The notes under the pieces: model-generated | Databases searched by the model: none | Told to the model about the DNA's origin: nothing | The model's input: the letters and a program-made list of their open reading frames with translations, nothing else | Made by a program: the position numbers and the translations under genes | Assembly: GCA_903850915.1 (NCBI GenBank) | Contig: CAINMV010000023.1 | Span: 51,769-115,768 of the forward strand | Length of the DNA: 64,000 bases | Source of the DNA: an uncultured Bacteroidota bacterium | GTDB taxonomy: Bacteria > Bacteroidota > Bacteroidia > UKL13-3 | Direction: 5' to 3' | Shown: positions 1 through 64,000 of the stretch, piece after piece | Layout of the letters: every line of letters begins with the position of its first letter | Position numbering within the stretch: position 1 is the stretch's first letter

Positions 1-2
1 GA

Positions 3-761
3 TGAATTGGATGGGCCATTACTAGACTTTGAATACGCATAAAAATAGGCATCTTTACTTAACGAATACAAACTTAACAAATAATTGGGCATTCCAAAAT
101 AATAGCCAGAAGGCACTTTTAATATAAATGTTTTTCGCTTACCATTAAAAAGATTGTCAGTAAATAAAAACTCACCATTCATTAATCGAACTGCCAAGTT
201 TTGATTCAATGATTGATCTTCACTAGTAAATCCAGACAGGTAAATATACTCTTTGCGCGTATCATCCCAAAATTTCAGGCTCAATAAATAGTTATTCTCA
301 CCTAAAGGGTCATCAATAGTAAATGAAAGCTCCCCAAAATAATCGCCATTGCTATTTTGCAATGTCGAATCAAGGTAATACCAATCTGATATTTTAACTG
401 CCACCGGCAATACACTTTCCGTTTCGGCTAAAGGAAAGCCTGCGTTAGAAACCGTTACTTTATAGGTGTTACCAGGGATAGGAATAGTAGTGGCTGTATA
501 ATATCCATTGCCAGCAGAAGCCAATGTTTCAGCAAAAGCATTATTAATATATAATTTCACATCAGACGATGATAAATACTTGGGAATCAGCGTATCGTAA
601 ACATTAACTGAATTGGAAACCGAAATTTCAAAAGGCGTACCTTGTTCGAAGAGATTATTAACAACAAGTTTTGAAACGTAATTTGAATTATCAACCGTAA
701 AGGGTTTTTCGCAGGAAGCGAAAAATACAATGGTAAAGATTAGGATTAGCGATTTTTTCAT
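3..761 (-). CDS. DUF4249-family lipoprotein (3' end runs off the window)
   Basis: Not in the ORF track. Hand translation from ATG at 761 gives MKKSLILIFTIVFFASCEKPF...SKLVVN, with a lipobox FASC. It starts 4 nt after the stop of a TonB receptor, the usual pairing. Confidence 0.75.
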   Translation of the reverse strand, partial: MKKSLILIFTIVFFASCEKPFTVDNSNYVSKLVVNNLFEQGTPFEISVSNSVNVYDTLIPKYLSSSDVKLYINNAFAETLASAGNGYYTATTIPIPGNTYKVTVSNAGFPLAETESVLPVAVKISDWYYLDSTLQNSNGDYFGELSFTIDDPLGENNYLLSLKFWDDTRKEYIYLSGFTSEDQSLNQNLAVRLMNGEFLFTDNLFNGKRKTFILKVPSGYYFGMPNYLLSLYSLSKDAYFYAYSKSSNGPSNS

Positions 762-765
762 AGGA

Positions 766-3135
766 TTAAAATTTATAGTTAACACTTAATGCAGGAACCA
801 TAAATGGAATGAAACTGCGATAGTACGCTTGATATAAAGAGCCATTATAGCGTATTAATGCACCAGAAGGGTTAGCATTAAATAACACATTATAAAAAGA
901 AAAATCGTAACTAAAGTGTCTGGCATCTTCACTATGCGGAGTTTTACTGAATGAAAAGTCAACCCTCTTTGTACTAGGAAGCCTAACATTATTGCGACTT
1001 GGAAATTCCATAATTAACTGCCCATCCACATCATAATATTTACCCGTAGCCATGGTAAAAGGCTGTCCTGTTGCAAACACATACGTTAAGGCGAAATTCC
1101 ATTTCTTGTTTGGATTAAAGAGAACAACCAAAGTTATATTGTGACGGCGATCAAAATCGGTAGGGAAGTATTTGTTGAAATTAACGGTAGGAAATATTTG
1201 CATAGATTTCGATAAGGTATAACCAACCCATCCACTCCATTTCTCGTCAAATTTCTTTTGAAGCAACAATTCAAGACCAAAGCTATGTGACTTACCCTGT
1301 TCTACATTTTTTTCCCAATCGCTCAAAGAGATACTGAATATATCGGAAGCCGACTTTAGTGCATTAATATTATCTGAGTACTTATAATATCCTTCAGCAA
1401 TCAATTCAAATCCTTTTTTAAACGTATGACTGGAAGAAAAAACCACTTGCTGTGAGCGTTGAGGCTTAATATTTTTTGTAGAAGGTGCCCAATAATCCAA
1501 TGGCAGTCCAATATTAGTAACCAAGATACGTTGTATATATTGATGCACCATAGCGTAAGAGGCTTTCAATGTCCATCTTTTATTCACTACGAATCGTGCA
1601 GAAACCCGAGGCTCTGGATAAATAAACGCGGAGGAATCAACAAATAATGATGTTAAACGAAGGCCATAGTTTAATTTAATACGTTTTTTATAAACGATTT
1701 CATCTTCAATATACATAGCAATCTCATTGCTTTGAATCTCGCGTGAAGGCATTAAAGTGGTGTCAAATGGCGTAAATCCGGTTTGATAATACTTTAGATT
1801 TATAGTACTTGGCGTAAATTTGTGATTGATGTAATTCATTCCAAATTTAATGTTATGTTTGGAATTAGGAACATATTCAAAGTCGGCCTTAGCACCAAAA
1901 TCCCGAATGCCATTGTATAATTTAAAATCCAACTCCGTTGCCTCTTGCTGTGCAGTTGAATATGTAACGATATCTTGAGCATTAATATATACTGTTGTTT
2001 TATATCCTGTGTAATCAATCATAAAATTAGCGAATGTTTTATCGTTAAAAATGTGATTCCAACGAACTGTAGCTAATGTATTTCCCCATTTAAGTCCAGC
2101 CTTTAATGTGCTTTCTTCCGAGTAGCTAGCAACATTGAATTTCTGAGTCAATGCTGTATAAAGGTTGTCCATGCCTTTATAGAAGCTAAAGAAGACCCTA
2201 TCGTTTTGAGAAATGCGATGACTCAGCTTGAAATTAATATCATAAAAATAATAACCAAGGTCAGAACTTGTCGAGTCGTTATTAGATAGCTTTATGAGTG
2301 GGGCAATAAGTTTATCCAAATACGTGCGTCGAGCAGAAAACATAAAAGTTGTATTTCCTGATTTACTTAACGGACCTTCCAATAGCATTTTAGCAGAAAC
2401 CGTTCCTAATGAAAAAGATCCGGAAAACTTTTTCGAGTTACCTTCTTTCATAGAGATATCCAATACACTTGATAATCGTTCGCCAAAACGAGATGGAAAT
2501 CCTCCCTTGTAAAAAGACACATAATTAATGGCATCAGCATTAAATACAGAGAAGAAATTAAATGTATGGGAGACATTATATAACGGAGCGCCATCAAGCA
2601 AAATAAGATTTTGATCATTATTACCGCCGCGCACATATAAACCCGTTCCGGCTTCACTGCCTTTTTGCACCCCAGGTTGAAGTTGAATAACTTTTATTAC
2701 GTCGGGCTCTCCTAAAATTGCTGGGACACGTTTGATACGTGTTCCACTTAATTCTATTTTGCTAACCTGAGGATTATCCAATGTTTCATTCTTACGTTCT
2801 GCAATTATCATTACTTCATCCAATTGATTGTTTTCCGCTAATTGAACGTTTAGTGATAATTTAGGCGTTAATTTGATTTTAAACGCTTGTGTTTTATATC
2901 CTACATACGAAAAGTACAGATCAACGCTATCTCTTTTAGAAACAAATGTTAAAGTATAGAAACCATAATTGTTGGAAACCGTACCCGTTTTCTTGTCGAA
3001 AGAATAAACACTAACACCGATAAGGGCTTCTCCAGTTCTCGAATCCGTAATATAACCACTTATCGTATGATCCGCTTTTACCGTAAAGGCCAGGATGAGT
3101 ATAAAAAAAGAAAGAATAACTTGTTTAAATAGCAT
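766..3135 (-). CDS. TonB-dependent receptor with N-terminal carboxypeptidase-regulatory-like domain
   Basis: Signal peptide; ISGYITD..TGE.LIG domain; plug GEPDVIKVIQLQPGV, YVRGG, DQNLILLDG; C-terminal YKF. Confidence 0.93.
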   Translation of the reverse strand: MLFKQVILSFFILILAFTVKADHTISGYITDSRTGEALIGVSVYSFDKKTGTVSNNYGFYTLTFVSKRDSVDLYFSYVGYKTQAFKIKLTPKLSLNVQLAENNQLDEVMIIAERKNETLDNPQVSKIELSGTRIKRVPAILGEPDVIKVIQLQPGVQKGSEAGTGLYVRGGNNDQNLILLDGAPLYNVSHTFNFFSVFNADAINYVSFYKGGFPSRFGERLSSVLDISMKEGNSKKFSGSFSLGTVSAKMLLEGPLSKSGNTTFMFSARRTYLDKLIAPLIKLSNNDSTSSDLGYYFYDINFKLSHRISQNDRVFFSFYKGMDNLYTALTQKFNVASYSEESTLKAGLKWGNTLATVRWNHIFNDKTFANFMIDYTGYKTTVYINAQDIVTYSTAQQEATELDFKLYNGIRDFGAKADFEYVPNSKHNIKFGMNYINHKFTPSTINLKYYQTGFTPFDTTLMPSREIQSNEIAMYIEDEIVYKKRIKLNYGLRLTSLFVDSSAFIYPEPRVSARFVVNKRWTLKASYAMVHQYIQRILVTNIGLPLDYWAPSTKNIKPQRSQQVVFSSSHTFKKGFELIAEGYYKYSDNINALKSASDIFSISLSDWEKNVEQGKSHSFGLELLLQKKFDEKWSGWVGYTLSKSMQIFPTVNFNKYFPTDFDRRHNITLVVLFNPNKKWNFALTYVFATGQPFTMATGKYYDVDGQLIMEFPSRNNVRLPSTKRVDFSFSKTPHSEDARHFSYDFSFYNVLFNANPSGALIRYNGSLYQAYYRSFIPFMVPALSVNYKF

Positions 3136-3171
3136 AAAGAAATGGAAAAAAGTACTACGAAATTAATTTTA

Positions 3172-3179
3172 CAAAGTTA
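3172..3179 (-). promoter_or_regulatory. Bacteroidota -7 promoter element (TAACTTTG) for the TonB receptor
   Basis: Matches TAnnTTTG, 36 nt upstream of the ATG. Confidence 0.55.
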
Positions 3180-3510
3180 CATTAAAACTCAGACAACTTC
3201 TAGCGTTAGAAGGTTTGATAAAAATTGTGTTTATCCTTGGCATTAACATTCTATTAAGAAACTAAGGACATGACGATACGTTGATTTAAAGAAAGTAAAG
3301 ATAATCCTTTGTAAACTGTGATTTAATAATCCTAAAAATGATTTTATTTAGCCTTTTAAACTCATTTTAATTAATTAAAGCACCAAATTTAATTGTCGAA
3401 AAGACTACAAAATAAACTAGGGGATTGATATGATTGTGATGGAAAACCACATAACAATCTAATAATAAAGATATTGAGTCAAGTAAAAAAAAGGAGTTGG
3501 AAAACCTGTA

Positions 3511-3540
3511 AAACAAAAAAGAGGGAACAAGTCCCTCTTT
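3511..3540 (-). terminator. Intrinsic terminator for the candidate sRNA and/or glnA
   Basis: AAAGAGGGA-CUUGU-UCCCUCUUU followed by further U residues on the minus strand. Confidence 0.8.
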
Positions 3541-3590
3541 AATGAATAAAAACTTATGAAAAAAACAGTGTTAAGCTTACGCTTAACGAT
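3511..3590 (-). ncRNA. Candidate small RNA downstream of glnA
   Basis: TACATTTG at 3599-3592; hairpin GUUAAGC-GUAA-GCUUAAC; U-rich linker UUUUUUUCAUAAGUUUUU; intrinsic terminator. Confidence 0.6.
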
Positions 3591-3673
3591 ACAAATGTAC
3601 AATTAAATTATAAAAGAGAAAAAAAATATTGCATTTTTAATAAAAATCTAATATAAGCTGTCGTATATTTAAA

Positions 3674-5848
3674 TTAACGAATAAACAACATTTCTCTGTA
3701 TTTAGGCAACTGCCAATAGTTGTCGGCAACAATAAATTCCAACTTATCTACCTCCTCACGAATCGAATCAAAATAAGGCTTTACCTTGTCGCAATATGTC
3801 ACAGCTTTGCGATGGGTGTCAACCATTTTATTGGCCTTCATACGTTCTATAATCATCTTATCCACCTGAGTTTTTATGGACGTGACTCTGTCGTTGATTT
3901 CGTTAATAATTGCCATTTGAGATGTCATTTTACCCTTTGGAATCCCGATAGATTTCATACCTGCAACACTATCAATAAGCACTTTTTGATATTGCAAAGC
4001 AGCTGGAATAATGCTACTATATACCATTTCACCCATAATACGGGCCTCTATTTGTACCTTTTTAATATATGTTTCTAACATAATTTCATGACGTGCATGC
4101 AATTCGCGTTTATTAAAAACATTGTTGTCAATAAACATTTTTTCAGATTTTAAAGAAACATAAGCATCTAAAGCTTTTGGTGTTGTTTTTATATTACTCA
4201 ACCCTCTTTTAGCAGCCTCCTTTACCCATTCGTCGCTATAGCCATTGCCTTCAAAAATAATATTCTTAGATTTTTTTATGTAACTGCGCAAAACTTCAAC
4301 AATGGCTACCTCTTTCTCCTTACCTTTCCCTATTGTAGCATCTACATCCACTTTAAATTGTTTTAACGTTTCTGCAACTATAGTGTTCAACACCGTCATG
4401 GCATTGGCTGAGTTGGCGCTAGAACCCACCGCCCTGAATTCAAATTTATTACCTGTGAAGGCAAATGGTGACGTACGATTTCTATCCGTGTTATCTAATA
4501 AAATTTCAGGAATTTTATCAATTTTAATACTTCCTATGCTTCGCGCACCACTATCTGAAGTGCTTTTTTCTAAATCGTTTAGAACATGATGTAATTGCGT
4601 ACCAACAAAAACGCTCATAATTGCTGGTGGAGCCTCGTTGGCACCCAAACGAAAGTCGTTGGCGGCACTTGCAATACTTGCTCTTAACAAATCAGCATGA
4701 TCGTGAACTGCCTTAATTACATTCACAAAAATAGTAAGGAACAAAAGATTACTTTGTGGTGTTGCACCAGGCGACAATAAATTGATTCCTGTGTTAGTGA
4801 TTAAACTCCAGTTATTGTGCTTGCCGCTGCCATTAATACCAGCGAAAGGTTTTTCATGTAAAAGCACTTTCAATTTGTGTTTACGGCTGATTTTATCCAT
4901 CAAATCCATAAGCAACTGATTGTGATCCACCGCCAAATTAATTTCTTCAAACATTGGAGCACATTCGTATTGTGCCGGGGCCACTTCGTTATGTCGCGTT
5001 TTTAGTGGAATACCTAACTTAATAGCCTCTTGTTCAAAATCTACCATAAAGCTATGAATACGCTCTGGGATAGCACCGAAATAATGATCATCTAATTGTT
5101 GTCCTTTGGCTGGTGCTGCACCAAAGAGGGTTCTTCCACTTAGCATTAAATCTGGTCGGGCATTAAAGAAAGCCTCATCAATCAAGAAATATTCTTGTTC
5201 AATACCTAGGGAACTCCAGGTTTTTGTGATTTTCTTATCAAAATATTGGCAAACGGCTACAGTTGCCTTATCAACGGCATTTAGTGCCTTAAGTAAGGGT
5301 GTTTTATAATCGAGCGCTTCGCCAGTATACGATACGAATACGGTTGGAATACAGAGTGTATTGCCACTTTCGTATTCCATAATAAATGCAGGAGACGATG
5401 GATCCCAGGCTGTATATCCGCGGGCTTCGAATGTATTTCTGATACCTCCACTTGGAAAAGAGGAAGCGTCGGGCTCTTGCTGCACAAGTGCCTTACCCGT
5501 AAAGATTTCAATTGCATTGCCATTTAAATCTGGCTCAAAAAAAGCATCATGCTTTTCCGCGGTGGTTCCTGTAAGTGGTTGAAACCAATGGGTATAATGC
5601 GTCACATTCTTACTTAAAGCCCATTGCTTCATCCCTTCAGCTACATCGTTGGCCAAATTACGATCGATTGGCATGGATTTATCAATCGCATTCTTTATAG
5701 CCTTAAATGCTGCGGGCGAACAGAACTTTTTAATCGCTGCATGATTAAAAACATTAGAAGCATAATAAACAGTAACCTTATCTTTTGGTTTTGTTACTGA
5801 TACAGGCTCGCGGCTCTGAATTGTAGAAATAATGGTAGAACGTGACAT
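3674..5848 (-). CDS. glnA: Glutamine synthetase type III
   Basis: THYTHWFQPLTG.TAEKHD, EPDASSFPSGG, HEKPFAGINGSGKHNNW, DRNRTSPFAFTGNKFEFR. Start placed at ATG 5848 because a -7 element TAATTTTG (5892-5885) lies inside the longer ORF. Confidence 0.96.
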   Translation of the reverse strand: MSRSTIISTIQSREPVSVTKPKDKVTVYYASNVFNHAAIKKFCSPAAFKAIKNAIDKSMPIDRNLANDVAEGMKQWALSKNVTHYTHWFQPLTGTTAEKHDAFFEPDLNGNAIEIFTGKALVQQEPDASSFPSGGIRNTFEARGYTAWDPSSPAFIMEYESGNTLCIPTVFVSYTGEALDYKTPLLKALNAVDKATVAVCQYFDKKITKTWSSLGIEQEYFLIDEAFFNARPDLMLSGRTLFGAAPAKGQQLDDHYFGAIPERIHSFMVDFEQEAIKLGIPLKTRHNEVAPAQYECAPMFEEINLAVDHNQLLMDLMDKISRKHKLKVLLHEKPFAGINGSGKHNNWSLITNTGINLLSPGATPQSNLLFLTIFVNVIKAVHDHADLLRASIASAANDFRLGANEAPPAIMSVFVGTQLHHVLNDLEKSTSDSGARSIGSIKIDKIPEILLDNTDRNRTSPFAFTGNKFEFRAVGSSANSANAMTVLNTIVAETLKQFKVDVDATIGKGKEKEVAIVEVLRSYIKKSKNIIFEGNGYSDEWVKEAAKRGLSNIKTTPKALDAYVSLKSEKMFIDNNVFNKRELHARHEIMLETYIKKVQIEARIMGEMVYSSIIPAALQYQKVLIDSVAGMKSIGIPKGKMTSQMAIINEINDRVTSIKTQVDKMIIERMKANKMVDTHRKAVTYCDKVKPYFDSIREEVDKLEFIVADNYWQLPKYREMLFIR

Positions 5849-5984
5849 TTTTTTGAAATGAAAATGGGTTGAGTTTTCTGAGCACAAAATTATTTTTAAA
5901 ATTGACAATAAACATCAATTAAAATCAACAAAAACAAAAAGCAATGTGGAAAAACCTTGAAAATGTTATTATTGTACCCTCTAT

Positions 5985-7085
5985 ATGGAAAAAATTTGCC
6001 ACATTACGTTAAGCCAACCGGCTTTTAACACCCGTATTTTATTAAAAGAATGCTTCACCTTAAAATCGACCTATTCAATAGTAATTTTAGCCGGTAATAC
6101 TGAAAATAAAACAATCAATGGCATTGAAATTATTGGTTTTAAATGGAAAAACAAGCCTTCGCTACGAATGTTTTGGACCCTATGGCGACTCGCCATAAAG
6201 CACAAATCTGCTTTATATCACATACATGAAGCAGCTTTGCTTCCGTTGGCCTGGCTGTTAAAGTTCTCCGGCAAAAAAATCATTTATGATGTAAATGAGA
6301 TTCCAACCCATTTAATCCCTTCAATCACGCAAGCTTCGCCTCGCCATTCGAAAGCCAACTATCTAAACCACTGGGCCGCAAAAAATACAGCCCTTTTATT
6401 ATCTCAGCGCAGTTACATATCATTATACCAAGGTGTAAGTAAAAATATGTGTGTGGTTGAAAACTATGCTGACCTAGAACTAATGTCACCTTATCAGGTT
6501 ATCGACCGTTCTGCTTGCAATGGCATGGTTTATATTGGCCAAGTTTCAAGTAAAAAAGGTGTCTTGGTTATGCTGGAAGTGTTAAACAATTTAATTTGTC
6601 GTGGACATCAAATTTCGTTAGCAGTAATTGGTGAGATGGTCGAACCAGGTTTAAAACAAAAAATAGCGTCGCTTCCTTTTTACGGAAAAATCAAAAAACA
6701 CCTTCAATTTCACAACCAACTTGAACTTACAGAGAGTTATAAAATTGCGAAAGCGGGATTTGTAGGCTTGTGTTTAACAGATGAACTTATAGAAACCCAA
6801 GAAATTTATCCGACTAATATTTTCGAATATATGAGCGTAGGGTTGCCTGTGGTAGCAAGTAACATCAGCATTTATAGAGCGGTAATTGAAAGAAGGGAAT
6901 GCGGCATTGTAGCCCCATTTTCTGATATTGACGCAATTTCAGATTCGATAGAGAAAATTTATCAAGACAAAGAGCTACAGAAACTCTTTTCTGCTAACGG
7001 CCCTAAGGCAGTTTCATTAAATTACAATTGGGCTCACGAAAAAAATATTTTACTGGACTTTTACAGAAACAATCTTCGAAGTTAA
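5985..7085 (+). CDS. Glycosyltransferase family 4 (GT-B fold), diverged
   Basis: YHIH, KIIYD, MVYIG, FEYMSVGLPVVASN and YNW motifs. Confidence 0.85.
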   Translation: MEKICHITLSQPAFNTRILLKECFTLKSTYSIVILAGNTENKTINGIEIIGFKWKNKPSLRMFWTLWRLAIKHKSALYHIHEAALLPLAWLLKFSGKKIIYDVNEIPTHLIPSITQASPRHSKANYLNHWAAKNTALLLSQRSYISLYQGVSKNMCVVENYADLELMSPYQVIDRSACNGMVYIGQVSSKKGVLVMLEVLNNLICRGHQISLAVIGEMVEPGLKQKIASLPFYGKIKKHLQFHNQLELTESYKIAKAGFVGLCLTDELIETQEIYPTNIFEYMSVGLPVVASNISIYRAVIERRECGIVAPFSDIDAISDSIEKIYQDKELQKLFSANGPKAVSLNYNWAHEKNILLDFYRNNLRS

Positions 7086-8017
7086 GAAGTTGGTCCTGGC
7101 TGGCTAGCTAAAAGGTACAAAACTGCCATGCGAATTGCTACACCATTTTCTACTTGTTGCAAAATAATACTTTGATTACTGTCGGCCACCTCACTTGTAA
7201 TTTCTACACCCCGATTTATTGGGCCTGGATGAAGAATTGTAATTTCTTTCGATAGACTATGAAGCGTTTTTAAATCGAGACCAAACATCAGGCTATATTC
7301 TCTAAGGCTAGGAAAAAATTTGATATCCTGGCGCTCAAGCTGTATTCGAAGCATATTGGCAACATCACACCATTCGAGGGCCTTTTTAAGATTATGCTCT
7401 ACTTTAACACCTAAGGTATGATAATACTTTGGAATCAACGTTGTAGGACCACATACCATAACTTCAGCACCTAGTTTTTGCAAACAAAAAACATTACTTA
7501 GCGCCACTCGGGAATGCAAAATATCGCCTACAATAACAATCCGCTTTCCTTTTACATCGCCATATTTTTCGCGGATGGAATAGGCATCAAGTAAGGCTTG
7601 CGTTGGGTGTTCGTGGGTTCCATCACCAGCATTTATAATATTTGCATCGATATGACGTGAAAGAAAAATTCCGGCACCAGGCATAGGATGGCGCATAACT
7701 ACCATATCTACCTTCATACTTAGAATATTATTCACCGTATCAATTAATGTTTCACCTTTAGAAACACTACTACTCGAAGATGCAAAATTTACCGTATCGG
7801 CACTTAATCTTTTTTCGGCAAGTTCAAACGATAATTTGGTACGTGTAGAATTTTCAAAAAACAAATTCGCGATGGTAATATCACGCAGGGATGGAACCTT
7901 CTTTATTTTCCGATTTATAACTTGTTTAAAATTGTCTGCAGTAGTAAAAATTAAATCAATATCCTCATTGGTGATATATTTAATTCCTAATAAGTGTTTG
8001 ACACTAAGTTGAGACAT
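7082..8017 (-). CDS. pyrB: Aspartate carbamoyltransferase catalytic subunit
   Basis: FFENSTRT, HPTQALLD, GDILHSRV, HPGP; TATCTTTG element at 8050-8043. Confidence 0.97.
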   Translation of the reverse strand: MSQLSVKHLLGIKYITNEDIDLIFTTADNFKQVINRKIKKVPSLRDITIANLFFENSTRTKLSFELAEKRLSADTVNFASSSSSVSKGETLIDTVNNILSMKVDMVVMRHPMPGAGIFLSRHIDANIINAGDGTHEHPTQALLDAYSIREKYGDVKGKRIVIVGDILHSRVALSNVFCLQKLGAEVMVCGPTTLIPKYYHTLGVKVEHNLKKALEWCDVANMLRIQLERQDIKFFPSLREYSLMFGLDLKTLHSLSKEITILHPGPINRGVEITSEVADSNQSIILQQVENGVAIRMAVLYLLASQPGPTS

Positions 8018-8391
8018 TGATTCTGAATGGTTATTCAGAGGACAAAGATAAGATTATAATTGACAAATTAGTGATTGTCAAACTATGGCAATGGAATTAT
8101 TCCTCACGGCTTTTAAAAACCCGACTTTCTATTTGCGATTGAAAAACACATCTAAAGTTAATTTATGTTGTAAAATGGTTTTGTAAAAATCCACACCATG
8201 ACTTAAAATTAACTTGGTTACTTCAAAAAAAAAGTATTAATTCGCCGTATAAAAAATAAGCAAACCTTCGCCTATCGCGTCAATTTTACGTCATAAAATT
8301 CAAATTGAAACAATAAAATAATAAATATGCGTTAAAGCGACCATTCGCTAAGAGAAGCAAAAAGATTATTTTAAAAACATTACATCATCGC

Positions 8392-11300
8392 ATGAATTTG
8401 AAACGTAAAGCATTATCTTTAATTGTTTTAATGACCTTGGCTTTTTCTTTAAAAGCCAATAATATCAAAGGAATTCATAGAATTACTATTGGAATCCACG
8501 TTGATTCTCCGGCAGTAGATTCAAATAAAATCTACAAAACCAACATCAAGTTAAAGTCGCCTAAAAACCTTACGACCACAACAGAATTAGATACATTAAG
8601 CGGTGGATTTGTTAGCAGAACACGCTTAGGTTCCAACCCTATTGGCCCTCCTCGTTTCTTAACCTTGGATGAATACCTAGATGAAAGCAGAAAACAAGGC
8701 GTTAACGATTATTTCAAAAAAAGATCCTTACAAGACGAATTCGTAAAAGGTGGTGGATTGCTTCCTTCGTTAAATTTGCCTCCTAACCCCATCACTAGTT
8801 GGCTTGGAGGAACAGTAGATTTGCATCCACAAGGCAGTGCCGAACTTATTTTTGGAATTAACAGCAACAAAATAAACAATCCAGCACTAAGTCCTAAACA
8901 ACGTCATGTAACGCAGTTTGACTTTGACCAAAACATCCAATTAAATCTTACTGGAAACATTGGTGATAAAATTAAGATTAACGCCATCAACGATACCAAA
9001 GCTATTTTCGATTTTGACAATATCTTCAAATTAGATTACAACGGTAAAGAAGATGAGATTATTAAAAAAATTGAACTAGGTAATGTTGGGCTTCCTCTAA
9101 ACAGTAATCTAATCAACCCAGGGCAATCACTTTTTGGTGTAAAGTTAGCGTTGCAATTTGGCAGACTTAATGTAACAACGATTGTCACCCAAAACAAAGG
9201 GAAGTCCACCACCACTGAATTTACTGGTGGAGCACAAACCACCAATTTCGATATCACCGCAGACAATTACGATGCCAACCGCCATTATTTCTTGGGTCAG
9301 TTTTTTAGAGAACATTATGACCAATGGCTCAATCGAATTCCGTTGGTGAACTCGGCAGTACAAATTAACAGAGTAGAAGTATGGATTACCAATAGAAGTT
9401 CGACCTATTCTGAGGCCCGCGATGTGCTTGCCTTTACAGACTTGGGAGAAGGCAATCCGTTCAATCCAACAAATATAACCTCTAAAAGCTACAAAGCCAC
9501 TGATAACTATAATAACAATCTTTACAGTAAAATTTATAACGATAAGAATTTACGTAATTCGAATAACGTTATTAATCAACTTAGTAGCGCTTATACCGAT
9601 ATGGTTTCAGGAGTTGACTATCAACTCCAGACTTATTCGAAACGACTAACAGAACAGGAATATACCTTAAACTCAAAGTTAGGATACATCTCTTTAAATT
9701 CCCCATTAAACAATGGAGAAGTATTGGCTGTAGCTTACGAATACACCTATAATGGCCAAGTTTTTAAAGTAGGTGAATTTAGTACAGAACTTCAGAACGA
9801 CTCTAACTCAAACAAGGTGCTTTTTGTTAAATTACTGAAAGGGTTCAACGTTCGTCCAGATTTACCGACATGGAAGTTGATGATGAAAAATATCTATTCC
9901 TTGAATGCATATTCGGTGCAACAAAAAGACTTTAAACTCAATATCATTTATAAAGATGAAGCCACTGGAACAGAATTCAACTTCATCCCTGCCAAGTCGG
10001 AAGAAGCTGTTTATCAAATCCCTTTAATAAAAGTACTCAATCTTGATAACGTAAATTCACAGCAAGACAATGTAAGTGACGGTGTTTTTGACTTTATTGA
10101 AGGAGTGACCATATTATCTTCCAATGGTCGAATTATTTTTCCATGCCTTGAGCCCTTCGGAAGTTATCTTTCCACAACTAAAAAAATTCTAGACCCGGTT
10201 ACCTTAAAGACGTATTCATTTCAAAGCCTATACGATTCCACCAAATTTGCTGCACAACAAGATGCGCGTCACAATCGTTTTTATTTGAGAGGAAGCTATC
10301 AGGGAAGTGCTAGCAATGAGATCTCGTTAAATGCATTCAACATTCCAAAAGGATCGGTAAAAGTTACCGCGGGCGGAGCTCCATTGCGAGAGGGAGTGGA
10401 CTATAGTGTAGATTACCTTATTGGAAAAGTGAAAATTATAAACCTAAGTTTACTGCAATCTGGTGCAGTAATTAAAGTAGTAGCAGATAATAATAATCTT
10501 TTTAATACTCAACAAAAAAGTTTAATTGGAACGCGATTAGATTATAAAATCAGCAAAGACTTTGTGGTTGGAAGCACCTTCCTTAAGTTAACAGAACGCC
10601 CACTAACCCAAAATGTATCGGCTGGAGACGAGCCATTAGCAAATACAATTATTGGAGTTGATGGAACCTTTAAATCTGACTCTCGTTTTATTACAAAATT
10701 AATTGATAAAATTCCCTTTATTCAAACCAAGGAGATATCAAGTGTGACCTTAGCCGCAGAATATGCCAAAATAATTCCAGGAGTGCCTCGGTCGTTAGAC
10801 AAAACCAAAAAAGGATTTTCATATATCGACGACTTTCAAGGTGCAGAAGCGCCATACGATTTGCGTACACCAAATGCTTGGTATACCGCAAGCACACCGC
10901 AAGGAAACCCAACAGAATTCCCAACTGGCGGCAGTCATGGACTAGAAAATAGATTTAATACTGCACGATTGTCATGGTATTTTGTTGATCAATTTACCTT
11001 CTTTGGAGGTACCCCGCCATCAAATATTTCCAATGCCGTTCTCGATGATCCTTACCAACGCTTAATTTTACAGAAAGAGGTTTATCCAGACAAACAATTG
11101 GCACAAACCACGGCAACCAACCTACAAAGTTTAGATATTGCCTTTAACCCCAACCGCCGTGGTGCTTATAATTTTAATGTTGATGGACTTAATAGTGATG
11201 GAACTTTAAAAAACCCAAAGAATAATTGGGGTGGCATCATGCGAAAAATTGAAACCAACGATTTTGAAGCAGCCAACATAGACTATATCAGTGTGTGGGT

Positions 11301-14300
11301 AATGGACCCTTTTTACAAAAACCCTGGCAACAGTGGCGATTTGTTGATACAACTTGGAAATGTATCCGAGGATATTTTACCAGATGGAAGAAAAAGTTTC
11401 GAACATGGATTGCCAAAATCAGCGCAAAAAACACATGTAGATACCACTACTTGGGGTATTGTTTCTAAGCTTTCTCCTATTGTAAATGCTTTCGATAATG
11501 ATGAGACAGCCCGTGAATATCAAGACATCGGTTTAGATGGGTTAAATGATATAGAAGAACGAACCTTTTACGATACCTCTTATGTTGCCAAGGTGAAAGC
11601 TAAATTTGGCCTTAATTCCACTGCCTATTACAATGCCGAGCAAGATCCAAGTGCTGATAACTATAAGTATTATTTAGGTCCAGACCAGGATAATGCCAAT
11701 GCAAACATTATCGATCGTTACCGTTTTATTAACAATGGAGATGGTAATTCTCCTACCAATGCACAATCCAAAGCCAAAACAGGCTATGATAACTCAGCAT
11801 ATACATCTACACCAGATGATGAAGATATCGATCGCGACTTTTTGATGAATACCAACGAAGACTACTTCCAGTATCGCGTTAAGTTAGATCCGAATATGTT
11901 AGTTCCCGGACAGAACTTTGTTACCGACAAGCAGCTGCGTACGGTTGCTGTTAGCAGCGGAACGCAACAAATTTATTGGTATCAATTAAAAATTCCGGTT
12001 CAACAATTTGAGAAAAAATTCGGTAGTATCAACGACTTTAAATCTATTCGATTCATTCGTATGATATTAAAAGGCTTTCAAGATAGTGTGGTATTGCGTT
12101 TAGGCGAATTTCAATTGGTTAGAAGTGAATGGCGCAAGTGTACCCAATCCTTGCGTGACCCTATTCAAAACATCCCAAGCAGTGGTAAAGGTAATACTCG
12201 CTTTGATGTAACTACAGTAAATATTGAAGAAAACAGCAAAAGACAACCTATAAATTATGTTATACCTCCGGGTATAAATCGTCAGCTCGACCCTAGCAAT
12301 CCACAATTTGTGCAGCAAAACGAGCAGTCGCTTTCTATGATTGTTTGCAATATGGAAGATGATGATTTGCGTGGCGCCTTCAGAAATACCCAATACGACT
12401 TCAGAAATTACAAGCATATTCGCATGTTCACACATGCCGAGGAGTTTCAAGGACAAGCATTAAATGACGACGAGCTTTGGGCTTTCATTCGATTGGGCAT
12501 CGATTATACCAATAACTATTACGAGTATAGTTTCCCTCTAAAAGTTACCAGAGCTGGTCAAAATACAGCAGAGCAAGTATGGCCAGATTACAACCACATG
12601 GACTTGGTCATTGAATATCTTGCTGCACTCAAGCAAGAGCGAGAGTTAAACTCAGCCTCACTTACGCAGCCGTATTATTCGAGTTTACATCCGGGCTATA
12701 AAATTGTTGGAACACCCGATATCAGTTCCTTAAAAATAATTTGTATTGGAGTTAGAAACCCAAAAGACGATGGACGAAGCCAATGCGGTGAAGTTTGGTT
12801 TAATGAGCTCCGATTGGAAGAATTCAACAACAATGGGGGTTGGGCAGCAGAGGGAAGAGCCGATATAAAACTTGCTGATTTTGGAAATGTCAGACTCTCT
12901 TCTCATATTCATACCTATGGCTATGGAGCTTTGGATAAAAAACTGAATGAAAGAAGTCGCGATGATGTGAGAGGATATGCGTTTCAGTCGAATTTCGAAT
13001 TAGGTAAATTTTTTCCACTCAAAGCAGGTGTAAATATCCCATTCGCACTTAGCTATAGTGAAGATGTAATTCGCCCGCATTTTAACCCTTTAAACCCGGA
13101 TGTGCCGCTAGAACAAGCTTTGCGCACAGCGGGAGCTTTAAATAAAGAACTTGAAGCACAAATAAGATCAGCTGCCAACGACTACACTAGTCGTTATGGA
13201 TTAAACTTCATTAATATGCGCAAAACGCATATTGGCCCAAAAAGAGCTTTACCATGGAGTATTAGTAATTTTACCTTCTCTTACCAGTATAATAAAATTT
13301 ACAAGCATAATCCTACGGCATCGCGTATAGAGAATAAAAGTTGGAGAGGAATGGTAACCTATACCTATGCCTTGCCTAATGCTACACTAGCTCCATTTAC
13401 AAAACTTAGCAAATCGAAATGGTTAAAACTTATAACCGACTTCAATGTAAATTTACTTCCAAGTACTTTTAATTTCCGATTGGAAACGGATCGTAGGTAT
13501 AACGTATTACAGATGCGTAATACAGATTTTCGCAATAACAATAACGCTATTGTAGAGATTTTACCAACCTACGACAAAGATTTCACCATGAACCGAATCT
13601 ATGATTTGCAGTGGGCACTCACCAAATCTTTAAAGCTGAATTACAATGCAAACAATGGTTCACGAATTGCCGAACCACGTGGAGCCATAATTACCCAAGA
13701 GCAGCGCGATTCTATTCAGAAGAACTTCTTTACAGGTGGGGAAGTACGTAAGTTTAATCAGAATATTGGATTAAACTACCAAGTACCTTTCATGAAGTTT
13801 CCATTAACCGATTGGATAACAACGAACGTCAACTATAATATTAGTTATGATTGGACAGGTGCCGCTTTAGCATTGCTTCGCGACTCGCTAGGAAATCAAA
13901 TTCAGAATTCAAAAAACCTACAGATACAATCTCAATTGAATTTTATTCAGTTCTACAATAAGTCGAAGTTCCTGAAAAAAATAAATGAGCAAAGTGCAAA
14001 AGCTAATTCCAATGTACCAGCGGCACAAGAAGAAGAGGTGATTTCAAAAGGAAAGGGAAAGGGAAAATCGAAAGCTAAAATGACTGCCAAGCAAAAACGC
14101 GAAGAAGAAAAACGTATTGCAGAAGCGAAGAAAAAGAAAAAAGAAGAAGAGTCGAAATATTATCCTGTGGCACTGCGCGTGGTGGTTAAAGCCATTACGG
14201 GCGTAAAAAACGCAAGCTTCAACTACTCTGTAAATCAGGGCAGTGGTGTACCGGGTTTCCTTCCCGCTCCCAACAATTTCGGACAAAACATTTCATTACT

Positions 14301-15597
14301 AGCTCCAGGCTGGGATTTTATTTTTGGGAATCAAATTGACACCAATTACTTATATAATTCCGCACGTAAAAATTGGATCAGCAACCGTTCGGAAATGAAC
14401 AACCCCTATTCTATTACACGAACCACAAAAACGGATGGTCGTATAACCTTTGAGCCTCTTACCGACTTCCGAATTGACATTTCCTTCAATCGCTCACAAG
14501 CATTTAATGAATCAGGTATTTTTAAGTTTGACACTGTTGAGCAGTTTAATGATTATAGAGTTCAAAATCCGCTGCAAGGAGGAACATTTAGTACGAGTTA
14601 CATCATGTTAGGTACCGCATTCCAAAAAGATATTGTAACCAATAGCACCAACACTTCTCCTATCTTCAAACAATTTGAAAACAATAGATATACCATTTCT
14701 CAGCGTTTACAAACCGCGGAAGGAAGAACCACAGGTGTAGATTCAATTACAAACTATCCAAGAGGATATAGTAAGCAGTCACAAGATGTTGTATTATTAG
14801 CCTTCCTTTCCGCATATTCTGGCAAAAATGCAACGACTTTTTCGCTGGATCGTTTCCCTACAATTCCATTGCCTAATTGGCGTTTTAATTATAACGGACT
14901 GTCAAAATTAAAATCGGTGCAGAAGTATTTTAACGGCATTACTCTAACTCACAGTTATTCATGTACGTATAGCACTCAATATAACTCGAGTGTAGTAACC
15001 GGTATTGACTCTGCGCATGATTATATCCCGAATTTAATTATCCGTGGAGTTTCATTAAGTGAGCGACTTGCGCCATTAATTGGTGTTGATATCACCACAA
15101 AGAACAGTATGACCCTTGGTGCTCGATATAACCAAGATAGAACATTGGCAATGCAAATTGCATCCAAATCATTATCGGAAAGCAAAACGCGAGACTTTAC
15201 ATTTAGCTTTGGCTATCGTGCCAATCAAATATATTTACCAATCAAATATCAAGGCAAGCAAATATTCCTAGAAAATGATATGAATATTAAGTTAGATATT
15301 AGTTTTAGAGATAATCTTGTAATTGTTAGACGCATGGATGTTGGTGCTGACCAAGCCGCTAGCGGCAGTAAAATCGTTACGCTTCGACCAAATATTGACT
15401 ATATGATGAATCAGAATTTGAACTTGCAGCTCTTCTTTGAAATGAATATCACCAATCCGCATGTGTCGAATCAATTTCCAACTAACATTTCCAAAGGAGG
15501 AATTAAAATTCGTTACACACTCGACGAGAATTTCTTGAAAAACCAAACACAAAGTGGAGGAAAAAAATCGAAAAAAGGGACAAAACAGATGTTTTAA
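8392..15597 (+). CDS. sprA: T9SS outer-membrane translocon SprA/Sov
   Basis: 2401 aa; FDFDQNIQ, G.EDEIIKKIELGNV, YDANRHYFL, LGNVSEDILPDGRK, GEVWFNELRL motifs. Confidence 0.96.
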   Translation: MNLKRKALSLIVLMTLAFSLKANNIKGIHRITIGIHVDSPAVDSNKIYKTNIKLKSPKNLTTTTELDTLSGGFVSRTRLGSNPIGPPRFLTLDEYLDESRKQGVNDYFKKRSLQDEFVKGGGLLPSLNLPPNPITSWLGGTVDLHPQGSAELIFGINSNKINNPALSPKQRHVTQFDFDQNIQLNLTGNIGDKIKINAINDTKAIFDFDNIFKLDYNGKEDEIIKKIELGNVGLPLNSNLINPGQSLFGVKLALQFGRLNVTTIVTQNKGKSTTTEFTGGAQTTNFDITADNYDANRHYFLGQFFREHYDQWLNRIPLVNSAVQINRVEVWITNRSSTYSEARDVLAFTDLGEGNPFNPTNITSKSYKATDNYNNNLYSKIYNDKNLRNSNNVINQLSSAYTDMVSGVDYQLQTYSKRLTEQEYTLNSKLGYISLNSPLNNGEVLAVAYEYTYNGQVFKVGEFSTELQNDSNSNKVLFVKLLKGFNVRPDLPTWKLMMKNIYSLNAYSVQQKDFKLNIIYKDEATGTEFNFIPAKSEEAVYQIPLIKVLNLDNVNSQQDNVSDGVFDFIEGVTILSSNGRIIFPCLEPFGSYLSTTKKILDPVTLKTYSFQSLYDSTKFAAQQDARHNRFYLRGSYQGSASNEISLNAFNIPKGSVKVTAGGAPLREGVDYSVDYLIGKVKIINLSLLQSGAVIKVVADNNNLFNTQQKSLIGTRLDYKISKDFVVGSTFLKLTERPLTQNVSAGDEPLANTIIGVDGTFKSDSRFITKLIDKIPFIQTKEISSVTLAAEYAKIIPGVPRSLDKTKKGFSYIDDFQGAEAPYDLRTPNAWYTASTPQGNPTEFPTGGSHGLENRFNTARLSWYFVDQFTFFGGTPPSNISNAVLDDPYQRLILQKEVYPDKQLAQTTATNLQSLDIAFNPNRRGAYNFNVDGLNSDGTLKNPKNNWGGIMRKIETNDFEAANIDYISVWVMDPFYKNPGNSGDLLIQLGNVSEDILPDGRKSFEHGLPKSAQKTHVDTTTWGIVSKLSPIVNAFDNDETAREYQDIGLDGLNDIEERTFYDTSYVAKVKAKFGLNSTAYYNAEQDPSADNYKYYLGPDQDNANANIIDRYRFINNGDGNSPTNAQSKAKTGYDNSAYTSTPDDEDIDRDFLMNTNEDYFQYRVKLDPNMLVPGQNFVTDKQLRTVAVSSGTQQIYWYQLKIPVQQFEKKFGSINDFKSIRFIRMILKGFQDSVVLRLGEFQLVRSEWRKCTQSLRDPIQNIPSSGKGNTRFDVTTVNIEENSKRQPINYVIPPGINRQLDPSNPQFVQQNEQSLSMIVCNMEDDDLRGAFRNTQYDFRNYKHIRMFTHAEEFQGQALNDDELWAFIRLGIDYTNNYYEYSFPLKVTRAGQNTAEQVWPDYNHMDLVIEYLAALKQERELNSASLTQPYYSSLHPGYKIVGTPDISSLKIICIGVRNPKDDGRSQCGEVWFNELRLEEFNNNGGWAAEGRADIKLADFGNVRLSSHIHTYGYGALDKKLNERSRDDVRGYAFQSNFELGKFFPLKAGVNIPFALSYSEDVIRPHFNPLNPDVPLEQALRTAGALNKELEAQIRSAANDYTSRYGLNFINMRKTHIGPKRALPWSISNFTFSYQYNKIYKHNPTASRIENKSWRGMVTYTYALPNATLAPFTKLSKSKWLKLITDFNVNLLPSTFNFRLETDRRYNVLQMRNTDFRNNNNAIVEILPTYDKDFTMNRIYDLQWALTKSLKLNYNANNGSRIAEPRGAIITQEQRDSIQKNFFTGGEVRKFNQNIGLNYQVPFMKFPLTDWITTNVNYNISYDWTGAALALLRDSLGNQIQNSKNLQIQSQLNFIQFYNKSKFLKKINEQSAKANSNVPAAQEEEVISKGKGKGKSKAKMTAKQKREEEKRIAEAKKKKKEEESKYYPVALRVVVKAITGVKNASFNYSVNQGSGVPGFLPAPNNFGQNISLLAPGWDFIFGNQIDTNYLYNSARKNWISNRSEMNNPYSITRTTKTDGRITFEPLTDFRIDISFNRSQAFNESGIFKFDTVEQFNDYRVQNPLQGGTFSTSYIMLGTAFQKDIVTNSTNTSPIFKQFENNRYTISQRLQTAEGRTTGVDSITNYPRGYSKQSQDVVLLAFLSAYSGKNATTFSLDRFPTIPLPNWRFNYNGLSKLKSVQKYFNGITLTHSYSCTYSTQYNSSVVTGIDSAHDYIPNLIIRGVSLSERLAPLIGVDITTKNSMTLGARYNQDRTLAMQIASKSLSESKTRDFTFSFGYRANQIYLPIKYQGKQIFLENDMNIKLDISFRDNLVIVRRMDVGADQAASGSKIVTLRPNIDYMMNQNLNLQLFFEMNITNPHVSNQFPTNISKGGIKIRYTLDENFLKNQTQSGGKKSKKGTKQMF

Positions 15598-15630
15598 TTT
15601 CGCAGAATAGATTTATTTTCTAGAAGATAA

Positions 15631-15659
15631 AATGCCTAAAGAAATACCTCTTTGGCATT
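15631..15659. terminator. Hairpin between convergent sprA and nth
   Basis: AATGCC(T)AAAGA-aatacc-TCTTTGGCATT. Confidence 0.5.
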
Positions 15660-15672
15660 ATTATGATCGTTG

Positions 15673-16317
15673 TTACTCTTTAATTATTTTATTGTGCCTG
15701 CACCATTCCTTTAGGCCACATTCAGTGCATTTTGGACCTCGGGCAATACATACATATCTACCGTGAAGAATTAACCAATGGTGCGCCTTTGGAATTAGTT
15801 CTTGAGGAATATATTTATAAAGTTGTCTTTCCACCTCTAGAGGCTTTGTAGCGGTTTGGGTAACAATACCTAGTCGACGAGCCACACGAAAAACATGTGT
15901 ATCGACAGCCATAGTAGGCTGATTATACACAACTGAAAGAATAACATTCGCTGTTTTTCGCCCTACTCCAGGTAATGATATAAGCTCATCCATGGTTTCG
16001 GGTACATTAGAATTAAATTCCGAAACTAACTTCTCTGCCATACCCACTAGATGTTTTGCTTTATTATTCGGATAACTGATACTTTTAATATATTCATAAA
16101 CCTCTGGAACTTCAGCTTCGGCAAGCGCTTGCGGTGATGGAAAGCGTTTAAATAACGTTGGCGTAGTTAAATTCACACGTTTGTCGGTGCATTGTGCTGA
16201 AAGAATTACAGCTACAAGCAGTTGAAACGGATTTTGATAAATCAACTCAGTCTCTGCGATTTTAAAGTTCTCTTGAAACCAATTTACTATGTGCCTTGCG
16301 CGTTCTGACTTATTCAT
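15673..16317 (-). CDS. nth: Endonuclease III
   Basis: LLVAVILSAQCTD, HhH LPGVGRKTANV, VDTHV, C-X6-C-X2-C-X5-C cluster. Start MNKSER at 16317, behind TATTTTTG (16333-16326). Confidence 0.96.
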   Translation of the reverse strand: MNKSERARHIVNWFQENFKIAETELIYQNPFQLLVAVILSAQCTDKRVNLTTPTLFKRFPSPQALAEAEVPEVYEYIKSISYPNNKAKHLVGMAEKLVSEFNSNVPETMDELISLPGVGRKTANVILSVVYNQPTMAVDTHVFRVARRLGIVTQTATKPLEVERQLYKYIPQELIPKAHHWLILHGRYVCIARGPKCTECGLKEWCRHNKIIKE

Positions 16318-16409
16318 ACCTGAGGCAAAAATAATAGTATAATCTGATTCTGGAGCACTGCAAGGCAAACCAAAATCTTTTATTTATTTTCACAAAAAAT
16401 TATTCAATC

Positions 16410-19400
16410 ATGATACGTTTAAAAATTCTACTTGTAATATTCTTTTTTACCACAGCAACAATAGCTCAGAAATCATATTTTAGTGGTGAATTTAGAAGTA
16501 TAGAAAATCCATATTATTGGAAAAATAGAGTTCCTTTTACTGGATATTGGCAACAAGACGTTTCCTATCAAATAAAGGCAACACTATATGATAGTTTGGA
16601 TATGTTGGATGGAGAGCTAACGCTAACCTATTTCAATAATTCACCTGATGATTTGAATGAGGTATTCTTTCACTTATATCAAAACGCCTTCCAACCGGGC
16701 AGCTACTATGATAATCTTCAAAAGAATAATAATATAAAAACCGAATATGGCAAAAACGAAAAAGACAGAAAAGATGAAGTAGTGGAGTCTGTCCTAGTAA
16801 ATGGCGTCATGGTGAATCCTACCTTCGATAATACCATCATGCGTGTTAAACTTCCAAATGTACTTCATCCCAATGGAAATATCGTTTTTAAAATAAAATT
16901 CAAAAGCTACTTCGGTGATGGTGGCAACGTGCGACGTCGGATGAAAATGTTTCGTGACAACTGGGGAAACAAACAATATGATGGGGTTCATTGGTATCCT
17001 CGTATCTGCGTTTATGACCGTAAATTCGGATGGGAAACAGACCAACATCTTGGGCGAGAATTTTATGGCGATTATGGAACCTATGATGCGGAACTCACCT
17101 TGCCATCAAAATATGTGAATGAAGCCACTGGAGAGCTTATCAATGAAAAAGAAGTCTTACCCGATGACCTTCGTGCTAAATTAGATGTAAAAAACTTCGC
17201 GACCAAAAAAGCGGATGTGAAACCTGAATCTATTATGCCAACACAAGGCTGGCGTACCTGGAAATACCATGCTGTTAATGTGCACGATTTTGCATTTACC
17301 TGCGACCCAACCTATCGCATCTCTGAGTCGTCGTGGAATGGAATTCGATGTATTGGCATTGTGCAAGAACCACATGCCGCGGGTTGGCAAAATAGTGGTG
17401 TACTTGTGGCCGACATAATTAAAACATACAGCAACGATATTGGCATGTATGCCTATCCAAAGATGGTAGCTGCAGACGCACGCGATGGCATGGAATATCC
17501 GATGCTTACGCTCGATGGCGGATCTAGCCCTAGTTATACTAATTTGCTCAGCCATGAAATAGGCCACAACTGGTTCTTTGGTATGGTTGGAAATAATGAA
17601 ACGTATCGTGCTTGTCTTGACGAAGGATTTACTCAGTTTTTAACTTCATGGTATATGGTTAAACAAGAGCAACGCAAAGAAGCCTTAGTGAAACAAAATG
17701 AAGGCCTGTCGGTTGTTAAAAAGAAGACCTTGGGTACTCGGTATTTAAATCGCTATTCAACTTCGATTCCACAACGCGAGAGTGTAGCTTATATGGGATA
17801 TTTAATGGATGCAATAAACGATAATGATGAAGTAATTAACCAGCATAGCGATGGATTTAATGGAGCCGTAAATCATGGAGGTGGCTATCGTCACGTATAT
17901 TACAAAACAGCAACCATGCTATGGAATTTGCAATATGTGCTAGGAGATGAATTGTTTCTAGCTACGATGCAAAATTATTTCAATGAATTTAAAATATGTC
18001 ACCCCTATGTAGAAGATTTCCGAAATAGTGTTATTCACTATACGCATGTGGATTTGAATTGGTTTTTCGACCAATGGTTCGAAACCAACAAGCACATTGA
18101 CTATGCCATTAAAAGCATCAAAAATAGCAAAGGCGACAGCTTTGAAATTACCTTTCAGCGCATTGGGCGCATGCAAATGCCTATCGATTTCACGGTAAAA
18201 ACGAACGACGGAAAGAACTTGGATTTCCATATTCCCAACACCTATTTCGTTAAAAAAACTACCGCTACAATATTGCCTTTTTGGAAAGGATGGGATCTTT
18301 TACAACCAACATATACCTGTACTATTTTAGTTCCAGGCGGTATCGATGACATAGAAATTGATCCAACGCATCGTTTGGCTGATATCAACTTTATGAACAA
18401 TACATTACGTTGTCCGGTGAAATTCAACTTTGATCATCAATTGCAAAATCCGAACGACATGTACCATTATATATTAAAATGGCGCCCCGATTTTTGGTGG
18501 AATGGTTTGGATGGCATAAAAGTTGGCGTGCATGCTAATGGTGGTTATATAAATAGATTTCATGTTTGGGATGCTACGCTTTGGTATAATACAGGAATGC
18601 TCCAATCAAATGAAATGCAATTTCCAATCAATTATTCGGTGAACTACCGAAATGCGATTGGAAAAAACCTGGGGTGGAATTTCTCTACACGATATCTGGA
18701 TGGTTTATTTGCCAATAAATTGGGGATATCAAAAACCAACAACGACTATACTTTCTACGCTAATTTCAATACATTGTACCGCACGCAAATCTTCTATTAT
18801 AAAAATGGCAAACAAACAGACTCGCATTTAATATATCCTGAGCTTTGGAGAGAACAAAAATGGAATAACTTTATTAATATCGGAATCAACAAACCATATA
18901 GTTACAGCCATGGTTATGCATCACAGAATTTAAATTTGCGCACAAGTGCTTTAGGTAGTGATTATCTATATGGTAACCTTAGTTATACCCATATTGACAA
19001 TATTGCAATAAAAAAACTAGATTTCAAAGTTCGAGTTTTTGGGCAACTCGGATTTAACACACCAGCACCAGAAAGCGCTCTGATGCTTGCCGGTGCTAAT
19101 AATGAGGAATTAATGGAAAGTAAATTTACGAGAAGTATTGGTTTTGTTCCGAATTCATGGTCTGGATTTGGCTCAGAAATCAATCATTTCCAACAAGGTG
19201 GAGGTTTAAACATACGCGGGTTTGCAGGTTATAAAGCTCCCGTTGGCGACACTACAAATCAACATTTACTATATAAAGGTAATAGCGGGTTAGCCGTAAA
19301 TGCTGAACTAGACCTCGATCGTTTATTGAAATTCGAACCAAAATTTCTACGTAATTGGTTGCATTTAGATTTTTATGGTTTTGCGGATGCAGGTTATATT

Positions 19401-19616
19401 GCAAACAAACCAATAACAGGAAAATGGTTCTTTGCCAATGCTTTGCGCGCCGATGCAGGAGTTGGCACAGCATTAACCATAAAACGTTGGTGGAACTTGA
19501 GCAATATCAAGCCGTTAACCATTCGATTTGATATGCCATTTATTATAAATCCAGCACCCGCTAGCAGCAATAATCTAGAGTTCAGATATGTAGTTGGTTT
19601 TGGAAGATGTTTCTAA
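16410..19616 (+). CDS. M1-family zinc aminopeptidase with C-terminal beta-barrel (Omp85-like motifs)
   Basis: Signal peptide, GMEYP, HEIGH-X18-E, YYKTA; C-terminal ~380 aa of amphipathic strands ending VVGFGRCF. Confidence 0.88.
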   Translation: MIRLKILLVIFFFTTATIAQKSYFSGEFRSIENPYYWKNRVPFTGYWQQDVSYQIKATLYDSLDMLDGELTLTYFNNSPDDLNEVFFHLYQNAFQPGSYYDNLQKNNNIKTEYGKNEKDRKDEVVESVLVNGVMVNPTFDNTIMRVKLPNVLHPNGNIVFKIKFKSYFGDGGNVRRRMKMFRDNWGNKQYDGVHWYPRICVYDRKFGWETDQHLGREFYGDYGTYDAELTLPSKYVNEATGELINEKEVLPDDLRAKLDVKNFATKKADVKPESIMPTQGWRTWKYHAVNVHDFAFTCDPTYRISESSWNGIRCIGIVQEPHAAGWQNSGVLVADIIKTYSNDIGMYAYPKMVAADARDGMEYPMLTLDGGSSPSYTNLLSHEIGHNWFFGMVGNNETYRACLDEGFTQFLTSWYMVKQEQRKEALVKQNEGLSVVKKKTLGTRYLNRYSTSIPQRESVAYMGYLMDAINDNDEVINQHSDGFNGAVNHGGGYRHVYYKTATMLWNLQYVLGDELFLATMQNYFNEFKICHPYVEDFRNSVIHYTHVDLNWFFDQWFETNKHIDYAIKSIKNSKGDSFEITFQRIGRMQMPIDFTVKTNDGKNLDFHIPNTYFVKKTTATILPFWKGWDLLQPTYTCTILVPGGIDDIEIDPTHRLADINFMNNTLRCPVKFNFDHQLQNPNDMYHYILKWRPDFWWNGLDGIKVGVHANGGYINRFHVWDATLWYNTGMLQSNEMQFPINYSVNYRNAIGKNLGWNFSTRYLDGLFANKLGISKTNNDYTFYANFNTLYRTQIFYYKNGKQTDSHLIYPELWREQKWNNFINIGINKPYSYSHGYASQNLNLRTSALGSDYLYGNLSYTHIDNIAIKKLDFKVRVFGQLGFNTPAPESALMLAGANNEELMESKFTRSIGFVPNSWSGFGSEINHFQQGGGLNIRGFAGYKAPVGDTTNQHLLYKGNSGLAVNAELDLDRLLKFEPKFLRNWLHLDFYGFADAGYIANKPITGKWFFANALRADAGVGTALTIKRWWNLSNIKPLTIRFDMPFIINPAPASSNNLEFRYVVGFGRCF

Positions 19617-19663
19617 ACTAATCCTTAGGAATAAAAATTGTTCCTGGTTAATACTATTTCTTT

Positions 19664-20506
19664 TTATTTTTTGTTGATTCTGAAACTCCAACCGAAAACA
19701 ACATTGCGTTGAAGAAATATAAAGTGTTGAGAAGCTTTGTCAGCTTCGTCCATAGTGGTGCGAATATCCGGCATGTTTATATAGCCCCCTTTGAATTCAC
19801 TTTGTATAAAAAAGTGTTTGCCAAAGTTTACCCCTAAACCAATAACAGCACTTACCCCATAGCCTGCCAAATGAAACTCATCATATCTAGGCTTCCCTAA
19901 AAGCGTGGTGTTTGTTCGGGGATATAAAATTCCAACACCTAAGCCTTCGGTAAAACTAACCGCTATATTTAAAGAAGTTAACTTCTTTAAATTATAAATC
20001 TCATCAATTCTTCTAAATTCAGTATTAATGTAATTTAAGCCATCGGTATGCTCAAATTGTAAGAAGTTTGAGGTCAATTTAATGTCTTCATTTTTATAAT
20101 TTTTATTGAAAGTAGAATCTTGCATGTTTATGGTGCCATTAATTTGAACCACTTGATTTGTTTTCATCACATATTTCATGTGGTCTTCGCCCATTGAAAT
20201 ACTATAATGTTCATTAATGTAATACCCAAAACGATTATTGTATTGCGGAATGGTAACTGTTGTTGGATTAAAATACAATGGAATTGAAAAGCGCGACTGG
20301 CGATCCTTAGCAACCACTTTTGACAAAATAAAATCGTAATCAACTCCTTTAAAATGAATGTCGGAGACACTATAAATGCTTCGATTCCAACCCCAATAAA
20401 GATAGAATTTTCCTTTATTTACATTGTTGTTTTTGGGTTTTTCCTTTGCAAAAGCAGCTATATAGCTACAAAAAAAGATGGTGGTAAAAAATAGAAAAGA
20501 TTTCAT
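19664..20506 (-). CDS. Conserved Bacteroidota hypothetical protein, probable outer-membrane beta-barrel
   Basis: Signal peptide; alternating aromatic strands KFYLYWGWNRS, EHTDGLNY, VVFGWSF. Confidence 0.65.
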   Translation of the reverse strand: MKSFLFFTTIFFCSYIAAFAKEKPKNNNVNKGKFYLYWGWNRSIYSVSDIHFKGVDYDFILSKVVAKDRQSRFSIPLYFNPTTVTIPQYNNRFGYYINEHYSISMGEDHMKYVMKTNQVVQINGTINMQDSTFNKNYKNEDIKLTSNFLQFEHTDGLNYINTEFRRIDEIYNLKKLTSLNIAVSFTEGLGVGILYPRTNTTLLGKPRYDEFHLAGYGVSAVIGLGVNFGKHFFIQSEFKGGYINMPDIRTTMDEADKASQHFIFLQRNVVFGWSFRINKK

Positions 20507-20543
20507 AATAGCAAAAAAACGACTGCGAAGATATTCAACTACG

Positions 20544-20574
20544 TTTGTTATTTAAAAAAATATGATTAGGTTTG
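20544..20574 (+). promoter_or_regulatory. Full Bacteroidota promoter TTTG-N19-TAGGTTTG
   Basis: -33 at 20544-20547 and -7 at 20567-20574, ending 4 nt before ATG 20579. Confidence 0.65.
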
Positions 20575-20578
20575 AAAT

Positions 20579-22426
20579 ATGAAATTCCTACTTTCTTTAA
20601 TTTTACTCAGTAGCTTTAGTTTAAATATATTTTCACAATCGCAGAAAAAAATTATAGTTCCTCTTGCTGCCGCTATAAATGCAGCTGCAATTCCGGACGG
20701 GTTTGATGTAAATATACTTACAATAAAGTCTCAACCGCATCCTGCTTCTGGGTCTGAGCTCTTAAAAAGGCAATTAAACGAAGAACGACAGGTAAAACAG
20801 CAAAAACCAATTTCATTAAACAAAACAAATACTACCAATAACGCGGCCACGCCTATCCTACTAAAAGTGTTTCAAGCAAACTTTGCGAGTAGCATTCCAA
20901 ACGATAATCATATGGCTATTTCTAATGGTGGAAAAATAGTAAGTGTGGTAAATAGTAATGTGCGCATGTACGATGAAACCGGAACACTTATTTTCACAAA
21001 GGGACTTAGTGCCTTTAGCAGTGCAATTGGAAACTATGCGAACATTTCCGATCCTCGGGTACTTTACGATCAAGAATCTGATCGCTTCATAATGTTGTAT
21101 TTCAGCGGATACTACGCTACAAATAGCACAATTATTGTTGGATTTAGCAAAACAAATGATCCAACTGCACTTTGGAATTTCTATAAGGTCCCTGGGAATC
21201 CTTATAATGACACCTCTTGGAGTGATTACCCAATTCTTACCTTAACAAAAGGTGAACTTTTCTTTACCTTTAACTTATTACAAGATGGTATTGTTGATTG
21301 GCGTAAGGCCTTTAAACAAAGTATTATTTGGCAGGTCGATAAGCAAAAAGGCTATGCTGGCGATTCCCTAATAACAAAAGTCTGGGGCGATATAAAATAT
21401 AATGGTAGGCCATTATGGAACATTTGTCCGGCACAAGGTGGCAGCGCGCTTCAAAACAACGGTGTTTATTTTGTTTCAGTTCGACCTAGCGACCTACAAA
21501 ATGATAGCGTATTTCTAACCTATTTAAGTGGCACTTTGGTAAGCAGCAGTCCTCAACTAACCACACGCGTATTCAAACAAAACAAAACCTATGGGTTGCC
21601 ACCAAATGTTCCAATGCCCAACAGAAATTACTTACAAACCAACGATGCACGTGTATTAAGTGCTACTATTGAGAACAACATGTTGCATTATGTTCAAAAC
21701 ACCATCGACACCACCTTTAACACAGCAGGCGTTTATTATGGACGAATTGCCAATCCACAAAACAGCAATCCTATACTTACCGCAACAATAATCCGCAACG
21801 ACACGATGGACTATGGCTACCCTTCAGTAGCCTATGTTGGCGGAGGTTTGACGGACAATAGTGTGATGATTACCTGTTCCCATACCTCAAAAAACATTAA
21901 ACCTGGCACATCTGTTTTTTATGCCGATCGATTAGGACAAATTTCATCGCAGCTAAGATGTAAGGATGGTGAAGGTTGGATTAACGCCTTAACAGATACA
22001 AACGAACGTTGGGGCGATTATACTGGCATACAACGAAAATACAATGAGGCAGGCATAGCTTGGCTTTGCGGATCTTACGGCGACCCATTAAGCGGATATT
22101 ATCGCACATGGATTTCGAAGGTGAAAAATAATGATTACAGCTTTGGAATCGCGCCTAAAATAGAAGAAACGAAACTAACGCAACTATATCCAAATCCCAC
22201 AAAAAACCTTGTAAATGTAGAGTTTGAAGCAACTAATAAATCAAATATTATTGCAGATGTATTTGATATAAATGGCAAGTACGTTGCGCATGTTTATGAA
22301 GATGCTGTGCATGATGGGCTAAACAGATTTACTTTCAACACCAATACCTTTAGCAAAGGGATTTACTTTTTAAAAATAACTACATCGGGTAAGACCATAG
22401 TAAATAAGAAATTTGTGGTAGACTAA
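20579..22426 (+). CDS. T9SS type A cargo protein of unknown function
   Basis: Signal peptide; DPRVLYD, WSDYP and RWGDY motifs; CTD LYPNP...KGIYFLKI...KKFVV. Confidence 0.85.
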   Translation: MKFLLSLILLSSFSLNIFSQSQKKIIVPLAAAINAAAIPDGFDVNILTIKSQPHPASGSELLKRQLNEERQVKQQKPISLNKTNTTNNAATPILLKVFQANFASSIPNDNHMAISNGGKIVSVVNSNVRMYDETGTLIFTKGLSAFSSAIGNYANISDPRVLYDQESDRFIMLYFSGYYATNSTIIVGFSKTNDPTALWNFYKVPGNPYNDTSWSDYPILTLTKGELFFTFNLLQDGIVDWRKAFKQSIIWQVDKQKGYAGDSLITKVWGDIKYNGRPLWNICPAQGGSALQNNGVYFVSVRPSDLQNDSVFLTYLSGTLVSSSPQLTTRVFKQNKTYGLPPNVPMPNRNYLQTNDARVLSATIENNMLHYVQNTIDTTFNTAGVYYGRIANPQNSNPILTATIIRNDTMDYGYPSVAYVGGGLTDNSVMITCSHTSKNIKPGTSVFYADRLGQISSQLRCKDGEGWINALTDTNERWGDYTGIQRKYNEAGIAWLCGSYGDPLSGYYRTWISKVKNNDYSFGIAPKIEETKLTQLYPNPTKNLVNVEFEATNKSNIIADVFDINGKYVAHVYEDAVHDGLNRFTFNTNTFSKGIYFLKITTSGKTIVNKKFVVD

Positions 22427-22427
22427 T

Positions 22428-23330
22428 TTACTCGCTGAAGTACATACTTAAATAACTTTCATAACGCGCAATAGAAATTTTAGCAGCCGTAACAGCTTCT
22501 TTTACTGCGCATTCGGGTTCATTTACGTGCAGGCAATCATTGAATTTGCATAGAGGGGCAAATGATGTAAACTCAATCATATATTCTTTAATCTCATTCT
22601 TGGAGAGATGAATAACACCAAAATCTTTGATTCCAGGAGTGTCGATGATAAATGCATCATGGAATAACTCGTGCATTTCGGCAAAAGTGGTCGTATGTTT
22701 GCCTTTATTATTCGACTCTGAAATAATTCCTGTACGAAGGTTAAATTCTGGATTAAGTTTATTAATGAGTGTAGATTTCCCAGTACCGGAGTGGCCAGCA
22801 ATCAATGAAGTTTTACTAGTAAATAACAACTTGATTGTTTCAATATGAAAGCCAGTTTTTGCTGAAACTTCATAACAAGGATATCCAATATCCTCATACA
22901 TTTCAACTATTTTTTTTTGATACCATTTGGCCTCCTCATCAAGTAAATCATATTTATTAAAAACTAAAATAGTTGGGATATGAAATGATGCCGCAGCCAC
23001 TAAAAACCGATCAATGAAACCTAACGAAGTCAGCGGAGATGTGGTAGTAACAAACATAATCGCTTGGTCGATATTACTTGCGATAATGTGCGTTTGTTTA
23101 GACAGATTATTGGACTTACGAATGATATAATTTGAACGTGGAAAAATTGTTTTAATCATGTAGTCTGGTGAATCTTCCAACACCTCAACATGATCCCCAA
23201 CAGCAATTGGATTGGTGCTTTTAATTCCTTGAAGCCTAAATTTCCCTTTTATTCTTGCTTCTATGATGCTGCCATTTTCAAGCCTTACCACATACCAACT
23301 CCCGGTTGATTTAAATACAATTCCCCTCAT
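22428..23330 (-). CDS. rsgA: Ribosome small subunit-dependent GTPase A
   Basis: Circularly permuted NKYD, GHSGTGKS, GKHTTT, DTPG; C-terminal CKFNDCLHVNEPEC zinc site. Confidence 0.96.
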   Translation of the reverse strand: MRGIVFKSTGSWYVVRLENGSIIEARIKGKFRLQGIKSTNPIAVGDHVEVLEDSPDYMIKTIFPRSNYIIRKSNNLSKQTHIIASNIDQAIMFVTTTSPLTSLGFIDRFLVAAASFHIPTILVFNKYDLLDEEAKWYQKKIVEMYEDIGYPCYEVSAKTGFHIETIKLLFTSKTSLIAGHSGTGKSTLINKLNPEFNLRTGIISESNNKGKHTTTFAEMHELFHDAFIIDTPGIKDFGVIHLSKNEIKEYMIEFTSFAPLCKFNDCLHVNEPECAVKEAVTAAKISIARYESYLSMYFSE

Positions 23331-24493
23331 TCGAAATCTTTGTATAACAAATACTTTTTACGCATCAATTTATATTTCTTTAATCCTTCATCCCACGACT
23401 TCTGAATTTCTTCGATAGACTTACCTGCAATTATTTGCTTTCGCAATTGGTCGGTTCCTGCAAGCTTATCAAAGTAATTATTAAAGAATTTAGTTTTGTC
23501 TGTGCTTTTTTCGTAGAACCCTTGCAGCCAATATAAGTAGAGACGCTTGGACGTAACGATATACGAATCACAAAAATTAGTAAGATCAAACCCTGAACAA
23601 ATTTGATTTTTATATAAAGGAGCATCAGAAATACCCGGAATCACTTTAGGTATAAATTTTATTCTGCCATCGGCAAAATTTGGCCTTCCAATTTGCTGAA
23701 ACGGCTTATCCGTGCCTCGACCAACACTTACATCGGTGCCTTCAAAGAAACACAAGCTCGGATACAAATAAACACTTTGAGAAGTTGGCAAATTTGGGGA
23801 TGGCTTTACAGGCAGAGGATACAACGTATTATGATCATAACCGGTAACTTTTAATAGTATTATTTTACACCAAAGATTGTCACCTAGCCAATGTTCCCCA
23901 TTAATCATCTGCGCATATTCGGCAATGGTCATGCCATGCACAACAGGCACCGGATGCATTCCAACAAATGATTTGAAAGCCGTATCTAAAATTGGGCCAT
24001 CAATATAATATCCATTTGGATTAGGCCTATCTAAAATTATTACAGTCTTCTTGTTTTCCGCGCAGGCCTGCATTACATAATGCAAAGTGCTAATGAAGGT
24101 ATAAAAACGAGCCCCAACATCCTGAATGTCAAAAATTACAATATCTACATCACTTAAATCTTGTACCGAAGGCTTGAAATTTTTGCCATAAAGCGAGATA
24201 ACTTTCAATCCTGTTTTTTTATCAATGCTCGTTGAAATTTTCGCACCTGCCTCATTATCACCTCGAAATCCATGTTCAGGCGCAAATATTTTTTTAATGT
24301 CCACCTTTAATTTCTGCAAGGTATCCACCAGATGCACTTGACCAATTACAGCTGTTTGGTTGACCACCAATGCAACTCTCTTATCTTTTATAAGAGGTAA
24401 ATAATATTTCAGTTGCTCTGCTCCAGTGACAATTTTTTGCGCGAGGACGGCATTACTGATAAAAACTAATAAAATAAATATACTTTTACGCAT
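23327..24493 (-). CDS. namZ: Exo-beta-N-acetylmuramidase NamZ (DUF1343)
   Basis: FAPEHGFRG, FDIQDVGARFYT, LDRPNP, PSPNLP, SVGRGT. Confidence 0.9.
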   Translation of the reverse strand: MRKSIFILLVFISNAVLAQKIVTGAEQLKYYLPLIKDKRVALVVNQTAVIGQVHLVDTLQKLKVDIKKIFAPEHGFRGDNEAGAKISTSIDKKTGLKVISLYGKNFKPSVQDLSDVDIVIFDIQDVGARFYTFISTLHYVMQACAENKKTVIILDRPNPNGYYIDGPILDTAFKSFVGMHPVPVVHGMTIAEYAQMINGEHWLGDNLWCKIILLKVTGYDHNTLYPLPVKPSPNLPTSQSVYLYPSLCFFEGTDVSVGRGTDKPFQQIGRPNFADGRIKFIPKVIPGISDAPLYKNQICSGFDLTNFCDSYIVTSKRLYLYWLQGFYEKSTDKTKFFNNYFDKLAGTDQLRKQIIAGKSIEEIQKSWDEGLKKYKLMRKKYLLYKDFE

Positions 24494-24552
24494 GATTTTT
24501 TAGGAATACAAACCAAAATTATCATTTTCGTTGCAATAATACTTGTTAAATT

Positions 24553-25770
24553 TTGAACCTACCGTTTTTTTTATCGCGAAAGCTTAAGTTTGGAGGCAAT
24601 ACTATAAATGCAAAGGTGATGCAACGCATTGCTGTTGGCACTGTTTTGGTAAGTATTGTTGTTATGCAATTGTCTTTTGCAGTGATGCATGGCTTTAGAA
24701 ACGAGGTTACATCCATAGTAAAAAACTTCAATGCTGATATTGTAATAAAACGTCTATCCTTTAATAGCACACTCGAAAATGCCCCAATAGAGAACTTTCC
24801 GCAAATAATAGAAACTATAAATCAAGAGAAAACTATTGTAAGAAGTTTCCCATTAGCAACCAAGCCAGGCATTATTAACACCGGAAATGAAATTGAAGGT
24901 GTGGTATTACGTGGAGTTAATCAGGATTACGACAGCAATTACTTCAAACATTTTATTATTGAAGGGACTTTTATCCATTTTAAGTCTGAAAGTCCCACCA
25001 AAGACATTGTAATTTCTTCGTTTTTCGCAAACAGACTAATGTTAAAAATTGGCGATAAACTGCCCGTTTATTTCATGCAGGATACCATACGTGTTAAGCA
25101 GTTTGTGGTATGCGGAATTTATGAAACTGGCATGGAAGACCTAGATACCAAATTTGCACTTTGCGATATACGACATCTACAAAAAGTAAATTACTGGCAG
25201 TCAAATTTCGCAAGTTCAATTTTGGCGGAGACCAAGCCTGGTGGCGATAATAATAAAATAAAAGAGGAAATACAACTGCAATTAGGAAATGATTATTCTG
25301 CCCAGACTTTGCAAGAAGTATATCCGCAACTCTTCGACTGGCTATCGTTAGTTGACACTAATGCTGTTATAATTTCTGTGCTTATGCTTATTGTCTCATG
25401 CATCAGCATGATTACGGTTTTGCTTATTGTGATTCTCGATAAAACACAAACAATTGGAACCTTAAAGGCCCTAGGACTAAGCAATGGCAATACAATTAGA
25501 GTGTTTTGGTATAAATCAGCACGTATTATCCTACGTGGCATTTTTTGGGGCAACATCGTTTTCCTGATGATTGCTTTTATGCAAACCCAATTTCACATTA
25601 TACAACTTCCGAAAAAAGATTATTACGTTAGCAATGTACCAATTGCAATAAACTGGGCAGAAGTTGTAATAATTGACCTTGGCACATTGGCGCTTTGTTT
25701 GTTGTGTATGCTTTTACCGGTTCAAATTGTTAGCCGTGTGAATACTGTTAAAGTACTCCGCTTTAATTGA
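24553..25770 (+). CDS. ABC transporter permease, LolC/E-FtsX family (TTG start)
   Basis: One TM helix, large periplasmic domain, three TM helices; IGTLKALG, YYVSNVPI. Confidence 0.88.
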   Translation: MNLPFFLSRKLKFGGNTINAKVMQRIAVGTVLVSIVVMQLSFAVMHGFRNEVTSIVKNFNADIVIKRLSFNSTLENAPIENFPQIIETINQEKTIVRSFPLATKPGIINTGNEIEGVVLRGVNQDYDSNYFKHFIIEGTFIHFKSESPTKDIVISSFFANRLMLKIGDKLPVYFMQDTIRVKQFVVCGIYETGMEDLDTKFALCDIRHLQKVNYWQSNFASSILAETKPGGDNNKIKEEIQLQLGNDYSAQTLQEVYPQLFDWLSLVDTNAVIISVLMLIVSCISMITVLLIVILDKTQTIGTLKALGLSNGNTIRVFWYKSARIILRGIFWGNIVFLMIAFMQTQFHIIQLPKKDYYVSNVPIAINWAEVVIIDLGTLALCLLCMLLPVQIVSRVNTVKVLRFN

Positions 25771-25928
25771 TATTGAGGGGATTAATATAAAATACTTACT
25801 AAAGGTCGATTTATCGTTGAATTAAACACCGATTGCAGCTCGAAAAGAAATTTTGATAACCTAAAATATTTCATCAAGTTTGCATTAGTAAACAACACAT
25901 CTCTTTTCTCACTTTAACCGGTCTAATT

Positions 25929-26222
25929 ATGGAAGCTTCACAAACACAAATTGATGGTCATTTAGACATCTTCACTAAAAACAACGAAATTTTCATTAAT
26001 GGCGATTCTGTTGGATTACGTTCATTATCAAATCTTCTTCTTCAAATGGCAAATATTATCGAAGAAGATGATGAGAATTTAAACGCTGGAGATAGAGAGC
26101 ACATAAGCTTAACCCCAAATAAAGACCTGTCGAAGAGTTCCGATGCTCTTACTATTGGCCGCTTAGAAGCCAAATTCACTGGAAACTTCTACGAAGGTTA
26201 TATTCCAAGAGAAAACAATTAG
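25929..26222 (+). CDS. Small acidic protein resembling Imm32-type immunity proteins
   Basis: IFINGDSVGLRSL...REHISL...LTIGRL pattern; recognised by eye only. Confidence 0.5.
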   Translation: MEASQTQIDGHLDIFTKNNEIFINGDSVGLRSLSNLLLQMANIIEEDDENLNAGDREHISLTPNKDLSKSSDALTIGRLEAKFTGNFYEGYIPRENN

Positions 26223-26247
26223 TGCCATTGGAGGTCTCCCAATGCCT

Positions 26248-27303
26248 TTAATCAATGATGGAAACCGACCTAATATAGTCGATTACTAAGGTATTGAATT
26301 TCTGCTCCTTTTCTAAGAAACTTACCTCGATAGGTAAATAATAAATTGGAATGTTTTTAAATTGATTTTCCAATTCGGTGGCACGAATGCGCATCCAATC
26401 TTTTTCGGTACAAATCACAATTTTATCACTGGATATTTTGGAAAATCGATGCACGATATCATCAATTTCCGTTACATCAAAAGCATGATGATCTTTATAT
26501 TCTAGAGGGATTATTGACTTAAAATGACGCTCACAATAATTTTCAAATGGAGCCGCATTAGCAATTCCAGAAAACACCAAGGCGTTTAAACTTCCCAGGT
26601 TTTCAAGTGTTAATCCGCTAAAAGCGTGCACTGGGGCACCGTAATTGATTGTAGTAAAGAAAACATGCTGATGCGATAACGGTCGTATTTTCTTTATATA
26701 TTCTTTTTTAGTTACTTCAGTAATTTCCAACGGACATTTAGTAACAATAATAACATCCGCCCTATTGTAACCAGAGGCCCATTCGCGCAACGTTCCAGCC
26801 GGAAGCAAGAAGTCGTTGAAAAAAGGTTTCTCAAATGTAGTTAATAAAATATTTAATCCGGGTTTTACAGAACGATGTTGATAGGCATCATCCATAATTA
26901 TAACATCTGTTTCCGGATGATCGGCGATTAAATTTGGTATGGCAAACAATCGTTTTTCGCAAACTACGACCAAGGTATCTTTGAATTTTGTGGCATACAA
27001 TAACGGCTCATCTCCAATCTCTTCGGCAATACTATTCGAATCAGCGAGGATATATCCAAGCGACTTTCGTCCATAACCTCGACTAAGAGTAGCTGTTTTA
27101 TAATGAGCTTCCAAAAGACGTAAAAGATACTCCACATGTGGCGTTTTGCCTGTACCACCGACAGCAAGATTTCCAACATTTACTACAGGCAAGTCAAATT
27201 GCTGTTCCGGATAAACATCCCAATCGAACATTTTATTTCGAATCCAAATGCCCAGCCCATAGAGCAAAGCGAAAGGAAACATGAGGTATTTAAAAACTAT
27301 CAA
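26248..27303 (-). CDS. lpxK: Tetraacyldisaccharide 4'-kinase
   Basis: VGNLAVGGTGKTP, LSRGYGR, GDEP, DDAYQH, PAGTLRE, TEKD. Start uncertain: TTG 27303 or ATG 27282. Confidence 0.95.
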   Translation of the reverse strand: MIVFKYLMFPFALLYGLGIWIRNKMFDWDVYPEQQFDLPVVNVGNLAVGGTGKTPHVEYLLRLLEAHYKTATLSRGYGRKSLGYILADSNSIAEEIGDEPLLYATKFKDTLVVVCEKRLFAIPNLIADHPETDVIIMDDAYQHRSVKPGLNILLTTFEKPFFNDFLLPAGTLREWASGYNRADVIIVTKCPLEITEVTKKEYIKKIRPLSHQHVFFTTINYGAPVHAFSGLTLENLGSLNALVFSGIANAAPFENYCERHFKSIIPLEYKDHHAFDVTEIDDIVHRFSKISSDKIVICTEKDWMRIRATELENQFKNIPIYYLPIEVSFLEKEQKFNTLVIDYIRSVSIID

Positions 27304-27313
27304 TATTGAAATG

Positions 27314-27329
27314 TATTTTTGCAAAAATA
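27314..27329. promoter_or_regulatory. Palindromic double -7 element between lpxK and the Nif3 gene
   Basis: TATTTTTGCAAAAATA is a perfect 16-bp palindrome with TAnnTTTG on each strand. Confidence 0.6.
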
Positions 27330-27336
27330 GGGAATC

Positions 27337-28440
27337 ATGTTACAAATCAAAGATATCGTTAATTACCTCGAAGCAATTGCGCCTCCAGTTTTACAAGAAA
27401 GTTATGATAATAGCGGATTACTGTTGGGTAATGGTGAAACGGAAATCAGCAAAATACTTATTTGCCTCGATAGCAATGAAGATGTTGTTGATGAGGCTAT
27501 TGCTAAAGGTTGTAATTTAATTGTTGCACATCACCCTATTATTTGGGGCGGATTAAAGCGTATTAACGGGAAAAACATGACCGAGCGTGTGGTAATAAAA
27601 GCCATTAAGAATGATATCGCTATATATGCTTGCCATACGAATTTGGATAAGGTGAAAATTGGGGTAAATCGCAAGTTTGCAGAGAAGCTGCAACTGAAAG
27701 ATTTAAACATTTTAAAGCCTGAAAGAGGGCATTTAAAGAAACTTGTTACGTATATCCCAAAAACACATTTAGAAACATTACGCACGGCCCTTTCGAATGC
27801 AGGTGCTGGTGCCCTTGGCAATTATGATTGCTGTTCTTTTGAATCGACAGGTACTGGAACTTTTCGCGGCAACGCAGAAAGTAATCCCTTTATAGGACAA
27901 GCCGGGCAGCTCAGTCATGAAATCGAACATCGATTAGAGGTTATATTCCCCGTTTATCTTCAACACAAAATAGTTGAAGCGCTCAAAAAAAACCATCCTT
28001 ATGAAGAGATTGCTTATGACATTTATGCACTAGATAATAGCTTTGAATCAGTAGGATTGGGTATGATTGGAAATTTAGATTCAGAAATGGATGTGAATAC
28101 ATTTTTAAGCTGGGTAAAAAACTGCCTTCAAACCAATTCAATACGTTTTGTAAACAGCCAACCTCATCGTAAAATTAAAAAAGTGGCCGTTTGTGGCGGG
28201 GTGGGGCACTTTTTACTTCGTGATGCTATTTCGCTTAAAGCGGATGCTTATATTACCTCAGATGTTAAATACCATGAGATGATGGAAGTCGAAAACCACC
28301 TCTTATATGCTGATATTGGACATTATGAGAGTGAAAAATACACAATGGAGTTGTTTATAGAGCTAATCTCGCAAAAATTCGCTAATATTGCGCTTCTTTT
28401 TTCAGAAAGTAATATCAACCCAGTTCAATATTTTATTTAA
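27337..28440 (+). CDS. Nif3/DUF34 dinuclear metal protein with PII-like insertion
   Basis: YDNSGL, AHHPI, HTNLD, HPYEEIAYD, GHYESE. Confidence 0.93.
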   Translation: MLQIKDIVNYLEAIAPPVLQESYDNSGLLLGNGETEISKILICLDSNEDVVDEAIAKGCNLIVAHHPIIWGGLKRINGKNMTERVVIKAIKNDIAIYACHTNLDKVKIGVNRKFAEKLQLKDLNILKPERGHLKKLVTYIPKTHLETLRTALSNAGAGALGNYDCCSFESTGTGTFRGNAESNPFIGQAGQLSHEIEHRLEVIFPVYLQHKIVEALKKNHPYEEIAYDIYALDNSFESVGLGMIGNLDSEMDVNTFLSWVKNCLQTNSIRFVNSQPHRKIKKVAVCGGVGHFLLRDAISLKADAYITSDVKYHEMMEVENHLLYADIGHYESEKYTMELFIELISQKFANIALLFSESNINPVQYFI

Positions 28441-28444
28441 TACT

Positions 28445-29200
28445 ATGGCTAACAAAGCAGCAGAAATATCGGTAGAAGAAAAATTAAAAGCCCTTTACCA
28501 CGTTCAATTAATCGACACTCAAATTGACAAATTGCGTGCTGTTCGTGGCGAATTGCCTATCGAAGTAAAAGATTTGGAAGATGAAATCATTGGCTTGGAG
28601 ACTCGTCAAAAGAACATCACCAATGGTATTGAAGACTTAGACAATCGCATCGTTGACTTCAGAGCGCGCATCAAAGAATCCCAAAAGTTGCTCAAAAAAT
28701 ATGAAGAACAACAGATGAAGGTGAAAAACAACCGTGAATATGAAGCCATCACCAAAGAAATTGAGGTTGAAGGCCTAGAAATTCTAGCTAACGAAAAGAA
28801 AATCAAGCATGCTGGTTTCGAGAAAAACGAAAAGACCAAAGCCTTAGAATCTATTGCAGAAGAAATCGAAATCCGTAAGGGCGACTTAAAAATCAAGCAA
28901 AAGGAATTAAAAAATATTCTTGAAGAAAGCCAAATCGAAGAGGATAAAATCATGAAGACTCGCGACAAGGCCGCAGAAAGTGTTGCTGAGCGCTTAAATG
29001 TTGCTTACAACCGTATTCGTGACAATTACCGTAATGGCATCGCAGTAGCTACAATAGAGCGTAATAGCTGCAGTGGATGCTTTGCTCAAATCCCTCCTCA
29101 ACGTCAGTTAGATATTAAGCAACATAAGAAGATTACCGTTTGCGAAAACTGTGGCCGAATTTTAATCGATTCAAGCTTAATAGAAGACGCGAAAATCTAA
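28445..29200 (+). CDS. Coiled-coil C4 zinc-ribbon protein (DUF164/CT398-like)
   Basis: Long coiled coil then CSGC...CENCGRIL; usual partner of Nif3. Confidence 0.9.
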   Translation: MANKAAEISVEEKLKALYHVQLIDTQIDKLRAVRGELPIEVKDLEDEIIGLETRQKNITNGIEDLDNRIVDFRARIKESQKLLKKYEEQQMKVKNNREYEAITKEIEVEGLEILANEKKIKHAGFEKNEKTKALESIAEEIEIRKGDLKIKQKELKNILEESQIEEDKIMKTRDKAAESVAERLNVAYNRIRDNYRNGIAVATIERNSCSGCFAQIPPQRQLDIKQHKKITVCENCGRILIDSSLIEDAKI

Positions 29201-29219
29201 TTTAGCGTTGTTATACATT

Positions 29220-29252
29220 AAAAAGGCGAAGCATCACTGCTTCGCCTTTTTT
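29220..29252. terminator. Bidirectional intrinsic terminator
   Basis: AAAAAGGCGAAGCA-tcac-TGCTTCGCCTTTTT between convergent genes. Confidence 0.9.
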
Positions 29253-29271
29253 AATTTTTTCGGGTACCTTA

Positions 29272-31341
29272 TTACTTTACAATTGCAAAAGTCCCTCTGC
29301 GCATCTCCCCGGTTTGAAAATCTTTTACTGTAAACAAATAGAGCCCTTGAGTAATTCCTGTTTTATTCTGACTTAGTAAATCCCAGGCATGCTCACCACC
29401 AGGAAATACTACATTTTTAACTGTACTGAAGTTTTTATACCATCCTATATCATTGCCAACAGCACCACTCCCAGTATCGTGCAAGAGATTCACAACAACA
29501 TCGCCAGCCGCAGTGTAAATAGTAATCTCCGCCTTGGCAGGTAGATTTGTGAAATACATTTTTCGGGTACGAGAGGAACTACCATCCCAAGCTGCATTAA
29601 TAGAATAAGGATTAGGATAAACTCCCACCTCCTTTTCGTCGCTTTTATCGAAAGGGTTTATATCTGTACCCGTAAAAATCTGTTTAGCATCTTCAGTAAA
29701 CGATGACTCTAATGATGGTATTCCAAGCGCCTCATCTCCTTTATCAAATGAAGTAACAACAATCATATATTGCCATCCATTAAGCATATTTTCCAATTTG
29801 TAATGATAATAGTACAATACTGAATCACCTTCAAATTGCATTGGTTGTGATAAACTTATATTGTCGAACCCATTATTAAATCCAATTTTATTGCCAATGG
29901 AATCCCACTGTTGAAGCAACTTTAAATTCTCGAAGAGGTTCCCTTTTTTATCATCACCTGTGTTGGTTCGATAGACACGATACCCTTCAAAATCTTTCTT
30001 TTTGCTAATCGGATCAATGCTTGCCTCTGCCGCTGCATTCCAATATAAATCAATACTCCCATCATGAGTAACAACTTTAACTTTTGGGGTGGCGGGCGGC
30101 TCAGGTAAAATATAATTGTCCAATAAATTATTGGCATTTAAATCTTCTCCCGCATCCAAGGCGCCATTTTCATTTAGGTCCTCGCCTAAATATGTACGTT
30201 TAGCCCACGACAGATGCTCCTCCAACTCTTTACGTGATGATGCATTGTCGATTGGCCCACCAATTTGCTTCGCACATACGAAGGCGCAAACATAGGTAAT
30301 GCTCTCACCGGGTAACATGCTAACCAAAGGGCCTGCACTTAAAAGTTGCGTTTTGTTGGAGGCTACTTTTAATTCATTGTTAACGATACTACTAGTGAAG
30401 TCAAGTCCATTCGCCATCTTATAATAACGACTTGGATCGTCGCCTGGATAAGGAAACTGAGATGTGGCACTTCTATAATCCCAAAAGTTACCATTCACCT
30501 TTGGAGAAGGTAATCCGTTTTTAGAAAACAAGGAATCGTTGTTAGGATGAAAATATTTGCCTCTCCATTTTATACCCAAGAATTGTAATGCCCCATAGCT
30601 TTGTGTGAACAAGATATCATCGCCTAAAACCTCGTAGGCATATAATGCACTATAGTTAGGACTAAAACCACCGCCGCCTTTATTATAAAAAGCAGTGCCC
30701 GTTTCTTGCGTTACATTTACATTGCGAACCACTAAATCACTCCAGTTACCCAACCAAACGCTGTCCCATTTGTTGCTACTGGTATTGGTGATGGTATAAT
30801 TACAGATTACAAAATAATCGGCGAAGCTGTAGTTCCAAGTATATGTTTCAAGGTGTACTTGCGCCCCGAGTGGATTGGTATGCTCTTGTATGGGAATTGT
30901 TGTACCTGGTACAATTACATTTTTGTCCGTGAAATTTGTGATGAAATCTTGATGAGAAATCGCATTTGAACTATAAACATTACTCGATGAGAGCTTAGAC
31001 TTCTCGGTGATACCACCTGATGCTGTAAACTCATAACCAGCGCCACCAGTAGAATATCCACTTGGATTATCGATGGCTGCCGTACTAACAAGGGTTTGTC
31101 CATTTACACGAGCTCCTATCCACAAGCCACTCTCAAAAAGATGCTCAACACCGCTGTTAATAGGATATTCCATAGAAGGTGGTCCGGATGTATTATTTTG
31201 TACATTCGGACGTCCGATAGTTCCCACATTACTAATCATCAAACCAATTTTACCAACATCCGTATAGCGCTGTTGAAAAGTTTGTGCTACAAGCGTTGTG
31301 GTAAAAAAGAAAAGAAAGGGATTAAATAATATTTTTAGCAT
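29272..31341 (-). CDS. Secreted protein with D-x-N-x-N repeats, FN3-like domain and atypical long CTD
   Basis: Signal peptide; EYPINSGVEHLF; GEDLNENGALDAGEDLNANN; DFEGYRVYR; VYPNPY...FTNLP...WDL...GLYLFTV. TATATTTG at 31355-31348. Confidence 0.7.
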   Translation of the reverse strand: MLKILFNPFLFFFTTTLVAQTFQQRYTDVGKIGLMISNVGTIGRPNVQNNTSGPPSMEYPINSGVEHLFESGLWIGARVNGQTLVSTAAIDNPSGYSTGGAGYEFTASGGITEKSKLSSSNVYSSNAISHQDFITNFTDKNVIVPGTTIPIQEHTNPLGAQVHLETYTWNYSFADYFVICNYTITNTSSNKWDSVWLGNWSDLVVRNVNVTQETGTAFYNKGGGGFSPNYSALYAYEVLGDDILFTQSYGALQFLGIKWRGKYFHPNNDSLFSKNGLPSPKVNGNFWDYRSATSQFPYPGDDPSRYYKMANGLDFTSSIVNNELKVASNKTQLLSAGPLVSMLPGESITYVCAFVCAKQIGGPIDNASSRKELEEHLSWAKRTYLGEDLNENGALDAGEDLNANNLLDNYILPEPPATPKVKVVTHDGSIDLYWNAAAEASIDPISKKKDFEGYRVYRTNTGDDKKGNLFENLKLLQQWDSIGNKIGFNNGFDNISLSQPMQFEGDSVLYYYHYKLENMLNGWQYMIVVTSFDKGDEALGIPSLESSFTEDAKQIFTGTDINPFDKSDEKEVGVYPNPYSINAAWDGSSSRTRKMYFTNLPAKAEITIYTAAGDVVVNLLHDTGSGAVGNDIGWYKNFSTVKNVVFPGGEHAWDLLSQNKTGITQGLYLFTVKDFQTGEMRRGTFAIVK

Positions 31342-31514
31342 CGGGAGCAAATATAATTAATTCGTTCAACCTAATTTCTATTATCAAAACAGCTAAATAA
31401 ATGTAAGAAAAGAAATGATTTTAAAAGTTAAATTAATAACGGCACTACCATTGACGCTTTCGGATATATTCTATTAATTTGACGAACTAAAAAACAAGGC
31501 GATTCAAACCTAAG

Positions 31515-31973
31515 ATGAAAGATCAAAAATATAACAACCTAGAAACCGATGTAATTGATGCAAAAGAATCTGATTATCTTTTTATTAAGACATCACAGAT
31601 ACCTTTCACAGAAAGTGGTTTGTATACCGCACTTGCAATTTACAAAAATGAAATAATAGCCATCTTTAAGGGTGAAAGTATAACAAATATTGAGGCGGCA
31701 AAAAGAGCTAAACAAAACCAGAATCATTATTTTGTTTGCCTTCCAGATGGAGGTATGCTAGACTCAATGCATGTTAAATGCTTTGCCAAATATGCGAATG
31801 ATGCTGAAGGATTCACTAAATCGAAGTTTAAAAACAATGCAATAATAACGTTAGATGACAACGACAATCCATGTCTTGTGGCAAAACGAGATATCAAAAA
31901 AGGAGAAGAGGTTTTCTGCGCCTATGGAAAAGAATATTGGAAATCATTTCGTAAAGAAATTAAAAATACTTAA
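31515..31973 (+). CDS. SET-domain protein (putative lysine methyltransferase)
   Basis: SGLYT, FAKYAND, AKRDIKKGEEVFCAYG. Confidence 0.85.
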   Translation: MKDQKYNNLETDVIDAKESDYLFIKTSQIPFTESGLYTALAIYKNEIIAIFKGESITNIEAAKRAKQNQNHYFVCLPDGGMLDSMHVKCFAKYANDAEGFTKSKFKNNAIITLDDNDNPCLVAKRDIKKGEEVFCAYGKEYWKSFRKEIKNT

Positions 31974-32056
31974 CCCAAAATCGAAATTTACATCTTGATT
32001 TCAAACCACATAAAGCAGAACAATTCAATAAATTCTTTGAAGGATACCCAGAAGAA

Positions 32057-33244
32057 ATGACATCGAAAACGAAATTAATTACACGAACTGTATGGATATT
32101 ATCATTGGTGAGTTTATTCACCGATACAGCTAGTGAAATGCTATATCCGGTGATGCCAATATACCTCAAAAGCATAGGATTTTCTATAGTTCTAATAGGC
32201 ATTTTAGAAGGCTTGGCAGAGGCTGTTGCCGGCTTAAGCAAGGGTTATTTTGGAAGTCTATCCGACAGTATGCAACGTCGCGTTCCATTTGTGCAACTTG
32301 GATACAGCCTTAGTGCATTATCAAAACCCATTTTATCTTTTTTTGTTTTTCCGGTATGGGTTTTTTTTGCGCGAACACTCGATAGATTAGGCAAAGGAAT
32401 AAGAACAGGCGCACGTGATGCTATATTATCATCAGAGGCTACAAAAGCCACGAAAGGTTCAATATTTGGATTTCATCGTAGTATGGATACTATAGGAGCA
32501 GTTATTGGCCCAAGCTTTGCATTGCTTTATTTGAACTTTTTCCCTGAACACTATCAGCAATTGTTTTACATTGCGTTTGTTCCAGGTGTGATGGCCATTT
32601 GCGCTTCTTTATTTCTTAAAGAAAAAAAAACAGCAGCTCGCATACCAAAGGCAACCCACAACTTTTTCTCCTTTTTAAATTATTGGAAACAATGCAACTC
32701 CAACTACAAAAAAGTGGTTCTTGGCTTATTGGCATTTGCGCTCTTCAATAGTTCTGATGTGTTTTTATTGCTGAAAGCGAAACAAAGTGGCCTTTCGGAT
32801 AGTATGGTAATTGGAATTTATATTTTTTATAATTTGGTGTATGCTATCGTTGCATTTCCGATCGGCTTACTTGCCGATAAAATTGGACTGAAAAACATTT
32901 TGATATTTGGGCTACTACTATTTTCTTTAGTTTACTTAGGAATCGCATTCGCAAATTCAACTATAGTATATTTAATACTATTTCTACTTTATGGAATTTA
33001 TGCAGCAGCCACCGAAGGCATCTCTAAAGCCATCATAAGCAACATTTCTAACCCAACGGAAACAGCAACTGCGATTGGAACCTTCGCAGCATTTCAAAGT
33101 ATTTGTGCATTAATGGCGAGTTTGATAGCTGGTATATTGTGGTTTGAATTTGGAATTCCTGTTACCTTTATTGTTACAGGAATTGCTACATTATTCGTAA
33201 TATTTTATTTTATTTTTATGGACATTAAAACAAGTCCAAAATAA
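32057..33244 (+). CDS. MFS transporter
   Basis: About 12 TM segments; GSLSDSMQRR, DRLGKGIR, GLLADKIG. Confidence 0.92.
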   Translation: MTSKTKLITRTVWILSLVSLFTDTASEMLYPVMPIYLKSIGFSIVLIGILEGLAEAVAGLSKGYFGSLSDSMQRRVPFVQLGYSLSALSKPILSFFVFPVWVFFARTLDRLGKGIRTGARDAILSSEATKATKGSIFGFHRSMDTIGAVIGPSFALLYLNFFPEHYQQLFYIAFVPGVMAICASLFLKEKKTAARIPKATHNFFSFLNYWKQCNSNYKKVVLGLLAFALFNSSDVFLLLKAKQSGLSDSMVIGIYIFYNLVYAIVAFPIGLLADKIGLKNILIFGLLLFSLVYLGIAFANSTIVYLILFLLYGIYAAATEGISKAIISNISNPTETATAIGTFAAFQSICALMASLIAGILWFEFGIPVTFIVTGIATLFVIFYFIFMDIKTSPK

Positions 33245-33375
33245 ATATAATTTTGTCGACATGAAAAGAAATTTAAAATTAGCACTAAGTTTGGTTAAAT
33301 ACGATTTTATATGCTACGTTTGGTAGATAAAAAAATGTTATTACGTAACTAAATTAAAAACAATTTATCTAAAAT

Positions 33376-33825
33376 TAAATTACAATAAGAAAATTCATCG
33401 AAAATGTAAATCTAGAATATGGCGCGGCACTTTTAGCGTCATCAAAGCAACCTCAAGAAGTCAGGTTTTGAGGAACAAATACCGAAAGCAAAAAAATTAA
33501 CTTAGCACTTTGCGGCCTGGGACAATATGAACTATCTCGCAAAGGGAATTGAGATTTCACATATAAACTTTTTGCAACGGCTGATAATGGTAATTTTCAA
33601 TTATCCTCTAATCTTTAATATGGACCATATCAATTAAAATCCTCTCAAGGGGCAATTTCATTCCCTAATATCAACAAGCAAGTCAATTGGATGGGATGGG
33701 AAAATTACTGCTTGAAAAAGCACCTTGCCTTTCCACATAATTGGAGAAGAAAGAATTAAGACTTAAAAATCATTGATGCCATTTACCGAGCAGCAGAGTC
33801 AGGAAAGGCCGTTACTTTAAAATAA
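33376..33825 (+). pseudogene. Decayed Gfo/Idh/MocA (glucose-fructose oxidoreductase-like) gene
   Basis: Fragments RKFI (Tat remnant), KKINLALCGLGQY, LFATADNGNFQLS and KDLKIIDAIYRAAESGKAVTLK*, with stops, frameshifts and a large internal deletion. Confidence 0.8.
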
Positions 33826-34010
33826 ATAGGCCTTGTTTACATTTTAAATATCCAAAATATTTGATCGTAATTCATTAATAAATGTAAAAAACACCAGTTA
33901 TATTTCCACTAAAAAGCAAAACTCAAAAAAACTGAAGGATATATCACATTAAACAAAAACACTATCTTTGAGATTCAAATACATTAACATTGAAGTAAAG
34001 AACCTTTGCC

Positions 34011-34712
34011 ATGGATTCTAGTCGCACAATTGTTTTTTTTGCCGGTAGAGATAATTGGGAAAAAGACCAAGAATTAAATCAAATTATAGTTAAATTTCTA
34101 GTCGAAAATAACATTGAGATTCGGTGGGAAGATCCGGCTGAAAATCTTTTATTTAAATTTCGATTTCTAGAAAAGCACTTTAATTGGCTACCTCCATTTT
34201 TAAAAAGAAATCGACGTAAAATAGTCCAGTTAACTTATGGTATATTCAATTGGTCTTATTTAAATTACTATTTTAACTTCTACTATAATAATTATAGCGG
34301 TAAATCAAACAAAACTATTGACTTTAGAACGAAAAAACTGAAAGAAAGTGTTCTCAATTTAGGAAATAAGAAAGATATAATAGTTCTTGCAAGATCATCG
34401 GGAGGCAGATTTATTTCAAGTGTCGCCGATGAATTAAAATTAAAACAAATTATTTGCCTTGGCTATCCATTTAAACATACTAAAATGCCGGATGAGCCAT
34501 CTCGATATTTGCACTTAAGAAATTTAAAAACGCCAATGTTAATTATTCAAGGTGAACACGATGAATACGGAGGCATCGAAAGTAAGGATAAGTATGAGTT
34601 AAGTTCAAAAGTAAAACTTGAATTTATTAATACCGACCATGATTTCAATATCAATATTGATACCTGGAATTACGTATTAAATAGAATCAAGGATATTATC
34701 TTTTTAAATTAA
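34011..34712 (+). CDS. Alpha/beta hydrolase (KANL3/Tex30-like)
   Basis: ARSSGGR nucleophile elbow, ICLGYPF, LIIQGEHD, DHD. Confidence 0.8.
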   Translation: MDSSRTIVFFAGRDNWEKDQELNQIIVKFLVENNIEIRWEDPAENLLFKFRFLEKHFNWLPPFLKRNRRKIVQLTYGIFNWSYLNYYFNFYYNNYSGKSNKTIDFRTKKLKESVLNLGNKKDIIVLARSSGGRFISSVADELKLKQIICLGYPFKHTKMPDEPSRYLHLRNLKTPMLIIQGEHDEYGGIESKDKYELSSKVKLEFINTDHDFNINIDTWNYVLNRIKDIIFLN

Positions 34713-34824
34713 AAAAACTATACGATTACCCTTTCATGATAAGTCATTTCTAAAGATTAATTAACTTTGACAAACAAAAATCATTCGCTAACTTTCCAAC
34801 TTTAACAGAAGCCATAAAATACAA

Positions 34825-35754
34825 ATGCAAACAATATTTGGGGCAGGTGGCGCAATAGCTATACCTTTAGCGAAATCGCTAAATAAATATACCGATAACA
34901 TTCGTCTGGTAAGCAGAAACCCAAAGAAGGTTAATAGCACAGACAAGCTTTTTCAAGCGGATTTAAATGATCTATCATTAATAGATAGTGCCGTGGCTGG
35001 AAGTGATATTATTTATGTGGTTATTGGCTTTGAATACAAACTCAGTGTTTGGCAAAAAACATGGCCCACCTTCATGCACGCCGTTATTCAAGCATGTAAA
35101 AAACATAATGCTAAACTTGTCTTTTTTGACAATGTGTATATGTATGGAAAATCTCAAATACCATACATGAGCGAGAATGCTAGAATTGAAATTGCAAGCA
35201 AGAAAGGTGAAGTACGCAAGCACCTTCACGACATGATAATGGAGGAGGTAAAGAATGGAAAATTAACCGCCCTGATTGCTAGGTCGGCTGATTTTTATGG
35301 CCCTGACAATAAAAATAGTGCATTAAATATGATGGTGTTGAACAATTTCATGAAAGGCAAAAAGGCACAAGCCTTTGGCAACATTAATAAAATACATACC
35401 TACACCTATACTCCCGATGCAGCAATGGCGACCGCTTTACTCGGAAATACCGCCGATGCGTACAATCAAGTTTGGCATGTTCCAACCACAAAGGAAAAGC
35501 TAACCAACAAAGACTGGATTCAATTAATTGCTAGTGAGTTAAAAGTAAAATCGAAAATTCAAAATGTGCCAACTTGGCTATTGCACGTCCTTGGAATCTT
35601 TAGCCCAATGATGAGAGAATTTCCTGAGATGTTGTATCAGTTCGAACAAGATTACGTTTTTGATAGTTCGAAATTTGAAAACCGTTTTGGAATATACGCC
35701 ACATCACCTATTGATGGGATAAAAGCACTAATAGAAAGCTACAAGAAGAAATAA
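34825..35754 (+). CDS. NAD-dependent epimerase/dehydratase family protein
   Basis: GAGGAI Rossmann motif, DNVYMYG, ADFYGP. Confidence 0.9.
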   Translation: MQTIFGAGGAIAIPLAKSLNKYTDNIRLVSRNPKKVNSTDKLFQADLNDLSLIDSAVAGSDIIYVVIGFEYKLSVWQKTWPTFMHAVIQACKKHNAKLVFFDNVYMYGKSQIPYMSENARIEIASKKGEVRKHLHDMIMEEVKNGKLTALIARSADFYGPDNKNSALNMMVLNNFMKGKKAQAFGNINKIHTYTYTPDAAMATALLGNTADAYNQVWHVPTTKEKLTNKDWIQLIASELKVKSKIQNVPTWLLHVLGIFSPMMREFPEMLYQFEQDYVFDSSKFENRFGIYATSPIDGIKALIESYKKK

Positions 35755-35760
35755 AAAGCC

Positions 35761-37074
35761 ATGAAACAATTATTCACCATATTAACTTTTACTTTCCTTT
35801 TTTCAATCGCGAAAGCACAATTACCTAATCCAGCATTAATTGGCTATTGGCACAATTGGAATGACGCTAATGCGCCCTATATTTCGTTAGATGCCATAGA
35901 CAATCGCTATAATGTAATTGCAGTAGCCTTTGCAGTTCCTGTATCTCCATCGGATATGACTATGCTATTTACGCCTGACGTTATTACAACGAGTGTATTC
36001 AAAAGCAAAGTGCAAGCGCTTCAAAATAAGGGTAAGAAAGTGCTCTTAAGTATCGGAGGAGCCAATGCTAGTATAGATCTGACCTCAACGGCAAATAAAA
36101 ATGCGTTTATAAGTTCCATATCATCATTGGTCAATACCTATGGCTTTGATGGCATTGATATTGATATTGAAAACGGTAATTCGATATTAATTACTGGTGG
36201 CTCCATGGCGGCTCCTACCAATGTTGCTCAAATTAATTTAATAGAAGCCATCAAACAAATTATGGTAAATTATCGAACAAGCCATTCAAATAAACTCCTA
36301 CTCTCAATAACACCTGAAACCGCCTATGTGCAAGGTGGCCAATCTGCATTTGGAAGTATTTGGGGAGGATATCTTCCAATTATTTCAGCTTTACGCGATT
36401 CATTGGACATGGTTCAAGTGCAACTTTATAACAGTGGAACCATGTATGGTATCGACAATAAAATTTATGCTCAAGGCACTGCCGACTTCATTATTGCTAT
36501 GACCGAAGCTGTGATTCATGGCTTTAGTACTTCTGGAGGTTCGTTTGTAGGATTGCCTGCAAGCAAAGTAGTTGTAGGCTTACCTGCATGTAACTTAGCT
36601 GCAGGAGGAGGCTATGTAAATCCAGACACATTATTCGCAGCGGTAAATTACTTAACTGGCGTTGGAATTCAGCCTGGTTCATACAAATTATCAAATACCA
36701 ACGGATATAAAACGCTAAGAGGATTAATGACATGGTCAATAAATTGGGATGCGGTAAGTACCTGTGCTACGTCTAATCAGTTTGCCGCTAACTTCGAGAG
36801 GATTTATGGTAAGTCGTCATTTATAAAAAACGCCGAATCGTCAACTTTATTTTCAGTATTTCCTAATCCGACTCATGGAAATATAACCTTGTCATTAAAT
36901 TCAGAAAACACCTTGATAACAATTACTGATGTTCTTGGCAGAGAAGTTTTGAAAACCATAGCCTCGGAAAAACAATTAAATTTAAACTTAAAAAACAACG
37001 GAGTTTATACCATTTGTATAAAAACTGAGCAAGGTATTGCTATAAAAAAAATACTTGTAAACCAACAAAATTGA
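35761..37074 (+). CDS. GH18 chitinase with T9SS CTD
   Basis: GYWHNW, SIGG, catalytic FDGIDIDIE, MTWSINWD; CTD VFPNP. Confidence 0.92.
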   Translation: MKQLFTILTFTFLFSIAKAQLPNPALIGYWHNWNDANAPYISLDAIDNRYNVIAVAFAVPVSPSDMTMLFTPDVITTSVFKSKVQALQNKGKKVLLSIGGANASIDLTSTANKNAFISSISSLVNTYGFDGIDIDIENGNSILITGGSMAAPTNVAQINLIEAIKQIMVNYRTSHSNKLLLSITPETAYVQGGQSAFGSIWGGYLPIISALRDSLDMVQVQLYNSGTMYGIDNKIYAQGTADFIIAMTEAVIHGFSTSGGSFVGLPASKVVVGLPACNLAAGGGYVNPDTLFAAVNYLTGVGIQPGSYKLSNTNGYKTLRGLMTWSINWDAVSTCATSNQFAANFERIYGKSSFIKNAESSTLFSVFPNPTHGNITLSLNSENTLITITDVLGREVLKTIASEKQLNLNLKNNGVYTICIKTEQGIAIKKILVNQQN

Positions 37075-37184
37075 GGTAAACAAGCAATTCGTTTCCAATA
37101 CCAATATTAATGCCACTCAATATAAAAATTAAGCAGCAAGATTTTCAGCAGATGAATGGTGAAAACCATCAAATCAAAATTCCA

Positions 37185-38495
37185 ATGAAACGGTTATTAA
37201 CTTCAATATTACTGTTCTTCACTTTAGTTGCCAATATCAAAGGCCAAAGCCTGTATTTTCCACCACTGAACAATGCACTTAATTGGGACACAATTTCACC
37301 ATCAACTTTAGGTTGGTGTGAGAATAAAATAGATACGCTTTTTGATTATCTTAATAAACAAGACACAAAAGGTTTTATCGTTTTAAAGGATGGAAAAATA
37401 GCGATTGAAAAATACTTTGGCACCTTCACCAAAGACAGCTTATGGTATTGGGCTTCTGCAGGCAAAACAATTACATCATTCTTGGTTGGGAAAGCACAAG
37501 AGGAAAAATATCTTTCGATTTACGATACTACCTCAAAATTTCTAGGTATAGGCTGGACCAATTGCACCAAATTACAAGAAGATAAAATTAATATTAGAAA
37601 TCAAATCACCATGACCACAGGCCTTGATGATGGCATTACTGATAATCATTGCACTGCCGACTCGTGTTTGAAATTTTTAACTAGTTCAGGATCCCGCTGG
37701 GCCTATCATAATGCACCTTATACCCTATTAGAAAAGGTTTTAGAAAATGCAACTGGTACTTCAGTAAACAATTACACGCAGTTAAAATTAAAATCAAAAA
37801 CGGGGATTAATGGCTTATGGATTACAAGTGGATACGACAATGTGTTTTATAGTAAAGCTAGAGCTATGGCCCGATTTGGACTCTTAATTCAGAATAATTG
37901 CGTGTGGCTAAACGACACTTTGCTTTATGATAAAGCATACCTAAATCAAATGACGAACACGTCCCAAAATTTAAATCTTTCGTATGGCTATTTATGGTGG
38001 CTTAATGGCAAACCATCCTACATGCTTCCGGGCACGCAATTTGTGTTCCCGGGTTCTTATGCACCAGCAGCCCCAACCGATATGTTTGCAGCACTAGGAA
38101 AAAATGGTCAAATAATTAGCGTGGCGAAAAGCTTGGGATTGGTGGTTATTAGAATTGGAAATCAATTGGACGCGGCAGATGTAACGCCAAAATTGTGCAA
38201 CAACATATGGGAAAAACTAAACGCCGTGATGTGTATTTCTGCGGGAGTAAACTCAACCCAAGGAAAAGAAGTAAGAATTAACATTTATCCAAATCCAGCC
38301 AATACTGAATTAAATATTTCAATGCATAACGATGAAGATTTTCAAGTTGAAATTCATGACTTACTTGGTGAAACAATATTGAAAGCAGCTAATAAACCGA
38401 TAATCGATCTTTCGAATTACAAAAGAGGAGTTTATTTTATTACAATTTCTCAAGGAAGTTTAAAAATCACACAGAAGTTCACAAAAACCTTATAA
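37185..38495 (+). CDS. Serine hydrolase (class C beta-lactamase/esterase fold) with T9SS CTD
   Basis: SxxK (SAGK), YxN (YHN), YGYLWW, ALG; CTD IYPNP; signal peptide from MKRLL. Confidence 0.88.
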   Translation: MKRLLTSILLFFTLVANIKGQSLYFPPLNNALNWDTISPSTLGWCENKIDTLFDYLNKQDTKGFIVLKDGKIAIEKYFGTFTKDSLWYWASAGKTITSFLVGKAQEEKYLSIYDTTSKFLGIGWTNCTKLQEDKINIRNQITMTTGLDDGITDNHCTADSCLKFLTSSGSRWAYHNAPYTLLEKVLENATGTSVNNYTQLKLKSKTGINGLWITSGYDNVFYSKARAMARFGLLIQNNCVWLNDTLLYDKAYLNQMTNTSQNLNLSYGYLWWLNGKPSYMLPGTQFVFPGSYAPAAPTDMFAALGKNGQIISVAKSLGLVVIRIGNQLDAADVTPKLCNNIWEKLNAVMCISAGVNSTQGKEVRINIYPNPANTELNISMHNDEDFQVEIHDLLGETILKAANKPIIDLSNYKRGVYFITISQGSLKITQKFTKTL

Positions 38496-38739
38496 TTCTT
38501 TCATCATAATTAAGTTCGGAAATCTTATATTTTAGAGCAAACAAAACATTATTGAAGGTTAAATTACGAATTAGTTCAAAATTTAAATTATACTTATTAA
38601 ATTCAATCGAAATCCTACTATAAGTAAATTGAAATAACACTTTTGTTTTAATTTGCAGTAAAACAAGAATAAAAATAGGGGTGAAAAGTATTCTTAAAAA
38701 TTTAACTTTTAAAAATAATCCTAAGATAAAATAAAATAT

Positions 38740-39297
38740 ATGGGGAAAATAAAATCGCTTTCACCTGACAACAGTGCACTAATTCTTGAAACATTAAAAC
38801 ATCGTTTTGAGAAAAATAGGATTAGACACCAAGAAATGAATTGGGATGTTATTGAAAAAAGACTACAAATAATGCCTGAAAAGCTTTGGACTCTCCATGA
38901 GATGGAAAAAACAGGAGGCGAACCGGATGTAATTGAAAAGGATAACGACATTTATGTTTTTTACGATTGTGCTGCAGAAAGTCCGATTGGTCGAAGAAGC
39001 CTATGCTATGATAGAGCAAGCCTTGATGCAAGAAAAGAGAATAAACCAAAGCATAACGCTATTGAGATGGCTGCTGAGATGGGTATCGAACTTTTAACGG
39101 AACAACAATATCGCAAATTGCAACTGGCAGGCAACTTCGATACGAAAACATCGAGCTGGATTTTAACACCCGATGAAATTCGAAAATTAGACGGCGCTTT
39201 ATTTTGTGACCGCAGATACAATAACGTTTTTGTTTACCATAATGGCGCATCGTCCTATTATGCAGCGCGTGGATTTAGAGGCATATTACGTGTTTGA
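38740..39297 (+). CDS. DUF4256 family protein
   Basis: MEKTGGEPDV, ESPIGRRSLCYD, GASSYYAARGFRG. Confidence 0.85.
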   Translation: MGKIKSLSPDNSALILETLKHRFEKNRIRHQEMNWDVIEKRLQIMPEKLWTLHEMEKTGGEPDVIEKDNDIYVFYDCAAESPIGRRSLCYDRASLDARKENKPKHNAIEMAAEMGIELLTEQQYRKLQLAGNFDTKTSSWILTPDEIRKLDGALFCDRRYNNVFVYHNGASSYYAARGFRGILRV

Positions 39298-39316
39298 AAA
39301 ATTTAAATAATTCTAA

Positions 39317-39907
39317 ATGAAAAACAAAGAAAACCCTGAAGTGAACTTCTTTTTTAACAAGGATTCGAAATGGCAAGAAGCATATAATTTATTGCGAGAA
39401 ATAGCACTAGCCTGCCAATTAAAGGAAGAATTAAAATGGGGAGTCCCATGTTATTCTCATAACAAAAGTAATATAGTTTTAATTCACGGTTTTAAAGAAT
39501 ATTGTGCTCTTCTATTTCATAAAGGCTCCTTGTTAATCGACAAGCATGGGATTTTAATTCAACAAACAAAGAACGTTCAAGCTGGTCGACAGATTCGTTT
39601 TACAAATGTCGAAGAAATCGAGGCAAGTCGCAATGTTTTAAAATCGTATATTGAGCAGGCTATCGAAATTGAAAAAGCGGGATTGAAGATTGAATTTAAA
39701 AAGACAGCTGCATTTGATATGCCTGTCGAGTTTCAAATTGCATTAGAAAAATCCAAGCCATTAAACGACGCATTCTATAAATTAACTCCTGGCCGACAAA
39801 GAGCCTACATTTTTTATTTCTCAACACCCAAGCAATCTAAAACTAGAGAATCAAGAGTTCTGAATTCAGTACCTAATATTTTGGCTGGTAAGGGAATTAA
39901 TGACTAA
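39317..39907 (+). CDS. YdeI/OmpD-associated family protein (DUF1801 + OmdA domain)
   Basis: EELKWGVPCY, LLFHKG, LTPGRQRAY, KQSKTRESR. Confidence 0.88.
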   Translation: MKNKENPEVNFFFNKDSKWQEAYNLLREIALACQLKEELKWGVPCYSHNKSNIVLIHGFKEYCALLFHKGSLLIDKHGILIQQTKNVQAGRQIRFTNVEEIEASRNVLKSYIEQAIEIEKAGLKIEFKKTAAFDMPVEFQIALEKSKPLNDAFYKLTPGRQRAYIFYFSTPKQSKTRESRVLNSVPNILAGKGIND

Positions 39908-39988
39908 AAAAAGAAAATCAAATATTCCAAAATTACTTAAATTTGTGTATTACTAGAATAATAATCGAACAACTATGTTCTATAATAT

Positions 39989-42900
39989 ATGACATCAAAA
40001 ACTTATCTTCTATTTTTTTTGTTTGGTTTGGCTTCAATAATAAGTTTTGGCCAACCACCAGCTGGGGCCTTAGCGGCAAATCCAAATATTATTTATTACG
40101 CTGGAGGAAGTTGCATCTTCTATGACATAAATAACAACCAATTACTATCGGTAGATGCCGTTGAAGCTGGTTGGTCAGCAACACCTGCAAAAGCTGCTTG
40201 GGTGGTTGTAACACCTAACAATGCAGGCTATTTCGAGTTTCCAAATTATTCTTCAAATATTCCTACATGCAATAATATTCAATATTTAGAGCCATTTTGG
40301 AAGTCAGATACAATATATAATGAATTGATATTGTTGACTGGTATTAACTCAACAGCGAAACTAATGTTTTACCCAACAAAAATAATATCTATCACAAATT
40401 ACGACTTTTCAAAAACATATATTGAGAACACAGATTATACAATAAGTGGAAAAACTGTAACTCAAAAATCAGCTCAAGTTTCATCAACTTTTATTCAAAA
40501 ATCAGGAGTCAAGGGAAATGGTCAATCAAATGGACTAATGAATACTGTGGCAACATCTTGGGTTTGTGTTACGTATATCGCAAATCGAAATGATTGGGTC
40601 GGTAATTCAATATTTAAAAACAAAAGCAATTTATTGCCTAAATCATATGCCAAACTAAAAAACAAATTACCGATTGTTATCGAAGCCTATGGAATGAGCA
40701 TTACTGCAGGACTTAATGTTAGTGGATTTGCAGGTGATGATAAAAACTTTACGCCAACGAAACCTTACATGCATAGCTACATAGATTTACTTGGCGTAGG
40801 ACTACACAACAAATTTGGAGGTTCGGTTAACATAATAAATGGATCGTGTGGAGGCAAAAATGCAGCGTGGATTAACCAATACTGTACAAGCATGGTGGTT
40901 CCGAATATACCAGATTTAGTGATTCTGGATATGGGGATGAACGACATTTGGGGCACCTCGAATGATTCATTTAGAGTTAGGATGCAATCGTGTATTAATA
41001 AAATAAAATCTTCAAATCCAAACACTGAATTTATTTTAATTGGCAACATGCTTCCTGATATCAATTCGCAGGGGGCACCTTCGAATGGAGAAAATTTAAT
41101 GTATGGCTTTTTACAACAATTGAAATCGTTAGAATCGAATGGCATTGCCGTTTTCGATATGACGACGATGTCAGATTCAATTTACAAAAGAAAAGGCGCT
41201 ATTCATTGCACATCGAATGCTCTTCATCCAAATGATTATTTAGCACGTTGGTATGCGCAAGGTCTAATACAAATTTTCGATGATTCAATTCCGAATAATG
41301 TGCGCCATACCTATTACGTTAATAATACTGGAAATAATAGCGATGGACTTTCCAAGTCTACAGCCTGGACTTCAATAGACAAAATAAATGCAACAAATTT
41401 CAATCCTGGTGATAGTATATTATTTGAAGGTGGACTAAGCTTCTCTGGAAATATTGAGCTTGACAATTTGGATGGCAATGACGAAAAAAACCCTTTAGTA
41501 TTTAGCACCTATGGCATCGGCAATTCAAAAATATCTACCAAAGTAAACAACAAATGTGGATTTAAAGCTACAAATTCGCAAGGCATTCATATCATTAATT
41601 TAATATTTCAAGGACCCGGAAATGGAACTTTAAAGGATATTGATGGCATTTCGTTTTATACCACGAACTTAACGGGATATCTATCAAACATATTAATCAA
41701 AAACGTGGAAGTAAGTGCCTTTGGATATTGTGGTATTCGATTTTACTCCAACTGGTCAGCAATAACTAAGGGAGGATTTAGCGATGTCATAATAGATAGC
41801 TGCATCGTTCATGATTGTAGGGAAAATGGCATCGTGACTTTTGGATATGATGACCAGAGTTCAAATTTCTATCAACACAAAAAATTTAAAATATCAAACA
41901 CACAAGTTTTTAATATCACAGGATATTCAGCATCTTCCCATAAAGGCAGTGGCATCGTATTATCTCAAATAGATTCTTCGATAATTGAAAAATGTGTTGC
42001 CTATAATAATGGAACAGGTAATTCAGCATGTGGTGGTCCAGGTGGAATTTGGGTTTATTCTGCCAATCATATTACTATTCAAAACTGCGAGTCACACCAC
42101 AATTCTTCAGGAGTAGCATCAGGTTGTGATGGATTAGGATTTGATTTAGATGGTGGTGTTACAAATTCGACATTACAATATTGCTATTCTCATGATAATG
42201 ATGGAGCCGGAATTCTATTAGGTAATTTTGCTGGAGCAAGACCTTGGGGCAATAACACAGTTAGGTATAACCTCAGTGTAAACGATGCAAGAACTAACAA
42301 CAGCGCTGTTACATTATTTACTGCTACAAATACCGCTTGGAACGGACTTCAATTTTACAACAATACTATCTATGTAACACCCTCCATTAAGAACAAAACA
42401 CCCGAATTTGGAGCATTTCAAATGACGAACTTCGGATTGAGTATGAATGGAGTTGAGTGCTATAACAATATTTTCCAAACGATTGGTGGCTTACCTTTAA
42501 TAACAGTTCCTACCGTCTTCACCTCTCAGAATCCTAAATTTATAGGAAACTTATATTTCAGTTCCGGTCAATTATTTTCGATTACCTATGGCTATAAATA
42601 TGGTACTTTATCGGACTTTAGATCCGCTGGGATTTATTGTGAGAAAAACGGATCCATTAATACAGGATTAGATTCTAACCCTCAACTTATTAATGCTAAC
42701 AGATCTCCACTAACTGTATTTCCATTACCCATTGACTCTTTGAATGCATTTAAAATACCAGCAAATTCCTTAGCCAAAGATGCAGGTTTAGATTTAAAAA
42801 CCTGCTTTGGGATTGACCCTGGTGTGAGGGACCTATGGAATAATTCTCTTCCTAGAGGATTTTTTTTTGATATTGGAGCCTTTGAATTTCCAGTTCAAAT

Positions 42901-43189
42901 CAACGGACTTTCAAATTCGAATTCACTAAATTCTAAGATTTCCATTTATCCAAATCCTTCAAATAGTGATAATATTATATTAGATTTTGGAAATAAGATT
43001 GAAGAATCGGTTGCAGTGGAAATGAAAAACTCTGCTGGACAAGATATTTTTCGCAAAGAATTTTCTACATTTAATTATTCAAATAATAAAATACTAATTC
43101 CAGTTCATGGACTGCCGAACGGTATTTATTTAATAAAAGTGTATAATGGTATTTTTATATACTATTCTAAGCTTGTCATTAACCGATAA
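39989..43189 (+). CDS. Multimodular T9SS cargo: SGNH-like esterase + right-handed beta-helix + CTD
   Basis: YGMSIT, GMND, HPND; then YYVNNTGNNSDG..AW, PGDSILF and N/G-rich coils; CTD IYPNP. Confidence 0.8.
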   Translation: MTSKTYLLFFLFGLASIISFGQPPAGALAANPNIIYYAGGSCIFYDINNNQLLSVDAVEAGWSATPAKAAWVVVTPNNAGYFEFPNYSSNIPTCNNIQYLEPFWKSDTIYNELILLTGINSTAKLMFYPTKIISITNYDFSKTYIENTDYTISGKTVTQKSAQVSSTFIQKSGVKGNGQSNGLMNTVATSWVCVTYIANRNDWVGNSIFKNKSNLLPKSYAKLKNKLPIVIEAYGMSITAGLNVSGFAGDDKNFTPTKPYMHSYIDLLGVGLHNKFGGSVNIINGSCGGKNAAWINQYCTSMVVPNIPDLVILDMGMNDIWGTSNDSFRVRMQSCINKIKSSNPNTEFILIGNMLPDINSQGAPSNGENLMYGFLQQLKSLESNGIAVFDMTTMSDSIYKRKGAIHCTSNALHPNDYLARWYAQGLIQIFDDSIPNNVRHTYYVNNTGNNSDGLSKSTAWTSIDKINATNFNPGDSILFEGGLSFSGNIELDNLDGNDEKNPLVFSTYGIGNSKISTKVNNKCGFKATNSQGIHIINLIFQGPGNGTLKDIDGISFYTTNLTGYLSNILIKNVEVSAFGYCGIRFYSNWSAITKGGFSDVIIDSCIVHDCRENGIVTFGYDDQSSNFYQHKKFKISNTQVFNITGYSASSHKGSGIVLSQIDSSIIEKCVAYNNGTGNSACGGPGGIWVYSANHITIQNCESHHNSSGVASGCDGLGFDLDGGVTNSTLQYCYSHDNDGAGILLGNFAGARPWGNNTVRYNLSVNDARTNNSAVTLFTATNTAWNGLQFYNNTIYVTPSIKNKTPEFGAFQMTNFGLSMNGVECYNNIFQTIGGLPLITVPTVFTSQNPKFIGNLYFSSGQLFSITYGYKYGTLSDFRSAGIYCEKNGSINTGLDSNPQLINANRSPLTVFPLPIDSLNAFKIPANSLAKDAGLDLKTCFGIDPGVRDLWNNSLPRGFFFDIGAFEFPVQINGLSNSNSLNSKISIYPNPSNSDNIILDFGNKIEESVAVEMKNSAGQDIFRKEFSTFNYSNNKILIPVHGLPNGIYLIKVYNGIFIYYSKLVINR

Positions 43190-43375
43190 AATAGCGAATA
43201 CCCCATTTGTAATTCCCATGCAACTATCAAAAACCATAATTTCTATTAATTCGAAACAAAAACTTGATTATATTTACCAAAACGCTCTTATAAAAGACTT
43301 AATCAGAATGCAGCTTCATAAATCCAAAAACAATCAATTACACCTTACTTCAGTAAATCACCTTCTTGAAAACGA

Positions 43376-44263
43376 TTAAACAGCCGACCCTGAAGTATGG
43401 GTAGAAAAGGTCCCTTCCAAAGGTTTAATACTCAAAACAGGAATTGGGGAATGATTTACAATTTGTTGTGCAAATGCGCCTAAGAATACACCAGTAATCT
43501 CTGACTCGTGACCAGTATTAATTACCATTAAATCGCAATTGTTTTCTGCAGCATAAGCCAAAGCGGTTTTTGCCATATTACTAGCCACTTTAATTGTTGT
43601 TGTAAACTTCAACTCTTTACCCGCAATTATCCCTTCCACATTTTGTAATTTAATTTTCATTTTTCGTAAATCTTCTTTATCCTTTGAATCCAAAATTCCA
43701 AGTATATGCACATGAGAATTGTAGATTGCAGCCACTACACTTGCAATATTTACTTTTTGACGGCTATATAAAGAATGATCGAAAGGCATTAGAATGTTTT
43801 CAAAGCCTGTAATATTGCTTCTTGTAACCGTAAGAACTGGAATATCGGAAAGTGTTACCACGCGTTGTGCATTACTTCCAATAAATACCTCTTTATAGCC
43901 AGAAACGCCGTGGGTGCCCATCACAATTAGATCAACGTTTTCCGATGTGGCATACGCTCGAATTTCACTTTCAATATTACCCGTCAAAACCACAAGCTCT
44001 GCTCGGCGTTTAAAGGCATGTTGAACTCGAATTTGGATTGCTTCTAATTTCTTTTGAACCTTTTCCTTAATCTCTTCTACTGGTGGAATTAAATGAACCG
44101 ATTCTGGCAAAACAGAGAAATAATAATCGTTATGTTGGATAACATAAAGAAAGGTCAAGTCGCACAAACAACGTTGGGCAATTGCAGCAGCAGTGTCGAT
44201 AGCCAACTCCGAAATTTCTGAGAAATCTACGGGTACAAGTATTTTTTTAATGATGTAGCTCAT
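43376..44263 (-). CDS. Universal stress protein (tandem USP domains)
   Basis: ILVPVDFS, DLIVMGTHG, IGSNAQRVV, PVL twice. Confidence 0.93.
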   Translation of the reverse strand: MSYIIKKILVPVDFSEISELAIDTAAAIAQRCLCDLTFLYVIQHNDYYFSVLPESVHLIPPVEEIKEKVQKKLEAIQIRVQHAFKRRAELVVLTGNIESEIRAYATSENVDLIVMGTHGVSGYKEVFIGSNAQRVVTLSDIPVLTVTRSNITGFENILMPFDHSLYSRQKVNIASVVAAIYNSHVHILGILDSKDKEDLRKMKIKLQNVEGIIAGKELKFTTTIKVASNMAKTALAYAAENNCDLMVINTGHESEITGVFLGAFAQQIVNHSPIPVLSIKPLEGTFSTHTSGSAV

Positions 44264-44355
44264 GGCGCAATTTTTTTAAGATGTGAAAAATGAAATAATC
44301 TATTTCCATTTAATATCTGCGAACAAAATTACGCTAGCATTTAACAAGAAAAACA

Positions 44356-44390
44356 ATTTATTATCATGCAAAAAATGTGATTTTAATCAT
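44356..44390. promoter_or_regulatory. Crp/Fnr-like box upstream of the USP gene
   Basis: TGAT-TTTA-ATCA at 44378-44389, with a second ATCAT half-site offset by 23 nt; -7 element TAATTTTG at 44332-44325. Confidence 0.45.
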
Positions 44391-44421
44391 TTTTCAACAG
44401 TTAAAGCATTGGCATTTTGCT

Positions 44422-46230
44422 TTAACCTATCATTATATGCGTATCGGGATAAGTGAAACTTGTCTCTTCCTTTTTAACACTTAATGCATAAACAAAAGAA
44501 AGTACCCCTACCCTTCCAATAAACATACTTACCATTAAGATGCTTTTAGAGGCATCAGTTAAATTGGGTGTTATACCCATACTAAATCCGACGTTACTGA
44601 AGGCGGAAACTTCTTCAAATAACAAGTCAAAGAAAGGTGTTAAAGGTTCAAAAATTTGCAGTAAAAATACACTTAAAGAAATTACTGTCGTAGCAATAAA
44701 AAATATGGTGAAGGCTTTCAAAATTAGCTGCGCATTCACATTTCGATGGGCAATGGTAACAGACTGGCGATTTCGAATTCCGGAGGTTATTGTTCTAAAA
44801 ATAACAGCAAAAGATGATGTTTTGATCCCTCCTCCTGTGCCTCCAGAAGAAGCTCCAATAAACATAACAACACAAATCACAATCAAGGTAGGATAAGTTG
44901 CATGTGCAAAATCAACAGTAGAAAAGCCACCAGTTCGAGCATTTATTAATTGAAAAACTGCGGTGATGGAGCCTTCCATACCTTTTTGATTTCGCAATAA
45001 ATTATTCGCTTCCAAAACATAAAATATAATGCTTCCAAAAAACACAATAGCCAACCCCGTGTTTAAAGCAATTTGGGTTGATACTTTCCATTTCTTCCAA
45101 GGTAAAGCAGCGCGCATCCTTAAGTTACGAATTGAGAAAATATCACGAATAGCTGGAAACCCTAAGGAGCCAAAAAACACAATCGCGGCCATACCTAAAT
45201 GAACAATGTACATGCTACTCACCGCCGGATTTCTAAAGTTATCAGGAAATAAGCTGAAGCTCGCGTTACAGAATCCACTAATAGCATGAAATACTGCATA
45301 ATAAATATGTTGCGCAGAGGAGGTCCATGGTACTTTTTGCCACAATAGGTAAAGCATGATAGCTGCAAGTATCTCAATTAGAATGGTAACAAAAACAATT
45401 TGTCGCCATTGAAATGATGATCCTTCAACACTTTCATTATCAAAAACTGTTTTTAACACCGACTGATGCTTTAAACTCATGCCCTTACGTATAAAGGAGG
45501 CAAAAAAGGTGGCAAAAGAAATAATACCAATGCCCCCAAGCTGAATAAGGGCTAATATAACAAGTTGGCCTCGGGTATTAAAAAAAATACCAATATTCTG
45601 CACTTGCAAGCCACAAACACAACTTGCACTTACACTCGTAAAAAGAGAATCGAGGTAATTAAGCATAACTCCTCCACGGTTCATTCCCGGTAGCATTAAC
45701 AAAACGCTACCCATTAAAATCATAAGTAAATAAACGGTAATAAATAAAGTAGCAGGGCGTAATTTAACGTTACTGAAAGTACGACTAATGCCCTTGATAA
45801 GTTCTTTAGCAACTAAAAACAATAAATATAGCTGAATTAATGCTGTATAGAAACTTATAAAATGTGGCAATTGGATTTGATTAAAAAAATGTTCTAATAA
45901 GGCAAATCCAAAAAGCCATTGATTCACAATATCATATAACATGATACTTAATAGTATGGCTTCAACCCAAGTGCTATTTATAAATTTCGTTCTGTTAACA
46001 TTGAAAAACAAACGAAAAATATAATTAAGAATAAATACCAAGAAAATAGAACGATTTAGGTCGATAAGCCATGCTTTTTCTTCAGCCGTATGTATAAACC
46101 CATGGTAATAAACAAAGGTGCTAATGCTTAAAATTGAAACAATGAAAATTAGAAATCGCAACAATGAGAGTACCGGCTTGCGAAACCGATAAATAAATAA
46201 CTTAAGTAGCGATGGTTTTGATTTGGCCAA
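44422..46230 (-). CDS. trkH: TrkH/KtrB cation transporter with N-terminal membrane extension
   Basis: Four pore loops SASCVCGL, FCNASF, RTGGF, FSNVGFS; MFIGASSGGTGGGIK; MFIGRVG. Confidence 0.9.
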   Translation of the reverse strand: MAKSKPSLLKLFIYRFRKPVLSLLRFLIFIVSILSISTFVYYHGFIHTAEEKAWLIDLNRSIFLVFILNYIFRLFFNVNRTKFINSTWVEAILLSIMLYDIVNQWLFGFALLEHFFNQIQLPHFISFYTALIQLYLLFLVAKELIKGISRTFSNVKLRPATLFITVYLLMILMGSVLLMLPGMNRGGVMLNYLDSLFTSVSASCVCGLQVQNIGIFFNTRGQLVILALIQLGGIGIISFATFFASFIRKGMSLKHQSVLKTVFDNESVEGSSFQWRQIVFVTILIEILAAIMLYLLWQKVPWTSSAQHIYYAVFHAISGFCNASFSLFPDNFRNPAVSSMYIVHLGMAAIVFFGSLGFPAIRDIFSIRNLRMRAALPWKKWKVSTQIALNTGLAIVFFGSIIFYVLEANNLLRNQKGMEGSITAVFQLINARTGGFSTVDFAHATYPTLIVICVVMFIGASSGGTGGGIKTSSFAVIFRTITSGIRNRQSVTIAHRNVNAQLILKAFTIFFIATTVISLSVFLLQIFEPLTPFFDLLFEEVSAFSNVGFSMGITPNLTDASKSILMVSMFIGRVGVLSFVYALSVKKEETSFTYPDTHIMIG

Positions 46231-46259
46231 TAGCGATTTATCTTTTAAGCCTAATTAAC

Positions 46260-46802
46260 CTAATTAATATGCAGGGTACTATCAATTTTACCTTCTTTCT
46301 GGAATTTCTTTATCCATTCTTCAGCACTTTTACCAAGGTTGCCCTCCAAAATACTTTTTACAGACTCGGTGTATTCTCCAGCAGGATATTTAGCAATGTA
46401 TAAAGAATAATACTCCTTAGCTTTTATGGTATCATTCTTATTGTTTTCATAAATGTTTGCTATTAAAAACATTCCAGCTTCCACCTCTTTCGCATCAGGA
46501 TAAGCATTAATCAATTTATTCAATTTTAATATCGCTTGATCTAAATACTGCCCTTCTTGCGTTCCTCTAGAGTAAGTGCTCTGCGCTGCACTTAATAAGT
46601 ATCGAGGAGCTAGTGAATCTTTGGGAAACTTTGTAACAAAAGATTCATATAAAACATTCAAACTATCCAAATACTGAGGATTGTACTCATCACCATTTTT
46701 CTCCATACGTTGTATTTCAACTATAAGTTTGTTGCGATTGCCAGAAGTACAACAAACAATAATAAAAATTGATAGTGCTAGGGTAAAATATAATTTTTTC
46801 AT
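46260..46802 (-). CDS. TPR-like lipoprotein
   Basis: Cys after a hydrophobic leader; repeated FVTKFP, LINAYP and YIAKYP helical-hairpin pattern. Confidence 0.75.
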   Translation of the reverse strand: MKKLYFTLALSIFIIVCCTSGNRNKLIVEIQRMEKNGDEYNPQYLDSLNVLYESFVTKFPKDSLAPRYLLSAAQSTYSRGTQEGQYLDQAILKLNKLINAYPDAKEVEAGMFLIANIYENNKNDTIKAKEYYSLYIAKYPAGEYTESVKSILEGNLGKSAEEWIKKFQKEGKIDSTLHIN

Positions 46803-46990
46803 TTGGTATGCGAATATAAGATTTTATGAATAATGACGGTGAATTACAACACAAAGGTTTATATAATATTGGTTTAAAATAAAAATTCATGGTGTTTGAA
46901 AACGTAATATCGTCTCCCTTATTTAAAATGATTAAAAATAATATAGAATTGAGCTACATTTTCATTTCCTTTGTAACTCCCTTTTTAAAA

Positions 46991-47407
46991 ATGATAATCT
47001 CTGCTTGCCGAAAGGCACATTTTAATGCCGCACATCGACTTTTTAATCGCAATTGGAGCGATGAAAAGAACAACGCTGTTTTTGGGCTTTGTGCCAACCC
47101 CAATTACCATGGTCATAATTATGAGCTTATTGTAAAGCTTACAGGAGAGCCTGATCCGGAAAGTGGGTACTTATTTGACCTTAAAATCTTAAAGGAAATT
47201 ATTCAAGATGAAATTGAGAATCGTTTTGATCACAAAAACCTCAATTTAGATACGCAAGAATTTAAAGAATTAATCCCAACAGCAGAGAATATATGTATCA
47301 TAATTTGGGATATCCTTAGAAAAAAAATCGACCCAAAACTTAAGCTACACGTCACACTTTATGAAACACCAAACAACTACGTAGAATATGAAGGAAACAA
47401 TGGATAA
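46991..47407 (+). CDS. ptpS: 6-pyruvoyl-tetrahydropterin synthase (PTPS/QueD family, CX5HGH type)
   Basis: FNAAHRL, CANPNYHGHNY, FDHKNLN, PTAEN, LYET. Confidence 0.9.
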   Translation: MIISACRKAHFNAAHRLFNRNWSDEKNNAVFGLCANPNYHGHNYELIVKLTGEPDPESGYLFDLKILKEIIQDEIENRFDHKNLNLDTQEFKELIPTAENICIIIWDILRKKIDPKLKLHVTLYETPNNYVEYEGNNG

Positions 47408-48053
47408 AAAAATTGACGAAATCGGAGACATGCATATAAGCACAAGCACCGATACACCAATGCGTTTGGATGCCTTTCTTTTGGATGATGCGCTAAAAAT
47501 CGAACTTATTGAGAAGCATTTTAGAGAGATTATGATTATTTTAGGACTCGATTTAAATGACGATAGCCTAACAGGAACGCCGCGTCGGGTTGCTAAAATG
47601 TATGTTGAAGAGATTTTCAAAGGCCTAAATCCAAAAAACAGGCCTGATTCGAAACTCTTCGAAAATAAATATAATTATGGCCAAATGTTAGTGGAGAAAA
47701 ACATTACTTTTTATAGTAACTGTGAGCATCATTTTGTGCCAATTTGGGGTGTTGCCCATGTTGCCTATATCGCTAATGGGCATGTAATTGGACTCTCTAA
47801 AATAAACCGAATAGTGCAATTTGTAGCCGCTCGCCCACAGGTTCAGGAACGGATGACAATGCAAATATTAAGAGAATTAAAAGAGGCGCTGAAAACAGAA
47901 GATATTGCAGTGGTTATCGATGCGCATCATCATTGTGTCTCTTCGCGTGGCATTCGCGACATTCAAAGCAGTACCATCACCTCGGAATTCAGCGGTAAAT
48001 TTAAGGACGATGAAAAATATCGGAATGAATTTTTCACGTATATCGCGAAGTAA
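47400..48053 (+). CDS. folE: GTP cyclohydrolase I
   Basis: TPRRVAKM, CEHHFVP, GLSK, RPQVQER, CVSSRG. Alternative start 47388. Confidence 0.96.
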   Translation: MDKKIDEIGDMHISTSTDTPMRLDAFLLDDALKIELIEKHFREIMIILGLDLNDDSLTGTPRRVAKMYVEEIFKGLNPKNRPDSKLFENKYNYGQMLVEKNITFYSNCEHHFVPIWGVAHVAYIANGHVIGLSKINRIVQFVAARPQVQERMTMQILRELKEALKTEDIAVVIDAHHHCVSSRGIRDIQSSTITSEFSGKFKDDEKYRNEFFTYIAK

Positions 48054-48076
48054 TTTGAATGCTAAAATAAACACAA

Positions 48077-48931
48077 ATGCTGCGAATCGTTCGACCTCAG
48101 AATTTAGCATTATTAGGTTTGATTCAGTGCTTTGTATTGGCTAGAACAGGAGATTATAATTTTCTTTTTTATGACATTCACAAAACCTTAGCATTACTCG
48201 CATCAACATCGCTCATTGCTGCAGCTGGTTATATTATCAATGATTATTTTGATTTAAAAATTGATCTAATAAATAAACCCCATCGGGTTTTTATTGGGCA
48301 AAATTTACCTCGACGATGGGCCATGACACTTCATCTAGTATTGACAATTATAGGATTGACGCTTGCGTGGCAGGTGAACCTACTAACTTTTGGAATCTCA
48401 TTTCTCTGTTCAATATTACTTTACCTTTATTCTGCAACGCTCAAACGGAAGTTTTTAATCGGAAACCTAGCAATTGCAATTTTAGCCGCACTGAGCGTTT
48501 ATATTTGTCAAGCAGGCGTCGGATTGCTTAATATAAATCTAGTGCTATCCTATTCCTTTTTTGCTGGTTTCACCACATTCTTGCGTGAAATTGTGAAGGA
48601 TATAGAAGATGAAGAAGGTGATGCAATTTTTCATAGCCACTCTTTAGCCATTGAATATGGCTTACAAAAAACCAAAAAAGTACTTATTTTGTCTACTTCG
48701 CTATTATTTCTAATATTAATCCTCTATGTAATTTGGCAAGTAGAGAATACTGAATCTACCAATCTCCTTTTTAATACTTATATTATACTGCTACTTGCTG
48801 GTGTGGGATTGCCTTTATTGGTTTTTATGGTGAAATTAAGAAACGCGAAACAACAAGATGAATTTGCTCAATTAAGCAGACTATTAAAAGTTATTATGTT
48901 GATAGGTGTCTTTTCCATACTATTCTGTTAG
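48077..48931 (+). CDS. UbiA-family prenyltransferase (DGGGP-synthase-like)
   Basis: INDYFDLKIDLINKP and REIVKDIEDEEGD Asp-rich motifs; multiple TM segments. Confidence 0.88.
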   Translation: MLRIVRPQNLALLGLIQCFVLARTGDYNFLFYDIHKTLALLASTSLIAAAGYIINDYFDLKIDLINKPHRVFIGQNLPRRWAMTLHLVLTIIGLTLAWQVNLLTFGISFLCSILLYLYSATLKRKFLIGNLAIAILAALSVYICQAGVGLLNINLVLSYSFFAGFTTFLREIVKDIEDEEGDAIFHSHSLAIEYGLQKTKKVLILSTSLLFLILILYVIWQVENTESTNLLFNTYIILLLAGVGLPLLVFMVKLRNAKQQDEFAQLSRLLKVIMLIGVFSILFC

Positions 48932-48950
48932 TTATATTTGCCTAACAAAT

Positions 48951-49535
48951 ATGATAATATTAGCATCAAAGTCTCCACGAAGAAAGCAACTGCTTATTGA
49001 AAGTGGCTTAGAATTTATTGTAAAACATTACGAAGTAGATGAGTCATTCCCAGATTCACTCAAAAAACAGGATGTGGCGCTTTATTTAAGCCGTAAAAAA
49101 GCAGAAGCATATACCGAACCTCTTCATGATGTAGTCTTAATTTGTGCGGATACAATTGTTAGTATTGAGAATGCCATTTTAAACAAACCACAAGATTTCG
49201 ATGAAGCATACGCAATGCTAAAGCAACTTTCAGGCAAAATGCATGAAGTCTATACTGGCATCACGCTTCGCCGCGACAACGACTACCACAGCTTTTACGA
49301 GTGTACGGAAGTTTATTTTAAAGAACTTTCCAATGATGAAATTGAACAGTATATTAAACACTTTAGTCCATACGATAAAGCTGGAGGCTACGGCATCCAA
49401 GAGTGGATTGGTTATATTGGAGTAGAAAAAGTAGTTGGATGCTATTACAATGTAATGGGAATGCCCGTTGCTCGACTTTACAAAGAGCTCCTCGAATTTC
49501 ATCCTAAAATAACAAAATCGATTATCTTTAGATAA
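48951..49535 (+). CDS. maf: Maf nucleotide pyrophosphatase
   Basis: ILASKSPRR, ADTIV, DKAGGYGIQ, NVMGMP; own TATATTTG at 48933-48940. Confidence 0.94.
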   Translation: MIILASKSPRRKQLLIESGLEFIVKHYEVDESFPDSLKKQDVALYLSRKKAEAYTEPLHDVVLICADTIVSIENAILNKPQDFDEAYAMLKQLSGKMHEVYTGITLRRDNDYHSFYECTEVYFKELSNDEIEQYIKHFSPYDKAGGYGIQEWIGYIGVEKVVGCYYNVMGMPVARLYKELLEFHPKITKSIIFR

Positions 49536-49569
49536 CAAAAAAAGACTTCTTTTTGAAGTCACCAAATTG

Positions 49570-49613
49570 CTGACTAAAGTCAGTTTTTTTACTGACGAAA
49601 GTCAGTTTTTTTA
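49570..49613. repeat. 22-bp tandem repeat of CTGAC-NAAA-GTCAG-T7-A
   Basis: Copies start at 49570 and 49592. Either tandem operators or tandem mini-terminators. Confidence 0.85.
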
Positions 49614-49646
49614 ACCCGTTTTTAACAGTTTTCACGTAATGTAAAA

Positions 49647-49702
49647 GTACTGTCATAATCTTTATTGACAGCACTTTCATGGTTTTTGTAAGCATACATT
49701 TG
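49647..49702 (+). promoter_or_regulatory. Inverted repeat plus -7 element of the HmuY/TonB operon
   Basis: GTACTGTCA-N10-TGACAGCAC (one mismatch); TACATTTG at 49695-49702. Confidence 0.55.
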
Positions 49703-49735
49703 CTGCACAAAATGAACATTAGAAACAACCCAATC

Positions 49736-50974
49736 ATGAAAAGTATTTTTACATTATTTTTTGTATTATTAATTAGCCTGCACTTGTCGGCTCAAACTGT
49801 TATCAACGATTCAGTATCCATCGGTGCTGGATATGCAAACCAAACTTTCTATAGCATTGCCAAAGGCACTGTTTTGAGTATCGACAACACCGATTGGGAT
49901 CTAGCATTCCATACCGACAATCGAGAGGTGGCTATTTTTATAAACTCGAAAAAAGATGTGAAATTATACTTAGCGAGTAATGACACCTCAAAATGGAATT
50001 CGCTAGACACTGCAAATAGGACAACAAAACAATATCATAATAGTGATAGCAGTTGGTCGTTTGGCGCATTCAACCGTGAGGCTCCTGCAGGAGGTTTCGA
50101 TTATGGTTGGGGTACCTATAATGCTACCACACACGAAATTTATGCTAGTAAAATTTACTTCATAAACTATGGAGTAAACCTATGGAAGAAAATTATTATC
50201 AGCAAACACGATGCGAATTATACTTATCATTTCCGCTATGCTAACCTAGATGGTTCAAATGAGATTTCAGTGGTGCTTAAAAAGTCACCTTATGCAAACA
50301 AAAACTTCGTTTACTATTCTTTAACAAACAACACAATAATTACTCGCGAACCCGATTTTACAACGTATGACTTGATATTTCATCAATTTGAGCAAGAAAT
50401 ACCTTACACCTATAAAGTGACAGGAGCACAACAAAATAGGAATGTAAAAGCCAAGAAAGTTTATCCTGTTAGCGATGTGAATGCTGCAACCGTTGGCACA
50501 ACGCTATTAAGCAAAAATATTACTTCGGTGGGCAGCGATTGGAAAACTTTTGACCCAGGAACAAATAAATGGACCATTGAAGATTCAACAGTTTATTTTA
50601 TTCAGGATGTCACTGGTGCTAAAATATGGAAACTGGTATTTACCGGATTTGGGGGCTCAAGTAATGGCAAAATGTACTTTAACAAAACAGCCTACGCATC
50701 TGGAATAAACGCATCTTCTTTAACAACGTTGGGTATTTATCCAAATCCTGCACATAATAATACCACAATCAACTTCTATATTGGCTGTGCACAAAATGTA
50801 AAAATGAGTGTTAAAGACTTAACTGGAAAAGAAGTTAGCTCACAAGAAATAAATTCTACCGCCGGATTTAATGCATTTATACTAAACACCAGCAGCATTG
50901 TCAGCGGAACGTATTTCGTAACCATCCAAAGCCTCGAAGGAATTGCAACACAGAAGTTAATTATTAATAATTAA
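49736..50974 (+). CDS. Tandem HmuY-like protein with T9SS CTD
   Basis: DWDLAF, YANLDG, GSDWK and WKLVF motifs shared with 53209-54180; CTD IYPNP...SGTYFV...TQKLII. Confidence 0.75.
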   Translation: MKSIFTLFFVLLISLHLSAQTVINDSVSIGAGYANQTFYSIAKGTVLSIDNTDWDLAFHTDNREVAIFINSKKDVKLYLASNDTSKWNSLDTANRTTKQYHNSDSSWSFGAFNREAPAGGFDYGWGTYNATTHEIYASKIYFINYGVNLWKKIIISKHDANYTYHFRYANLDGSNEISVVLKKSPYANKNFVYYSLTNNTIITREPDFTTYDLIFHQFEQEIPYTYKVTGAQQNRNVKAKKVYPVSDVNAATVGTTLLSKNITSVGSDWKTFDPGTNKWTIEDSTVYFIQDVTGAKIWKLVFTGFGGSSNGKMYFNKTAYASGINASSLTTLGIYPNPAHNNTTINFYIGCAQNVKMSVKDLTGKEVSSQEINSTAGFNAFILNTSSIVSGTYFVTIQSLEGIATQKLIINN

Positions 50975-50992
50975 ACAAATCTTACTTAATCC

Positions 50993-53212
50993 ATGAAAAG
51001 ATTACTGTGCCTATTACTCATCGTAATGCTGAAGTTCACCCTTCAGGCACAGCGTCTATTTATAATTGATAGCAATGCCACACCTGTAAATGCAAAAGTA
51101 GAAGCTCTATATATGCTCGAAGGCAAACGAATTTCGGCTGTCACGGAAAACGGATTCGTCACACTTCCTACTGCTGGCTCTTTTCAAGTAAGAGTTCACG
51201 CAATAGGCTTCCAAGACCTTCAAAAAACTTTCGTTATCTCTCAAAATCAAACAATTACCATTGCACTTACGCCTGCTACAATTGTAACTGAAGATGTGGT
51301 TGTTACCGCTCAAGTTGGCGCTAAAACGGCAAAGAACTCTGTAATATCCGTTACTGTTATCGACAACAAAAAAATACAATTGATGGGTGCTCAAAACCTT
51401 CGCGATGTGCTTACTAATCAAATGGGATTGCGCCTTAGCCAAGATAATATTTTAGGAAGCAGCATTAGTATGCAAGGCCTCAGCGGTGAAAATGTAAAGA
51501 TCCTAATCGACGGTGTTCCTGTCATTGGACGTCAAAATGGGAATGTCGACATCTCACAAATCGACATGAATAATGTGGAGCGCATTGAAATTATTGAAGG
51601 GCCTATGAGTGTTAATTTTGGGACAAATGCCCTTGGTGGCGTTATTAATATTATCACTAAAAAAGGAAATTCAATACATAACTCATTTGCGATAAAAACG
51701 CATTATGAAACCATAGGAACTTACAATAGCTCTTTTACCTATAACACTCACGTAAAGAAACTCACCACTCAACTAACAGCATCTCGTAACTTTTTCGATG
51801 GATGGAGTGTAAACGACTCTTACGAAGCTATACCCATGCAACATATTGCAGACACCAATCGTTTTAAAACATGGAAGCCCAAAATGCAATACAATTTAGG
51901 TTTAAATCTTGGGGGTAGAATAAAAAACTTTGACCTTAATTTTAAATCGAATTATTTTAACGAATCTATTTTAAATCGTGGAAAGCCTACTGCACCATAT
52001 TTTGAAAGCGCTTTCGACGACACTTATAAAACCACGCGTTTGGATAATGTCGTGATGTTTAACTTTTCTAAAGACCAACGAAAATCTTGCAATAGCCAAG
52101 TTTCTTGCAGCTTTTACAAGCGACTAAAAAACACATATTATAGGGATTTAACAAGCTTAATTCAAAAAATATCATCAAATCCAGAAGACCATGACACCAC
52201 AAATTACTATTTATTGAATCTTCGTAGCACACGAAAATCTTATTTCAAAAAATTGAATTATGAATACGGTGTAGATCTAAACTTCGAAGGCACATCTGGA
52301 CAACGAATAAAAGATCATTCACAATCGCTTTACGACCTTGCTTCTTTTGGAATTGCCGAATATAACTTAACCGATAAACTTACCTTACGAGGAGGTGTAA
52401 GAGTGGCTTATAACTCCAAGTACAAAGCCCCAATTTTACCCTCACTAAACTTAAAATGGTTTATAAACACTAAAAACATTGTGAGATTTAGTTATGCTCA
52501 AGGCTTTAAAGCTCCAGGATTAAAAGAGCTTTATTTCTATTTTGTTGACTTCAACCATAATATTATAGGCAACACCTCCCTTAAAGCAGAAAAATCAAAC
52601 AGCATTAACATTCAGTATAATTATGTTACGATGTATAAAAAAGCGTTAGTGAAATTTGAATTAAAAGCCTTCTACAATTATATCGAAAACATGATAACTT
52701 TGGCGCAAATTCAAGGATTGAGCTACACCTATGCCAACGTTGGAATATACAAAACAAAAGGATTGCAATGTAATGGCGATATTATATTGGGTAACTTAAA
52801 AATAAATGCTGGCCTTAACTATACTGGACGTTACAACCAACTAATAGAAGGTGCTGCAATAACCACATTCTCTTTTAGTCCAGAGTTTAATAGCGCTTTA
52901 GGCTATAACTTCAAAAAACAAAAAACACAGGTTTCATTTTACTATAAATTTAATGGAAAACTCCCCTCCTATTTTAAAGATGCCAATGATAATTTAATCA
53001 TCCAAAATATTGGAAGCTACCACTGGGCTGATGCTTCTGTAACAAAAAGCATTTTCAAGACAGTCTTAATTGGAGCGGGAATTAAAAACATCTTCAACAT
53101 TCAAAACATCAGCACTGCCAATGGCACCGGAGTGCATCAAACCGAGAACAAAATGCCTATTGGTGCAGGCCGTTTTTATTTTTTAAGCGTTAACTACACT
53201 CTATCAAAATGA
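50993..53212 (+). CDS. TonB-dependent receptor (HmuR/colicin-receptor-like)
   Basis: Plug ILIDGVP, ERIEIIEGPMSVNFG..ALGGVINIITK; FKAP motif; LKAEKS; GIKNIFN; GRFYF. Confidence 0.93.
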   Translation: MKRLLCLLLIVMLKFTLQAQRLFIIDSNATPVNAKVEALYMLEGKRISAVTENGFVTLPTAGSFQVRVHAIGFQDLQKTFVISQNQTITIALTPATIVTEDVVVTAQVGAKTAKNSVISVTVIDNKKIQLMGAQNLRDVLTNQMGLRLSQDNILGSSISMQGLSGENVKILIDGVPVIGRQNGNVDISQIDMNNVERIEIIEGPMSVNFGTNALGGVINIITKKGNSIHNSFAIKTHYETIGTYNSSFTYNTHVKKLTTQLTASRNFFDGWSVNDSYEAIPMQHIADTNRFKTWKPKMQYNLGLNLGGRIKNFDLNFKSNYFNESILNRGKPTAPYFESAFDDTYKTTRLDNVVMFNFSKDQRKSCNSQVSCSFYKRLKNTYYRDLTSLIQKISSNPEDHDTTNYYLLNLRSTRKSYFKKLNYEYGVDLNFEGTSGQRIKDHSQSLYDLASFGIAEYNLTDKLTLRGGVRVAYNSKYKAPILPSLNLKWFINTKNIVRFSYAQGFKAPGLKELYFYFVDFNHNIIGNTSLKAEKSNSINIQYNYVTMYKKALVKFELKAFYNYIENMITLAQIQGLSYTYANVGIYKTKGLQCNGDIILGNLKINAGLNYTGRYNQLIEGAAITTFSFSPEFNSALGYNFKKQKTQVSFYYKFNGKLPSYFKDANDNLIIQNIGSYHWADASVTKSIFKTVLIGAGIKNIFNIQNISTANGTGVHQTENKMPIGAGRFYFLSVNYTLSK

Positions 53213-54180
53213 AGAACGTTAAGCTTCTACTAAGTGTATTTCTTTTTCTCTTCATTTCTTGCCAAAAGCGAGAGTTGCCTATTCAAAAGGCAGATCGAGG
53301 CACAGCCATTACAAGCTCATTTTATTGGGGACCAAAATATGCAACGCAAACTTGGTTTAAATTAAATGGGAATAAAATTGTTTCCCAAAATAGTCGTGGA
53401 GATTGGGATTTGGAGTTCGAAGCCGGCACTGGTAATCATGTGAGGCTCAACGCCGCAAAATTTATGTTTGCCCTTAACACGCATAAGCAAACTTTTGCTG
53501 AGGTAAAGGATACTTCCTCTTTCAATTTCTATAACACTAAACAATGTGACCGAGTAGCAACTTTAGATTCATCGGTAATGGGTGTTTTTGAAAATCACAG
53601 TCCAGTTTATATTATCGATTTAGGTGTTGATGATAACAACATGCCTCTCGGTTTAAAGAAATTCCAGTTTCTTGAAAATAAAAACGCCAGCTTCACCTTT
53701 TGTTATGCCAACCTAGATGGAAGCGACTCACTATGCCGTTATTTTTCGAAAAGCGACAACTACAACTTCGTTCAGTTTTCTTTCAAAACAAATCAATTAC
53801 AGAGTAATATAGAACCCCAAAAAAAAGATTTCGATCTAGAATTCACTCAATATACGTATATCTTTGAGAATCCTTATGTGCCATATTGGGTATGCGGTGT
53901 ATTATTAAATAGAAGTGAAGTAAAAGCCTGCAAAATTGACGACAAAGCCTACGAAACAATAAATCTAAGCGATACCCTTCAGCATCCACTTACAAACCGC
54001 CCAGATGCCATCGGCTATGATTGGAAGAAATGGGATTTCACCTTGGCTCGTTATTCATACCCTGCTTTTTCCTATATTATTAAAGATTCAGAAGGCTTTT
54101 ATTTTAAACTTCGATTTCTAACCTTCGAAAATGATTTGGGGCAGAAAGGATACCCCACTTTTGAATTTCAAAAGCTCTAG
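53209..54180 (+). CDS. HmuY-family lipoprotein (tandem domains)
   Basis: Lipobox FISC; WDLEF/FDLEF repeated; IGYDWK; YFKLRF...GYPTFEFQ. Confidence 0.85.
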   Translation: MKNVKLLLSVFLFLFISCQKRELPIQKADRGTAITSSFYWGPKYATQTWFKLNGNKIVSQNSRGDWDLEFEAGTGNHVRLNAAKFMFALNTHKQTFAEVKDTSSFNFYNTKQCDRVATLDSSVMGVFENHSPVYIIDLGVDDNNMPLGLKKFQFLENKNASFTFCYANLDGSDSLCRYFSKSDNYNFVQFSFKTNQLQSNIEPQKKDFDLEFTQYTYIFENPYVPYWVCGVLLNRSEVKACKIDDKAYETINLSDTLQHPLTNRPDAIGYDWKKWDFTLARYSYPAFSYIIKDSEGFYFKLRFLTFENDLGQKGYPTFEFQKL

Positions 54181-54382
54181 TTAATTGTAACTTTTTAGAT
54201 TTTAGTAAAAATTTAATGCAGTAACATCGAAAGTTGGTTTAACACCAAATCCGCTTGTAATTCTTAGAAAGAGCAAAAAATAGGGCTTATAACGTTTTTA
54301 AGGCCTCAACACTTAATTTACCACTTATTCCAAGCCAATGCTAAAAAAGTCCATTATTGGCCAAAAAAACCATAAAAACAAT

Positions 54383-54414
54383 AAATCCTCAATCATTTTC
54401 ATGATTGAGGATTT
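54383..54414 (-). terminator. Intrinsic terminator directly after rpoB
   Basis: 14-bp stem AAAUCCUCAAUCAU-GAAA-AUGAUUGAGGAUUU followed by U-rich sequence. Confidence 0.85.
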
Positions 54415-54434
54415 TAAATTACTATAGATTACGA

Positions 54435-57400
54435 TTACTCTGCGGTTACATCCAATCCTAGTCCACGTAATTCATGAATCAATACATTAAATGACTCAGG
54501 TAATTGTGGCGTTGGCATTGGCTCACCTTTAACAATCGCTTCATACGATTTTGAACGTCCGATGATGTCATCACTCTTTATTGTCAATACCTCTTGTAAA
54601 ATGTTTGATGCACCGAATGCCTCGAGAGCCCAAACCTCCATCTCACCAAAACGTTGACCTCCAAATTGAGCTTTACCACCCAAAGGCTGTTGTGTAATTA
54701 ATGAATATGGGCCTATTGAACGAGCGTGTAACTTATCATCAACCATGTGTCCTAACTTCAACATGTAAATGATACCCACTGTAGTTTTTTGTTTGAACTT
54801 CTCACCTGTTTGTCCGTCGGTTAAAAACGTTTGACAATTTTCTGGTAATCCCGCTTTAACAATATATTGAGCAATTTCTTCTTGAGTAGCACCATCGAAA
54901 ATCGGTGTTGCAAATTTGCATCCCAATTGTTCTCCAGCCCAACCCAACATAGTTTCATAAATTTGACCTAAGTTCATACGACTTGGCACACCCAATGGAT
55001 TCAATACAATATCCACTGGAGTTCCATCTTCAAGGAATGGCATATCTTCACGTGCAACAATACGAGCAACAACTCCCTTATTACCGTGACGTCCAGCCAT
55101 CTTATCCCCTACCTTTAACTTACGTTTGGTAGCGATATAAACTTTCGCCATTTGAACGATACCGGTTGGCAACTCATCGCCTACTGTTAAAGCAAATTCT
55201 TCACGGCGATATTTTCCAACTAAATCATGCGCAGCACGACGATAGTTTACTAAGATATCACGAATTAATATATTTTTATCTTTATCGGTAGTCCATGCTG
55301 TTGGATTAGTCAAATCGTAATCCAATTCAAACAATGCTTTTTGAGTGAACTTAACGCCTTTACCAATCAACTCTTGCTCATACACATCATATACACCTTG
55401 CGAGGTTTTGCCATTCAATAAAGTCATTAGCTTTTCAACTAAACGCTCTTTCAATTTCGCGAGGTTTTTGTTGTGGGTATCCTGCAATTTTGAGGTAACC
55501 AATTTCTCTTGATCTTTGGTTAACTTATCTTTCTTTATTTTGGTAAACAATTTCTTATCTATAACCACACCGTTTGTTGATGGAGGAGCTTTTAGAGAGG
55601 CATCTTTAACATCACCTGCCTTATCTCCAAAGATAGCACGTAATAATTTTTCCTCAGGTGAAGGTTCAGTTTCACCTTTAGGTGTGATTTTACCAATTAG
55701 AATATCTCCTTCTCTTACTTCGGCACCGATACGTATCAAACCGTTTTCATCGAGGTTACGTGTTGCTTCCTCACTTACATTCGGAATATCGTTGGTTAAT
55801 TCTTCTTCACCACGTTTTGTATCGCGCACCTCAAGCTCATATTCAGTAACATGTATAGATGTGAAAACATCCTCTTGTACTGCTTTTTCGCTGATAACAA
55901 TCGCATCCTCAAAGTTAAATCCTTGCCAAGGCATGAAAGCCACCTTAAGATTTCTACCCAAGGCCAATTCACCTAATTCAGTAGCATATCCTTCGATGAT
56001 AACATCGCCTTTTTTAATTTTATCTCCTTTTTTAACCAACGGGCGTTGATTTACGCAGGTATTTTGATTGGTACGTTTGAATTTAGTAAGATGATACGTC
56101 TTCATTTCACCATCAAAATTCAACAATTCTTCTTCAGCAGTAAGGTTATAACTAACCACTACTTTTTCTGAGTCAGCATATTCAATTTCGCCATTTCCTT
56201 CAGCTACCACTACTGCACGACTATCGCGAGCCACACGACCTTCGAGACCTGTACCTACAATTGGCGATTGTGGTTTTAATAAAGGAACAGCTTGACGTTG
56301 CATATTCGATCCCATCAAAGCACGGTTCGCATCATCATGCTCCAAGAACGGAATTAAAGATGCTGCAATACTTACAATTTGATTTGGTGCAATATCCATG
56401 TATTGAGCCTCCTCTGGGGATATCGATGGGAAGTCACCATCTTTACGTGCACGAACCTTCTCTGTTAAGAAATTCCCTTTTGCATCGTATTTTGAGTTTG
56501 CCTGTGCAATAGTTTTCCCATCTTCATCTTCTGCACTTACGTAGGTAACAGGCTCATTCACTTGCACTTTTCCGTTTTGGATTCTACGGTATGGAGTTTC
56601 AATGAAACCCATGCCATTCACTTTTGCATGAACACAAAGTGATGAAATCAAACCGATATTTGGTCCTTCAGGAGTTTCAATAGTACACAAACGTCCATAG
56701 TGAGTATAATGTACATCTCGCACCTCAAAACCAGCACGCTCTCTACTCAATCCACCAGGGCCTAACGCCGACATACGGCGTTTGTGTGTAATTTCAGCTA
56801 ATGGATTGGTTTGATCCATAAACTGCGAAAGTTGAGACGTTCCAAAAAAGGAGTTAATTACTGAGGATAATGTACGTGCGTTAATAAGGTCGGATGGATT
56901 GAACACCTCGTTATCACGAATGTTCATACGCTCACGGATGGTGCGAGCCATACGAGCCAAACCAACTCCGAACTGCGCAAATAACTGCTCACCTACGGTA
57001 CGTACACGACGATTACTCAAGTGGTCAATATCATCCACATCAGCTTTATCATTACTTAATTTGATTAAGTTTTTGATGATGTCAATGATATCGTCTTTTG
57101 TTAATACACGACTCTTTTCGTCAACTTTATTTAATTTACGGTTGATTCTATAGCGTCCTACCTCACCTAAATCGTAACGTTTATCCGAAAAGAACAAACG
57201 CTCAATTACACCACGCGCCGTTTCTTCATCTGGTGCATCGGCATTACGCAATTGACGGTAAATTAACTCAATCGCTTCTTTACCATTGTTCGAGGTATCT
57301 TTTTGTAATGTGTTATGAATGATTGCAAAGTCGTTCGATTTACTTTCTTCTTTATGAAGAATTATCGTTTGAACTTTAGCTTCAAGAATAACGTCGATAT

Positions 57401-58238
57401 GATCTTCTGTGATGTCGATATCACGCTCAATTAAAACTTCATTACGCTCAATAGAAACCACTTCACCGGTATCTTCATCCACAAAATCTTCAACCCAGGT
57501 GCGTAACACCCGCGCTGCTAATTTTCTTCCAACTGCATTTTTCAAGCCAGATTTAGAAACTTTAATTTCTTCCGCCAAGTTGAATATATTTAAGATATCC
57601 TTATCACTTTCAAATCCGATAGCACGGAATAAAGTAGTAACAGGGAATTTCTTCTTACGATCGATGTAAGCATACATGATGTTATTTACATCTGTAGCGA
57701 ATTCAATCCAAGATCCTTTAAATGGAATGATACGTGCGGAGTATAATTTTGTTCCGTTAGTATGGTAGCTTTGTCCAAAGAACACGCCTGGAGAACGGTG
57801 AAGTTGAGAAACTACAACACGTTCAGCACCGTTAATAACAAACGTACCCTTTGAGGTCATGTAAGGGATATTTCCTAAATATACGTCTTGAACGATAGTT
57901 TCAAAATCTTCATGATCTTTATCGGTACAGAATAACTTTAATTTTGCTTTTAAAGGCACATTGTAGGTTAAACCACGATCCATACACTCTTCGATGCTGT
58001 ATTTAGGAGGATCTACGAAGTAGTCAATAAATTCCAATACAAAAATGCCACGAGTATCCGAAATCGGAAAATTCTCCATAAACACTTTGTAAAGTCCTTG
58101 AGATTTTTTGTTCTCTGTTGAAGCGTCCAATTGGAAAAACTCCTTGTAAGACTGGATTTGCACGTCCAAAAAGTCAGGGTAATCGATGACTTTTTCTACC
58201 GATGCAAAACTGATACGATTGATGTCTTTAGTTGCCAA
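54435..58238 (-). CDS. rpoB: DNA-directed RNA polymerase subunit beta (TTG start)
   Basis: [60 protein letters not shown]. Confidence 0.99.
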
Positions 58239-58505
58239 TGCTTATCAATATTAATAGTTAATAATTTATTCTCTCTCTCTTCACTGCCGGATACATTTCG
58301 TCCTTTTAAGTTACAGATAAAACCAATAATTTGTATTGGTGAAATGCTTGTGCGACAACACAACTATCTGCATCTCCCTTTTCGCAGTTTGTAGGCAAAA
58401 GCATACAAGATACATTGCCATTGATAAACTCAGCTTTAAAAGCCGACGGCAAAGACCAATTTTATATTAATTATGTAGAAAAAACAAACTCGAGTACTGC
58501 AAAAG
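58239..58505 (-). ncRNA. Candidate structured 5' leader of rpoB
   Basis: Seven helices found by eye; four contain G-U pairs that work only in the rpoB sense. Confidence 0.6.
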
Positions 58506-58510
58506 GATTG

Positions 58511-58541
58511 CAAATATAGCTTTTTTTTGTGTAAAATCAAA
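58511..58541 (-). promoter_or_regulatory. rpoB promoter TTTG-N19-TATATTTG
   Basis: -33 at 58541-58538 and -7 at 58518-58511. Confidence 0.75.
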
Positions 58542-58669
58542 TTTTGGCAAAAGAATTGTAGGAAGAGATGCCAGAAGGCTCAGCTGAATAGCTAAATCAC
58601 CTCAGAAAGAAACGATCAAAAAAAGCATAAAATAATGATTGTCAATTGCAAATAGATGAAAAATCGGGG

Positions 58670-59176
58670 TTAAAATACTGTCTTCACCAACATGGTTTTC
58701 AAATCCACCTCAATGCTCTTCTTCACCGATTCTACGATTCGCCCGATTTCTACCCCATCTTTATAAACAATAAAGGTTGGTACATTTAAAATATTGTTTT
58801 TCTCGGCTTCGCCCTTTAAGGTTTTTTTCTGACGATCGACACCAAAAAGCGTTATTGATGAAGCAGGAAACTGAGCCTCATCTATAACACGAAAAAACTT
58901 AGGTAAAAGAATTCTCGTGTCATCGCACCAAGTTCCACCAAAAACCACAAAAGTAACACGTTGATTGTAGGCTTTTAAAAATAAAATATCGGTATTCAGC
59001 GCCGAATTATAGCTATCATAACCCGCCTTAAACCATGGATAGATTTCAGTATTTAGCATACCACGGTTAATTTTCCCTACAAGTACTTTCTCACTTTCAT
59101 TCGAGATCAACTTATATTGCTTACAGCTTGAATTTATCATAAAAGCTAAAATTAAAAGTGCAAATAACTGTTTCAT
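58670..59176 (-). CDS. Thioredoxin-fold lipoprotein (single active-site Cys, WCDD)
   Basis: Lipobox SSC; GTWCDD, VPTFI, EIGRIVE. Confidence 0.85.
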   Translation of the reverse strand: MKQLFALLILAFMINSSCKQYKLISNESEKVLVGKINRGMLNTEIYPWFKAGYDSYNSALNTDILFLKAYNQRVTFVVFGGTWCDDTRILLPKFFRVIDEAQFPASSITLFGVDRQKKTLKGEAEKNNILNVPTFIVYKDGVEIGRIVESVKKSIEVDLKTMLVKTVF

Positions 59177-59265
59177 TTTAAAAATGTTGTTTTTTGTTGC
59201 AAAAATAACACAATTCACCACTAAAGACTAAATACTTAAGACTATTGGCAATAATAACTACCCTT

Positions 59266-61533
59266 TCATCGTTGCGCATCTACCACAGCCAGTGTTACCA
59301 TATTCACAATATCACGAATTTTACTTCCCAACTGCAAAATATGTACCGATTTCTTCATGCCAATAAGTACAGGGCCAATCACTTCTCCGTCACCTATTTC
59401 TTGCATTAAATTATACGCAATATTTCCTGCAGAAAGTTTTGGAAAAATAAGAATATTGGCTGCACCATTACCATCGGCCAAGCTACTAAATGGGTAATTT
59501 TCAATAAGTAGCTCCTGATTCAGTGCAAACTTTGCTTGCATCTCACCATCAACAATTAAATTAGGATCCTGTTCTTTTATGATACGCAAGGCCTCTTGCA
59601 TTTTATGCGGCGTGATACCATCAACACTGCCGAAATTGCTATAACTTAACAAGGCTACCCGAGGTACTATATTAAACTTTCGAACCTCATCGCAGGTAAG
59701 CTTGCAAATCGCAGCCAAATCAAATGCACTCGGATCACGATTTACCGTTGTATCCGCGAGGAATATAGGGCCTTTTTTAGTTAACATAATATACATACCT
59801 GCTACAATATGCGTGTCGTCGCGCTTGCCAATTACTTGCAATGCCGGACGAATAGTACTTGGATAATTGCGCGTTAAACCAGAAATCAACGCATCAGCCA
59901 AGTTGTTTTCAACCATCATACAACCATAATAATTACGCTGGGTCATTAGCTTTCGAGCTTCGTGTAAGGTGGTTCCTTTGCGTTGTCGTTTACCATAAAG
60001 TTGTAGCGCAAATTTCTCTCTATTGTCTTCGTCCTCATTGTATGGGTCGATGATAGGACAATCGTATAAGTCGATGTTGTGCTCATTCATTATTTCCTCA
60101 ACACGCTTGCGGGTACCTAGTAAAATTGGGATGGCGATGCCTTCGTCGCGCACCACCTGCGCAGCTCTTAAAATATTATAGTTTTCTGCTTCAGCAAAAA
60201 CCACACGTTTAAGATTAGTTTTTGCTTTTTCTGTAATAAAACGAATAAATTTATTGTCTTTGCCAACGCGCTTTTGCAATTCAATTTTATATTCATCCCA
60301 GTTGGTGATAGTCTTTTTAGCAACACCACTTTCAATAGCCGCTTTGGCTACAGCAATAGATACGGCTGTGAGTAGGCGCGGATCAACGGGTTTGGGAATA
60401 ATATAATTTCTTCCAAATTCTAATGACATGTCATTATATGCTGACTTTACATTCTCGGGTACTGGCTCGTGCGCTAGTGCTGCTAACGCTTTCACAGCCG
60501 CAAGTTTCATGGCCTCGTTAATGGCGGTAGCACGCACATCAAGTGCTCCTCTGAAGATATAAGGGAAACCCAATACATTATTCACTTGATTTGGATAATC
60601 GCTGCGCCCTGTAGCAACTATTACATCCGGACGTGATGCAACGGCTAAATTATATTCAATTTCTGGGTCTGGATTTGCCATGGCAAACACAATAGGATCA
60701 GGCGCCATACTCTGCAACATTTCCTGACTAACCACATTGGCTTTACTAAGGCCAATAAACACATCCGCATTTTTCATGGCATCTTCCAAAGTATGGACAT
60801 CCCTAGACGTAGCAAAATGTCTTTTGCGATCGTCCAGCTCCTTGTCATCCTTGCGAAGCGGACCTTTACTATCGAACATAATTATGTTTTCAGGTTTTAC
60901 ACCGAGGGCAATAAACGTTCGCGTGCATGAAATTGCAGCCGCACCAGCACCATTTACAACCATAACAATTTCCTCCATTTTCTTGCCCACGATTTCAACC
61001 GCGTTAAGCAATCCGGCACCACTTACAATCGCTGTTCCATGCTGATCGTCGTGCATTATAGGAATATTGAGTTCCTTCTTTAATCGCTCTTCTATCTCAA
61101 AACACTCTGGCGCTTTAATATCTTCTAAGTTAACACCGCCGAAGGTAGGCTCAAGTATTTTAACGGTGCGTACAAATTCATCGATATTGGTAGTATTTAA
61201 CTCTATATCAAAAACATCAATATCTGCATAAATTTTAAACAAAAGCCCCTTCCCTTCCATCACGGGCTTGCTGGCTTCTGGCCCGATATTACCTAAACCG
61301 AGTACCGCTGTGCCATTGGAAATTACTGCTACCAAATTACCTTTGGCTGTGTATTTATAAACATCCTCTGGATTAGCTGCGATGGCCAAACAAGGTGCTG
61401 CCACACCAGGACTATACGCTAAACTTAAATCACGTTTGGTTTGTGTAGGCTTGGTAGGCACTACTTGAATTTTTCCAGGACGGTGTTTGCTATGGTAGTC
61501 TAATGCGTCTTTGGTTAATTTATCATTACTCAT
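59266..61533 (-). CDS. maeB: NADP-dependent malic enzyme with phosphotransacetylase-like domain
   Basis: [54 protein letters not shown]. Confidence 0.97.
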
Positions 61534-61594
61534 ATTCTAATCTCGTAAAATTAATGGGCGGTAAATATAGGGATTTTGGATTTTAATGCTATTG

Positions 61595-61606
61595 TGATTC
61601 TTATCA
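61595..61606. promoter_or_regulatory. Crp/Fnr-like box TGAT-N4-ATCA between maeB and the metallopeptidase gene
   Basis: TGATTCTTATCA. Confidence 0.3.
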
Positions 61607-61778
61607 GAATGATATTGTTAAAAATATGAAAAAAAGGGGACTTTGATTTAATGTAAAAAGACATAATTTGCAATCAAAACAAGTGCTTCATATAAAATAA
61701 CTTAGTATACTTGCAGTAAGTAAAAACTAAAAAATTAGCACTACTTTAATTCATTAATAACAAAACAACAGCAATAAA

Positions 61779-63035
61779 ATGGGACTTTTCAAAATAAGAC
61801 CGCTTCTGTTTTGGATACTTCTTCTCTGTATTCATTTAAACACAATAGCATCGATTACTACAATAAGTCCGAAAAACATAATCGGTGGGGTAGGTCAGCT
61901 TTTAACCATTACTGGTAATGGCTTCGGAAGCACGCAAGGCAATAGCTATGTCTCATTTATTCAAGAGTCGGGCAGCTACTTAGATGCCACGGTGAGCAAG
62001 ACTTTGAAATATAATAGCTGGATCGACTCCAAAATTGAGTTGGAGATGCCTGTAGCCTTTTCAGGCAGAATCAAAGTTAATATTGGTGGGGTAGATAGCT
62101 ATTCGATAGACACATTGAAAGTGAAGGCTAACTTGGGGTATAGGAACGTGAATCCATTGGATTATAACTTTTTAAACAATACCAATAACAAAGGAGGTTA
62201 TACGTGGTATATGCATCGCTCTTACTGGAATATACCCGCAGCGAAGCTAGCCATCGAAGATGTTTTCAAAGAGTTTAGATGTAAAACGGGTATCAACTAT
62301 ATTTTGGCGAATGCCCCATCGGACTCTAATTTAAAACTTGGCGACAACATCAATTTAATTGCACCCGATTCCGTATTAGGCGTGGTGGGATTTACCGATA
62401 TGGCTTGGGGTTCGTGTATTCTAGGAGGAACCACTTTCTATCGTTGGTCCACCATGGATGTGCGCATGTCGACCAAGCAAAATTGGTATTTTGGCACTGG
62501 CACCACCCCTGCTGGCAAGTCGAAATTCAGATATGTGCTGATGCATGAACTCGGGCACTCGCTTGGACTAGGGCATGTGAATGAAGTTGGACAAACGATG
62601 TATCCATCGGTAACATTCCTTCCGTCGGACACCTGGAATTCGAGAGATACGATAACGAATGAAGAAAGAACGGCGATCTCGTATTTCGTGAACCTCTCTA
62701 AAAATTTCACCTTTCGTGGATGTGGTTTCACACCGCTAAGTTCAATTTTTGATTGTAATGACGTCTTTGGTGTTTCGTCGGGCATTAACGCAAACAAAAA
62801 CAAGAATACAATGGTGCTATTCCCCAACCCTAGCAATGGCTTGCTGTATGTTACTGTTTCAAATGAAACTACTATTGAAATTATTAATGCCTTTGGGAAA
62901 CAGATAGATTTTTCGAGCACTTTCAACGACAGTAAACTAGAATTAAATCTCCTAGACAACCCTTCTGGAATTTACTACCTGAAATGCAAAAATGGCAGAA
63001 ACATGGAGTCATTTAAGTTTGTGCTAAAGCATTAG
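61779..63035 (+). CDS. IPT/TIG + matrixin-like (M10) zinc metallopeptidase with T9SS CTD
   Basis: LTITGNGFG; HELGHSLGLGH; Met-turn TMYP; CTD LFPNP. Confidence 0.88.
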   Translation: MGLFKIRPLLFWILLLCIHLNTIASITTISPKNIIGGVGQLLTITGNGFGSTQGNSYVSFIQESGSYLDATVSKTLKYNSWIDSKIELEMPVAFSGRIKVNIGGVDSYSIDTLKVKANLGYRNVNPLDYNFLNNTNNKGGYTWYMHRSYWNIPAAKLAIEDVFKEFRCKTGINYILANAPSDSNLKLGDNINLIAPDSVLGVVGFTDMAWGSCILGGTTFYRWSTMDVRMSTKQNWYFGTGTTPAGKSKFRYVLMHELGHSLGLGHVNEVGQTMYPSVTFLPSDTWNSRDTITNEERTAISYFVNLSKNFTFRGCGFTPLSSIFDCNDVFGVSSGINANKNKNTMVLFPNPSNGLLYVTVSNETTIEIINAFGKQIDFSSTFNDSKLELNLLDNPSGIYYLKCKNGRNMESFKFVLKH

Positions 63036-63170
63036 CAATCGAAACGTTAATACAGCAGAAAATTAAATACTTTACTTTTGCATTGCGTTGCAAGCGCACT
63101 TAACTAACGAAATTAAAATTTATTTCCATTTCTGCCTTAATTAACTTTCAAAGAATTACACAAAACAAGT

Positions 63171-64000
63171 ATGTTTAAAAAAGCCATTGAAAAAGTAGCG
63201 CAGTATACGCGCCCTATCCATTCTATAAGTAGGACCTATGCGGGGAAACATATTCTGCCTGGAGCGGGAACCTTGTTTTTTGTGAACGAAGAAGGATATG
63301 CGATCACCTGCAAACATGTGGTAGAATATTTGATGAACGCAGAAAAGACGACCAATACATTTAATAATTTTAAAACAGAACGTTCGCTGTTACCCAAAGA
63401 CAATAAATACAAACAACAGCTACGTGGGTTAGAGTTAAAATACCATTACAGCCCTGACACACAGATTCAAGTTAAAAATACCTTTGTAGATTGTGTTGAT
63501 AGAATGTCTGGCTTTACCAGCTATCTTCATCCAAACTATGACCTTGCGATAATTAAATTCAATGATTTTAAGCAATTGATGTGCAAAGAATTTGCTGTTT
63601 TCAAAAAAGATATTGGAGATGTGCAGCCGGGTGAATTCCTTTGTAGGCTTGGGTTTCCGTTTCCAGAATTTAACAACTTCACGTATAATGAAGCAAACGA
63701 TGATATTGAATGGACGCAGACAGGCATTTCTGGTTCACCGCGTTTTCCTATCGAAGGTATGGTCACTCGTTTTTTGGCAGAGGACAACAAACTTTATGGT
63801 ATTGAGTTGAGTACACCTGGTTTAAAAGGACAAAGTGGCGGCCCATTATTTAACAAAGATGGGATAATTTGCGGTATGCAATTTTCAACCAAACATTTGC
63901 ATTTAGGATTTGATGTAGTTGATGCAGAAATAATTTCCAACGATAAAATTAAAAAAGTCACCGATTATTCCTTCATTCATTTAGGACAATGCATACATGT
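63171..64000 (+). CDS. Trypsin-like serine protease (3' end runs off the window)
   Basis: Not in the ORF track. Hand translation MFKKAIEKVAQYTRP...; triad TCKH, YDLAI, GQSGGP; no signal peptide. Confidence 0.85.
   Translation, partial: MFKKAIEKVAQYTRPIHSISRTYAGKHILPGAGTLFFVNEEGYAITCKHVVEYLMNAEKTTNTFNNFKTERSLLPKDNKYKQQLRGLELKYHYSPDTQIQVKNTFVDCVDRMSGFTSYLHPNYDLAIIKFNDFKQLMCKEFAVFKKDIGDVQPGEFLCRLGFPFPEFNNFTYNEANDDIEWTQTGISGSPRFPIEGMVTRFLAEDNKLYGIELSTPGLKGQSGGPLFNKDGIICGMQFSTKHLHLGFDVVDAEIISNDKIKKVTDYSFIHLGQCIH

Follow-up and report, generated by a model that had tools for sequence, protein, structure and literature searches.

A predicted multicopy small RNA family with a conserved single-stranded linker in a genus of uncultured freshwater Bacteroidia

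Directly behind the glutamine synthetase gene glnA of an uncultured freshwater member of the Bacteroidota lies a short structured element that we interpret as the gene of a small RNA (sRNA) of about 78 nt. Judged from comparative sequence evidence, we consider it settled that this is a genuine sRNA gene, that it is multicopy and that it is not specific to glnA; it stands out beyond chance because of its paralogs, its orthologs and the covariation of its helices. The element represents a new family within a kind of sRNA that is already known, and it probably silences mRNAs by base-pairing. The reading that we narrowly favour is that of an independently transcribed multicopy sRNA of ~78 nt whose linker would base-pair in trans with mRNAs, chiefly in their initiation regions, blocking translation. 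Coordinates given without a contig name are those of the window, i.e. the whole stretch of 64,000 nt that was analysed (contig CAINMV010000023.1, positions 51,769 to 115,768).

The element is read on the minus strand from 3599 to 3510, and so are both of its neighbours. Upstream, glnA (3674..5908) encodes a type III glutamine synthetase (Pfam GSIII_N, 5.5e-74, and Gln-synt_C) and closes with a TAA stop at 3676-3674, as read from the sequence; downstream follows a TonB-dependent receptor gene (766..3135; Pfam CarbopepD_reg_2 and Plug). In the minus-strand read of window 3300-3900, 74 nt separate the glnA stop from the -7 promoter box TACATTTG (3592..3599), which fits the TAnnTTTG consensus of the Bacteroidota primary sigma factor. 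Next comes a 5' hairpin, GTTAAGC-GTAA-GCTTAAC (3570..3587), with a 7-bp stem (GUUAAGC/GCUUAAC) and the GNRA loop GUAA, followed by an unpaired, U-rich linker of 29 nt, the putative seed (3541..3569; DNA ACTGTTTTTTTCATAAGTTTTTATTCATT, RNA ACUGUUUUUUUCAUAAGUUUUUAUUCAUU), which holds two CAU motifs, the first of them behind a run of seven U. The Rho-independent terminator AAAGAGGGA-CTTGT-TCCCTCTTT (3518..3540) has a 9-bp stem (3540-3532/3526-3518) and the loop CUUGU, and directly after the stem the T-tract TTTGTTTT extends to 3510. The whole predicted sRNA spans 3510..3587 and scores 104.8 bits with covariance model R1, whose match to the window copy, G000:C23:55278-55359 in the source genome (G000), corresponds to window 3510-3591. 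An initial annotation of this DNA had listed the -7 box, the GNRA hairpin, the linker, the terminator and the 74-nt gap, and all were found where it had placed them. Both hairpins were recovered by a terminator pattern scan (2 sites, against 0.5 +/- 0.7 in shuffles), and the 88-nt RNA has a folding energy of -24.2 kcal/mol (z = -4.86), with none of 200 shuffles as stable and the linker essentially unpaired in this single-sequence fold. The linker itself can be described as two tandem modules of the form G-U5-7-(A)UUCAU-(U)A-A.

The TAnnTTTG box is located 4-5 nt 5' of the hairpin in all 18 copies of subfamily 1, to which the window copy belongs, as read by eye from the alignments, and the source genome has one such motif per 1362 strand-bases. 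In Flavobacterium psychrophilum the -7 box spans -12 to -5 (PMC9723704), and taking the G of the box at 3592 as -5 on this model places the predicted transcription start (+1) at 3587, where the hairpin begins. The hairpin would then open the RNA at +1 and may shield its 5' end; its outermost stem pairs covary, so that those pairs belong to the RNA. The window copy carries TAnnTTTG and lacks the sigma54 -24/-12 motif TGGCAY-N5-TTGY, and we infer that it is driven by a housekeeping-type (primary-sigma) promoter of its own. TAnnTTTG promoters and conservation at about the genus level are also described for Rfp18 and other sRNAs of F. psychrophilum (PMC9723704). Unlike the window sRNA, Rfp18 is reported to be single-copy and strongly structured, pairing through a stem-loop (PMC9723704).

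The source genome (2.94 Mb, 37 contigs, 37% G+C) carries three copies, as found by BLAST with the 106-nt element and by R1: the window copy on C23, C34:69945-70026 and C5:17893-17978, the BLAST matches to the last two spanning C34:69949-70026 and C5:17892-17952. Each of the two paralogs has TATATTTG upstream, then a 5' hairpin with a GNRA loop (GCAA, GAAA), and the C5 paralog combines an entirely different stem sequence (GAATTTAC/GTAGATTC) with the same linker. Copies are present in six of the six other genomes of the genus (two to five BLAST and four to six R1 matches each), and R1 scores range from 71 to 108 bits for 18 copies across the seven genus genomes (G000-G006). The gene order glnA-sRNA-TonB-dependent receptor is common to G000, G001, G003, G005 and G006, and synteny is also maintained for the cinA-linked and transglutaminase-linked copies, which occupy orthologous positions in other species. 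A mobile element was considered and rejected, given the orthologous placement of copies in several species and the absence of repeats or a transposase in their vicinity.

Beyond the genus, BLAST returned no true copy in 17 scored genomes from other genera of the family; the single hit, in G014, comes from an ORF of the opposite strand that looks lipoprotein-like and whose start reads ATGAAAAAAACAGT. R1 was run on 118 further genomes of the family, six of which belong to the genus and 112 to others, and on 150 genomes of the class. Outside the genus it gave only matches of 27-33 bits, none of them convincing, and inspection showed them to be duplicated gene ends or terminators that adjoin gene starts of the type TTTTTCAT. 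Among these matches, only G048 (L060) could be a distant relative. An exact 21-mer occurred at 15 loci in 185,579 species genomes, 14 of which fall in the six MAGs of the genus, whose titles read uncultured Bacteroidetes or Bacteroidia bacterium. The fifteenth stands by itself in a MAG of Aminicenantes. A degenerate pattern matched 55 loci in JGI metagenomes, two of them family members (L120, L129) and the others unrelated. In Rfam 15, no family matched window 3000-4000 at E up to 10, the best hit (E 0.98) being to an L20 leader and covering the terminator only, and scans of the sibling loci at E up to 1 gave no match for any subfamily. Literature searches, judged on titles and the starts of abstracts, returned no description of this sRNA family or of sigma54-dependent sRNAs in Bacteroidota. 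Taken at face value, this distribution is that of a multicopy sRNA family that is passed on vertically and, within the genomes searched, is limited to a single genus of uncultured freshwater Bacteroidia.

Covariation was assessed in 20 copies (19 distinct), in an alignment that was fitted to R1 and is hence biased towards the model; in this model-fitted alignment 95.4% of the cells assigned to pairs hold standard pairs, both partners have changed in 13 of the 16 pairs and none of 500 shuffles scores as high, and a control with partners slid along the alignment left 37-62% paired. Two-sided changes affect all seven pairs of the 5' hairpin (94.7% of cells paired) and six of the nine terminator pairs (95.9%), and GCAA or GAAA replaces the GUAA loop in other copies. 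The RNAalifold consensus, which is independent of R1, comprises the same two hairpins with the linker unpaired. The linker is identical in 17 of the 18 subfamily-1 copies, the remaining one (G004:C3) differing by a single T-to-C change. The first CAU is lost in two divergent copies, G004:C99 and G003:C34. When the intergenic regions between glnA and the receptor gene were aligned across five species, only the -7 box and the RNA could be aligned, the flanks, including the spacer from the sRNA to the receptor gene, being unalignable; by hand count, 76 of the 83 columns of the RNA gene from box to U-tract are invariant, at a glnA protein identity of ~87% among the same species. This pattern is the signature of a structured non-coding RNA gene under selection, with helices maintained by compensatory changes, and the strength of the covariation warrants a curated RNA family. 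Conservation and covariation also strongly back the discrete sRNA gene of ~75 nt that had been proposed at the outset, with a predicted length of ~75-80 nt.

Two sibling subfamilies were resolved in related genomes from weaker R1 and BLAST matches. Subfamily 2 occurs in G001-G006, with an additional degenerate copy in the source genome (G000:C24:67501-67578), and subfamily 3, whose seed lies near the 5' end, in G001, G002, G003, G005 and G006. BLAST searches of the source genome found neither; only R1 detected the degenerate subfamily-2 copy, and subfamily 3 gave none. Both subfamilies are located behind TGGCA[CT]-N5-TTG[CT], a motif of the -24/-12 type that marks sigma54 promoters. The seeds of the two, CACUUUUUUUUCAUUAGUUUUUGUUUCAUU and AGUUUUUGUUUUCAUAGUUUUUGUUCAUUA, share UUUUCAU, AGUUUUU and UUCAUUA with the window seed, and the two-module repeat of the linker is present in all three subfamilies. 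The source genome encodes RpoN and an NtrC-type activator and contains 44 occurrences of TGGCAY-N5-TTGY, eight of them outside called ORFs. One of these eight is situated 53 nt upstream of dnaK, which parallels the chaperone and envelope functions of the sigma54 regulon of F. psychrophilum (PMC9723704). We infer that the sibling sRNAs are sigma54-dependent; the same seed would then be deployed under different signals, in the siblings via sigma54 and in the window copy via a housekeeping-type promoter. Such a division of paralogs between primary-sigma-type and sigma54-type promoters would be a notable twist of the family.

The linker had initially been read as an anti-start-codon core that could occlude the start codons of many envelope proteins, and this proposal is borne out only weakly. 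With the first CAU set on AUG, a mean of 13.8 of 29 positions match, against 13.26 +/- 0.26 in CAU-fixed shuffles, and the first CAU thereby beats 197 of 200 shuffles, three reaching the value of the real seed; the second CAU, however, shows no register enrichment at AUG in the same shuffle test. At least 10 consecutive pairs across the start, G-U included, are formed by 143 of 2219 ATG genes. Signal-peptide-like or exported proteins make up 48% of the 139 genes with a run of at least 10 pairs that includes the start codon, compared to 33% of the rest, a modest enrichment. Duplex energies, on the other hand, gave no such signal: the 2231 start regions average -8.3 kcal/mol, weaker than 2010 coding interiors (mean -9.2), and stay within the range of 10 shuffled seeds. 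The 121 T9SS-tail proteins are not enriched among predicted targets, and of the 22 genes for Plug-domain receptors not one attains -8 kcal/mol (median -2.76 vs -3.93 for the remaining genes). Neither flanking gene is a predicted target among 2229 ranked start regions, glnA ranking 1059th and the adjacent receptor gene 1704th.

Searches for individual targets were similarly unproductive. In a genome-wide Smith-Waterman search with wobble pairs on both strands, the radC leader was the only site besides the sRNA genes to top all six shuffle maxima (5' UTR positions -35 to -2, 34 nt, score 42 vs 35.5-41), and radC was rejected as a conserved target, the match being absent from six orthologous leaders. 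The next candidate, the leader of an orphan gene of 1062 aa, has no ortholog in the genus. An accessibility-corrected scan placed 41 of 2229 genes at or below -10 kcal/mol, a figure without shuffle control; its top match, a sugar-transferase gene, was discarded, with a site inside the upstream coding region that is kept in one of six genomes. A 22-nt anti-seed pattern with up to three mismatches hit, in seven genomes, the sRNA genes and four scattered sites, against six for a reversed control. Ortholog leaders and the anti-seed pattern thus revealed no conserved target in the seven genomes of the genus. The motif ATGAAAAAA occurs in the window at 761(-) and 46802(-), both as initially annotated, and at 61626(+) and 3556(+), the last antisense to the sRNA itself; these four matches, where 5.9 +/- 2.5 are expected by chance, are unremarkable in themselves.

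In the base-pairing reading, the linker would act as a seed that pairs in trans with purine- or A-rich mRNA stretches. The most plausible sites would be translation-initiation regions, where the U7-CAU module could lie over AUG and the A/G-rich codons that follow, and pairing there would block initiation in a host without Shine-Dalgarno-led initiation or detectable Hfq, which was not found in the source genome. We favour trans base-pairing because of the architecture of the RNA, the Hfq-less and Shine-Dalgarno-less host and the precedent of the FopS family; FopS and the related GibS are reported to block initiation in this manner (PMC11697453). A point against pairing is that the invariance of all 29 nt exceeds the needs of a typical seed of 7-12 nt.

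FopS is probably the closest working analogue, compared here by published description only. FopS of Bacteroides thetaiotaomicron is a multicopy family with sigmaABfr promoters, a length of 65-70 nt and a single-stranded seed followed by a terminator; it represses susC-like mRNAs, blocking translation of susC by acting on its start region (PMC11697453). Both families belong to Bacteroidota, have several near-identical paralogs per genome behind housekeeping-type promoters, measure ~65-80 nt and include one member in a 3'-UTR position; the window sRNA likewise consists of a single-stranded seed (the linker unpaired in both the fold and RNAalifold) and a terminator, and its host resembles that of FopS in having an RRM_1 protein, with Hfq not detected. 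In contrast to FopS, the predicted seed sits within the RNA, after a 5' GNRA hairpin, rather than at the 5' end, the source genome has three copies rather than 14, susC-like or TonB-dependent receptor starts are not predicted targets (0/22 at <= -8 kcal/mol), some siblings appear to have sigma54-type promoters, and the host is freshwater and uncultured. FopS and the related GibS were not among the Rfam 15 matches (window at E up to 10, sibling loci at E up to 1); according to its authors, the FopS consensus has been deposited in Rfam (PMC11697453), though the copy scanned here may not contain it.

The main rival to the base-pairing model, possible although we would not expect it to prevail, regards the RNA as a protein-binding decoy or sponge, in which the linker forms a platform that titrates a single-strand RNA-binding protein (the RRM_1 protein or ribosomal protein S1) and pairs with no mRNA. 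This would suit a linker in which 29 nt are invariant yet no conserved complementary target exists, the maintenance of the two-module repeat in all three subfamilies, and a genome with one RRM_1 gene (C37:169817-170026) and no Hfq found. It would also recall the RRM-1 protein RbpB, which is reported to bind single-stranded regions of FopS and GibS and to antagonise FopS (PMC11697453). In that system, however, the protein modulates a base-pairing sRNA and is not its sole target (PMC11697453), and protein binding would not explain why the first CAU fits AUG contexts in register. A doubtful but more far-reaching version of the pairing idea is that of a generic anti-initiation-region regulator, whose two U-run-CAU modules would mimic the complement of AUG and purine-rich early codons and dampen initiation on a broad set of mRNAs (~6% of genes give at least 10 pairs across the start) instead of a few targets, with paralogs induced via sigma54 and enhancer-binding proteins or via the primary sigma factor. 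If true, this would be a brake on translation at the global level, well adapted to Bacteroidota that lack Shine-Dalgarno sequences, and the family would be the first of the phylum's sRNA families to share one seed across sigma54- and primary-sigma-type promoters.

The genomic setting of the copies also allows for a role in cis, which we consider unlikely, either as a promoter-proximal leader or attenuator of the co-oriented downstream gene or as a mere conserved terminator cassette for the upstream one. All three copies of the source genome are located between co-oriented genes, 62-83 nt behind one (the other two following a cinA-like gene at 82 nt and a transglutaminase-like gene at 62 nt); the genes that follow, at 0-375 nt, encode a TonB-dependent receptor, an SLT transglycosylase and an unknown protein of 470 aa. 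Moreover, the pattern scan found no terminator-like site between the glnA stop and the sRNA in the source genome, and the sRNA terminator therefore probably also ends the glnA transcript. Expression data came from four lake metatranscriptome runs, in the form of assembled contigs of depth 2-6, which contain 8-28% of the sampled words of window 3200-4400. The contigs cover mostly glnA and none lies over 3200-3527, and a single 151-nt contig at 3546-3697, which conveys neither strand nor ends nor level, joins the 3' end of glnA to the linker; this is compatible with glnA read-through, and DNA carry-over could also account for it. Against a cis module, the minimum-energy and consensus structures contain the two hairpins only and no antiterminator fold, the identical 29-nt linker precedes unrelated genes at varying distances with an unalignable spacer to the receptor gene, and the C24 sigma54-type sibling has no co-oriented gene downstream. 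A bare terminator, in turn, needs no conserved -7 box, GNRA hairpin or invariant linker.

The same position behind glnA had suggested a parallel to GlnZ, an enterobacterial sRNA from the glnA 3' UTR, and with it a link to nitrogen status. The window sRNA does follow glnA immediately on the same strand, a position that it keeps in five species; in the source genome, where the metatranscriptome contig joins the two, its terminator probably serves to end the glnA transcript as well. The analogy nevertheless fails because its defining feature, the absence of a promoter of its own, does not hold: a conserved box precedes 18 of 18 copies, and near-identical paralogs stand behind the unrelated cinA-like and transglutaminase-like genes. 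An RNA excised from the glnA transcript and tied to nitrogen is very unlikely in our view, given paralogs that adjoin non-nitrogen genes, a terminator-like hairpin between glnA and the sRNA in G005, a glnA of type III and not type I, a glnA start region that is not a predicted target, and no Rfam match at E up to 10 other than the terminator-only hit at 0.98. Hardly credible, finally, is a product encoded by the plus-strand small ORF antisense to the sRNA (16 codons in the window), which starts with ATG-AAA-AAA at 3556(+), but across the 18 copies yields 17 different peptides (10-50 aa) that agree only opposite the invariant part of the RNA, shows the substitutions that preserve RNA pairing, and has both promoter box and U-tract on the other, minus strand.

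A further comparison for the predicted trans-acting sRNA is provided by Qrr1-5 of Vibrio, which are sigma54-dependent multicopy sRNAs with a shared seed. The present family likewise consists of short paralogous sRNAs with a conserved seed, two sibling subfamilies being located behind TGGCAY-N5-TTGY. It differs from Qrr1-5 in the primary-sigma-type promoter predicted for the window copy, in a host in which Hfq was not found, in its unrelated phylum and in the absence of sequence similarity.

To our knowledge, nearly all that has been learned of riboregulation in Bacteroidota comes from Bacteroides of the gut and a single Flavobacterium. The sRNA family described here, which is well supported and was found by sequence alone, adds a freshwater lineage that is uncultured. 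Its invariant 29-nt single-stranded putative seed, its multicopy layout and its siblings behind sigma54-type promoters make it a useful comparison to FopS, and it could help to test how sRNAs act without Hfq or Shine-Dalgarno pairing.

Two sibling subfamilies of the sRNA family carry sigma54-type boxes. Subfamily 2 occurs in all six other genomes of the genus (L025 in G005, L026 in G001, L028 in G003, L029 in G004, L074 in G002 and L084 in G006); its members are longer sRNAs that have a related seed (the unpaired linker) and are preceded by the box TGGCA[CT]-N5-TTG[CT]. A conserved gene of 1131 aa is their divergent neighbour in five of these genomes, as found with tblastn. In the copy of the window's own genome, G000 (C24:67501-67578, minus strand), the terminator is incomplete and some 15 nt of the seed have been lost. 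Members of subfamily 3 (L078-L082, in G006, G001, G003, G005 and G002, respectively) are short, about 55-60 nt, and follow the box TTGGCA[CT]AAT-N2-TTG[TC]; they have no 5' hairpin, and their seed lies close to the 5' end. A search of G000 for this subfamily found no copy. Two divergent members of the family, L027 (G004:C99:499-579) and L085 (G003:C34:405-484), reach 51-52 bits against the covariance model R1; the first CAU of their seeds is changed to CAA or CCU, and a TAnnTTTG box is not clearly recognisable in either. These loci represent copies in decay or else paralogs that have diverged.

In the window sRNA itself, the 5' hairpin (3570-3587, minus strand) together with the subsequent U-run ACUGUUUUUUU was scored as terminator-like in a terminator scan, and transcription may end early, after about 30 nt. 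Elsewhere in G000, in the 5' UTR of radC (gene at C10:58977-59672) and immediately before its start, a stretch of 34 nt (C10:59674-59707, minus strand) is 86% antisense to the linker. None of the six orthologous leaders contains this stretch, which is confined to the species of G000; it could serve there as a lineage-specific target or as a sponge, or be what is left of an inverted sRNA copy. A 25-nt near-complement of the seed (C1:26866-26890, plus strand) lies in the leader of an orphan gene of 1062 aa (C1:26897-30085) with no Pfam family and no ortholog within the genus. The gene that follows encodes a protein with a T9SS tail and starts with ATGAAAAAAACA, and an NtrC-type sigma54 activator (C1:33070-34434) lies about 1.6 kb past it.

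The secretome of G000 is very large. The T9SS C-terminal sorting domain has 119 matches in this 2.9-Mb genome, 115 of them above the Pfam cut-off, and Plug-domain receptors have 23. Within the window, about 5 kb from the sRNA, an ORF of 2401 aa (8392-15597, plus strand; C23:60160-67365) has a signal-peptide-like start.

A sigma54-type box, TGGCACTTTGATTGTA, is also located at C29:332788 (plus strand), 53 nt upstream of a gene (C29:332841-334742) that resembles dnaK and whose product has the N-terminus MGKIIGIDLGTTNS. Its position suggests a chaperone regulon under sigma54 control in G000, of the kind that has been reported for Flavobacterium psychrophilum.

Follow-up and report, generated by a model that had tools for sequence, protein, structure and literature searches.

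Candidate leader RNAs of rpoB are already known, without a mechanism, in two other lineages, as outlined in the source reports: the Lacto-rpoB motif (RF01709; Weinberg et al., 2010, PMC2864571), an RNA motif that precedes rpoB in Lactobacillales, and the Rhodo-rpoB motif upstream of rpoB in Rhodobacterales (Weinberg et al., 2017, PMC5737381). In E. coli, the control of rpoBC is described as acting on transcription as well as on translation, an attenuator being located 3' of rplL (PMC4670729), while in mycobacteria a dual-promoter region of rpoB-rpoC is described as adjusting the level of RNA polymerase (PMC6181997). The setting of RNA polymerase core level and stoichiometry is incompletely understood, even in E. 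coli.

The locus described here belongs to a genus of uncultured freshwater Bacteroidota and was analysed in a window of 64,000 nt, to which all coordinates refer; features lie on its minus strand unless indicated otherwise. It resembles Lacto-rpoB in having a conserved structured RNA directly upstream of rpoB in one lineage, likely cis-regulatory, and differs from this Lactobacillales motif in its phylum and in the separation of rpoB from rpoC. Since the leader gave no covariance-model score (window, E <= 10; four relatives, E <= 1), it is not homologous to Lacto-rpoB by this test. The function of Lacto-rpoB is unproven. Its constant placement before rpoB within a narrow lineage is shared with Rhodo-rpoB, whereas the secondary structure is unrelated to that motif, and the lack of an Rfam 15 match is informative only if Rfam 15 holds Rhodo-rpoB. 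The present leader thus adds a third phylum, and a third structure unrelated to the other two, to the known rpoB leaders.

Regarding E. coli, the likeness to the rplL-rpoB region lies in an untranslated stretch before rpoB that, in the favoured functional model, would set beta and beta' output independently of neighbouring genes. In contrast to E. coli, however, rpoB here has its own promoter, rplL is not upstream, the leader contains no terminator-like hairpin and rpoC is not downstream, and a G+C-rich hairpin with a U run, the hallmark of an intrinsic-terminator attenuator, was not detected between promoter and start codon. Like mycobacterial rpoB, the gene has a dedicated promoter and a conserved upstream region, but one promoter motif and a folded RNA stand in place of the DNA-level promoter interference and linked genes described for mycobacteria.

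Gene context of rpoB

The rpoB gene (54435-58238) encodes a product of 1267 amino acids with six Rpb2 domains (Pfam), has a TTG start codon and is present in single copy (one match in the genome). It is monocistronic, a terminator-like hairpin with a T run (54383..54414) being located directly 3' of the gene; convergent genes encoding a TonB receptor and an HmuY-like protein are found downstream. The 5' neighbour is a thioredoxin-like ORF (58670-59221) on the same strand, with a malic enzyme gene next to it, and the gap of 431 nt preceding rpoB contains the promoter and the leader.

In this genus, rplJ-rplL, rpoB and rpoC form separate transcription units, each on a contig of its own. In genome G000, rplL was detected on contig 12 (L057) and rpoC on contig 19 (L020), in agreement with an earlier reading of the sequence alone (the sequence-only reading) that had called rpoB an orphan. 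On contig 12, rplL is followed by a hairpin and T run, which we read as a terminator, and then by a gene for a DEAD-box helicase. In other genera, rplJ-rplL were present directly upstream of rpoB in 24 of 24 loci from seven genera (L7/L12 confirmed by Pfam for one), and rpoC was present 20-116 nt after rpoB in all 16 genera, each represented by one genome; in the genus studied here, rpoC was found near rpoB in none of three genomes within the available 0.6-4.4 kb. As far as sampled, rpoB is unlinked from both rplL and rpoC only in this genus, which constitutes a natural experiment, with both rpoB links broken in one genus while 16 others, seven of them checked for rplL-rpoB, keep rpoB-rpoC. 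To our knowledge, the linkage of rpoB and rpoC is nearly universal.

The rplL-rpoB spacer of the other genera measures about 110-190 nt and contains a conserved G+C-rich hairpin (UUGACCCCGG...CCGUGGGUCAA) in all 11 of the loci shown (among L027-L050, e.g., L030:1956-2069), often followed by U's. This hairpin looks like an attenuator, a simple terminator scan being negative at the one locus tested, and it is this spacer hairpin of the family relatives, rather than anything in the present genus, that resembles the E. coli arrangement.

For rpoC, a dedicated TTTG/TATATTTG promoter is present in six of seven congeners, and the leader of this gene is short (~80 nt) and unlike that of rpoB (L020:960-1086). 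The rpoC leader is conserved and has a small hairpin that appears to covary, and upstream of its promoter the species differ; in most species of the genus it starts with a U-run/A-run hairpin, as read by eye from the alignment. Near the start of contig 19, short tandem repeats with CACTG/TTGTA units (L020:175-330) are located 5' of a small basic ORF, itself followed by rpoC.

Promoter, transcript and fold of the leader

The 431-nt gap contains a consensus Bacteroidota promoter, TTTG-N19-TATATTTG (58541-58511), composed of a -33 element TTTG (58538..58541) and a -7 element TATATTTG (58511..58518) separated by a 19-nt spacer, both elements being invariant in five of five species. The Bacteroidota sigma-A consensus has been given as TTTG/TANNTTTG (PMC6847099), and the -7 box of Bacteroidota promoters has been placed at -12 to -5 (PMC6847099, PMC9723704). 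From the position of this box relative to the start site, transcription is predicted to start near 58506, giving a leader of ~268 nt. As in other sigma-A promoters of the phylum, to which a sigma-70 promoter scan is not applicable, TTTG lies upstream of a TAnnTTTG element without G at the two n positions. The usual spacing between these two elements in Bacteroidota is about 19-21 nt.

Conservation among the five species starts ~20 nt upstream of the -33 box, the first conserved stretch being CTACAATTCTTTTGCCAAAA (58542..58560), which abuts this box and may represent an UP-like element; farther upstream the sequences are unrelated in the alignments. Positions 58547-58574 (plus strand), just upstream of the promoter, match 27 of 28 nt of the coding strand of a gene of the phosphoglucomutase/phosphomannomutase family (encoding KRIVGRDAR) in G015, a genome of another genus. 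The orthologue of this gene in the present genome lies 34 kb away on the same contig and differs at the nucleotide level, and only the last 16 nt of the match are common to the congeners; the match could be a gene relic or due to chance.

Contigs assembled from public metatranscriptomes of three studies match the locus exactly or nearly exactly at 57771-58447, 58218-58489 and 58224-58494. All three bridge the start codon and join leader and coding region, with 5' limits of 58447-58494 and none extending past 58494, and a fourth RNA-library contig covers 58125-58316. In RNA runs X15-X18, the region upstream of 58494 was uncovered except for one unlike piece, missing cover by itself proving nothing. 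Contigs of this kind do not give strand, exact ends or level and may derive from DNA in the library, and they are a weak hint, consistent with a start near the predicted site and speaking against a TTG-proximal start as the sole one.

The first ~200 nt of the leader, here termed the core, fold into a two-domain RNA in which helix P1 encloses the strand J1/2 and the hairpins P2 and P3, followed by a three-way junction of P4-P6. Cut so as to run from the invariant 5' end through the three-way junction (58311-58507 in the window), the core measures 197-201 nt in all five species. RNAalifold applied to the five leaders predicts a long-range helix between the invariant 5' end (UCCUUUUUGCAnU) and AnUGC-AAAA-GGA ~125 nt downstream. 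This is P1, whose 5' strand (UCCUUUUGCAGU, 58496..58507) comprises the first nucleotides of the transcript and pairs with the 3' strand (ACUGCGAAAAGGG, 58376..58388) over 12 pairs, with 96.6% of cells paired. J1/2 (ACUCGAG..UUGUUUUUUC..AUUAAUAUAAA, 58458..58495) is a mostly unpaired, U-rich strand of near-invariant columns, which is unpaired or weakly paired in the folds; the junction strands are near-invariant as well. P2 (58409..58457) is a long irregular hairpin with outer strands GGUCUUUGCCG/UGGCAAUGUAUC and apical strands UCGGCUU/AAGCUGA, in which 5 of 16 pairs changed on both sides, while P3 (UUGUAUGC/GCCUACAA, one mismatch, 58389..58408) has 77.5% of its cells paired. The three-way junction (58312..58372) consists of P4 (UGCAGAUAG/UUAUCUGUA, 58372-58364 with 58320-58312; 5 of 6 pairs changed on both sides), P5 (UUGUGU/GCACAA, 58363-58348) and P6 (ACCAAUA/UAUUGGU, 58340-58322). 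The core is followed by a poorly conserved tail (58264..58311), a variable stretch and then a purine (GA) run at 58282-58269 that is present in four of the five species, and by a near-invariant, AU-rich translation start region (58236..58263 in the five-species alignments) that includes the TTG start codon (58238-58236).

Many of these elements had been named in the sequence-only reading. The segments UUGCCGU/AUGGCAA, CGGCU/AGCUG and UUGUAUGC/GCCUACAA (with one mismatch) are all located where that reading had placed them, as are the GA run and the TTG start, and UGCAGAUA/UAUCUGUA, said to close a three-way junction with UUGUGU/GCACAA and ACCAAUA/UAUUGGU, is present, the junction itself being borne out by covariation. 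The same holds for P2 and P3. Of the six listed helices, five persist in the four congeners through compensatory changes. The exception is the proposed closing helix ACUGC/GCAGU (58388-84/58287-83), which does form in the full-length minimum-energy fold of this species but is not conserved: the downstream GCAGU reads GACGU, GACAU or GGCAC in relatives, and ACUGC pairs within P1 in all five species. The full-length fold of this species also has a long helix between a U run and the GA run, which was likewise rejected as not conserved.

When each core is folded separately, P1, P2 and the three-way junction appear in the minimum-energy structure in five of five species and P3 as a local hairpin in four of five, the exception being G004. 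The corresponding z-scores are -2.40 for this species and -2.01, -1.78, -2.99 and -3.22 for the relatives (150 dinucleotide shuffles). The interval 58239-58505, for which an RNAfold z-score had been suggested as a check, does not outperform chance, as 51 of 200 shuffles fold equally well (z = -0.58), and folding better than shuffled sequence is obtained only with the ~200-nt core boundaries (58311-58507). The antisense core folds about equally well (z = -2.39, -0.04, -1.72, -2.54 and -2.97), and the assignment of the strand therefore rests on the G-U pairs, the promoter and the gene.

Covariation and distribution of the leader

The set compared consists of related sequences from five species of a single genus, the four congeners being 76-78% identical to the present species over promoter and leader. 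A two-species covariance model that took its structure from the fold of G003 recovered all five cores at 248, 233, 107, 91 and 45 bits. In the model alignment of the five species, 92.2% of 244 cells are standard pairs and 20 of the 53 pairs changed on both sides, the alignment used for counting pairs being itself fitted to the covariance model. None of 500 column shuffles reached any of the five measures, a control that overstates significance because the sequences are related. When the 3' partners were slid by 1-3 columns, 1-5 both-side changes were left and 30-46% of cells remained paired.

P1 is nearly invariant, with one pair that reads A-U in three species, G-C in one and U-A in one, and P4 has a different sequence in each of the five species while its pairing is retained. 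G002 has a different, continuous hairpin at the site of P2, which was left unaligned by the model and counted as gaps. As to the strand, 15 G-U cells (manual tally, model alignment) fit the rpoB-sense strand and would be mismatches on the other strand, the antisense folding energy being about equal. Compensatory changes keep the pairs, as expected of a conserved structured RNA, in these five related sequences. Thus, a structured, lineage-restricted 5' leader of rpoB mRNA is well supported as genuine by sequence comparison. The proposal of a candidate new cis-regulatory RNA on the orphan rpoB is supported, as a covarying fold lies between the conserved promoter and the start codon and is bridged to the gene by the RNA contigs.

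Within the genus, the covariance model gave one match per genome in five of seven genomes; in the other two, the contig starts 23 nt before rpoB (G006) or the assembly does not include the first 500 rpoB codons (G001). Outside the genus, nothing convincing was found by the model in 112-114 genomes of the family and 150 genomes of the class, although distant relatives may be missed, the model in these wide searches having been built from two sequences and the filters being strict. The best outside match, in G092 (28.5 bits), is partial, lies inside an ORF, has many broken pairs and was judged spurious, and the remaining family matches have E values of 0.13-0.86 per genome. A metagenome pattern scan returned one contig, identical to the window, and a genome scan returned the five known MAGs. 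The suggestion that the same motif might precede rpoC found no match, the only copy in each genome being that at rpoB. As far as searched, the leader is confined to the genus that broke both links, as follows from the searches taken together with the gene context.

Against Rfam 15, the leader gave no match, be it at E <= 10 in the window or at E <= 1 in four relatives, and a cmscan of 57900-59000 at E <= 10 gave three weak matches, all outside the leader. The earlier statement that no known riboswitch is recognisable agrees with this search, in which neither the known riboswitch aptamer classes nor the L10 leader and other ribosomal-protein leaders matched the window or the four relatives. A literature search covering few subscription journals yielded no account of an rpoB leader in Bacteroidota, nor of rpoB and rpoC being split in this phylum.

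Possible function and alternative explanations

A terminator scan gave no terminator-like sites in 58000-59300 that could serve as an expression platform, and there is no consistent masking of the start region, where the mean unpaired probability at -20..-1 is 0.27-0.56 across species. A start-codon hairpin, AUUGAU/AUCAAU, occurs in the folds of two species, is broken without compensation in G002 and was rejected, and an 8-bp match between the internal loop of P2 and the start region was dropped as it occurs in G000 only. Pairing between J1/2 and the tail falls at different places between species and is equalled by 84-158 of 200 shuffled tails, and no conserved pairing of core and tail was found. 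Since terminator, start masking and core-tail pairing were not found, the core would more probably be an operator recognised by a protein than a self-contained switch.

The favoured mechanism, held tentatively and at somewhat below even chances, is feedback on beta synthesis by beta or an assembly form of the polymerase. It is favoured because transcriptional and translational autoregulation of E. coli rpoBC offers an analogy and because rpoB lost its coupling to rpoC in the rearrangement. In E. coli, rpoBC is reportedly subject to autogenous translational control (work attributed to Dykxhoorn et al. in 1996). The folded core would act in cis on the output of the beta subunit: surplus beta, an assembly intermediate or RNA polymerase would bind the core, probably via the invariant single strands, and binding would either reduce initiation at the weak but strongly conserved UUG start region or shorten the life of the mRNA. 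The effect would replace both the lost coupling to rpoC and the rplL-rpoB spacer hairpin seen in relatives, while P1, in which the transcript's initial nucleotides are base-paired, is likely to shield the 5' end as well. A bolder form of this proposal, rather doubtful at present, is that the leader is a direct RNA sensor of polymerase assembly, where free beta, alpha2-beta or core would bind and throttle the UUG start, so that beta would be balanced against separately transcribed beta' purely via an RNA operator that arose after the break between rpoB and rpoC. Against a stoichiometry sensor speaks that rpoC is without a matching element, which such a sensor might be expected to share.

The main rival to feedback is a passive role without any sensing, by which the core, above all P1, would stabilise and insulate a long, essential, monocistronic mRNA by shielding it from 5'-end-dependent decay and keeping the start free. 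That P1 starts at the first transcribed nucleotides, that the rpoC leader of the same genus also opens with a U-run/A-run hairpin in most species, and that an expression platform or switch was not found are all in keeping with such a role, which is nevertheless on the unlikely side: a single terminal hairpin would be enough for protection, whereas the retention, at ~75% identity, of two domains, the three-way junction and a near-invariant single strand of ~35 nt is more typical of a recognised RNA. The same multi-helix junction and conserved unpaired nucleotides in a 5' UTR could belong to a small-molecule riboswitch tuning rpoB (e.g., to a nucleotide or alarmone pool), a reading also favoured in that no protein-binding precedent can be shown; it is unlikely, given that there is no match to an Rfam riboswitch, that neither a terminator nor a start-masking platform was found and that the element occurs in one copy per genome in a single genus. 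Ligand sensors usually recur. Quite unlikely, too, is an operator for another trans-acting factor, such as a ribosomal protein (e.g., L10/L12, once partners in the operon), a general RNA-binding protein or a small RNA, in place of RNA polymerase: rpoB was ancestrally co-transcribed with rplJ-rplL and the invariant single strands resemble a binding site, but none of the r-protein leaders in Rfam, that of L10 included, matched and nothing ties the fold to a particular protein.

The compact ~200-nt core, with ~45 nt of poorly conserved sequence between it and the start codon, might be an independent small RNA gene with read-through into rpoB; this is improbable, as no terminator lies between core and rpoB, RNA-library contigs from three runs extend unbroken from the core to the coding sequence, inspection by eye showed no second promoter motif, and the element always accompanies rpoB, even where the upstream gene is different (G002). 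Highly improbable is the view that the conserved feature is a translated uORF (58373..58311, minus strand, 20 codons, overlapping the three-way junction) or that the conservation is neutral. An ATG follows P1 in four of five species and the peptides read from the alignment are alike in three, but G004 is without the ATG and has a shifted frame, the differences between G000 and G005 at codon positions 1, 2 and 3 number 7, 6 and 5, without third-position bias, and the same columns covary as RNA pairs.

Feedback by beta or an assembly form of the polymerase, if true in its sensor form, would make the leader the first structurally defined RNA operator for the synthesis of a bacterial RNA polymerase subunit, and a dated case of a regulatory RNA arising to compensate an operon break. 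With leader and operon break coinciding in one genus, the emergence of a structured RNA is linked to a rearrangement that can be dated, and the RNA is compact and suited to binding tests with polymerase subunits; the functional reading draws on five sequences from uncultured organisms.

Regarding the start codon, the TTG start of rpoB (TTGGC...) is also present in several other genera of the family (L028-L046), and the weak start is therefore older than the rearrangement. A 22-nt sequence identical to the start region of rpoB, comprising 16 nt upstream and TTGGCA, was detected on contig 12 of G000 (6103-6124; L019:1501-1522), where it is intergenic, 2.4 kb downstream of rplL and before an ORF for a small secreted protein without a Pfam match. 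This copy is restricted to this species, being absent from five congeners, and could be a footprint of the rearrangement, a micro-duplication or a chance match.
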